From a virus (Duplodnaviria; Caudoviricetes): a stretch of DNA of 34,548 nucleotides. Every line of letters begins with the position of its first letter. Position 1 is the stretch's first letter. Position numbers and translations under genes: made by a program. This document shows positions 1-34,548 of this stretch, in pieces. The stretch covers positions 1 through 34,548 of the IMG/VR virus record IMGVR_UViG_3300020044_004189; one strand, given 5' to 3'. The notes beneath the pieces are model-generated. The model saw only the letters and a list, made by a program, of their open reading frames with translations, had not been told where the DNA came from and searched no databases.

Positions 1-121
1 ACAATCGAGCCTGCTGCTTGAAGCTCCTCTGCCTTGACGCCAAGGGTTTTCGCCCTCTGCGCGTAGCTCTGAACCTTCTCGACCAGAATCTCCTGCTGCT
101 TTTGCTCTGCCTCCTGAGCCA
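1..121. repeat. Terminal direct repeat (left copy), identical to 34428-34548; assembly overlap indicating a circular/complete genome
   Basis: The first 121 nt (acaatcgagc...cctgagcca) are identical to the last 121 nt, and the scaffold ORF continues in frame across the junction. Confidence 0.95.
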
Positions 122-554
122 TCTGCGCCTGCTGGTTCTTCAGCATTTGCATCTGCGTATCATAGGCAGAAGCGGATATCAGAGCCTGCTCTCTGTGCAT
201 GATTTGTCGCTTGTACTCTTCATCAGAGACTGCGAACGGGTCAGGCAGAGCTGGCACTAATGGCCGCGACCGAGTTTGTGGCTGCTCAAGCTCCTCTAGC
301 CGCTTTCGGAGTTGTTCGGCTTCGCGCTCTTTTTCACGGAGCTTGAATACCTTTTTCCCAATTGCGTCATCGAAGACCTTTTGCTGCGCCTCGGTAAAGA
401 TCGGTTTATCGTGAGTCTCCCCACTATCCTCTGACGATTCGGAATCTGCTTCAACGTCATCTTCAACGTCTGGCTGATCTTCAGCCTCCTGTGTCTCAAT
501 TGGCTCCGAAGTTTCCTCGGAATCATCAAAATCATAGTCGCCTGGTTGCGTCAT
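1..554 (-). CDS. Capsid scaffolding protein, 5' part (continues at 34427..34151; 276 aa in total)
   Basis: ATG at 554 with upstream AAGGG. It translates MTQPGDYDFDDSEETSEPIETQEAEDQ... (acidic N-terminus), then a coiled coil KLREKEREAEQLRKRLEELE. It is open across the circular junction and lies directly upstream of the coat gene. The ORF track missed it because of the contig break. Confidence 0.85.
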   Translation of the reverse strand, partial: MTQPGDYDFDDSEETSEPIETQEAEDQPDVEDDVEADSESSEDSGETHDKPIFTEAQQKVFDDAIGKKVFKLREKEREAEQLRKRLEELEQPQTRSRPLVPALPDPFAVSDEEYKRQIMHREQALISASAYDTQMQMLKNQQAQMAQEAEQKQQEILVEKVQSYAQRAKTLGVKAEELQAAGSI

Positions 555-605
555 ATAGGTGCCCTTATAGGTGAAATGCCCAGAATGGTCTGGTGGCCTG
601 TGTAC

Positions 606-634
606 AGTGTATCGCTGTTGGTCAAGATGCACAA
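606..634 (-). promoter_or_regulatory. Candidate sigma70-type internal promoter for scaffold/coat (TTGTGC-17-TACACT)
   Basis: Spacer of 17 bp in an intergenic position, overlapped by the direct repeat TTGACCAAC (617-625, 637-645). Confidence 0.4.
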
Positions 635-641
635 CAGTTGG

Positions 642-2042
642 TCAATCTGGCTGCGGTTCTTCCTCTCGCTGTATGTTGCGTAAAGCCGACAAGCCGATAG
701 TTGCGCCTGCTGCTCCATATAACGGAGACCGCGCATTGATGATGCTGTCAACCAGCACCTCTCTCGGCGTTTTGTTTGTCACCCTTGCAGTTCGCTCTAT
801 CGCTTCGTTGATGTGCTGGATCATTGGCTTGCCTTGGGTTCCTTTAGCCCCAGCCCATGCAACGTCTTGCACGTTACCTGGCAACACGCCAAACTCTCGC
901 CCGACATCGCCAAGAACGCGCTCCATGACGCCGTATGACGCGCCAGGCGGCGAGGTCAGCCCGCTTTCATACAATTGGCTCATCTGCTCGTCAATGGTGG
1001 CTCTGTTCATGTCTCCGAGGAAATTGGCAGAAAAGTTGAATCGCTTGGGCTGTCCAGACGCAGTCAACGGGGTCTCGTTCATGATTATTTTGTCTGCCAT
1101 AGCCATGTTGCCAGCCAAATACCTGCCGCCGATTGGGTGCGGGTAGTTGGTTGACCCAGTTGGCAAGGATAGTCCTTGTGCTTTTCTATTGTTAACATAC
1201 GCAGACATCAACAGGTTAGCAGTAGGATCAGCGCCTCCGGTTGTTGCCGCCATCGCATCAGCAAACCGTTCCTTGAACATTTTTGGCCCTTCGACAGGCC
1301 CAAGCTCCCTGATAAACTCATCTTGAAGCTGCCCCATCGCATACCAATTCTGGCTAGTCGGAGAGAGTCCACGCTCGTATGCTTGTCGGATGTTGTCCCG
1401 TATTTGCGGAGTGTCAAACCTCTCTGCATACTGATCAATTGTTGCTTGTTTTGCAGGCATAGCATCGACAAGTGTATTACCTTGCAAATTGTACAGCTCT
1501 GGGTTGGCAAAATACCGATCCTCTACAGCAAAGTATGGATCATACTTTCCAGCGATTATGTCTCGCTGCGCCGTGTTTCGCGCTCTTTGCAACGCCAGTT
1601 CCTCAGTTGTTAATTCTTTCTGGAGGAACCCCTCCGGTTTTTTCGGATTACTAAAGTTAAGGCTGCCTGGCCCAGTTTGTGGGTAATTACGGGATATTGC
1701 GTCAACATCGTAGCCAACATCTACAACCCCCTCTAATGGGCTGGCCGCACCTCTTGCAGCCCTTACAGCAGCCACCCCAGGCACCAATGGCAGCATCCCC
1801 AGAGCAGACATGGCGTAGTTGCCATACGTCCTTTCTTCAGGGTAAGCAGCGTACATCGCAGCGTCAGCAGCTAATCCAGTGATGTCACCAGCAATCGGCA
1901 CAGCAGACATCGGCAGCGAGGCAGCGCCCAGAATATCGGCAGTAGTCTGGCCTCTAGTTCTAGGCACACGCGCAGGTGCTGGCCCTTGGCCTATGCCCAT
2001 GAGGTAGGCTTGGTCTAATGCTCTGAGTGCTGACTGTGCCAT
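642..2042 (-). CDS. Putative virion-associated effector: pre-toxin TG-like N-terminal hairpin plus HhH-glycosylase-like C-terminal domain (466 aa)
   Basis: Start moved to ATG 2042 (SD GGGGAGG). N-terminal SAVPIAGDITGLAADAAM...ALGMLPLVPG; C-terminal NWY...AATT...N...KRFNFSANFLGDMNRATIDEQM...YGVMERVL...FGVLPGNVQDVAW. Confidence 0.6.
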   Translation of the reverse strand: MAQSALRALDQAYLMGIGQGPAPARVPRTRGQTTADILGAASLPMSAVPIAGDITGLAADAAMYAAYPEERTYGNYAMSALGMLPLVPGVAAVRAARGAASPLEGVVDVGYDVDAISRNYPQTGPGSLNFSNPKKPEGFLQKELTTEELALQRARNTAQRDIIAGKYDPYFAVEDRYFANPELYNLQGNTLVDAMPAKQATIDQYAERFDTPQIRDNIRQAYERGLSPTSQNWYAMGQLQDEFIRELGPVEGPKMFKERFADAMAATTGGADPTANLLMSAYVNNRKAQGLSLPTGSTNYPHPIGGRYLAGNMAMADKIIMNETPLTASGQPKRFNFSANFLGDMNRATIDEQMSQLYESGLTSPPGASYGVMERVLGDVGREFGVLPGNVQDVAWAGAKGTQGKPMIQHINEAIERTARVTNKTPREVLVDSIINARSPLYGAAGATIGLSALRNIQREEEPQPD

Positions 2043-2044
2043 GA

Positions 2045-2434
2045 TCAATCCTCCCCGTATTCTTCTTCTTCTTCTTTTGGCTCCCAAGCCTGACACACTC
2101 GCAGGTTATGGCAGACGAACTCGAACTTCTTGCAGTAGCCTCGACCGCCGCCATCAGCGTCATAGTCATCCTCTGGCACTACTTCTATGTATTCCAGTTT
2201 TTCTGGTGAGTTGTTGAAGTATTCGCAGTTGCCACACATCTGCCTGCGAGCCTCTACTGGCTTTACGCTCCAAGCCCTAGCCATCATGCGATAGTAGTCA
2301 GTGTTGTCGCTGGTGGTCTCTTCAGGGCCGAACTTCCAGTTCTCGATGACGTTGGCCCGATTCTCTCGGTTGATCTTCGCAGTGAATGGCTCTTCCTGCT
2401 GGATGATAATGGTCATGCCTTCGAGTGGATTCAT
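2045..2434 (-). CDS. Small acidic Cys-rich protein with HiPIP-like [4Fe-4S] motif
   Basis: CGNCEYF...GYCKKFEFVC...RVCQAW. ATGA overlap with the portal stop codon; acidic C-terminus. Confidence 0.6.
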   Translation of the reverse strand: MNPLEGMTIIIQQEEPFTAKINRENRANVIENWKFGPEETTSDNTDYYRMMARAWSVKPVEARRQMCGNCEYFNNSPEKLEYIEVVPEDDYDADGGGRGYCKKFEFVCHNLRVCQAWEPKEEEEEYGED

Positions 2435-4566
2435 ATCTGGCCCCTGAATGGATTCAATGCGCTGACGATCTTCAGTTGGTTATCAATCTGCTTGCCTTGA
2501 GTATCAACGGTATCCTTCTCGATACTGGCTCCAGCCTGCTGAGCTTTAATCTGGGTGTTCATGCGCTGAGTCTGGGCGTTGAACACATCCAGTTGCTGAG
2601 TGGCTTGATCTGCCTGCATCTGCATCTGCATCTTTTGCGCTTCCAACTGAATCTTGGCGGTCTCAAGCTGAAGCCTTTGAACCTCAACCTGCGCTCTCAT
2701 CTGCTCTGCTTGAGCCTTAGCCATCTCGGCCTGCGCCAGTACCATCGCTGGGTCTTGCTGCTGCTCTTGACCCTGTGCGCTCTGGGCCATCTGAGCTTTC
2801 TCTTCCTCGGTCAGTTGGGTCTGCGGGATAAGACCCTGAGCCATCATCTGAAGACGCTTGCGCTCACCGATCTGACTGGCTGCGCTGGTAGGGATTGCAT
2901 TCAGGAGTATGTCGCCAGCCATCCCAATGATTGACGGATCGACTTTAGCTATCTCGATGATGGTCTCGATGGTCTCCTGCTGACGATTGCGGAACGATGG
3001 CCCTGCTCGGCAAGAAACGCTGTACTGGCCCTTGGTCAGGTCGTTCAGGGTGACAATCTCGCCCGTCTGCTGATCAATGATCGGCTCGTTCAATACCTGC
3101 ATCTCGCTGCTGCCATCCTCGTACAGCAGTCTGACTGTGCGCTGGGCATCATAGACCTTGGGAATAGCCTTGACCAAGATGTCTCCAGTGGCAGCAATAG
3201 CCGCTTCCAGTGCTCGGAAATACTTGATCGTGCCGTTGTCGCCTTTGGATTGAAGGCTCTCGATAGCCACGCCTGACTGAAGCCCTGGGTTGTCTCCCAT
3301 TGAGGCAGCGAACATTCCCGCAGTCTGGCCTATGATCTGGCGCATTGACTCGGAGATTGTGCGAAGCCCTGGGTTAACCTGCGCTCCACCCTGCTGCATG
3401 GGAGCGCCTGGCATCTCAGGGTCTACGTTGTAGAACTGAACTGGGTCGGAGTTAGTGTTGAGCGTAGCCAGTGCGTCCTCATGCCCTGCTGCTTGCGTCA
3501 GCGTCATCCAGTACTTGGCTCTCGGAGCCAGAGCACCTTCCTCGATCTCCCTAGAAAGCGAGTAATTGAGCACACGCTGCGGGTCAAGCAGCTTCTCGAC
3601 GACACCCCAATAGATTGTCTTGTTCTCGACGATCTTGAAGTTGCCGTACAGTGGGACGATAGGAATGCGGTCGAAGATGGTCTCTTCCTCATCCTCCAGC
3701 CAGTTGGTCTGGTCAAAGAAGCGTGAATAGACCTTGGTCTTGTAAGCCTTGCGAGTCCTGACCTCCTCGATGCCGAGCAGTGTCAGCTCGTCCTTTACCT
3801 TCTTGAAGTCATCGTCAATAGAGTAGACAGCGCCATTAGACATGAGCACCAGCTCGCAGGCTTCTTGACTGACGTAGAACAACTGACCTACAACGATCAC
3901 CTGCCCCTTGTCATAGTAGGCGTCACCCTCTCTGTCGATTGAGACAGACGCTTGAGAGCCTTCAGGGTATCGCTTGACGTACTCCTGAACTGACATTGCG
4001 TGAAGCAGGAAGGCGTACTGGGCGTCCGACTTGTCTTGCAGATAAGAAGCAGGGTCGAACCAGACTCTATCAATAAAGTTAGCAACAGGCTCAATCACCA
4101 GGTCTTGGTCAAATGACTGCGGATCAGAATACTTGTGGCTGATCATCCAGCCATCGTAGCCAGTGGTGACCATTCCTCGACCGGCATTGACGTAGATATC
4201 TTTAGCTCGACTGATTGACTCGATGTTACGCACCAGCCCATCGATCACCATAGCAGTCTCTTTAGACGCTGGGCCTGACATTGGAGATACCTTGATGTCG
4301 AAGTCGGCAAGCTCGATGGAAGCAGTCACTTGATCGATGATGGGATTGACCTGGTCGAAGGTGTACCGAGGCTTGCCGACATTGTTCGTCCACCAATAGG
4401 GTTCCCACTGGCCATCTCGCTTATCGACAAAGAGGTGCGCCTCGCGGGCCTTCTCTCGGTTGTCGTGATCAGCCTCTTGAGCTGAAGACATAAGATTGAG
4501 CACTGACTGAAGGCTGTCGAAGTCAATTGTGTAATCGCTGTTGTCGCCTGATCCGTATTGAGCCAT
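2431..4566 (-). CDS. Portal protein, P22 gp1-like
   Basis: About 711 aa, directly after terL (TGATG overlap). Motifs DGQW, RYTFDQVNPIIDQV, IPIVPLYG, DPQRVLNY, SGVAI, GPSFRNRQQE and a Gln-rich C-terminal barrel helix. Confidence 0.93.
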   Translation of the reverse strand: MAQYGSGDNSDYTIDFDSLQSVLNLMSSAQEADHDNREKAREAHLFVDKRDGQWEPYWWTNNVGKPRYTFDQVNPIIDQVTASIELADFDIKVSPMSGPASKETAMVIDGLVRNIESISRAKDIYVNAGRGMVTTGYDGWMISHKYSDPQSFDQDLVIEPVANFIDRVWFDPASYLQDKSDAQYAFLLHAMSVQEYVKRYPEGSQASVSIDREGDAYYDKGQVIVVGQLFYVSQEACELVLMSNGAVYSIDDDFKKVKDELTLLGIEEVRTRKAYKTKVYSRFFDQTNWLEDEEETIFDRIPIVPLYGNFKIVENKTIYWGVVEKLLDPQRVLNYSLSREIEEGALAPRAKYWMTLTQAAGHEDALATLNTNSDPVQFYNVDPEMPGAPMQQGGAQVNPGLRTISESMRQIIGQTAGMFAASMGDNPGLQSGVAIESLQSKGDNGTIKYFRALEAAIAATGDILVKAIPKVYDAQRTVRLLYEDGSSEMQVLNEPIIDQQTGEIVTLNDLTKGQYSVSCRAGPSFRNRQQETIETIIEIAKVDPSIIGMAGDILLNAIPTSAASQIGERKRLQMMAQGLIPQTQLTEEEKAQMAQSAQGQEQQQDPAMVLAQAEMAKAQAEQMRAQVEVQRLQLETAKIQLEAQKMQMQMQADQATQQLDVFNAQTQRMNTQIKAQQAGASIEKDTVDTQGKQIDNQLKIVSALNPFRGQI

Positions 4567-6086
4567 CAATTCCACCCCTTAAATTTAATCTGCTTGACCT
4601 GCACTTTCTCGCCCTTCTTGCTTTGAGCGAACTGCCTGAAAGCGTCTGCGCCCTCTGAGTGTTCGTCGTGCAATGGCATATCCATGAACCTGCCGTTCGT
4701 TGCGCTCCACCGCTTTCGGTATCTATCGAGGTGGATGATACCGGCCTTGCAGGCTGTCTCGTCGAACCAGACCGTAGCGAACGAATCGCGGGTCACTTGT
4801 ATTCCGTGATTGATCTCATCGACCCTCGGCACCAGCTCGATGTTCTTCAGCCCCAGCCTGTCTAGCATTTGCTGAGGTGAGACGTTGGCAAGCTGCCCTT
4901 GTCGCACATGACCGGCATCGTGCGGAAGGTAGTGTATACCCCAGACGTAGCCCAGCTTCTGCATCTCGCTGACATAGTGCGCGTAAGGCTCGCCCCAGCC
5001 TTCGATGAATCCAATGAAGTTATCGTTCTGCCCGATCTTCTGGTGCAGCCAGATAGCGGTGCCATCAGAGGAGCCAATGTCCCAATAGGTATTCACCGGA
5101 TAGCCTGGCCGGTGCGGTAGTGTGGTTATTCTGCCTTGCTTTCGAACGGCTGTCATCTGCGCTGAGTAGTAGCAGCCCTCGGTTGACTGCTGGAACGCCT
5201 CGTCTGGAGTGCTCGGATACTCCTGCCACATCCTTTCCTCTTGCCCGCTGAAGTCTGAATCGCGGGTTGAGCACCACCAGGCGCGTTGCTCTTGGCTGAG
5301 TGTACAGCCCTGATCCTGCTCAATCTTGTCAAAGTATTCGTTATCAGTTGCGGTAATCACCACGCCAGCGCAGGGCATCTTGTATCGAGGCTCGACCCAC
5401 CACGGGAAGAAGTTAAACTTAAACTCCTTGTGCGTGAGCGTGTTTCCGCTTTGTTCTTTCTGCATAGCCAGGCGGCACATATCATAGAACGCGCCCTCCT
5501 GACCCTCTGCGGTTGACTCAATGAAGATGACGCCGTTGCTGGTCACGGACGGGATCGAGCCAGTGATGACCTCGTTCGCTCGGTCGGGGAACTTAGCGCA
5601 TATCTTGCCGAATTCGGAAACGTGCAGGTACTGCAACGTCCCGCCCCGTGCGCTGGTTGCCACCGAGATCGCGCTGTTGTTGTGCGCGAACAGCAGCTCG
5701 GTCTGACTATCGCGGGCCAAGGGCATGACCTGCCGCAGCGTTGCAGGGAGGTTGTTATAGGCAAACTGCACCTTGTCGCGGAATATAGTCTTTGCCACGC
5801 CCTCGGTCTGGGCAACGATTGAGGCTCGGACGTTATCGCGGAATAACACGCAGTCGAGGAAGTAGATAGCAATCAGGGTAGTGAAGCCGAGCTGTCGAGC
5901 CTTGAGGATGATATTACGGTGGTGCATATTCTCCAGCAGTTTGATCTGGGAGGCATTGGGAAGGAATGGCACTGCCAGGTCTTCTTCGCCATCGTCACCC
6001 TTAATCATAATCTTGTAGAGACATCCGCTGGTGAGCCTCCACATCGGGTCTTGCAGCATAGCCTTGAGATCGTCAACAGTGGTCAT
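4566..6086 (-). CDS. terL: Terminase large subunit
   Basis: Walker A-like LKARQLGFTT, Walker B LHVSE, coupling motif ESTAEG, and RNase H-like nuclease WDIG...D...HSEGADAFR. Confidence 0.95.
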   Translation of the reverse strand: MTTVDDLKAMLQDPMWRLTSGCLYKIMIKGDDGEEDLAVPFLPNASQIKLLENMHHRNIILKARQLGFTTLIAIYFLDCVLFRDNVRASIVAQTEGVAKTIFRDKVQFAYNNLPATLRQVMPLARDSQTELLFAHNNSAISVATSARGGTLQYLHVSEFGKICAKFPDRANEVITGSIPSVTSNGVIFIESTAEGQEGAFYDMCRLAMQKEQSGNTLTHKEFKFNFFPWWVEPRYKMPCAGVVITATDNEYFDKIEQDQGCTLSQEQRAWWCSTRDSDFSGQEERMWQEYPSTPDEAFQQSTEGCYYSAQMTAVRKQGRITTLPHRPGYPVNTYWDIGSSDGTAIWLHQKIGQNDNFIGFIEGWGEPYAHYVSEMQKLGYVWGIHYLPHDAGHVRQGQLANVSPQQMLDRLGLKNIELVPRVDEINHGIQVTRDSFATVWFDETACKAGIIHLDRYRKRWSATNGRFMDMPLHDEHSEGADAFRQFAQSKKGEKVQVKQIKFKGWN

Positions 6087-6475
6087 TTTGGCCCTAGAGT
6101 TCTGCCCTTGATCTCACCCAGTAGAACTGAGATAGGCCCACCATCCTCACCCATGTGCTCCTGCTGGATTCTTTCTGAATAACCATGTTTAGTCAGAATC
6201 AGCTTGGCAATAGTGGGATTCAGGTCACCTGTTAAACTGCCGTTGAGCAGCTTTCTCTCTTGTGCTCTTAGACACTTAGCAACAATGTCAGAAAACTCTT
6301 TCTTGTTAGGGTCATCGCACCAGTCGTAGATGGTCTCGCGTGTGATACTTAGCTCAATAGCTAGTCCCGCCATTTGGGGAATAACGTCACCGCAATCAGC
6401 ATAACCGCCGTCCACATAGGCTTTGGCCTTGGCTAATATTTCATCGTTGTACTTAGTCGGTCTGCCGCCTGGCAT
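6083..6475 (-). CDS. terS: Terminase small subunit (P22 gp3-like family)
   Basis: GRPTKY N-terminus, HTH GLAIELSITRETIYDW, and NPTIAKLIL; lies immediately upstream of terL. Confidence 0.9.
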   Translation of the reverse strand: MPGGRPTKYNDEILAKAKAYVDGGYADCGDVIPQMAGLAIELSITRETIYDWCDDPNKKEFSDIVAKCLRAQERKLLNGSLTGDLNPTIAKLILTKHGYSERIQQEHMGEDGGPISVLLGEIKGRTLGPK

Positions 6476-6615
6476 TACTCATACCTCGCTGGCTTTGATT
6501 TCTTTGCCATCGACATAGCAATGGCGATAGCCTGTTTCTGAGGCTTACCCGACTTCATCTCAGCCCTGATGTTCTTGCTGATCGTCTTCTTGCCATAACC
6601 TTTTTTAAGCGGCAT
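6475..6615 (-). CDS. Small basic protein (46 aa), first gene of the late operon
   Basis: [53 protein letters not shown]; TAATG overlap with terS. Below the ORF-track cutoff. Confidence 0.85.
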
Positions 6616-6660
6616 TATAGCCTCCGGCCAAAATGTTTTCCCCATAGGGGCAGTGATTGC

Positions 6661-6689
6661 ATCATACCCGCCCTTAATCCCAAAGGCAA
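6661..6689 (-). promoter_or_regulatory. Candidate late-operon sigma70 promoter TTGCCT-17-TATGAT
   Basis: Near-consensus hexamers with a 17-bp spacer, 46 nt upstream of the first late ATG. Confidence 0.55.
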
Positions 6690-6767
6690 AAAAGCCCCAA
6701 TAATCTTGCCAAGCGTGATGCGAGTTAACACTGCGCTGGCCGCATGAAAATCTCGCGCATCCTCGAG

Positions 6768-6877
6768 GGTAACTGGTAACTCTCCCTAAGGAGAGAGTTA
6801 GCTAAAGTTACCCAATTTCGGCTGTTTTGCCCCCCCTTTGGGTAACTGAGTTACCTCGTAAAAGTTACCTAGTTACC
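6768..6877. repeat. Iteron-like GGTAACT/AGTTACC array; probable replication origin
   Basis: GGTAACT at 6768, 6775 and 6841; AGTTACC at 6806, 6849, 6863 and 6871. Includes the palindrome GGTAACT-G-AGTTACC. Non-coding and immediately downstream of the primase-helicase gene. Confidence 0.65.
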
Positions 6878-6897
6878 TGAATCAATATACAGTAGTT

Positions 6898-8931
6898 TTA
6901 CCCTGTTTTTCTCATCATCATGGCGCTTGCTTCAACCTCGTCGAGCATGATCCAGCCATGCTCATGCGATGCAATAATCTCGCCTATCAGCAGATCGCTG
7001 ACAGGCTTTCCGATCGCCGATGGCTTGGTGTACATTTTGGCCGTGCCTTCTGTCAGCCCCTGGTTGGCAACAAGGTATTCAATAAACGCCGATCTTGACA
7101 CATACGGCACCCCGCCTCGCTCCTCTGCCCCGCCATGCCACCAGGCAGACTCAAACATCTTTTTGTGCTTTGAGAGCTTGTCCTGCTTTTCCGTCTTGGC
7201 GGGAGCATCTGCTGCCACGATCACGGCGGACGTTACCTGCTCGCCATCCTCATCGAGCCAGCCGGTGATTGGCACAGACTTCAGGTGGACGTAAAGCGGC
7301 AGAGCTGTCTCAGCGTCCTTGCTCTTGCGCTGCACGATCTCGATGGGGGCATCCTCGGCCTTTGGCGGCACTATGCTGATCTCGATATCCAGAGCGCCAC
7401 GCCATGCGCTTGATCCTCTGGCACGGTGCTGGGCCTCTTCTGAAACACCAGTGTGATGCACCAGAAGCACGGAGCAGGAAAACTCCTGCATCAGAGCGTT
7501 GCAGGCGTCCAGCATGGTCTTGGCGTCTTGTGCGGAATTCTCGTCGCCCAAAAGGAAACGATGTAGGGTGTCCACGATGATGATGCTTGGCGTTATGCCC
7601 CCGCCCCGTATCGCGTCCCGTACTCGCTGGTAGCCAGCCGGGGTATTCAGGTCGCAGCCATCGCGGGAGAGGTGCATATTCAGGCTTCCTGAGACATTGC
7701 CGCCAGCATGATACTGCTTCCACGCTGCAATGCGCCCACGCAGGCCGTGATGGCCTTCCCCGGCAAGGTAGACCACTGCCCCTGCCTTGACCCGATTGCC
7801 TTGCCAAGTTGTTGTGTTGTCGGCATTGGCAGAGGCAATGCGAAGGCATATATCGAGCACCACAAAGGTCTTGCCGCCCCCGGACGGGCCGTGGACCATT
7901 ATCAAAGCATCCTGCTGGAGCCAGTGCTTGACCAGCCAGCCGATGGGGGAGGGCTGGGCGCAGAAGGAGTCGGCGGGGATAAGCCACCCATCCGCCTTTG
8001 GCAGTAGCAGGCCGATCAGGTCATGCCCCGCTTGAGCGTAGTCGTTCGCGTCCCCAGGCAGGGGCGGCATGATGACCCTTGCACCGTACTTCGCCGCCGC
8101 TTGCTCGGCGTATCTCATGCCAACGCCTGACTCGTCATTGTCGGCCACGATGACCAGATCATCGTGCTGGCGTCTGATTATCTCTGCCACAGGCACAAGG
8201 TTGCTTGCGCTGTAGGAGATGAAGACGGGAGCGCCCGTCACTTCGTGGATGGTCGCTGCGGTCGCGAAGCCTTCGGCCAGATAGACGGTCTTCGCGCCAT
8301 CGACCACGCCAACGCTCCAATACCTTGCGCCGGTCTGGCCGCCAGGGTGGTACTTCTTCTCGCCGTCTGCGCTGATGTATTGCAGGGAGGAAAGCTCGCC
8401 TGCATCATCATACAGCGGCACGATCAGGCGGCCATCGCCAGTCACTCTTGCCCCGTGCGGGTGTACGCCCTTGCGGGCCAGATAAGGGTGGTCCGCACTG
8501 GCTGCTCCGGCATTGACCCATATCTCGCTCACCGTGTCCGCAGCCACCTCTCTTGATCGCGCCAGCTCCTCGTCGCGCATCCTGCGGGCCTCGGCCATGC
8601 GGCGGCTGTTTGCCATCTCCTCGGCCACCGTGAGCTGGCGGCCAATATCGGCCTTGAAAGGATGCTCCAGCCCAAGCCGCCAGCAGCCGAAGTGACCGGC
8701 AGGGACGCCATCGAGGAAGCCGACATAGAAGCCGCTTTTGTCCTGCCCGCCTCGGCCTTTGGTGCCTGTCCGGAAGCGGTGAATCTTGCCATCGAATACG
8801 ATGTGATCGGGAGCCTCAAGCCCTGCCGCAATCATGGCCTCCCGCATTTGTATCTCAGGTGGGGTGACCACAACGCCCTGCGCTGCCGGGGGCGACCACG
8901 GGCCGCCGAGTATCTGGGTAAGGTCTGCCAT
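6898..8931 (-). CDS. Primase-helicase (N-terminal domain + TOPRIM + RepA/AAA_25-type helicase)
   Basis: HPYLARKG, AEGFATA, ADND, GDAND (TOPRIM); GPSGGGKT, IIVDT, LVHHTG, RGSSA (RecA/RepA-type helicase). Confidence 0.92.
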   Translation of the reverse strand: MADLTQILGGPWSPPAAQGVVVTPPEIQMREAMIAAGLEAPDHIVFDGKIHRFRTGTKGRGGQDKSGFYVGFLDGVPAGHFGCWRLGLEHPFKADIGRQLTVAEEMANSRRMAEARRMRDEELARSREVAADTVSEIWVNAGAASADHPYLARKGVHPHGARVTGDGRLIVPLYDDAGELSSLQYISADGEKKYHPGGQTGARYWSVGVVDGAKTVYLAEGFATAATIHEVTGAPVFISYSASNLVPVAEIIRRQHDDLVIVADNDESGVGMRYAEQAAAKYGARVIMPPLPGDANDYAQAGHDLIGLLLPKADGWLIPADSFCAQPSPIGWLVKHWLQQDALIMVHGPSGGGKTFVVLDICLRIASANADNTTTWQGNRVKAGAVVYLAGEGHHGLRGRIAAWKQYHAGGNVSGSLNMHLSRDGCDLNTPAGYQRVRDAIRGGGITPSIIIVDTLHRFLLGDENSAQDAKTMLDACNALMQEFSCSVLLVHHTGVSEEAQHRARGSSAWRGALDIEISIVPPKAEDAPIEIVQRKSKDAETALPLYVHLKSVPITGWLDEDGEQVTSAVIVAADAPAKTEKQDKLSKHKKMFESAWWHGGAEERGGVPYVSRSAFIEYLVANQGLTEGTAKMYTKPSAIGKPVSDLLIGEIIASHEHGWIMLDEVEASAMMMRKTG

Positions 8932-9566
8932 TAGATTATGAACTCCATTTTGTTTGATTTTTTTAGATTATCTGAAGCCCATAATGGGCGAAGGTTGGTA
9001 AAATGATTTAATGCGATAACGTCTTGCTCTGTTTTTGCGCTTGAGATTGGCACTATATGGTCAATGTGCCATTGTGGAAAGTTATGCCACCCCATGCCCT
9101 TTGTGAATTGCTTTTCGATGTGGCATCTAAATGCATCATTAGAGCAGCCAATAATATTCTCTGTCGCAGACCCTTTCTTAAAATTCATTGACCGAAGCGA
9201 CTGTCTAACAAGGCATGAAACTCTATGCTTTAAAGCAAAAACTGGATCATTTTTTCTTCTATTCCCCTGCCTTTTTCGTGATGCGGCAATAACTTTTTCA
9301 GGGTTTCTTTGTCTCCATGCCAGCGTGTAACCTTGGTATCTTTGCGGGTCTGCACGTCTAGCCTTCAGCACATTAATGTGGCGCTTTGCTTTCTGATCAT
9401 CAGTGTATAGTCGTTTTGGCCTAAGAACTTCCCTATCTAACTTGCAGGCAACGCACGTTCTTGTGCTGACCATACGCTCTGCAATATGACCTCGCACACA
9501 AGGATTTCCGGTGAAGTATCTGAAAACGCCTGATTTCCTTGCTTCATTTAGGCTGATTGGCGTCAT
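8931..9566 (-). CDS. Free-standing HNH homing endonuclease
   Basis: WHIDHIVPISS...LNHFTNLRPLW...NLKK; N-terminal Zn-ribbon YFTGNPCVRGH...CVAC; visibly AT-richer than its neighbours. Confidence 0.85.
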   Translation of the reverse strand: MTPISLNEARKSGVFRYFTGNPCVRGHIAERMVSTRTCVACKLDREVLRPKRLYTDDQKAKRHINVLKARRADPQRYQGYTLAWRQRNPEKVIAASRKRQGNRRKNDPVFALKHRVSCLVRQSLRSMNFKKGSATENIIGCSNDAFRCHIEKQFTKGMGWHNFPQWHIDHIVPISSAKTEQDVIALNHFTNLRPLWASDNLKKSNKMEFII

Positions 9567-9723
9567 TTGCCTTCAGCCTCCCGCCAGATTTTACCTCTAG
9601 CTCATATTGACGAGCACTCGGAACCGTATCACCCCATCTGCTGATATTGTGCGGCCAAATGCTTAAAGCCTCGGCCAATTGCTTAATCCCTCCAAAATGC
9701 TCAATTGCGTCTTGTGTTTTCAT
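9544..9723 (-). CDS. Cro-like HTH transcriptional regulator (59 aa)
   Basis: MKTQDAIEHFGGIKQLAEALSIWPHNISRWGDTVPSARQYELEVKSGGRLKA, typical of the Cro/YdaS family. Start at ATG 9723 with SD GGAG. Confidence 0.88.
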   Translation of the reverse strand: MKTQDAIEHFGGIKQLAEALSIWPHNISRWGDTVPSARQYELEVKSGGRLKANDANQPK

Positions 9724-9749
9724 TACCACTCCGGTGTTGATGCTAGGTG

Positions 9750-9778
9750 TTGACATAGTACAGAAGTATAAATATGAT
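9750..9778 (+). promoter_or_regulatory. Rightward sigma70 promoter TTGACA-17-TATGAT
   Basis: Consensus -35, near-consensus -10, 17-bp spacer. Confidence 0.8.
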
Positions 9779-9783
9779 GTAAA
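9755..9783 (-). promoter_or_regulatory. Leftward sigma70 promoter TTTACA-17-TACTAT, overlapping the rightward promoter
   Basis: Near-consensus hexamers with a 17-bp spacer, upstream of the cro-like gene. Confidence 0.65.
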
Positions 9784-9831
9784 CCGTAGCCCAACGTGCA
9801 ATGTGCAGACCGGGTTTTTAAAGGTGACAAA

Positions 9832-10524
9832 ATGGCTATACAACTAAGATCAACCAAAGGCATTCATGCCTCTGGAGTCAAAATGCTTGTTTATGGCGCT
9901 TCAGGCGCTGGCAAAACGCACCTGATAAGCACCATGCCAGACCCGGTGATATTTTCAGCAGAGGGCGGACTTCTATCCATAGCAGACAAGGATTTGCCCT
10001 TTATTGAAATTGTGGATATGGCGAGCTTGGTAGAGGCTTATCAATGGCTGACAGGCTCAGATGAAGCAAAGCATTTCCAAAGCATTGCGCTGGACTCAAT
10101 ATCGGAGATTGCCGAAGTGGTTTTGAGCGCCGAGAAAAAGCGCACAGTGAACGGCAAACTTGTGGACCCGAGGCAGGCATACGGACAAATGCAGGAGCAA
10201 ATGGGCGACCTCGTAAGATCGTTTCGAGACATACCGGGGAAGAATGTTTATTTTTCGGCAAAACTTGAAAAGTCAGCAGATGAAATGGGGAGAGTCTCTT
10301 ATGCGCCGTCTATGCCCGGAAACAAAATGGCGCAATCAATGCCGTTTTATTTTGACCTCGTAATGGCCCTGCGCGTAGAAAAGGACGCCGAGGGCGTTGC
10401 CCAACGCGCCCTGATGTGTGACTCAGACGGCCTGTGGCTTGCCAAGGATCGCAGCGGCAAGCTGGACGCATGGGAAGCCCCAGACATTGGAGCAGTCATT
10501 AACAAGATCGGCGGTGCAATATGA
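9832..10524 (+). CDS. AAA_24/Sak4-like ATPase (recombination)
   Basis: YGASGAGKT Walker A, ALDSISE, AKDRSG; SD AAGGTG before ATG 9832. Confidence 0.88.
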   Translation: MAIQLRSTKGIHASGVKMLVYGASGAGKTHLISTMPDPVIFSAEGGLLSIADKDLPFIEIVDMASLVEAYQWLTGSDEAKHFQSIALDSISEIAEVVLSAEKKRTVNGKLVDPRQAYGQMQEQMGDLVRSFRDIPGKNVYFSAKLEKSADEMGRVSYAPSMPGNKMAQSMPFYFDLVMALRVEKDAEGVAQRALMCDSDGLWLAKDRSGKLDAWEAPDIGAVINKIGGAI

Positions 10525-10907
10525 GCCTGTCCGACTTGTCAGCACAATGGATGGCGGCCAAGGACGCCGAGAAAGCAGCTCAGGAGGAGCGCCGACTGAT
10601 TGAGGACAGGATGTTGTCCTTGATCGGCCTGCCGGAGGCATTTGATGGCACCGAGAACGCCGCTGCGCCAGGCTTCAAGATCAAACTGGTGGGTCGCTTG
10701 AATCACAGGATCGACAGCGACAAGCTGCAAGAGATTGCCGCAGAGAATGGCCTGACAGATCACCTGTCGAGCCTCTTCCGCTGGAAGCCTGAGATAAATG
10801 TCAGAAGCTGGAAGGCTGCTGACGAGAGCATCACCACCGCATTGCTTGAAGCAATTACAACAACACCCGGACGTCCGTCCTTTTCAATTGAACATCAGGA
10901 GAAATAA
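10521..10907 (+). CDS. Conserved phage replication-module protein
   Basis: N-terminal coiled coil, LFRWKPEIN and TTTPGRPSFSI; lies between the ATPase and SSB genes. Confidence 0.75.
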   Translation: MSLSDLSAQWMAAKDAEKAAQEERRLIEDRMLSLIGLPEAFDGTENAAAPGFKIKLVGRLNHRIDSDKLQEIAAENGLTDHLSSLFRWKPEINVRSWKAADESITTALLEAITTTPGRPSFSIEHQEK

Positions 10908-10909
10908 AC

Positions 10910-11401
10910 ATGGCCTTTTTAAACGAGACTTTCAGCACCGACGACCTGCCAAAAGGCAACACAGGCGACTACACCCCGCTGCCAGATGGCTGGTACACGG
11001 CGAGCATCGCTGCGGCAAGCCTTGAGACTACCAAGGCAGGTACAGGCCAGTACATCAAGGTGCGCTATGACATTACCGGCCCCACGCATCAGGGGCGGGT
11101 GGTGTTCGGCAACCTCAACATCCGCAATCCAAACCCCAAGGCCGAGGAGATCGGTCGGCAGCAGCTTGGTGATGTAATGCGCTCGATTGGTCTGGCGAAG
11201 GTCTCCGACACCGATCAGCTTATCGGCAACCGTTGCTCGATCAAGCTGACGACAAAGACCTCCGAAGGGTACGAGCCGTCGAATGAGATCAAGGGCTGGA
11301 AGGCCATCGAAGGCGGCGCAATGCCCAAGCCTGCTGCACCGGCAGCCGCTGCAAGCACGGCAGCAACGCCACCAGTCTCCCCACCCTGGGGCCGCAAATA
11401 A
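10910..11401 (+). CDS. DUF669-type single-stranded DNA-binding protein
   Basis: YTPLPDGWY, GQYIKVRYDI, GRVVFGNLNI, NEIKGW, and an Ala/Pro linker ending PPWGRK. Confidence 0.85.
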   Translation: MAFLNETFSTDDLPKGNTGDYTPLPDGWYTASIAAASLETTKAGTGQYIKVRYDITGPTHQGRVVFGNLNIRNPNPKAEEIGRQQLGDVMRSIGLAKVSDTDQLIGNRCSIKLTTKTSEGYEPSNEIKGWKAIEGGAMPKPAAPAAAASTAATPPVSPPWGRK

Positions 11402-11411
11402 TAACAGCAGG

Positions 11412-11441
11412 GCAGGGGCGGGAAACCGTCCCTGTAATTTT
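11412..11441 (+). promoter_or_regulatory. GC-rich hairpin (10-bp stem, GAAA loop) between the SSB and exonuclease genes; attenuator or translational element
   Basis: GCAGGGGCGG-GAAA-CCGTCCCTGT-AATTTT-ATG. Confidence 0.65.
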
Positions 11442-12464
11442 ATGACCGCAATTCCCGAAGCAATGAATACCCTTTCGGCCATGATCGACGCCGCGCACGA
11501 AGCCCGCGCCGAGAAGCCACGCCCCCACATGGGCTGCTCACAGCTTGGCGAGCAGTGCGAGCGCAAGATGTGGCTGTCCTTTCGCTGGGCGGTCATCGAG
11601 CCGTTCCCCGGTCGCATCCTGCGCCTGTTTCGACGCGGGCAGAGGGAGGAGGAAACAGTTGTTTCCGACCTGCGATCTGTCGGGTGCCATGTGACGCACA
11701 CCGGGCAGGAGCAAAGCCGGGTTGATTTCGGAGGCCATGTGTCGGGCAGCATGGACGGAATCATCGAGTCGGGCGTTCCAGAGGCACCGAAAAAGCCGCA
11801 CATTTTGGAGATCAAAACCCACAGCCTGAAGTCATTTAATGAGCTGGAAAAAAGCGGGGTGCAGCTTGCCAAGCCGGTCCACTGGGCACAGATGCAGGTG
11901 TATATGCTGGGCGCAAAGGTGGACCGCGCCCTGTACTACGCCGTCTGTAAAGACGATGACCGCCTATACACCGAGAGAGTGCGCCTGTGCGAAGAATCAG
12001 CAAAGGCATACGTGGATCGGGGCCAGCGCATTGCGTTGACTGAGCGTATGCCTGAGCCGATTACCGGCGCATCGCCAGCCTGGTACATCTGCAAATTCTG
12101 CCCCGGGCATGGCTTCTGCCACAAGACGCAAAAGACCGAACAGGTCAACTGCCGTACCTGCGCCCATGCCACGCCAAAGGATGATGGCACATGGCACTGT
12201 GCTCGATGGGGCGACACGATACCGACCGAGGCGCAGTATGCCGGGTGCGATAGCCATGTGCTGCATCCTGATCTTGTGCCTTGGAAACTTTCTGGCGGAT
12301 TCGGTGATTGGTCGGCAGCCTATGAGATCGAAGGTCAGGAAGTTATAAACGGCGAGGACGGATACAGCAGCGCAGAATTGCTGGCGAACCTTGCGCTGGC
12401 CTTGAGCGGCGATGAAAACGTGGCAGCGATGCGTGAACAATTTGGGGCGAGGATTACAGCATGA
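11442..12464 (+). CDS. Cas4/AddB-like PD-(D/E)XK exonuclease
   Basis: CERKMW...GSMDG...LEIKT...QMQVYM...CKFCPGHGFC (Fe-S staple), plus an extra Cys/His cluster. Likely start at ATG 11442. Confidence 0.87.
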   Translation: MTAIPEAMNTLSAMIDAAHEARAEKPRPHMGCSQLGEQCERKMWLSFRWAVIEPFPGRILRLFRRGQREEETVVSDLRSVGCHVTHTGQEQSRVDFGGHVSGSMDGIIESGVPEAPKKPHILEIKTHSLKSFNELEKSGVQLAKPVHWAQMQVYMLGAKVDRALYYAVCKDDDRLYTERVRLCEESAKAYVDRGQRIALTERMPEPITGASPAWYICKFCPGHGFCHKTQKTEQVNCRTCAHATPKDDGTWHCARWGDTIPTEAQYAGCDSHVLHPDLVPWKLSGGFGDWSAAYEIEGQEVINGEDGYSSAELLANLALALSGDENVAAMREQFGARITA

Positions 12465-12826
12465 TATTTCCAATCGTACAAACGAGCCAATCTGGAGACA
12501 ATGCCGAGGTGGTTTGCCCGTCTTGCGGAGAATCATACACGCATCATTTGGTCGTTAAATCAATCACTCGTTATTGCGAAGATGATAAAAAAGGAACGTC
12601 CGTTACCGTTCGCGGTCACAATGTTTCATTTTCAAATGATGCAGAAACAGACAATGCAAGCGCCAGGCGCGATTCTTTTTCCATAAAGTTTACGTGTGAA
12701 GGCGGGTGCGACGATTTTATATTGGCTTTTTCACAGCACAAAGGCGTTACTTTTTTGCACACAAGCATAATCAAAGGCGCTGGCTGCTCTTGGTTTAACA
12801 CAGGGGACGACGACAATGCTCCGTGA
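12461..12826 (+). CDS. AT-rich hypothetical protein with putative Zn-binding motifs
   Basis: CPSCG...H, CEGGC, QHKG; overlaps both neighbouring genes; lower GC than the flanks. Confidence 0.7.
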   Translation: MIFPIVQTSQSGDNAEVVCPSCGESYTHHLVVKSITRYCEDDKKGTSVTVRGHNVSFSNDAETDNASARRDSFSIKFTCEGGCDDFILAFSQHKGVTFLHTSIIKGAGCSWFNTGDDDNAP

Positions 12827-14402
12827 ATACCAACAACGCGCCATCACCCAGCTCTATGAATGGTTTGGAGAAAATGGTAATGGAAACCCATGCTTGGTGC
12901 TGCCAACCGGGTCAGGCAAGAGCCACATCGTAGCGGCACTGTGCAAGGATGCTTTGCAGAACTGGCCTGAAACGCGAGTGCTCATGCTGACGCACGTTAA
13001 AGAGCTGATCAGCCAGAACGCCGAAAAGATGCGCCAGCACTGGAAGGGTGCGCCGATGGGCATCTATTCCGCCAGCCTGAACAGCCGCAACCTTGCCGAG
13101 CCGATTACCTTTGCGGGCATCCAGTCGGTGCGAAACAAAGCCGATCAGATTGGCTACGTTGACCTTATTATCGTAGACGAGTGCCACCTGATCGGCATCG
13201 CAGAAACAGGTGGTTACAGGATGCTGATTGACGCTCTGACAACAATCAATCCAATGCTGCGCGTGATCGGCTTGACCGCCACGCCGTACCGTCTTGGGCA
13301 CGGCATGATTACCGACAAGCCAGCCATATTTGACGCCCTGATCGAGCCAGTAAGCATCGAGGAGCTGCTGCACAAGGGCTATCTGGCCCCGCTGCGCTCC
13401 AAGGTGACACGCGAAAAGCTGTCCGTTGACGGACTGCACAAGCGAGGAGGAGAGTACATCGAGTCAGAGATGCAGGAGGCTTTCGACACCGAAGACCACA
13501 ACCGCGCAGTGGTGGATGAGGTCATAGGCTTTGCCGAGGATCGCAAGTCATGGCTGTTCTTTTGCGCTGGGGTGAAACACGCCGAGAACGTGGCGGCGGT
13601 CCTGCGTGATCGCGGCATTGCAGCGCAGTGCGTCACCGGCAAGACGCCCAAGAAAGAGCGTGAGGCGATTCTGAAAGACTTCAAGGCGGGCAGGCTTCGT
13701 GCCGTGACCAATGCCAATGTGCTGACCACCGGCTTTGACCACCCTGACATTGATCTCATTGCTATGCTACGCGCCACTGCATCGCCAGGCTTATATGTCC
13801 AGATGGCTGGCCGAGGGCTGCGGCCAAAGTCGCACACCGATCATTGTTTGGTGCTGGATTTTGCGGGAGTGGTAGAGGAGCACGGCCCCATCACTCGCGT
13901 CAGACCGCCGAGCAAGAAGGGTGTGGAAGGAAAAGGCGAAGCACCTGTAAAGGTGTGCGAGAGCTGCGGGGAGTTGGTGTACATATCTGCCACCGTTTGC
14001 CCAGCCTGCGGAGAGGCGTTTCCAGAGCCTTTTAAAAAGCCGCTGGTGCTGCGTGACGTTGACATAATGGGCATGGACGCTATTGAGATGGCCGTCACAG
14101 ACTGGCGATGGCGAGAGCACACCAGCAGGGTAAGCGGCAAGCAGATGATCGCGGTGGACTATTACGGCGCGCTGTCCGATCCTCTCATCACCGAGTTCTT
14201 TACCATCCTGCACGATGGCTACGCAGGACAGCGAGCAATGCAAACGCTGGCATCAATAGCCGCACAGTGTAATGCTCTGGATGCTGTCCGGTCGGATGAC
14301 CTATCCGAGATCGCCGCACGGCTGTCAGCGGGCAGGCTTCCCAAGCTGATCGAGTACAAGAAAGATGGAAAGTACTTCAGAGTCACCAAACGAGTATTTT
14401 GA
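12816..14402 (+). CDS. Superfamily 2 (DEAD/DEAH, RadD-like) DNA helicase
   Basis: LREYQ, PTGSGKS, DECH, TAT, LTTGFD, QMAGRGLR, and a C-terminal Zn finger CESC...CPAC. Confidence 0.95.
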   Translation: MLREYQQRAITQLYEWFGENGNGNPCLVLPTGSGKSHIVAALCKDALQNWPETRVLMLTHVKELISQNAEKMRQHWKGAPMGIYSASLNSRNLAEPITFAGIQSVRNKADQIGYVDLIIVDECHLIGIAETGGYRMLIDALTTINPMLRVIGLTATPYRLGHGMITDKPAIFDALIEPVSIEELLHKGYLAPLRSKVTREKLSVDGLHKRGGEYIESEMQEAFDTEDHNRAVVDEVIGFAEDRKSWLFFCAGVKHAENVAAVLRDRGIAAQCVTGKTPKKEREAILKDFKAGRLRAVTNANVLTTGFDHPDIDLIAMLRATASPGLYVQMAGRGLRPKSHTDHCLVLDFAGVVEEHGPITRVRPPSKKGVEGKGEAPVKVCESCGELVYISATVCPACGEAFPEPFKKPLVLRDVDIMGMDAIEMAVTDWRWREHTSRVSGKQMIAVDYYGALSDPLITEFFTILHDGYAGQRAMQTLASIAAQCNALDAVRSDDLSEIAARLSAGRLPKLIEYKKDGKYFRVTKRVF

Positions 14403-14410
14403 GGTTTGAT

Positions 14411-14596
14411 ATGTACAAGACCCCGGCGTTCATCAGCGAGTGGTACAACCGGCGACCGCCAAAGTGCTGCCACACTTGCGAAAGCTTCTTTATAAAAAGT
14501 GGACGGTGCATCAAGTTCGAGCAGATCGTCCCAGAACAATTTGCACAGGAGATTGACCAATGCGCCGAGTGGCAAGAGTTAAGAATACCGTTTTGA
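14411..14596 (+). CDS. Small Cys-rich protein ending in IPF
   Basis: PPKCCHTC...GRC...C..W...IPF; SD GAGG before ATG 14411. Confidence 0.7.
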   Translation: MYKTPAFISEWYNRRPPKCCHTCESFFIKSGRCIKFEQIVPEQFAQEIDQCAEWQELRIPF

Positions 14597-14964
14597 AGTG
14601 CGCCGATGTAGCGGGCCGGGTGCCGACTGAGCATGAGGAGCAGCGCGAGCTGGTGGCATGGTTCCGCCGCCAGTATGAGGGAGTGCGTATCTTTGCCATC
14701 CCCAACGGCGGATCGCGCTCCCAGCGCGAGGGAGGGAGGCTGAAGCTGGAGGGCGTCAGCGCAGGAGTGCCTGACCTTTATATCCCGGCATGGCACTGTT
14801 GGATCGAGATGAAGCGGCAAAAGGGCGGAATCTTATCAGCAGAGCAGAAGGACTGGCGCGACTACCTCCAGAGCATTGGCGACACATGGCTGGTTGCAAA
14901 GGGCTGCCAGGATGCACAGCGGCAGATAATAGATAAAATAGAACACCCCGCCCGCAATCAATAG
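14593..14964 (+). CDS. VRR-NUC domain nuclease (Holliday junction resolvase-like)
   Basis: TEHEEQ, FAIPNGG, GVPDL, IEMK, LSAEQKDW. The start codon is uncertain; a TTG coupled to the upstream stop is assumed. Confidence 0.88.
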   Translation: MKCADVAGRVPTEHEEQRELVAWFRRQYEGVRIFAIPNGGSRSQREGGRLKLEGVSAGVPDLYIPAWHCWIEMKRQKGGILSAEQKDWRDYLQSIGDTWLVAKGCQDAQRQIIDKIEHPARNQ

Positions 14965-15064
14965 AAACTATTTGTATAAAATGTGTATACATAAGGGCAA
15001 GGAGTGGTTATTGTACGCACATGGTCAGGCACAAAGCAGGGCCGACAAACAAGGAGCAAGCAAG

Positions 15065-15340
15065 ATGTACAAGACTCAGCAGCAGGCAGATAGAACAAGA
15101 GCCATTTGGCAGGAGGCGCTGAACACCACGGAGAGCGATGAAGCCCGTGTGATGGCTTGGGATGCTGGCGACAACGCTGCTGAAACCTGTGCCGAGAATG
15201 GTCAAGCCCGCCTTAATGAAAAAGGTTGTCTTTCTGATGAGTTCCTTTATTGGTGGGAGCTGTCACTGATCAGCATCCTGTCTGACTCACGCGACACTTC
15301 GGCTCACGCGTATTTTGCAAAGCGCGGGATTACTGCTTAA
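15065..15340 (+). CDS. Hypothetical early protein (91 aa)
   Basis: SD AAGGAG before ATG 15065; first gene after an AT-rich intergenic region. Confidence 0.7.
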   Translation: MYKTQQQADRTRAIWQEALNTTESDEARVMAWDAGDNAAETCAENGQARLNEKGCLSDEFLYWWELSLISILSDSRDTSAHAYFAKRGITA

Positions 15341-15347
15341 CCACCCC

Positions 15348-15362
15348 CGGCCACGGACGGCC
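15348..15362 (+). repeat. Intergenic motif CGGCCACGGACGGCC (copy 1)
   Basis: Near-identical to 15680-15694; sits just after a stop codon and before an SD. Confidence 0.7.
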
Positions 15363-15380
15363 TGAACTGAGGTAAACACC

Positions 15381-15671
15381 ATGCAAAAAATATTCGGCGC
15401 GATCTATCGACACTTGCAAGACAAAAACATAAACAAAGCGGTGGAAAATGCCAGAAGGCAGGCAGCAAGGCTGGAACAAGCCATACAGCTCATGACGGAC
15501 TTTGAAGGCAAGCTGCTCCAATCGTTTGAGGAGATGCAGAACCTAAAAAACGCCTTGGAAGCGCAGGGGCATATGTGCTGCGTCTTCACACTCAACAATG
15601 GCCTCTGCGGGCTTGTCGATCCAAGTGGCGACCTCATTGCGACTTGTTTTCGAGAATCGTCTGTAGACTAA
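15381..15671 (+). CDS. Hypothetical early protein
   Basis: SD GAGGT; coiled-coil N-terminal half. Confidence 0.7.
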   Translation: MQKIFGAIYRHLQDKNINKAVENARRQAARLEQAIQLMTDFEGKLLQSFEEMQNLKNALEAQGHMCCVFTLNNGLCGLVDPSGDLIATCFRESSVD

Positions 15672-15679
15672 ACCAACCA

Positions 15680-15694
15680 CGGCCAAGGACGGCC
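15680..15694 (+). repeat. Intergenic motif CGGCCAAGGACGGCC (copy 2)
   Basis: 14/15 identical to copy 1, in the same context. Confidence 0.7.
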
Positions 15695-15712
15695 ATCACC
15701 AAGGAGCCAAAA

Positions 15713-15841
15713 TTGAAAGACAAAAACATCAACATCCGCGTCACATCTGAACAGCATATGCAGATTATGCGAGCAGCCCGCAAGCTGGGCCTGACAGTGT
15801 CGGCATACATTCTTATGCTGGCCGAAGGAGCGCAGAAGTGA
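15713..15841 (+). CDS. Ribbon-helix-helix DNA-binding protein (42 aa)
   Basis: TTG start after AAGGAG. KDKNINIRVTSEQHMQIMRAARKLGLTVSAYI fits an RHH (MobC/DUF1778-like) pattern. Confidence 0.78.
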   Translation: MKDKNINIRVTSEQHMQIMRAARKLGLTVSAYILMLAEGAQK

Positions 15842-15909
15842 GTGAAACCAAAGCGATGATACTAACCCTTCTCTGCGCCTTTCTTGTTGGCGCGATGGTG
15901 ATCCTATGA
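15838..15909 (+). CDS. Putative 23-aa membrane micro-peptide
   Basis: GTG start with SD AAGGAG; MSETKAMILTLLCAFLVGAMVIL; coupled overlaps at both ends. Confidence 0.55.
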   Translation: MSETKAMILTLLCAFLVGAMVIL

Positions 15910-16091
15910 GCGCATACGGATTCTGGAAACGCGCCCGCCCATTGAGCGATAGCGCATTTACCAAGGGCTTCATTATGACCCTGATGAATAGAGAACGCGC
16001 CCGCCTTGCCAAGCGCATACGCGCACTGGAGACCAAGCTCGGAAGGCCGCACAGGCACCTGAAGCAGTGCGGGGCGGTGCAGTATGTTTGA
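15906..16091 (+). CDS. Hypothetical basic protein
   Basis: ATGA coupling; fills the operon gap. Confidence 0.6.
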   Translation: MSAYGFWKRARPLSDSAFTKGFIMTLMNRERARLAKRIRALETKLGRPHRHLKQCGAVQYV

Positions 16092-16245
16092 CTACGATGA
16101 CGACGAGCGGCCAACGCTGCGCCAGCGATGGTACCAGCAAGACCTACGCAGGCACCCAGACTGCCGTGATCCAGATCATCCGGGTTGCCCATCATGTGAA
16201 CCAGAGGAAGACGAGGAGGAGAATGATGATAGTCCGAGAAATTAG
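16084..16245 (+). CDS. Acidic micro-protein with HPDCRDPDHPGCxxC motif (53 aa)
   Basis: Own translation: MFDYDDDERPTLRQRWYQQDLRRHPDCRDPDHPGCPSCEPEEDEEENDDSPRN. Confidence 0.7.
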   Translation: MFDYDDDERPTLRQRWYQQDLRRHPDCRDPDHPGCPSCEPEEDEEENDDSPRN

Positions 16246-16363
16246 CCCCAAATGGTTCCGTTTAGACGCTGAAGGACTGGTGTTCTTCGGCTACACCAAA
16301 GAGCAAGTGTGGCACAAATATCAGGCGTGGATACGCCAGTATGATCTGAGGAGAATGAGATGA
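16223..16363 (+). CDS. Hypothetical protein (46 aa)
   Basis: Strong SD GAGGAGGAG; MMIVREISPKWFRL... Confidence 0.65.
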   Translation: MMIVREISPKWFRLDAEGLVFFGYTKEQVWHKYQAWIRQYDLRRMR

Positions 16364-16524
16364 AAGAAGAACTAACACTGCGCGACTATTTCGCCGCTGC
16401 GGCTTTGCAAGGAATGCTGGCCGACAGCAAATTGGAGGCAGAGTATTCAGAGTTCGCGAGGCGGGCTTACAGGCTGGCGGATGCAATGCTCAAGGAGCGT
16501 GGATATGCAAATGACAGAGCGTGA
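16360..16524 (+). CDS. Conserved small phage protein of the 'TLRDYFAA...ADAML' family (54 aa)
   Basis: Own translation: MKEELTLRDYFAAAALQGMLAD...AYRLADAMLKER; SD GAGGAG. Confidence 0.8.
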   Translation: MKEELTLRDYFAAAALQGMLADSKLEAEYSEFARRAYRLADAMLKERGYANDRA

Positions 16525-16756
16525 ACAGTTTGAGGCATGGTGGCCGTCAGTGGGGCAGACAATTGGGAAAGCTGCAGCATGGGAAGCATGGCAAGCCGCC
16601 ACAGCCCTGCAAGATCAGCGGGTGAGGGAGCTGGAGGATGCGCTTCGCGGTCTTTTGCAATTAGCTGGCGAAGACCTTCGGCTTGACGACATTGACCTTT
16701 GCAAAGAGATGCGGGACGGACTGAAAGCACTAAGCGCCACGGCGCGGGAGAGTTGA
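16505..16756 (+). CDS. Hypothetical phage protein (REQFEAWW...AWEAWQAA motif)
   Basis: SD AAGGAG; the motif is common in small early phage genes. Confidence 0.7.
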   Translation: MQMTEREQFEAWWPSVGQTIGKAAAWEAWQAATALQDQRVRELEDALRGLLQLAGEDLRLDDIDLCKEMRDGLKALSATARES

Positions 16757-16757
16757 G

Positions 16758-17042
16758 ATGAAATACAGAAAAAGGCCAGTGGTGATTGATGCAATTCAGT
16801 GGACGGGAAAAAACCTTGAAGAATGCCAAGTTTTTCTTGGCGATAGTTATATGAATTTTGCAGAGAGGCATCCCGGCGGCATAAGTGAAATACACATTAG
16901 GACGCTAGAAGGCAAGCACCTAGCAAGCTGTGGCGACTATCTGATACGAGGCGTCAAAGGCGAACACTACGCCTGCAAGCCGGACATTTTTGACATGACA
17001 TATGAAGCTGTCACGGCGCGGGAGGTGAGCAATGAACGCTGA
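16758..17042 (+). CDS. Conserved phage protein (YRKxPVVIxA...TLEG...GDYxIxGVxGExYxCKPDIF family; PGDYG-like)
   Basis: Recognisable motif set; flanked by 13-bp direct repeats. Confidence 0.8.
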   Translation: MKYRKRPVVIDAIQWTGKNLEECQVFLGDSYMNFAERHPGGISEIHIRTLEGKHLASCGDYLIRGVKGEHYACKPDIFDMTYEAVTAREVSNER

Positions 17043-17262
17043 ACTGGAGCAATGGATAAACAACAAGGCTTGCCCGCTGTACTTCCACGACAAAGAAAAT
17101 GATGAAGGATACGATGGCCGCGCAATTATGGTGAGCGATATGGAAAAGCTGTTCGATGGTAAGGTGCTGGTGCCGGTGGAGCTGCTGAAAGAGATGCGGG
17201 TCTACCTGAGCAGTAACCGCCTATCAAACCAACTGCGGGCCATCATAGGGGACAAACCATGA
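17032..17262 (+). CDS. Hypothetical protein
   Basis: SD GGAGGT; coupled to the next gene. Confidence 0.7.
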   Translation: MNAELEQWINNKACPLYFHDKENDEGYDGRAIMVSDMEKLFDGKVLVPVELLKEMRVYLSSNRLSNQLRAIIGDKP

Positions 17263-17651
17263 TCTCCGCCCTGTTCTGCGTAGCCAGTGCGATATACTTT
17301 GAAGCCCGTGGCGAGCCTATAGAAGGCCAGGCAGCGGTCGCGTGGGTGATCTACCACCGCACAGCAGCACCGGGCTACCCGGACACGGCCTGCGAGGTAG
17401 TCACCGAGGACGAGCATCGAAGGGGCGAGTGTCAGTTTTCGTATATGTGTGACGGGCTGCGCGAGGACATCCACGATGATTGGGCATACGCCAAAGCTCT
17501 GCTGGTCACAATGTTAACGGCAGGGAACTTCCTTCCTGATCCCACGGGCGGGGCAACACACTACCACGCGACCAGAGTCCGTCCTTGGTGGGCAGCGGAA
17601 TTGGAGCGAACAACAAGAATCGACAACCATATTTTCTACCGGGGGCGATAA
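17259..17651 (+). CDS. SleB/Hydrolase_2-family cell wall hydrolase
   Basis: CVASAIYFEARGEP..GQ.AVA.VI..R, CQFSY, DPTGGATHYHA..V.PWW, IDNHIFY. Confidence 0.92.
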   Translation: MISALFCVASAIYFEARGEPIEGQAAVAWVIYHRTAAPGYPDTACEVVTEDEHRRGECQFSYMCDGLREDIHDDWAYAKALLVTMLTAGNFLPDPTGGATHYHATRVRPWWAAELERTTRIDNHIFYRGR

Positions 17652-18073
17652 TGAGATTTACGAAACTCACAACAACGGCAACCACACCGACACGCGGAAC
17701 GCCAGGCGCAGCAGGGCTTGATCTGTACGCTGACCAAGATGCTTTTATCGTGGATTACGCTTCAATAATGGTCGGCACCGGAATCGCTGTAGAAGTGCCA
17801 GAAGGTTATGTCGGCTTGCTGTTTTTGCGCTCAAGCATGGGAAAGACAGGCGTTTCGCTGACTAACTCCGTGGGCGTGATTGACAGCGATTATCGCGGAG
17901 AGCTGAAGCTCTGCTTGACGTACTCAATCGGCAATGGCGGACATTTTATCAGGCAAGGCGACCGCATAGCGCAACTGGTTGTGCTGCCAGCGCCGACATT
18001 TGATCTCACTGAAGTAGATGTGTTGACCCCCACGGATCGTGGCGCAGGCGCATTTGGGAGCACTGGAAAATGA
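17651..18073 (+). CDS. dut: Trimeric dUTPase
   Basis: Five motifs AGLDL, RSS, GVIDSDYRGE, RIAQL, RGAGAFGSTG; start at ATG 17651. Confidence 0.96.
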   Translation: MRFTKLTTTATTPTRGTPGAAGLDLYADQDAFIVDYASIMVGTGIAVEVPEGYVGLLFLRSSMGKTGVSLTNSVGVIDSDYRGELKLCLTYSIGNGGHFIRQGDRIAQLVVLPAPTFDLTEVDVLTPTDRGAGAFGSTGK

Positions 18074-18288
18074 GGAGCAACACTTACTATTACAATCTGG
18101 AACGCGCTCGCGATCAGCAGAACCCGGAGCGCGAAAAGCTTGCAGCGCAGATTAAAGAGTATCTCGCGAAAGGCGGGCAGATCAAGGAAATACCCAGAGG
18201 AGTCCACGCCCAAGACGCACAGCCGATGTCAGTTATCAGAAGGAAGATTGAGAAGGACAAGAATTTCGGGGATGATATCCGGACATAG
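18070..18288 (+). CDS. SutA-like RNA polymerase-binding small protein
   Basis: EREKLAAQIKEYLAKGGQIKEIPRG resembles the conserved SutA helix (R.xL...M.EFL.RGGKV.EI). Confidence 0.6.
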   Translation: MRSNTYYYNLERARDQQNPEREKLAAQIKEYLAKGGQIKEIPRGVHAQDAQPMSVIRRKIEKDKNFGDDIRT

Positions 18289-18346
18289 GCCACTTAGCCT
18301 TGTGCTGCTGGTTTTTTCCCTTATTTGTCCAGCAAGAGCTACAAGC

Positions 18347-18371
18347 AAGCCCCTTCATTGGGGCTTTTTTT
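18347..18371 (+). terminator. Rho-independent terminator at the convergence of the early and late operons
   Basis: AAGCCCC-TTCATT-GGGGCTT followed by a T-run. Confidence 0.85.
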
Positions 18372-18849
18372 ACGACAAGAATAAAGCCCTTTCAGCAGAT
18401 CGTCGGCGGGTCAGTCCAGCTAAAACTTTCCCGCCAGCTTTATTCCACTTCAAGAACTCGTCTGCTGCTGCATCAATCTCGCCGCGAGAGTACTTCATTC
18501 TTAGCGTGCTGGCTTGAAGGTTGCCTAGTCCCACGTTGAAACTAAAGCTGACAATTGCGTCAAACTGAGACTGGCTATCAACAGCAGCAGGACATAGTCG
18601 TAAAACCCCAGCCTCAAATTTACGTAAATCCGCCGCAAGTAGCGCATCAATTTCGTCAGCATCCCACACCCGATTATGTTCTGATTTAAGTGCATAAGAG
18701 GCTCTTTCAGGCGTTTTGAGACGCGCTTGGTCAGGGTACAGTACATGACCATACCCTATTGTCCAAAGCCCAGCAGGGCAGCGATAAGGGCTGTTGTGGC
18801 AACCCTCAAAGCTCTTGATTAATTGGATGCCAGCCTCAGATATGCTCAT
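18370..18849 (-). CDS. Endolysin, GH24 phage lysozyme
   Basis: LIKSFEG...YRCPAGLWTIGYGH, QFDAIVSFSFNVG, GLTRRRSAERALF. Confidence 0.95.
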   Translation of the reverse strand: MSISEAGIQLIKSFEGCHNSPYRCPAGLWTIGYGHVLYPDQARLKTPERASYALKSEHNRVWDADEIDALLAADLRKFEAGVLRLCPAAVDSQSQFDAIVSFSFNVGLGNLQASTLRMKYSRGEIDAAADEFLKWNKAGGKVLAGLTRRRSAERALFLS

Positions 18850-19328
18850 TTTGAGAAGGCACGTCCCCCAAAGTGGAATGCGATTATTGCGGCCAGTATC
18901 GACATCTCATCGTCGCTAAACACCATGTTCATCGCGTCAGCAAAAGCCACGCCAGTAGAATAGGCGTACCAGATACCGGCCACGTCTACGACTACTAACA
19001 GAAGCACAAAGATGTACGTCACGATGGGGCGGACGCTGGCTCGCAGGTTGATTACCCAGGTTGACCCGCCTTCTCCGATTTTCATATCGTGCTTGTACAT
19101 AGCAAGACGTTCTTGGGTCTGCGTCTGCATGGCGATCTGTTCTGTCTTGATTTCTTCCACCGCTGCCTGTGCGATAAAGCCTTCTTTTGCCAGAGCAATC
19201 TCGCGCTCACGATTAGCGGCCATCAGCGCCAGTTCGTGTTTCTTGTCGCCACGGTCTTGGACGAAGTCCAGCACTTTAGGCAGACCGCCAGAGGCAAAGC
19301 CGAGCAGGGTAGAGATTAGGGTCATCAT
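18846..19328 (-). CDS. Putative holin (GTA 3TM-holin-like)
   Basis: N-terminal amphipathic segment, D..HEL, VRP.VTY, two TM helices and F.FGGR; adjacent to the endolysin. Confidence 0.7.
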   Translation of the reverse strand: MMTLISTLLGFASGGLPKVLDFVQDRGDKKHELALMAANREREIALAKEGFIAQAAVEEIKTEQIAMQTQTQERLAMYKHDMKIGEGGSTWVINLRASVRPIVTYIFVLLLVVVDVAGIWYAYSTGVAFADAMNMVFSDDEMSILAAIIAFHFGGRAFSK

Positions 19329-19334
19329 TGTTTG

Positions 19335-19811
19335 TTACCTCAAATTTGTGATAATGCCGACAGTAAACATAATAAGAATCCCAGTCAGCCCCAGCAGAGC
19401 AACAATGGTCAGCGTGTTTATAATAAAGTTTCGCATCTTTCTACGTTGAGCCTGGAGTGCTCTTGCGCGGGTGTCTTTAATCTTGACTCGATCACGCATC
19501 ATCGCCGTGTATTCTTCAGTACCCCATCTCCAGACGATTAACTCTCTGAGTTCCTTCTCTTGCTGCTCGATCTTCTTACGTGCAAACAGTGCCTGGAGTG
19601 CTTGTTGTTCAACACTGCCTTTAGCGACTAGCTTTTTAAATAAGGGCGGGTCTTTGGCTTCCTCCTCCGCATTTTTGACATCAGAAACAGCACCGAACCA
19701 AGTCCCCAGTTGACCGCCCATATCTTCCAGTTCACGCCCCATCTCAATGCCCTTCTTGATGGCTTTGTAGGCGCTTGTGGCTATGGCTAAGGCTGAGACG
19801 GGGTCAATCAT
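19335..19811 (-). CDS. Conserved membrane-anchored coiled-coil protein
   Basis: MIDPVSALAIA N-terminus and a C-terminal TM helix; lies in the lysis region. Confidence 0.7.
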   Translation of the reverse strand: MIDPVSALAIATSAYKAIKKGIEMGRELEDMGGQLGTWFGAVSDVKNAEEEAKDPPLFKKLVAKGSVEQQALQALFARKKIEQQEKELRELIVWRWGTEEYTAMMRDRVKIKDTRARALQAQRRKMRNFIINTLTIVALLGLTGILIMFTVGIITNLR

Positions 19812-20056
19812 TCAGGGCTATCTCCACCGCTAAGTTTACTCCAGGCACCAAGCATGAGCAGACCAAGGACAAAAACTGTCCCTGCTCGCGCTACAGTCTG
19901 CCAGACGACTTTCTTCATGCCGCGCCAGTCGGTAATCAGGGAGCGAAGGTCTCTCACATCGTTGCCAGCGTCCTCGTCGTGGAGGCCAACCTCTTTGAGG
20001 ACGGACTTGAGTTCTTCCCGCACGATCTGGCGTAGGGCTATCTCATCTATGTTCAT
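19808..20056 (-). CDS. Small membrane protein (DUF6127-like), lysis region
   Basis: LKEVGLHDEDAGNDVRDLRSL..WR plus a C-terminal TM helix. Confidence 0.65.
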   Translation of the reverse strand: MNIDEIALRQIVREELKSVLKEVGLHDEDAGNDVRDLRSLITDWRGMKKVVWQTVARAGTVFVLGLLMLGAWSKLSGGDSPE

Positions 20057-20059
20057 GGG

Positions 20060-20296
20060 TCACTCCAATGTTTGGATTTGAGCCGCAAGTGCATTGAGTT
20101 GTGCAATCAGCTCTTCTTTGGTTGGGGCGGCCGGTGCAACGACTTCTGGTTCAGTGGGCGCTGTAAATACGCCGTTAGCGTAAGTCCAGCCAATGCCGCC
20201 TTCGGTTGCTTCAATAAGATTTGGCTTGAAATCAAGCGAGTCAACGACAATAGTGTTTATGATAACGCCGTTAGCGTCTAGTTGATGTGCGTTCAT
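20060..20296 (-). CDS. Small tail-fibre-associated protein/chaperone
   Basis: GVIINTIVV...GGIGWTY.NGVFTAP; ATGA overlap with the fibre stop codon. Confidence 0.7.
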   Translation of the reverse strand: MNAHQLDANGVIINTIVVDSLDFKPNLIEATEGGIGWTYANGVFTAPTEPEVVAPAAPTKEELIAQLNALAAQIQTLE

Positions 20297-23022
20297 GAAA
20301 TCCCCCAAATAGTCATTGTGCCTGCTCCGCCTGCTCCGCCTGCGCCACTATTAAATCCATCTCTTGAGGCCCCGCCACCACCACCGCCACCGCCCCCTGT
20401 ACCGCCAGCGCCACCAGCAGAAGCCGCAGCAACTGCGCTTGACCCCCCACCACCGCCACCCGCCCCAGAGTATGGGTACACTCTAGCAGCACCAGCCGTT
20501 CCAGCCGAAGGAACAATGCCTGACGCGCCAGCAGCACCGCCAGTTCCGTTTGCGTATGAGTTTGCACCACCCCCAGCGGCGGGTTGCGGCGTAGCATCAA
20601 GGTCTGATACTGGGCCACCGCCGCCACCGCCGCCTCCGCCAAAAATTGACCCTCCCCCTTCTCTGCCCCCAGCACCATTTTGCGGCGAAGCCCCGCCAGA
20701 ACCGCCTCCGTGTTCGGCAAAATATCCGGCACTATTGTTGAAACTTCCTGCGCCGCCACCGCCAGTGTTTCTGCCGTTTGCACCGGCAGCGCCAAAAAAC
20801 GTCGATACCGGATTACCCCCAGCGGCTTCCGCACCAGAACCCGCAGTGGGTGTACCGCCCGCGGACGCTGACCCGCCGCCACCGCCTCCATTTGCTATGG
20901 TTGAGTTTTCACCGCCCGAACCGCCGCCGCCACCGTATGCGAACAGGTAAGTTCCGAAAGAGGTATTTCCGCCCACCGATCCAGAATTACCTGTCACACC
21001 GTTGGTTGTTTTAGCGGCACCTCCAGCCCCTCCTGCCGCAACCGTTGCAGTGACAGACGTTCCAGCCGCAATCCCAGGTATTACAACAGTAGTTCTTGCG
21101 CCACCGCCGCCCCCGCCGCCGCCACTAGATGCAGTAAGCGTTGGCTGACGAGTCCCTGACCCGCCACCGCCACCGCCAGCAATACACTCTACTGCGATAG
21201 CCGCGTATCCGGGAGGAGTTACAAAGGTAAATGAGCTTGGCGCGTTTCGGAAAAACGATGCCAACAGTACAGAGGTGAAAGCCGTTCCAGTACACTGCAC
21301 CAAACGAGCCTCGCCCGGGTACATGATGTAGGTTGTAAGCCCATCAATCAGTTCAGAAGAATTCGGGTCAAGCGTAATATCACCAGTACCGCTGTTTCTC
21401 AGGTACACAAACCAGCCACTGCCAAGTGTCGCCGCTGCTGTAAAGGTTTGGCTAAACGTGCCGCTGGTAATGTCAATCAACGTACCCTGATCTGCTACAC
21501 CCAGAATCGTGTTAGATGTACGAGCAGAGCGAATGACAGTCGGAACGGATGAACCAACTACCGTAGCAACACCACTAACTTTCGTGTAGTTGACACAGTA
21601 AACAGTCGTCCCGTCACTCTCGTAAATCGCTCGATCACCAACCGCTGTAGTGATGTTCGCAGCACCCGGAAGGTTATTAGTTGTCGCGTTATGCGTCAGC
21701 GTCAAGATGCCATCAAAGATCACCGTTCTAGGCCCACGGGTCAGGGTGACAGCAGTGATCGCTGTAGTGCCTGTGATGTGGACTCGGTTGCCTGTTGCGG
21801 TGTCCAGATTGATCGTTGCTGCTGAGGCAATAGAAGCGCCTGTATTTATATCTAGAACGCCAGTGATGCCGTTGATGGTCGGCGCAGTCAATGTCTTGTT
21901 GGTCAGCGTCTCTGTGCCGGTCAGAGTTGCATACGCCCCTGCCGGTAGATAACTAGCCAGCCATGCAGCGCCAGAGTAAACGCGCATCTCGTTTGAGACC
22001 GTGTTGAAATACAAAGCACCCGTTAACAGTGGATTGCCGTCATTGTCCAAGGTTGGATCAGAAGACTTTGGCCCTAGATATCTATCGTCAAAGCTGTCGT
22101 ATGAAGCAGCAGCACTTGCCGCGCTAGATGATGCCGCGCTTGCCGAGGTGCTCGCGTTACCAGCCTGGGTCGTTGCAATACCCGCTTGGGTTGTTGCAAT
22201 ACCGGCCTGCGTTGTCGCTGTACCTGCGCTTGTGGACGCTAAACCAGCTTGTGTAGTCGCAGTTGATGCAGAGCCAGCAGCAGCAGTCGCAGAGGCAGCA
22301 GCAGCCGTTGCAGAAGCCGCAGCAGCAACACTCGTTCCCACCCAGTCACTAGGAGAGGATGCAGGAGTGTCGCCAACAGTTGTTCTTAACGCTGTGTAGA
22401 ATATCCCATCAGGGCCAACTACGTTCTGACCGACTGTGTAAGTAATAGTCGATACGTAAGCCAGGCTAATCAGCCGCCAGTAAGCAGCCTCAGTAGTCGG
22501 GTTTTTATTCAGGTTTGAGTTCTGCAATGACTGATAAAGCAGATTGCTAACAGTAACAACAGCGCCTTCGGTGTACGTTATGCCTGAATTCCAATCGACC
22601 GAGTACAGCAGAACCCAGTAACCAGAAGTAGACGCTGGATTGTTGTTGACGTTATTGGCTGCTAGGGAGACGTAGAACTCTCCGTCACTGCCCTGCACTA
22701 CGTCATTCGCACCGTAAATCTTGGACGATACCCACGCATCACCAAAGGCACTGGTTGTCTGGCCTACTGGATCGCGCACAAGTATCTGAACATTCGCACT
22801 GGTGGTCAGAATAGCCTTAGCCACGCCATCGAAGAAGATGTTTGGCTGGCGACCAGCAGCAGTCAGGATCACCGGATTGGTGTTCGGTATCGTGAGGTTA
22901 ACGTCTGAGTAAGTGGTCTTGGGCGTAGTGGTGCCGGTCTCGTAGAAGTAGATTTTGCCAGAGATCAGAGGATCGCCTGCGTCATCGAAGTATTGTGAAT
23001 CTAGATCGCCGTAACGCGCTAT
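20293..23022 (-). CDS. Tail fibre/tailspike (about 909 aa), with an apparent non-canonical ATA start
   Basis: The frame is open 50 codons upstream of the called GTG: (I/M)ARYGDLDSQYFDDAGDPLISGKIYFYETGTTTPKTTY...NTNPVIL (head-binding-like N-terminus). This is followed by three W...Y..G..V....Y....N..P....W repeats, Ala/Thr heptads, FDDRYLG and a Gly-rich C-terminus. Confidence 0.85.
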   Translation of the reverse strand: MARYGDLDSQYFDDAGDPLISGKIYFYETGTTTPKTTYSDVNLTIPNTNPVILTAAGRQPNIFFDGVAKAILTTSANVQILVRDPVGQTTSAFGDAWVSSKIYGANDVVQGSDGEFYVSLAANNVNNNPASTSGYWVLLYSVDWNSGITYTEGAVVTVSNLLYQSLQNSNLNKNPTTEAAYWRLISLAYVSTITYTVGQNVVGPDGIFYTALRTTVGDTPASSPSDWVGTSVAAAASATAAAASATAAAGSASTATTQAGLASTSAGTATTQAGIATTQAGIATTQAGNASTSASAASSSAASAAASYDSFDDRYLGPKSSDPTLDNDGNPLLTGALYFNTVSNEMRVYSGAAWLASYLPAGAYATLTGTETLTNKTLTAPTINGITGVLDINTGASIASAATINLDTATGNRVHITGTTAITAVTLTRGPRTVIFDGILTLTHNATTNNLPGAANITTAVGDRAIYESDGTTVYCVNYTKVSGVATVVGSSVPTVIRSARTSNTILGVADQGTLIDITSGTFSQTFTAAATLGSGWFVYLRNSGTGDITLDPNSSELIDGLTTYIMYPGEARLVQCTGTAFTSVLLASFFRNAPSSFTFVTPPGYAAIAVECIAGGGGGGSGTRQPTLTASSGGGGGGGGARTTVVIPGIAAGTSVTATVAAGGAGGAAKTTNGVTGNSGSVGGNTSFGTYLFAYGGGGGSGGENSTIANGGGGGGSASAGGTPTAGSGAEAAGGNPVSTFFGAAGANGRNTGGGGAGSFNNSAGYFAEHGGGSGGASPQNGAGGREGGGSIFGGGGGGGGGPVSDLDATPQPAAGGGANSYANGTGGAAGASGIVPSAGTAGAARVYPYSGAGGGGGGSSAVAAASAGGAGGTGGGGGGGGGASRDGFNSGAGGAGGAGTMTIWGIS
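22160..22330 (-). repeat. Degenerate 21-bp (7-aa) tandem repeats TTQAG(I/L/N)A and AAASATA in the tail fibre
   Basis: For example ATTQAGIATTQAGIATTQAGNA. Confidence 0.7.
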
Positions 23023-23525
23023 GGTGCTACCCTCCCGTGATTCGCATGGAATCCCATTTTGTTTTCAGCAGATATTCTGGCGCAGCAAGCGTCAAAGAAA
23101 TCAAAGAAACTTCCAATCTCAAGATGTACATCAAGCGCCTTTGCTCGGACTCGCCACTTACTATTGTGCCGATTCCAAACAACACCCATAATTCCTGTCT
23201 TGCTATTTGAGCAAGCCTTTCTGTTTTTCATGTTTTCACGGTGCGATACACTTCTTAAATTATCCCACCGATTATCAGAGGAGTCCCCATTTATATGATC
23301 GACTTCTTCAGGCCATTCTCCATTCATCATTAAAAAGATGACTCTGTGCGCCTTATAAAGTTTCCTATCTATCCTGACGCTGACCCTGTTATCTGCCTTT
23401 GACACATAGCCAGCTATAGAGCCTTTTTTGGCAACATTGGAATTTGTTTTCTTCCACACCAACAATCCATTTTCAGGAGTATATTCTAAAAGCTCTTTTG
23501 CTCTTTCCTGAGTTACAAGCGCCAT
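23019..23525 (-). CDS. HNH homing endonuclease (HNH_3 + AP2-like)
   Basis: YKAHRVIF...EVDHINGDSSDNRWDNLR.V...EN; C-terminal GIMGVVW...KWRVR...GF..NHG; AT-rich. Confidence 0.92.
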   Translation of the reverse strand: MALVTQERAKELLEYTPENGLLVWKKTNSNVAKKGSIAGYVSKADNRVSVRIDRKLYKAHRVIFLMMNGEWPEEVDHINGDSSDNRWDNLRSVSHRENMKNRKACSNSKTGIMGVVWNRHNSKWRVRAKALDVHLEIGSFFDFFDACCARISAENKMGFHANHGRVAP

Positions 23526-25399
23526 TATTGTTGCTCCTGGGACTGCCTAGACTGGCTTTGCAATGATGCTGTCAAAGCAGGAATGGTTGCTTCAATCAGC
23601 GCCATCTCTTGAGGTGATCCGGCTTTTGTGTTGTTTAATTTTAGCAGAAAATTACGCATTCCGGCACTTTCATAAATTCGACCAATACCCGAAACAGTGC
23701 CAACCGAAAGCGCCGTTATTAGAGGCTCTGCTACTGACGCTCCACCAATTGCAAAAGGAACTAGCTGCTGGCCTGTTTGCGGATTGACACTTGCTTGTTG
23801 CGCCCGTCGAGTAGCATTTAGCAGGCGAGTGAATCCAGACAACGCCTCTTTATCCGCGCCTTCAAAGAAAATGTCTACAGCCTGCATTCTATTCTGGCGG
23901 CCCAAAGCAGTAGCGAACCTGTCTGGATTGGCATTTGCTGCGTCTGAGAAATATCCGCTTTCTGCCAGCGCGTCATACAAAATTGCAGAGCGAGCAGCCT
24001 GTCTTCCAGAAGGAGAAAGTGCATTGTTCAATCTTTCAAGCTCGCTTCTTTTGCCGCCTTTCAAAATAGGAAGGATCACCTCTGGAGTTGTGTTGCCAGA
24101 ATTAAAGGCTCTGCGAAGCTCAGTATTTCTGGTTGCCTCAAGCTCTCTTGCGAATACTCGATTAGACTCAAGCCAATCTCTTGCAGCAACTTGGTCGTTT
24201 TGTCGCGCAAACGAAACCATGTCTTTATCAATTGCAGATTTTACTTGCTGCAATTGTGCTGCTGCTCTTGGGTCTTCGCTTCTATTGATAGCTTTCAAGT
24301 CTTCAATAACAGTCGTGCGAATATCCTTTACTCCAGAGAAGTTTCTAGGAGTCTGCATTCCTGAAGCCATAGGCCCAATTGCAAGAGATGACTTTATATC
24401 GTTTAGGGTAGAAACAAGACCCTGATCCGCCCTAGCTCCAAGCGAAGCCTGCTGTGCTAAAAGAGAGTCAATTGCTTGAGATGTATTTGCTAGAGGCACT
24501 TGCCCTAGTGGATCAAGAGCTTGGGTAGCATTCATTCTCTGCGAAGCGGCTCTGCTTAACGTTGCAGCACTTTTCTGGCTGATAGAATTTACTATCTGAG
24601 CAGAGAGATCACCAATGCTATCAAGTTCAAGCCCGTACTCATCAGCAAGTGCGCTTACAGCCTCCTGCCTTAGTCTTTGTTGTGACTGCCTTGCGCCAGC
24701 TCCACCAATTACGGGTATTTTTTCATATATGGATTGCGCCCATTTTGAGGCAAAAGTTTCAGGAGGAAGCACATCGGTTGTTCTAACCGGCACCCCAGCC
24801 CTTCTGCCAGCCTCAATCACCTCTCCTGCTGAAGACGGAATGGGAGCGTTTGCTATGCTTCTAGCCTTTCTTACTGCGCCAATCCCAAGCAATTCCATTG
24901 CTGCTGTTGGAAGAGTTTGACCAATTGCACCACCAACAGGACCGCCTAAGTTGTAGCCATACTCCCCAAGTGAAGACTCCGCTGACTGCAACGCGCCCGC
25001 CACTGGCTGCAATGCCCCCCCAACATTTTGCATATATTGCTGCCCAGTAGCAGTGCGGGGCTGATATGTCATTGCGCTTTGAACATTCCTTACAACGTCT
25101 CCGGGAGGAGTTTCAGTAATTCCAAGACCATACGGAACCATAGACGCCAAACCAACAAGGCCAGAAACAGGCTCTGCTATTGCTCCACTTACAACAGACC
25201 CTGCCGCTTCAGCAGTCCCCATGAATGGACGGGAAGGCGCTGTAGATGGCTGCTGGCTAATTTTCCTTGCAAGAGCCGCCTGCATAATGCTTTCGCTTGT
25301 TATCGGGCCTTCTGGAACCATTCCCACAGGCCCAACAAGCCTTTGCCTTTTCTGGAGTGCTTCTTCAATAATTTGCTCTCTTGTTTTAGGAGGCATCAA
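23525..25399 (-). CDS. DNA ejection/transfer protein (P22 gp16-like position)
   Basis: 624 aa, helical and Ala-rich with a Gly-rich hydrophobic segment; IYESAGMRNFLLKL; last of the pilot genes. Confidence 0.7.
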   Translation of the reverse strand: MMPPKTREQIIEEALQKRQRLVGPVGMVPEGPITSESIMQAALARKISQQPSTAPSRPFMGTAEAAGSVVSGAIAEPVSGLVGLASMVPYGLGITETPPGDVVRNVQSAMTYQPRTATGQQYMQNVGGALQPVAGALQSAESSLGEYGYNLGGPVGGAIGQTLPTAAMELLGIGAVRKARSIANAPIPSSAGEVIEAGRRAGVPVRTTDVLPPETFASKWAQSIYEKIPVIGGAGARQSQQRLRQEAVSALADEYGLELDSIGDLSAQIVNSISQKSAATLSRAASQRMNATQALDPLGQVPLANTSQAIDSLLAQQASLGARADQGLVSTLNDIKSSLAIGPMASGMQTPRNFSGVKDIRTTVIEDLKAINRSEDPRAAAQLQQVKSAIDKDMVSFARQNDQVAARDWLESNRVFARELEATRNTELRRAFNSGNTTPEVILPILKGGKRSELERLNNALSPSGRQAARSAILYDALAESGYFSDAANANPDRFATALGRQNRMQAVDIFFEGADKEALSGFTRLLNATRRAQQASVNPQTGQQLVPFAIGGASVAEPLITALSVGTVSGIGRIYESAGMRNFLLKLNNTKAGSPQEMALIEATIPALTASLQSQSRQSQEQQ

Positions 25400-26706
25400 T
25401 TGTTCCCCAAGATTATTTGCTTTTCATCATCAGGAAGACTATCCCAGTCTTGTTGTGTAAGCCCTCTGCCAAGCCAGTTTTGCGGGGCAGATTGAATGCT
25501 AGAGCTGCCTGAAGGACGCTGACCATCTTGAAAGTAAGGAACTCCATAGTCTCTTTGATAGGCGTTATTAACCCTTTCCCAGCTTTGTTGAAGTTGCCGA
25601 TTAAATCTATCCAGATTGGCTTCAAACTGTTCTTTGGATTGAGATTGCGACAAACTTCCCCATGTTGCTTGAAGAAGTTCTAATTCTCTTTCCGTTACGC
25701 TACCTAATGCGCCGCCTGTTGGAGAGTTGTCCCGCATTTCTTGTAGGGTCTCGAACCCTGCGCTTGCCAACAATGTATCAAGAGTCCGGCCAAGGTCATA
25801 CGCGGGCGTTCCTGGAACTCTCGACAGTTGTGACCCAATAAAGCCAGTAGTCCAGCCCGTAGATTGTTGTTTGGCAACACCGACAAGATCACTTAACAGC
25901 CCCAACTGATCTTCTTTTGTTTGCAAAGCACCAGTTCTTGCCCCTTGCTCTGATATTCTAGCGGCTCCACTCTCAGCTCTTGCTCGTTCTTCCATTAATC
26001 CAATTTCTGCCTCTTGTTGCGCTGTGGTTACAGCCCCTGCTTGTGCTGCTGCTGGGTCTGTTGTCGCAATAATGTCTGCAACATTAACCGCAGTTCTAGC
26101 TTGGCCTTGCTGCGCTATTGCGGCAGGATCAAAAGCACGTTGGCTTGCTGGAAGCATTGGTTTCATGCCTTGTGGAAGGTCAATAAACTGTATGCCGCCT
26201 GCTGATGACGGTTGGCCTAAGCGCACATTTCCTTGCTCATCTTCAAAGTAGGAAGGCGTAAGACCATAGCTTGCTTGCTCTTGTCTCTGCGGCGCATATC
26301 GTTGCTGATAGATTGAATAAGCTGGAGTCAGTATTTGTGCAAGCCTAGTCACCGCCGTAGGGTCAGTGCCGTCTTTCATTTGGTTGGCAAGCTCAAGCAC
26401 TTGCATTGTTTCTAGTTGCTCATCTTCAGTGTCAGCGTAATTAGATAATGCGTCCAGCCTGTCTTCAGCAAGACGGGCAATGTTATCTGCTCTCATCTCG
26501 TTGGTAAGCTCTGGATTCGTGTCTGACAAAAAGTTAAACGCAGTGCTTGCATCTTCGTACAAAGCCCTCTGTCGAGCCTCAAGCTCTACACGCTTGCGCT
26601 CAGTCAGACCCTGCTCGCGCTGCTGAATGCCTTGTGCGTACTGCTGCGCTGTGCCGCCGTAAGCTGCACCCAGACCGCCGAGTATGTCGCCAAAATTGAT
26701 AGCCAT
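25396..26706 (-). CDS. DNA ejection/transfer protein (P22 gp20-like position)
   Basis: 436 aa; C-terminal GGALGSVTERELELLQ...GSLSQSQS. Confidence 0.65.
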   Translation of the reverse strand: MAINFGDILGGLGAAYGGTAQQYAQGIQQREQGLTERKRVELEARQRALYEDASTAFNFLSDTNPELTNEMRADNIARLAEDRLDALSNYADTEDEQLETMQVLELANQMKDGTDPTAVTRLAQILTPAYSIYQQRYAPQRQEQASYGLTPSYFEDEQGNVRLGQPSSAGGIQFIDLPQGMKPMLPASQRAFDPAAIAQQGQARTAVNVADIIATTDPAAAQAGAVTTAQQEAEIGLMEERARAESGAARISEQGARTGALQTKEDQLGLLSDLVGVAKQQSTGWTTGFIGSQLSRVPGTPAYDLGRTLDTLLASAGFETLQEMRDNSPTGGALGSVTERELELLQATWGSLSQSQSKEQFEANLDRFNRQLQQSWERVNNAYQRDYGVPYFQDGQRPSGSSSIQSAPQNWLGRGLTQQDWDSLPDDEKQIILGNN

Positions 26707-28391
26707 TAGTTCAATCTCCCCAAGCTAGAAGCCACACCGCCAGGCATATTAGGCGCAATCCCATAATTTGGGCGAATATATGAAGGCTGGCTGGTAGACA
26801 CTGGAGCCAGGCCACCTGCTCTTGTCTGATTCACCATGCCGCTGCCCAGATTGTACCCGCCTGCCGCAGCATTGAACGCCTGCCCGTAATCAAACGATTG
26901 AGACGGTATTCTGGCAGCGCCTTGGAAGGCTGCATTCTGACCAGCAGCAAGTCCTGTCTGCAATCCTGATATGCCACTAGCAAGCCCTGTCGCTTGATTT
27001 GCCGCATTCACAGCCGCCTGGTTCTGCAAGTCAATCAAGCTGCCAGCCTGACCACCGATCAAGTTAGATTGGAATGATCCAAGCCCTTCCAGCAGTCGTG
27101 ACTGATTCATTGCAGCCTGCTGAAGCTGATTGGCCTGAATCTCGCCTACTCTCGTTCGACCTGCTGCAAGGTCTTGCCCAGTGCCGTACTGCATCTGCGC
27201 GATGTTCTGACCTGTTTGTTGACCAATGTTGGCGCGACCCATTCCAGCTTGCCCTTCGTATCCTGCCATCGTTCCACGCTGTCCAGCAATGTTTCCAGCA
27301 GTGTTCAGAGTGATGTCACCCAGCGCACCAGCCCTGCCTGTAGCAAGCCCTGAGAGCGCCTGAGAGCCTTGCATACCCATCCCAGACAATTGGTTGAGGT
27401 TTCCGATCTGCTGCTGTAGACCCTGTGACGCAAGCCCTTGACCGAAGCGTGTTAGCTCTCGCTGGACGTTGCCACCACCCAGTCCACCAGTGGCCGCAGC
27501 ACCTGCCAGGTTGCCTCTCATGCCCTGTTCAAACAGGAACTGCTCGTAGGGAGATTCTTGTCTAGCAGCGTTAAACGCATCCCGTCCGAGCGCACCTGAT
27601 AGAGCCAGTTGTTGATTGAACGCCGTTGTCCCGCCCTGCTGGAATGGTTGGAAATATCCACGCGCCTCGTCGAATCCGGTGTTAATTTGACTGCTTGCTT
27701 GAGTTCCCGCTGCTCGCAGGTCATCAATGTTAATACCGTACAGTTGGTTGATTCGAGCAAGCGCCGCATCGATGTCAGCCCGTGAGGAAGTCTCAGCACC
27801 GCGCAGTGTTCCAGTGGCATCTGTAAGCCCTTGGCCTAGAGCCTGTTCAGAGCCAAGCACTCCAGTCGGAATAGCTTCAGCTTGGGCAGTCCTGTACCTA
27901 CTCTGCGCCTGATCCAGTGGCATTCCAATGGCTCTGGAGACCTGCTCAGGGCTGACTCCGTACTGCTGCATTAGAGCGAAAACTTGGCTGTCAGGAGTGT
28001 TTGGGTTGTTGGCGAAATAAGCCTGAAGCTCGTAGTCAGTCACCTGACCAGGCTGTGCGTTGTTAACAACCTGTTGATTATATTGTCCGTAAGCAGTCTG
28101 CGGATCAAGTCCAAGCGCATTGACTACCTGCTGTGGGCTGACCTGATACTGCTGCATCAGCGCATAGGTCTGTTCATTCGAGATATTAGGGTTAGCAGCA
28201 AAGAAGTCTTTTAGTTGCTGGTCAGTTATCTGGCCTGGCGTGTATTGCTGTGGAGCAGCCACCGTACCCATCGCCTGCGCTAGAACCTCATCACTGACCC
28301 CGTTATTGCGGGCAAGCTCAGACAGTTGCGCCTGACTTAACTGAGGATTAGCCGCAATGTAATCTGCCACTTCTTGGACTGTGTAAGCCAT
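26706..28391 (-). CDS. DNA ejection/pilot protein (gp7-like core) with three N-terminal helical repeats
   Basis: QPFQQGG...AAATGGLGGGN.Q..L gp7-like motif; Gln/Gly/Ala-rich. Confidence 0.7.
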   Translation of the reverse strand: MAYTVQEVADYIAANPQLSQAQLSELARNNGVSDEVLAQAMGTVAAPQQYTPGQITDQQLKDFFAANPNISNEQTYALMQQYQVSPQQVVNALGLDPQTAYGQYNQQVVNNAQPGQVTDYELQAYFANNPNTPDSQVFALMQQYGVSPEQVSRAIGMPLDQAQSRYRTAQAEAIPTGVLGSEQALGQGLTDATGTLRGAETSSRADIDAALARINQLYGINIDDLRAAGTQASSQINTGFDEARGYFQPFQQGGTTAFNQQLALSGALGRDAFNAARQESPYEQFLFEQGMRGNLAGAAATGGLGGGNVQRELTRFGQGLASQGLQQQIGNLNQLSGMGMQGSQALSGLATGRAGALGDITLNTAGNIAGQRGTMAGYEGQAGMGRANIGQQTGQNIAQMQYGTGQDLAAGRTRVGEIQANQLQQAAMNQSRLLEGLGSFQSNLIGGQAGSLIDLQNQAAVNAANQATGLASGISGLQTGLAAGQNAAFQGAARIPSQSFDYGQAFNAAAGGYNLGSGMVNQTRAGGLAPVSTSQPSYIRPNYGIAPNMPGGVASSLGRLN

Positions 28392-28393
28392 AA

Positions 28394-28870
28394 TTACCTC
28401 TGGAACGGTCGCATCTGTGGGAACTGCTGCATTGCTGGGAACTGTTGTGCTTGCGGGTTAATCAGTCCTGCCAGTGCTGCTTGGTCAATCGGCAGAGACT
28501 GAGCCTGCTGCATTTGAGGAATACGCCCGCCCAGTAGTGCTGCTCGCATCGCAGGGATAGAGGACAGGTTGGCATTCTGAGCCGCTACGTTGCCGCCCTG
28601 ATACGCTTGCATCCTTGGCATGAACGATTGGCCTTGCATCTGGTACGCACGATTAAGCGCCTCTTGATTGATCTGACCGGCTTGACCGTATCCACCAATC
28701 ATTGTGTCCTGCGCCTGCTGGTAGGCTGGCATCAGATTAGCCATCTCAGTGTTAGCCATTGCCATCGAGCGTCTGTTGGCTTTGCTGATGTCTTTCTTTT
28801 GTGATCGCTGACTCAGTGCATTGGCCGCTAGACTAGCACCGGCTATTGCTGCTTGGATTGCCATACCCAC
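28394..28870 (-). CDS. Small Gln/Ala/Met-rich ejection/pilot protein
   Basis: Hydrophobic Ala/Gly N-terminus followed by a basic stretch; gene position. Confidence 0.6.
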   Translation of the reverse strand: MGMAIQAAIAGASLAANALSQRSQKKDISKANRRSMAMANTEMANLMPAYQQAQDTMIGGYGQAGQINQEALNRAYQMQGQSFMPRMQAYQGGNVAAQNANLSSIPAMRAALLGGRIPQMQQAQSLPIDQAALAGLINPQAQQFPAMQQFPQMRPFQR

Positions 28871-29217
28871 CTCTGTTTTTCTTTGCGGAAATTTAATGAT
28901 TGAAGCATTTTCACTAGTGCAGATCGGTCATCAGGTGCGTCAGTCCACACTGTCGTGAACCCTCTGCTGCCAAACCATTCCAGCCCCTGCTGCATTGTCT
29001 GCCTGACCGTTGCTCTGTCTCGATACTTGCAAGCAACGTGAATCTCAACTTTGTTCTTTTTTGCCTTTGCCAGCACCAACAGCTTTTCGTCCATCACCAG
29101 CATTGCGAAATCATTCTTGATTGAATCAGGATAGAGACTGAGAAACTTTACAACGGAAGGATCACGAACGTACTCAAGTGCCTCCTGTTCGCTGCAAGCT
29201 CTTACACTAATATCCAT
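28843..29217 (-). CDS. GNAT-like head assembly protein (P22 gp14-like position)
   Basis: VEIHVAC...TVWT.AP......KM.QSLNF; position between the tail hub and pilot genes. Confidence 0.6.
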   Translation of the reverse strand: MDISVRACSEQEALEYVRDPSVVKFLSLYPDSIKNDFAMLVMDEKLLVLAKAKKNKVEIHVACKYRDRATVRQTMQQGLEWFGSRGFTTVWTDAPDDRSALVKMLQSLNFRKEKQRWVWQSKQQ

Positions 29218-29456
29218 CCCTGCGTCCTGTCGCCACCGATCTGTGAGAGCATTTTACGGTATTCAATTGATCCCGCTGTGCCTGCTGAGTTGATGTACAG
29301 TTGATACTGTCTCGCCTCAACTACGCCTTCTGGTGAGCCTGTGCCGATAATGGGAATACTCAGCGAAGCATCAAGCGTCCACGTTCTGAATGCTTGGGCC
29401 ATTTTACCAGATTCGTCAACGATTGGCTGTCCAGCATTAAGTAGTGGAGTGGTCAT
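29202..29456 (-). CDS. Small tail protein (needle/plug position, gp26-like)
   Basis: PIVDESGKM N-terminus and GTGSPEGVV.A...LY motif. Confidence 0.6.
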   Translation of the reverse strand: MTTPLLNAGQPIVDESGKMAQAFRTWTLDASLSIPIIGTGSPEGVVEARQYQLYINSAGTAGSIEYRKMLSQIGGDRTQGWILV

Positions 29457-30895
29457 TTTGTGCCACCTATGATCTCAGCGTTGAGTTGCAAGATCACTGG
29501 TTTGACTGCGTCAGTCAGAGTGAATCGGAATATCTCAAACCTCGACACTCGACCGTTGCGCCTCCAGATTGCTCGTCTGTCATACTCGCCTACTTCACCG
29601 ATTGATCGTGTCCTGGCATCTGACCAAGTCTTTCCGTCTGCGCTGCGCTCCAGACTAATCACAGGATTCACAACGTCATCATTACCCACACCTGATTCAA
29701 CAGTTAGTTCTAGTGATGGGACGAAGATAGACTTGAGATTGTTCTGGAAAGGCTGGGTTGCTACTCGTCTGATAATCGTGTTCTCGTACTCTGTGTAAAC
29801 AAGCGGATCAATCCTGCCAATCCTGCCGTCAACAAAGTCGCCACATAGTATTTGGTTGTAAGCCTTACAGATCGCTCTGACTCGGTATCTACTTAGATCA
29901 CCATCAAGCACAGAACGCCTTTCATGCCATCGCTTTGCAGTCAGGTCGAATACAAGAGTCGTAGTCGGCAGCGTGAAGCCAATAAAGTACGCCCCGTTCT
30001 GCGAATAGGCCCAGGCGTAGATAGACTCAAGCTGGGACGCCGTTAGATTCTGGAGCAGGTTATCTATAGGGGTTGAGCTTATCTTCGCTGTATCGTTGCC
30101 AGAGAGCGCCCAGATGGATGGCCCTTCGTTCTCTCCACCACCCACCCAGACAACAGTATCTTGAGCGTTGATCAGTGAGTACGGAGCGTACACGCCCTTC
30201 TGCAAGAACAGCCCTGTGCGCTGGAATGGGAAGTCAGTTCCACCCACATTTTGGAAGGCTTCAATGGTCTGTGATCCAGAGATAAACAATTGGTTCTTGA
30301 ACACAATGGGCGCGACAGTAACATCCGGGTCCGACTCAGCCGTTCCAAAGTCCAGAGCGTTGTAGCTCAGGCCGTCATTGGGAGCTGAACAGATGAACTT
30401 CTTGGTGTCGGTGGTGCAGACAAAGTAGGAGTCGATGAACACCACAAACTGCGGATTGCCGTTAGCGTCAAAGTCTGTGTCTGTGATCTGTGCGAACACG
30501 TTAGTGACTTGATTGTAGATGTACCCGTTGCCGCCAGGCACCAACACCATTAACTGAGTACCGTTGTCAGCCATCGAGCATTGAGCAGTGCCTGTGATCG
30601 TGCCAAGGGTCGTGAGACTGTAGGTAGCCACACCCGCCGTGATTGTCTCGACGATCTTGTACAGAGCATTACCGTTGACCGCATAGGCTATCCCAGCCAT
30701 TTCGTGCATACCACGGTTCTGCTCTTCGATAGTCCCAGAGGACACAAGTTCTACCAAGCCTGGAGTGCCAAACAGGTTCTCTGGGCTAAGTGCTGCCGCC
30801 TCGGACACGTTCACATACCAGTTGAGACACTCTTGTGCGCTCAGTGGTAGTGATGGGCTGACATAGAACCCATTGGTGATGGGAAGTGCTGGCAT
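29453..30895 (-). CDS. Tail hub / packaged DNA stabilization protein (P22 gp10-like)
   Basis: 480 aa; TPGL, SMADNG, AESDPD, TIEAFQNVG, WHER, SADGKTWS, GEY..R.IWRR.G. Confidence 0.9.
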   Translation of the reverse strand: MPALPITNGFYVSPSLPLSAQECLNWYVNVSEAAALSPENLFGTPGLVELVSSGTIEEQNRGMHEMAGIAYAVNGNALYKIVETITAGVATYSLTTLGTITGTAQCSMADNGTQLMVLVPGGNGYIYNQVTNVFAQITDTDFDANGNPQFVVFIDSYFVCTTDTKKFICSAPNDGLSYNALDFGTAESDPDVTVAPIVFKNQLFISGSQTIEAFQNVGGTDFPFQRTGLFLQKGVYAPYSLINAQDTVVWVGGGENEGPSIWALSGNDTAKISSTPIDNLLQNLTASQLESIYAWAYSQNGAYFIGFTLPTTTLVFDLTAKRWHERRSVLDGDLSRYRVRAICKAYNQILCGDFVDGRIGRIDPLVYTEYENTIIRRVATQPFQNNLKSIFVPSLELTVESGVGNDDVVNPVISLERSADGKTWSDARTRSIGEVGEYDRRAIWRRNGRVSRFEIFRFTLTDAVKPVILQLNAEIIGGTK

Positions 30896-31746
30896 TAGTT
30901 AATACTCAATACAGCTCTGCTAACCGTGATGTTGTTTGTTGCCGTAGAGTTCTGCACATAAATCTCAATGTAGTCATTTGTCGCCATCGAGATTTGATAC
31001 ACCAAAGAAACCTCTTTGTGGTCGCCTGAGCTTATCTTCGATTCCATTCGTGAGCCAGCAATTGCCGAGCCGTTCTTGTACAGATAGACCTGTATGTTCT
31101 GGTTAGAACCACTGGCTGGGTCTAAGCTCAATGCTGCGTTGATTGTCAGAATCTGAGTTGTTGCACCCGTGTAAGTAATTCGACCGGCTGTTGTGCAAGT
31201 TGCGTTAGTAGACAGATCAACAGTCCACGTTCCAGCAACCAGAACAGGAGTAGCAGTGGACGCGATTACAGTGGCAGTTGCGTTACCCTGCATATACACC
31301 TGACCGCGCACCTGAGCCGCTGCTGGAGCGTTGGTGATAGTAATCGTGCTGCTTGCCGCTGTCAGGGTAATTCCAGTACCAGCGACCAGTGAAACAAATG
31401 TAGGGCTGAGTGCTGTGGTGTTCAGCATCAACGGCGAGCCGGTCGAGTTAACAGTAAAGTTGTGCGCTAATGTAATTCCGTTCTCTGCTGAGACGCTCGC
31501 TGCAATACCTGAGCCGTTCTCAAGGTTGCGGATATTGTTAACAGTCCCCGACACATCCAAGACAGGAGTGCCGGTAACAGCGCCATCCTGAACAATTGTG
31601 CCAGTCACACCAAGCCCGCTGATGAAGTTGGCGTAAGTGATCTTGTAGTTGTAGCCGTTGTAGAAGAACCCGAAATAGGAGCCTGGCGTTACGGTGGTTA
31701 ACGCCTCGAAATCGGACTGCCTTACGCCATAAGTTCGCTCAACCAT
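30895..31746 (-). CDS. Beta-rich structural protein (accessory fibre/decoration; C1q/BclA-like C-terminus)
   Basis: Thr/Ser/Gly-rich; SLVAGTGITLT shaft motif; C-terminal jelly-roll-like LYKNG...NDYIEIYV. Confidence 0.6.
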   Translation of the reverse strand: MVERTYGVRQSDFEALTTVTPGSYFGFFYNGYNYKITYANFISGLGVTGTIVQDGAVTGTPVLDVSGTVNNIRNLENGSGIAASVSAENGITLAHNFTVNSTGSPLMLNTTALSPTFVSLVAGTGITLTAASSTITITNAPAAAQVRGQVYMQGNATATVIASTATPVLVAGTWTVDLSTNATCTTAGRITYTGATTQILTINAALSLDPASGSNQNIQVYLYKNGSAIAGSRMESKISSGDHKEVSLVYQISMATNDYIEIYVQNSTATNNITVSRAVLSIN

Positions 31747-32221
31747 TTGTGTTTATCTCCAGTGCAATCCCGCCGCTAATTTCTGTCGCCACCAATGGAT
31801 CGTTCTCAGGATAGAAGTGCAGGCCATTGCCGAATTGATTGTCTTCGTTGCCAGAACCAACAGGCAAGGTAGATGGAAGACTTGTGGGCGTGATGTATTG
31901 ACCCAATTGACGCATCGCCTGCATCCCCTCACGCGCCGTTGCAGCAAGCTCTGCTGTTACCACCCCACCGTAGTAAGGAACAGACTGGAACGCCATGTTA
32001 GCGATTAAGCCAGTCAAAGCGCCAGGCGGAACAGTCACCTCGTCGGCCAGCCCTGTGACTGCTGTGTACCCAAGATTGATGCCCTTAGCTGCGAGAGAGG
32101 ACATATAGTTGTTCATCGCAAAGATAAAGTCCTGATACTCGTCAGCTTCCAGAGGAGCCTCTGACGCTTGTACCAGAATCGCTTGCAGTGAAGCCTTAGC
32201 TACTTGGGCAACGGTTGCCAT
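31739..32221 (-). CDS. Head-to-tail adaptor (P22 gp4-like)
   Basis: 160 aa; GINLGY and LP.TLPVGSGN motifs. Confidence 0.85.
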   Translation of the reverse strand: MATVAQVAKASLQAILVQASEAPLEADEYQDFIFAMNNYMSSLAAKGINLGYTAVTGLADEVTVPPGALTGLIANMAFQSVPYYGGVVTAELAATAREGMQAMRQLGQYITPTSLPSTLPVGSGNEDNQFGNGLHFYPENDPLVATEISGGIALEINTNG

Positions 32222-32371
32222 TTATTCAAACCTCGGTTTGGCGGTCTTAGCCGCTTGCTTGAACGATTTGGCAGTGGGAGCACCAGCAGTGCCAGGCTTA
32301 CGCATCTTCTCGCCTGAGCCTTCTTTGATGCGCTTGCGCTTTGCTGCAATGTTCGCGTATAGACCTTTCAT
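32222..32371 (-). CDS. Small basic protein (49 aa)
   Basis: Own translation: MKGLYANIAAKRKRIKEGSGEKMRKPGTAGAPTAKSFKQAAKTAKPRFE; SD GAGG. Confidence 0.85.
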   Translation of the reverse strand: MKGLYANIAAKRKRIKEGSGEKMRKPGTAGAPTAKSFKQAAKTAKPRFE

Positions 32372-32372
32372 T

Positions 32373-32534
32373 TCACGCCTCTTTAGATTTAGCTGGACGA
32401 CCGCGCTTCTTTTCTTCCACTACAGGTTCTTGGTCTTTAGGCTTCCAGCCAAGACTTGCAGCAGCTTCGTAACTACCGCTGTCAACATTGACTTCCACGC
32501 CGCTTGGTTTTATCCAGATACTTGTGCTCACCAT
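32373..32534 (-). CDS. Small protein with AT-hook-like KKRGRP (53 aa)
   Basis: Own translation: MVSTSIWIKPSGVEVNVDSGSYEAAASLGWKPKDQEPVVEEKKRGRPAKSKEA. Confidence 0.75.
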   Translation of the reverse strand: MVSTSIWIKPSGVEVNVDSGSYEAAASLGWKPKDQEPVVEEKKRGRPAKSKEA

Positions 32535-32830
32535 TTTTCCTTGGCGGCCCAGTAAGCCGCAGACATTTTGCCTTTGTTGATGTTCTCTCGATGTCTTGCC
32601 ATGAATGAAGCTCTGCGCTTGCGGTCTGCTTCAGACTCGCCTTCACGCTTTGGACTACCGCTCACACCCTGCTGGCCGAAGCGGATCGTCTTGATCTCGT
32701 CGCCTACTTTAGCGACCACTATATGAGATTTAGTCGGATGATTAGGGGTTTTCTTCGGCTTATTAAAGCCCTCAACACCGGCCCTTGCAAGCCTTGTGTC
32801 TTTTGAATTCTTGGGAGGTTTATTTGCCAT
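32528..32830 (-). CDS. Conserved basic phage protein (NKPKKTPNHPTKSH...IRFGQQG...SFMARH...SAAYWA; DUF6321/DUF5754-like)
   Basis: Recognisable motif set; highly basic. Confidence 0.8.
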   Translation of the reverse strand: MANKPPKNSKDTRLARAGVEGFNKPKKTPNHPTKSHIVVAKVGDEIKTIRFGQQGVSGSPKREGESEADRKRRASFMARHRENINKGKMSAAYWAAKEKW

Positions 32831-32865
32831 AAGATTAGGGAGGAGCCAAAGCTCCCCCCTCTCCT
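32831..32865 (-). promoter_or_regulatory. Hairpin after the coat gene with the SD placed 5' of the stem
   Basis: AGGAG-[AGGGGGGAGC-TTTG-GCTCCTCCCT]-AATCTT-ATG. Confidence 0.65.
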
Positions 32866-32868
32866 AGA

Positions 32869-34140
32869 TCAGGCCACACCGAATCCCTGGCCCGCGAAAC
32901 TGGGCTGGAAGCAAGCGTATGCCGGGAGTAAGTCAAATCTGATGGACTGTGAGTTAGCGTTACCATCAGAGTACTTGCTGATACGAATGCTCATACCGTC
33001 AGAAGTAGTCGCAACAGTGTCAGTAGAGTACAGCTTAGGCAGCTTGACTGTGCCCAATCCAAATGCCTGCTTAGTGTAGAACAGGTTCGGTTGGTACAAA
33101 GTTGCAGTAGCAGAAACGATTGTAATCACAGCGCCGTTAGCAGGTGCAGCAGTTACAGTGTTGTACTGACCGTTAGCCTCGTAGATAGCTGGGCCAGCCA
33201 CTACCAGAGTGCCTTCACCAGACGCGCCAAGAGTTACGTCAGCAGTCACAACACCAGTCCATGCTATGTTGGTGCCTGTAGCACTGACCATTGCCTGACG
33301 TGTTGACTGGTTCAGACGGTTGACGTTAGCAATCGTGACCAGCTCGCCTGCTTTCACAACCATGTTTGCCTGGAACGCAGTGACCGCCAGAGACTGGGTC
33401 ATTGTGTCTTTCGCAGTGACGTAGGTTGCATCAGGTGCAGCACTCAGAGTACCAGCACGGTCTGCGCCAGAACTTGAAGTGAAGCTCGCCAGAGTAGTTG
33501 CGCTCAGAGCACGAAGGCCACCGAAGTTGGTGCTGATCTGGGCATTTTCCCACGCTGTACGAATCAGGCTGTCAACAGAGTTGAGACCTGACTGTGCAGA
33601 GGCCAGTGCCGCTGTGGTAAACGGGTTCATCAGGTAGTAACGCTCGCTCGCCGGGTTGATACCGATTGCGTCCATGAACGCACCAGCGCCTGCAACGTCA
33701 GACCAAGCATCTACTGCCGTGCCGTGAGTACCATAACGCAGTGAAGAGTTCTTCAGCATGAAGGATGCGAAGTCCAGTTCAAGGTCAGTGACGATACGCC
33801 GAGCCATCGGAGCCAGAATGTCTTCCAGTTGGTCGAGTTGCAGAGCTTCTTCCACGTTGCCCCAGTCTGTCGCTGCTGTGAAGTAATTCTGGACTGTACC
33901 AGTTGCCTTACCAGCAATGATTGAAGACTTGGTTGAGGAGGAGATATCACCGCCGGAGGTGCGGATGGTGTTGTAGTCATGGGGACGCTTGAAGTCCACA
34001 GTGCTACCAGATGACGGGTTGAACTTGTCAGCCAGAAGCTGAGTGTCAACCGTCTTTGTGATTACCCGTGAATTCTCGAAAGCATCGAGGAACACACGGG
34101 CGACTTTACGGGTTACGTTACTACTGAGATTGTTAGCCAT
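32869..34140 (-). CDS. Major capsid protein, P22 gp5 family
   Basis: 423 aa; MANNL, GSTVDFKRP, RFDLLPAYA..P..AG; follows the scaffold gene. Confidence 0.93.
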   Translation of the reverse strand: MANNLSSNVTRKVARVFLDAFENSRVITKTVDTQLLADKFNPSSGSTVDFKRPHDYNTIRTSGGDISSSTKSSIIAGKATGTVQNYFTAATDWGNVEEALQLDQLEDILAPMARRIVTDLELDFASFMLKNSSLRYGTHGTAVDAWSDVAGAGAFMDAIGINPASERYYLMNPFTTAALASAQSGLNSVDSLIRTAWENAQISTNFGGLRALSATTLASFTSSSGADRAGTLSAAPDATYVTAKDTMTQSLAVTAFQANMVVKAGELVTIANVNRLNQSTRQAMVSATGTNIAWTGVVTADVTLGASGEGTLVVAGPAIYEANGQYNTVTAAPANGAVITIVSATATLYQPNLFYTKQAFGLGTVKLPKLYSTDTVATTSDGMSIRISKYSDGNANSQSIRFDLLPAYACFQPSFAGQGFGVA

Positions 34141-34150
34141 GTTAAATCAC

Positions 34151-34548
34151 CTATTCAAATGTTGCTCCCTTCGGCCCTTTCGGTTTGACCTGTGCGCTTG
34201 ATGGCATGGGTCTACGGATTGGATCAGGAGCGTTAGTGTATTTTGGTTTCAGGGCAACAGCTTTTGACTTGATCAACGTAGCAATCCTGACTGCGGCCAT
34301 CGTTGGATGTAGGTGTCTCAGTGCGTCCAATTCAGTGACGTTCTGGGACAGATACTTGGTGATCAGCGGGCCGTGGTCATCCTCAAGGATGTACTGCACC
34401 AGCGAATCATCAATTCCAAACTGACCTACAATCGAGCCTGCTGCTTGAAGCTCCTCTGCCTTGACGCCAAGGGTTTTCGCCCTCTGCGCGTAGCTCTGAA
34501 CCTTCTCGACCAGAATCTCCTGCTGCTTTTGCTCTGCCTCCTGAGCCA
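34151..34548 (-). CDS. Capsid scaffolding protein, 3' part (joins 1..554)
   Basis: In frame with the ORF starting at 554; ends ...TNAPDPI...KGPKGATFE. Confidence 0.85.
   Translation of the reverse strand, partial: AQEAEQKQQEILVEKVQSYAQRAKTLGVKAEELQAAGSIVGQFGIDDSLVQYILEDDHGPLITKYLSQNVTELDALRHLHPTMAAVRIATLIKSKAVALKPKYTNAPDPIRRPMPSSAQVKPKGPKGATFE
34428..34548. repeat. Terminal direct repeat (right copy)
   Basis: Identical to 1-121. Confidence 0.95.

What the first reader, a model, noticed from the sequence alone, without database searches (positions are those of the whole stretch)
642..2042. Polymorphic-toxin-like protein (pre-toxin TG-like + HhH-glycosylase-like) between portal and scaffold
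Seen: P22-type head modules run portal-scaffold-coat, but here a 466-aa gene is inserted. Its N-terminal segment (about 1946-1760, SAVPIAGDITGLAADAAM...AMSALGMLPLVPGVAAVRAARG) looks like the helical-hairpin pre-toxin TG segment of bacterial polymorphic toxins. The C-terminal part (about 1350-720; WY, AATT..N, K.FNF..NFLGD....TID..M, Y......V.....G..P..VQ...W) resembles HhH-GPD DNA-glycosylase-fold domains found in phage proteins. Established: MuF-fused toxins occupy this same locus in other phages, but no MuF motif is evident here. Inference: this could be a non-MuF class of capsid-packaged, co-injected effector with an exchangeable C-terminal enzyme acting on DNA bases (host DNA damage, removal of defence-related adducts, or inter-phage conflict).
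Basis: partly seen in the sequence, partly recalled or inferred. Interest (0 to 1): 0.8.

Follow-up and report, generated by a model that had tools for sequence, protein, structure and literature searches.

The report
Swappable phage cassette carrying DNA glycosylase
In this aquatic P22-like phage, a gene among the head-assembly genes is a fixed protein frame whose middle is swapped between close relatives, and this copy carries a predicted guanine-excising DNA glycosylase that is likely packed into the virus head and injected as a weapon against chemically modified foreign DNA.

The parts
642..2042 (-). Cassette ('slot') gene, 466 aa, glycosylase-like allele
2019..2042 (-). N-terminal leader with SALR motif, shared by most slot alleles
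   Evidence: SAL[RAK] in the first 30 aa of 42 of 65 N-terminus hits, some of which are N-truncated; blastn breakpoints near 2022-2026
1749..1934 (-). Hydrophobic Gly/Ala-rich hairpin segment (res ~37-98; P49 and P85 invariant among 28 variants); several allelic types; PT-TG-like in pattern only; structure not confidently predicted
1728..1742 (-). SPLEG linker (res 101-105): repeated junction at which cargo cassettes are exchanged and stacked
   Evidence: identity to L085, L089, L091 ends at 1729; to L001 begins at 1742; contig pieces end at 1720 in runs X3 and X4
708..1727 (-). Cargo module (res ~106-445), confidently folded; includes an N-terminal ~100-residue extension barely tested by the fold search
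822..1409 (-). HhH-glycosylase-like domain (res 212-407) with K333 (1044-1046), F337, G343, D351 (990-992), Y370, E374, Q392, W396
642..716 (-). Generic C-terminal tail with second SALR motif, shared with ART-bearing alleles
   Evidence: SALR in the last 30 aa of 51 of 65 N-terminus hits; breakpoint at 716-719
555..641 (.). 87-nt gap to the scaffold ATG (554): the place where relatives carry the convergent ~67-aa partner gene; absent here
2045..2434 (-). Conserved 129-aa Cys-containing gene between portal and slot gene, kept in 4 of the 5 empty-slot loci; not cargo-specific
2431..4575 (-). P22-like portal (upstream anchor)
1..554 (-). Head scaffolding protein, 5' part (continues at the window's other end; downstream anchor)

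Best explanation
The gene is a cassette whose middle is swapped among close relatives inside a fixed leader-hairpin-linker and tail frame, and this allele carries a predicted HhH glycosylase/AP-lyase that is likely loaded into the head, injected with the DNA, and would cut a modified guanine out of non-self DNA. Shown: the frame, the exchange, stacking and loss of cargoes, the invariant residues, and a cargo-specific convergent partner gene in most relatives but not here. Predicted: the fold and the Lys333-Asp351 catalytic pair with a Gln392-x3-Trp396 guanine-reading pocket. Inferred: the frame is the loading/ejection tag in place of MuF; base excision plus beta-elimination nicks the target. 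The target I commit to is 7-deazaguanine-type modified DNA of a rival phage or of the host (about 0.4 given a guanine substrate; own-DNA lesion or adduct removal about 0.3; unmodified host G about 0.2). The ~67-aa partner, with its own sigma70-like promoter, most likely restrains the enzyme; the window's sub-lineage does without it.
Against: No experiment: no cultured phage carries a clear homolog (best tblastn E 0.05 among 50,697 records), so packaging is inferred from position and fusions. Structural scores are middling for a helical fold; Foldseek found nothing at E<=0.001; profile-profile comparison with Ogg2 is not significant (E 0.11, probability 0.5%, and its own alignment puts K333 three residues off the register I use). 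DUF7178 is below its cut-off for this allele (E 0.05, 13.9 vs 27 bits). The link to Dag1 is a residue pattern, not an alignment. If only foreign modified DNA were attacked a partner would be unneeded, yet 25 of 41 dereplicated alleles keep one; if self DNA were attacked, its repeated loss (at least 3 changes forced) with an intact active site is unexplained. The slot is dispensable (5 of 38 empty). The hairpin has pLDDT <50.
Confidence: 0.55

Rival explanations
1. Self-care enzyme: the packaged glycosylase removes oxidised guanine (8-oxoG, acquired by virions in sunlit water) or a defence-imposed guanine adduct from the phage's own incoming DNA.
For: Best structural matches are 8-oxoG glycosylases; holders are mostly freshwater runs, two marine; partner-less alleles are under purifying selection and present in natural populations.
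Against: The Ogg2 8-oxoG sensor (C-terminal lysine carboxylate, PMC3397491 section 2.4) cannot be present: the chain runs on past residue 407, where Ogg2 ends. A repair enzyme would not be expected to swap with ARTs, GNATs and SAM lyase or to travel with a dedicated partner (inference).
Confidence: 0.2
2. Toxin-antidote pair: the enzyme excises ordinary guanine from host DNA (host shut-off or killing of non-permissive cells) and the convergent early gene is its immunity protein.
For: Partner specific to this cargo and co-travelling across head types; other cargo types have their own different convergent small genes; small downstream ORFs mark MuF toxins (89.4%, PMC5576092 passage).
Against: The partner is missing from the window's whole genome and from 5 enzyme-bearing records of 97-100% completeness, with catalytic residues kept; MuF immunity genes are described as immediately downstream, in temperate phages, and no integrase appeared among 37 window proteins scanned.
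Confidence: 0.15
3. Not packaged: a late cytoplasmic effector that uses the head operon only for expression and acts on co-infecting DNA during assembly.
For: No known head-loading domain; slot dispensable.
Against: All cargoes share conserved terminal motifs with no catalytic look; the module is fused to murein hydrolases in longer proteins.
Confidence: 0.15
4. Non-catalytic use of the fold: a DNA-binding shield or decoy that covers incoming DNA or occupies a host glycosylase/defence site.
For: Weak sequence link to true glycosylases; ~100-residue extension and many invariant Gly/Pro suggest extra binding surfaces.
Against: The Lys and Asp at catalytic positions are invariant in 211 of 211 sequences down to ~35% identity.
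Confidence: 0.08

Closest known systems
Phage polyvalent proteins (Iyer et al. 2017, PMC5512222; passages read)
   Same: Same cargo pool (ART-PolyVal, GNAT, ParB-like, LPD23, PBECR5), mosaic architectures, genes beside portal/terminase, inferred head packaging; this module itself occurs in long multidomain proteins with those domains.
   Different: A small fixed frame with a visible linker and tail; one to three cargoes or none among phages with near-identical portals; 'glycosylase' occurs 0 times in that paper's main text (its FTP supplement was not seen); cargo-specific convergent partner genes.
MuF polymorphic toxins (Jamet et al. 2017, PMC5576092; passages read)
   Same: Post-portal locus, conserved N-terminal part, variable enzymatic cargo, small cognate ORF downstream in many alleles.
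   Different: No MuF1/MuF2 match; cargo central with a conserved tail; partner on the opposite strand with its own promoter-like box; podovirus-type head; no integrase seen.
Ogg2/AGOG/OGG1 8-oxoguanine glycosylases (PMC3397491; passages and section 2.4)
   Same: Predicted fold; Lys-Asp pair 18 residues apart; Gln/Asp-x3-aromatic pocket; Phe at K+4 as in AGOG.
   Different: 9-17% identity; no C-terminal lysine sensor; extra N- and C-terminal helices; phage conflict context.
Dag1 anti-phage glycosylase (bioRxiv 10.1101/2025.10.29.685425; first sixth of text and passages)
   Same: HhH fold, K / D / [DQ]xxxW constellation, conflict role on modified guanine (as proposed here).
   Different: Dag1 is host-encoded in integrons; K-D spacing 14 vs 18; no alignment to it was made.
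DUF7178 (PF23802)
   Same: Weak match over 308-399; nearest ESM-Atlas clusters (0.94); true members occupy the same slot in L082, L119, L124.
   Different: Below cut-off; no paper in the library holds the term.
Pre-toxin TG (PF14449)
   Same: Short hydrophobic P..G hairpin placed before a variable enzyme; Atlas lead 0.87.
   Different: No HMM match in 28 hairpins or in 123 profile hits.

Membership tests
HhH-GPD glycosylase superfamily | Two-domain helical HhH fold | tested here: met
HhH-GPD glycosylase superfamily | Catalytic Asp after the HhH motif and Lys nucleophile (bifunctional type) | tested here: met
   K333 and D351 invariant in 211 of 211; ungapped register with Ogg2 K131/D149 by inspection; hhalign places D351 the same but is not significant
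HhH-GPD glycosylase superfamily | Base-excision activity | not testable with these tools
   needs assay
Ogg2 | C-terminal lysine carboxylate reading N7-H of 8-oxoG | tested here: not met
   Ogg2's last residue aligns to residue 407 of a chain that continues (PMC3397491)
Ogg2 | Pfam Ogg-HhH PF22175 match | tested here: not met
   Not listed at E<=1 for P0001
DUF7178 | Score over the curated cut-off | tested here: not met
   13.9 vs 27 bits; best relative 21.9; Atlas 0.94 suggests kinship
Pre-toxin TG (PF14449) | HMM match of the hairpin | tested here: not met
   0 of 28, 0 of 123, 0 in own genome
Pre-toxin TG (PF14449) | Same hairpin structure | tested here: inconclusive
   pLDDT <50 over 11-102; Atlas lead 0.87
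MuF toxins | N-terminal MuF domain | tested here: not met
   PF04233 0 in genome; no MuF-type Pfam at E<=1; the paper's MuF3/MuF4 models were not available
MuF toxins | Gene just downstream of portal with variable cargo | tested here: met
   (one 129-aa gene in between)
MuF toxins | Small cognate ORF after the toxin gene | tested here: not met
   Absent in this window; present, but convergent, in 51 of 76 relatives
Phage polyvalent proteins | Mosaic of the named polyvalent domains in head-gene context | tested here: met
   For the slot family and longer fusions; this allele has a single cargo
Phage polyvalent proteins | Packaged in the head and injected | not testable with these tools
   no cultured homolog
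Dag anti-phage glycosylases | Cleaves 7-deazaguanine DNA | not testable with these tools
   residue pattern only

The most novel reading that the evidence does not exclude
Aquatic podophages run a MuF-free polymorphic weapon system: a short SALR-hairpin frame loads any cargo into the head, and this cargo is a virion-delivered DNA glycosylase that destroys 7-deazaguanine-modified DNA of rival phages or hosts, the phage-side mirror of bacterial Dag defences, with a new family of early, antisense-encoded glycosylase inhibitors as its antidote.
Probability: 0.22. Interest if true: 0.9.

Novelty: new variant of a known kind. Interest (0 to 1): 0.72.

Why it matters
It exposes, among phages with near-identical heads, a defined cassette grammar (leader, hairpin, linker, cargo, tail) for putative head-packaged effectors that is not MuF. 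That gives a direct way to enumerate what abundant uncultured aquatic phages inject first, and a candidate portable capsid-loading tag. It adds an HhH glycosylase with a guanine-type pocket to that arsenal, gives DUF7178-like proteins a testable function, and yields an unannotated ~67-aa family that could be a natural inhibitor of an HhH glycosylase.

Tried and rejected
Complex prediction of enzyme (L043 allele, alignment A4) with partner (A5): no verdict, median score 0.04 against a mark of 0.32; neither for nor against binding. PDB sequence searches: nothing for P0001, one chance row for A1. Pfam, PHROGs, NCBIfam: no significant family for P0001 or the partner. PT-TG and MuF: see membership tests. 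Idea that partner presence tracks the phage's own 7-deazaguanine pathway: no QueC or FolE in any of 27 records, with or without partner; rejected. Partner elsewhere in partner-less genomes: none in 25 records, 3 of 3 positive controls rang. Similarity of enzyme and partner distances (Spearman 0.88) is expected from linkage and is not counted as co-evolution. The 129-aa gene as immunity gene: rejected, it is kept whatever the cargo and in 4 of 5 empty slots. The + strand 191-aa ORF at 571-1146 was treated as an antisense shadow (no promoter excess; not tested further). Cultured relatives: H6/1 has four small reverse genes and 234P9 nothing between portal and scaffold; hairpin search in cultured phages gave only E>=4. 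Three MAG contigs with the module were not taken as host evidence. Four look-ups of earlier findings returned nothing.

Full report
SETTING. The window is a complete 34,548-base phage record with 121-bp terminal repeats. On the minus strand the order is TerS, TerL, P22-like portal (2431-4575), a 129-aa gene (2045-2434), the 466-aa gene (642-2042, P0001), scaffold (ATG 554, continuing at the other end), coat, head-completion and ejection genes. No integrase or DNA-modification enzyme appeared among the 37 of 77 listed ORFs that I scanned. The nearest cultured portal is 43% identical (Pseudoalteromonas phage H6/1). Runs holding the stretch are mostly freshwater, two marine. The host is unknown.

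THE GENE IS A FRAME WITH A SWAPPABLE MIDDLE. A whole-protein search gave 569 homologs; in the 120 listed, residues ~105-445 are constant and the upstream part varies. A search with residues 28-100 gave 68 proteins, nearly all 60-97% identical over the matched part; only 3 carry the window's cargo. Of the other 65, 39 hit ART-PolyVal at E<=0.01 (not all over cut-off), one GNAT, one methyltransferase, 24 nothing. Anchoring on the portal gave 77 loci, 38 spanning portal to scaffold: 1 carries this cargo, 5 are empty, 6 hold two slot genes, and none of the 10 with portal >=93% identical has it. Forty-three slot proteins (hand-picked to skip duplicates; four loci chosen because they carry this cargo, plus the window) fall into 26 cargo clusters; 39 have the hairpin. 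Named cargoes in 42 scanned slot proteins are ART-PolyVal, DUF7178, GNAT, LPD23, SAM lyase and ParB-like; PBECR5 appears in the wider set. The grammar is leader (SALR), hydrophobic hairpin (P49, P85 invariant in 28 variants), SPLEG linker, cargo, tail (SALR again). The linker recurs between stacked cargoes, as in P0004, P0006/L001, L105, L129. DNA identity to relatives breaks at about 2022, 1729 and 716; independent assemblies X3 and X4 have pieces ending at 1720. The hairpin profile finds 1,159 representatives at E<=0.001.

THE N-TERMINUS IS NOT PT-TG OR MUF BY TEST. PF14449 matched 0 of 28 hairpins at E<=10, 0 of 123 profile hits (123 of 133 new proteins scanned) and nothing in the genome. 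The ESM Atlas puts unnamed viral clusters first and a PT-TG cluster at rank 12, 0.87, a lead only. PF04233 is absent. The segment is moderately hydrophobic (Kyte-Doolittle maximum 1.45) and unresolved in the model. It may work like a pre-toxin or MuF carrier; it is not shown to be a member.

In 51 of 76 cargo-bearing loci with >=300 nt downstream, a 63-84-aa gene of one unnamed family lies tail-to-tail on the opposite strand; after dereplication 25 of 41 rows. Among the 77 portal-anchored loci it appears only in L106, the one with this cargo. Conversely 11 of 11 loci found with a partner query carry the enzyme, though 9 of those contigs were already known. It is under purifying selection (pooled pN/pS 0.20 over 9 pairs) and often has an extended -10-like box and SD (23 and 19 of 29, loose pattern). 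Two other cargo types have their own, different convergent genes; ART alleles with the generic tail have none. The window has only 87 nt before the scaffold and no homolog anywhere. Its sub-lineage (window, L001, L002, L004, L158; starred branch) is partner-less and nested among partner-bearing alleles, and at least three changes are forced on the tree. Five near-complete partner-less genomes lack it too. Its binding to the enzyme is open.

MECHANISM. Shown: cassette exchange, residue conservation, partner linkage. Predicted: fold and active site. Inferred: late synthesis with head proteins, loading via the frame, ejection with DNA, base excision and nicking at a guanine derivative. I commit to modified guanine in non-self DNA because the slot is filled by conflict enzymes, the pocket is guanine-type without Ogg2's sensor, and the phages lack QueC/FolE, so an antidote can be lost. 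The partner's retention in most lineages argues for some self-damage and is not fully explained. Rivals: own-DNA repair or adduct removal, general toxin with immunity, unpackaged late effector, non-catalytic shield.

KNOWN AND NEW. Head-packaged mosaic effectors are described (PMC5512222 and PMC9503650, passages), as are post-portal MuF toxins with small downstream ORFs (PMC5576092, passages; PMC3482391, passages, 'PT-TG' 0 times in the held text). I found no paper on DUF7178, on a glycosylase cargo in such proteins, or on this frame in eight searches (listings only); the library lacks most subscription papers and I read no supplements, where Iyer's domain tables could already list the module unnamed. 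Verdict: new variant of a known kind, interest 0.72.

Noticed in passing
window 2045-2434 (-): Conserved 129-aa gene with CxxC...C...CxxW pattern (resembles HiPIP-type Fe-S motifs, recalled; weak DUF7140 E 0.006) fixed between portal and slot in phages with portal >~77% identical; absent in L103, L148 and more distant ones.
   Followed up: partly
L086 7347-7537, L093 8979-9170, L126 8970-9160, L134 after 8934: A 372-aa unnamed cargo is followed by its own 61-aa convergent gene starting about 6 nt after a TGCTATAAT box (leaderless-like).
   Followed up: partly
L108, L109, L122, L148 (after slot gene); L149, L150, L157: Further cargo-specific convergent small acidic genes; the unnamed cargoes of L093, L108, L150, L081 and part of L157 look related to each other by eye and match no Pfam, PHROG or NCBIfam family.
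   Followed up: partly
L157 7180-10479: 1,099-aa slot protein containing an S-adenosylmethionine lyase domain (PF23780 over cut-off), an anti-restriction type enzyme (function recalled), in a head-gene position.
   Followed up: no
L082, L130, L142, L144, L003 slot proteins: An extra ~140-aa module is inserted before the hairpin, flanked by SALR repeats, so cassettes also stack on the N-terminal side.
   Followed up: no
L158 3177-7265; P0351, P0367, P0388: In another phage group the same cargo sits in long proteins punctuated by short repeated A.GG motifs, possibly an analogue of SALR.
   Followed up: no
L075 4546-5397: PAPS-reductase-like gene directly upstream of the glycosylase cargo gene in a different head module.
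   Followed up: no
L171 (KX257490.2) 4789-5478: Cultured phage H6/1 has four small reverse-strand genes between portal and scaffold, without a slot gene.
   Followed up: no
window 17259-17651 (+) and 18370-18849 (-); 23019-23525 (-): Two murein hydrolases (SleB-type and lysozyme) on opposite strands; a free-standing HNH gene between the last ejection gene and the tail fibre.
   Followed up: no
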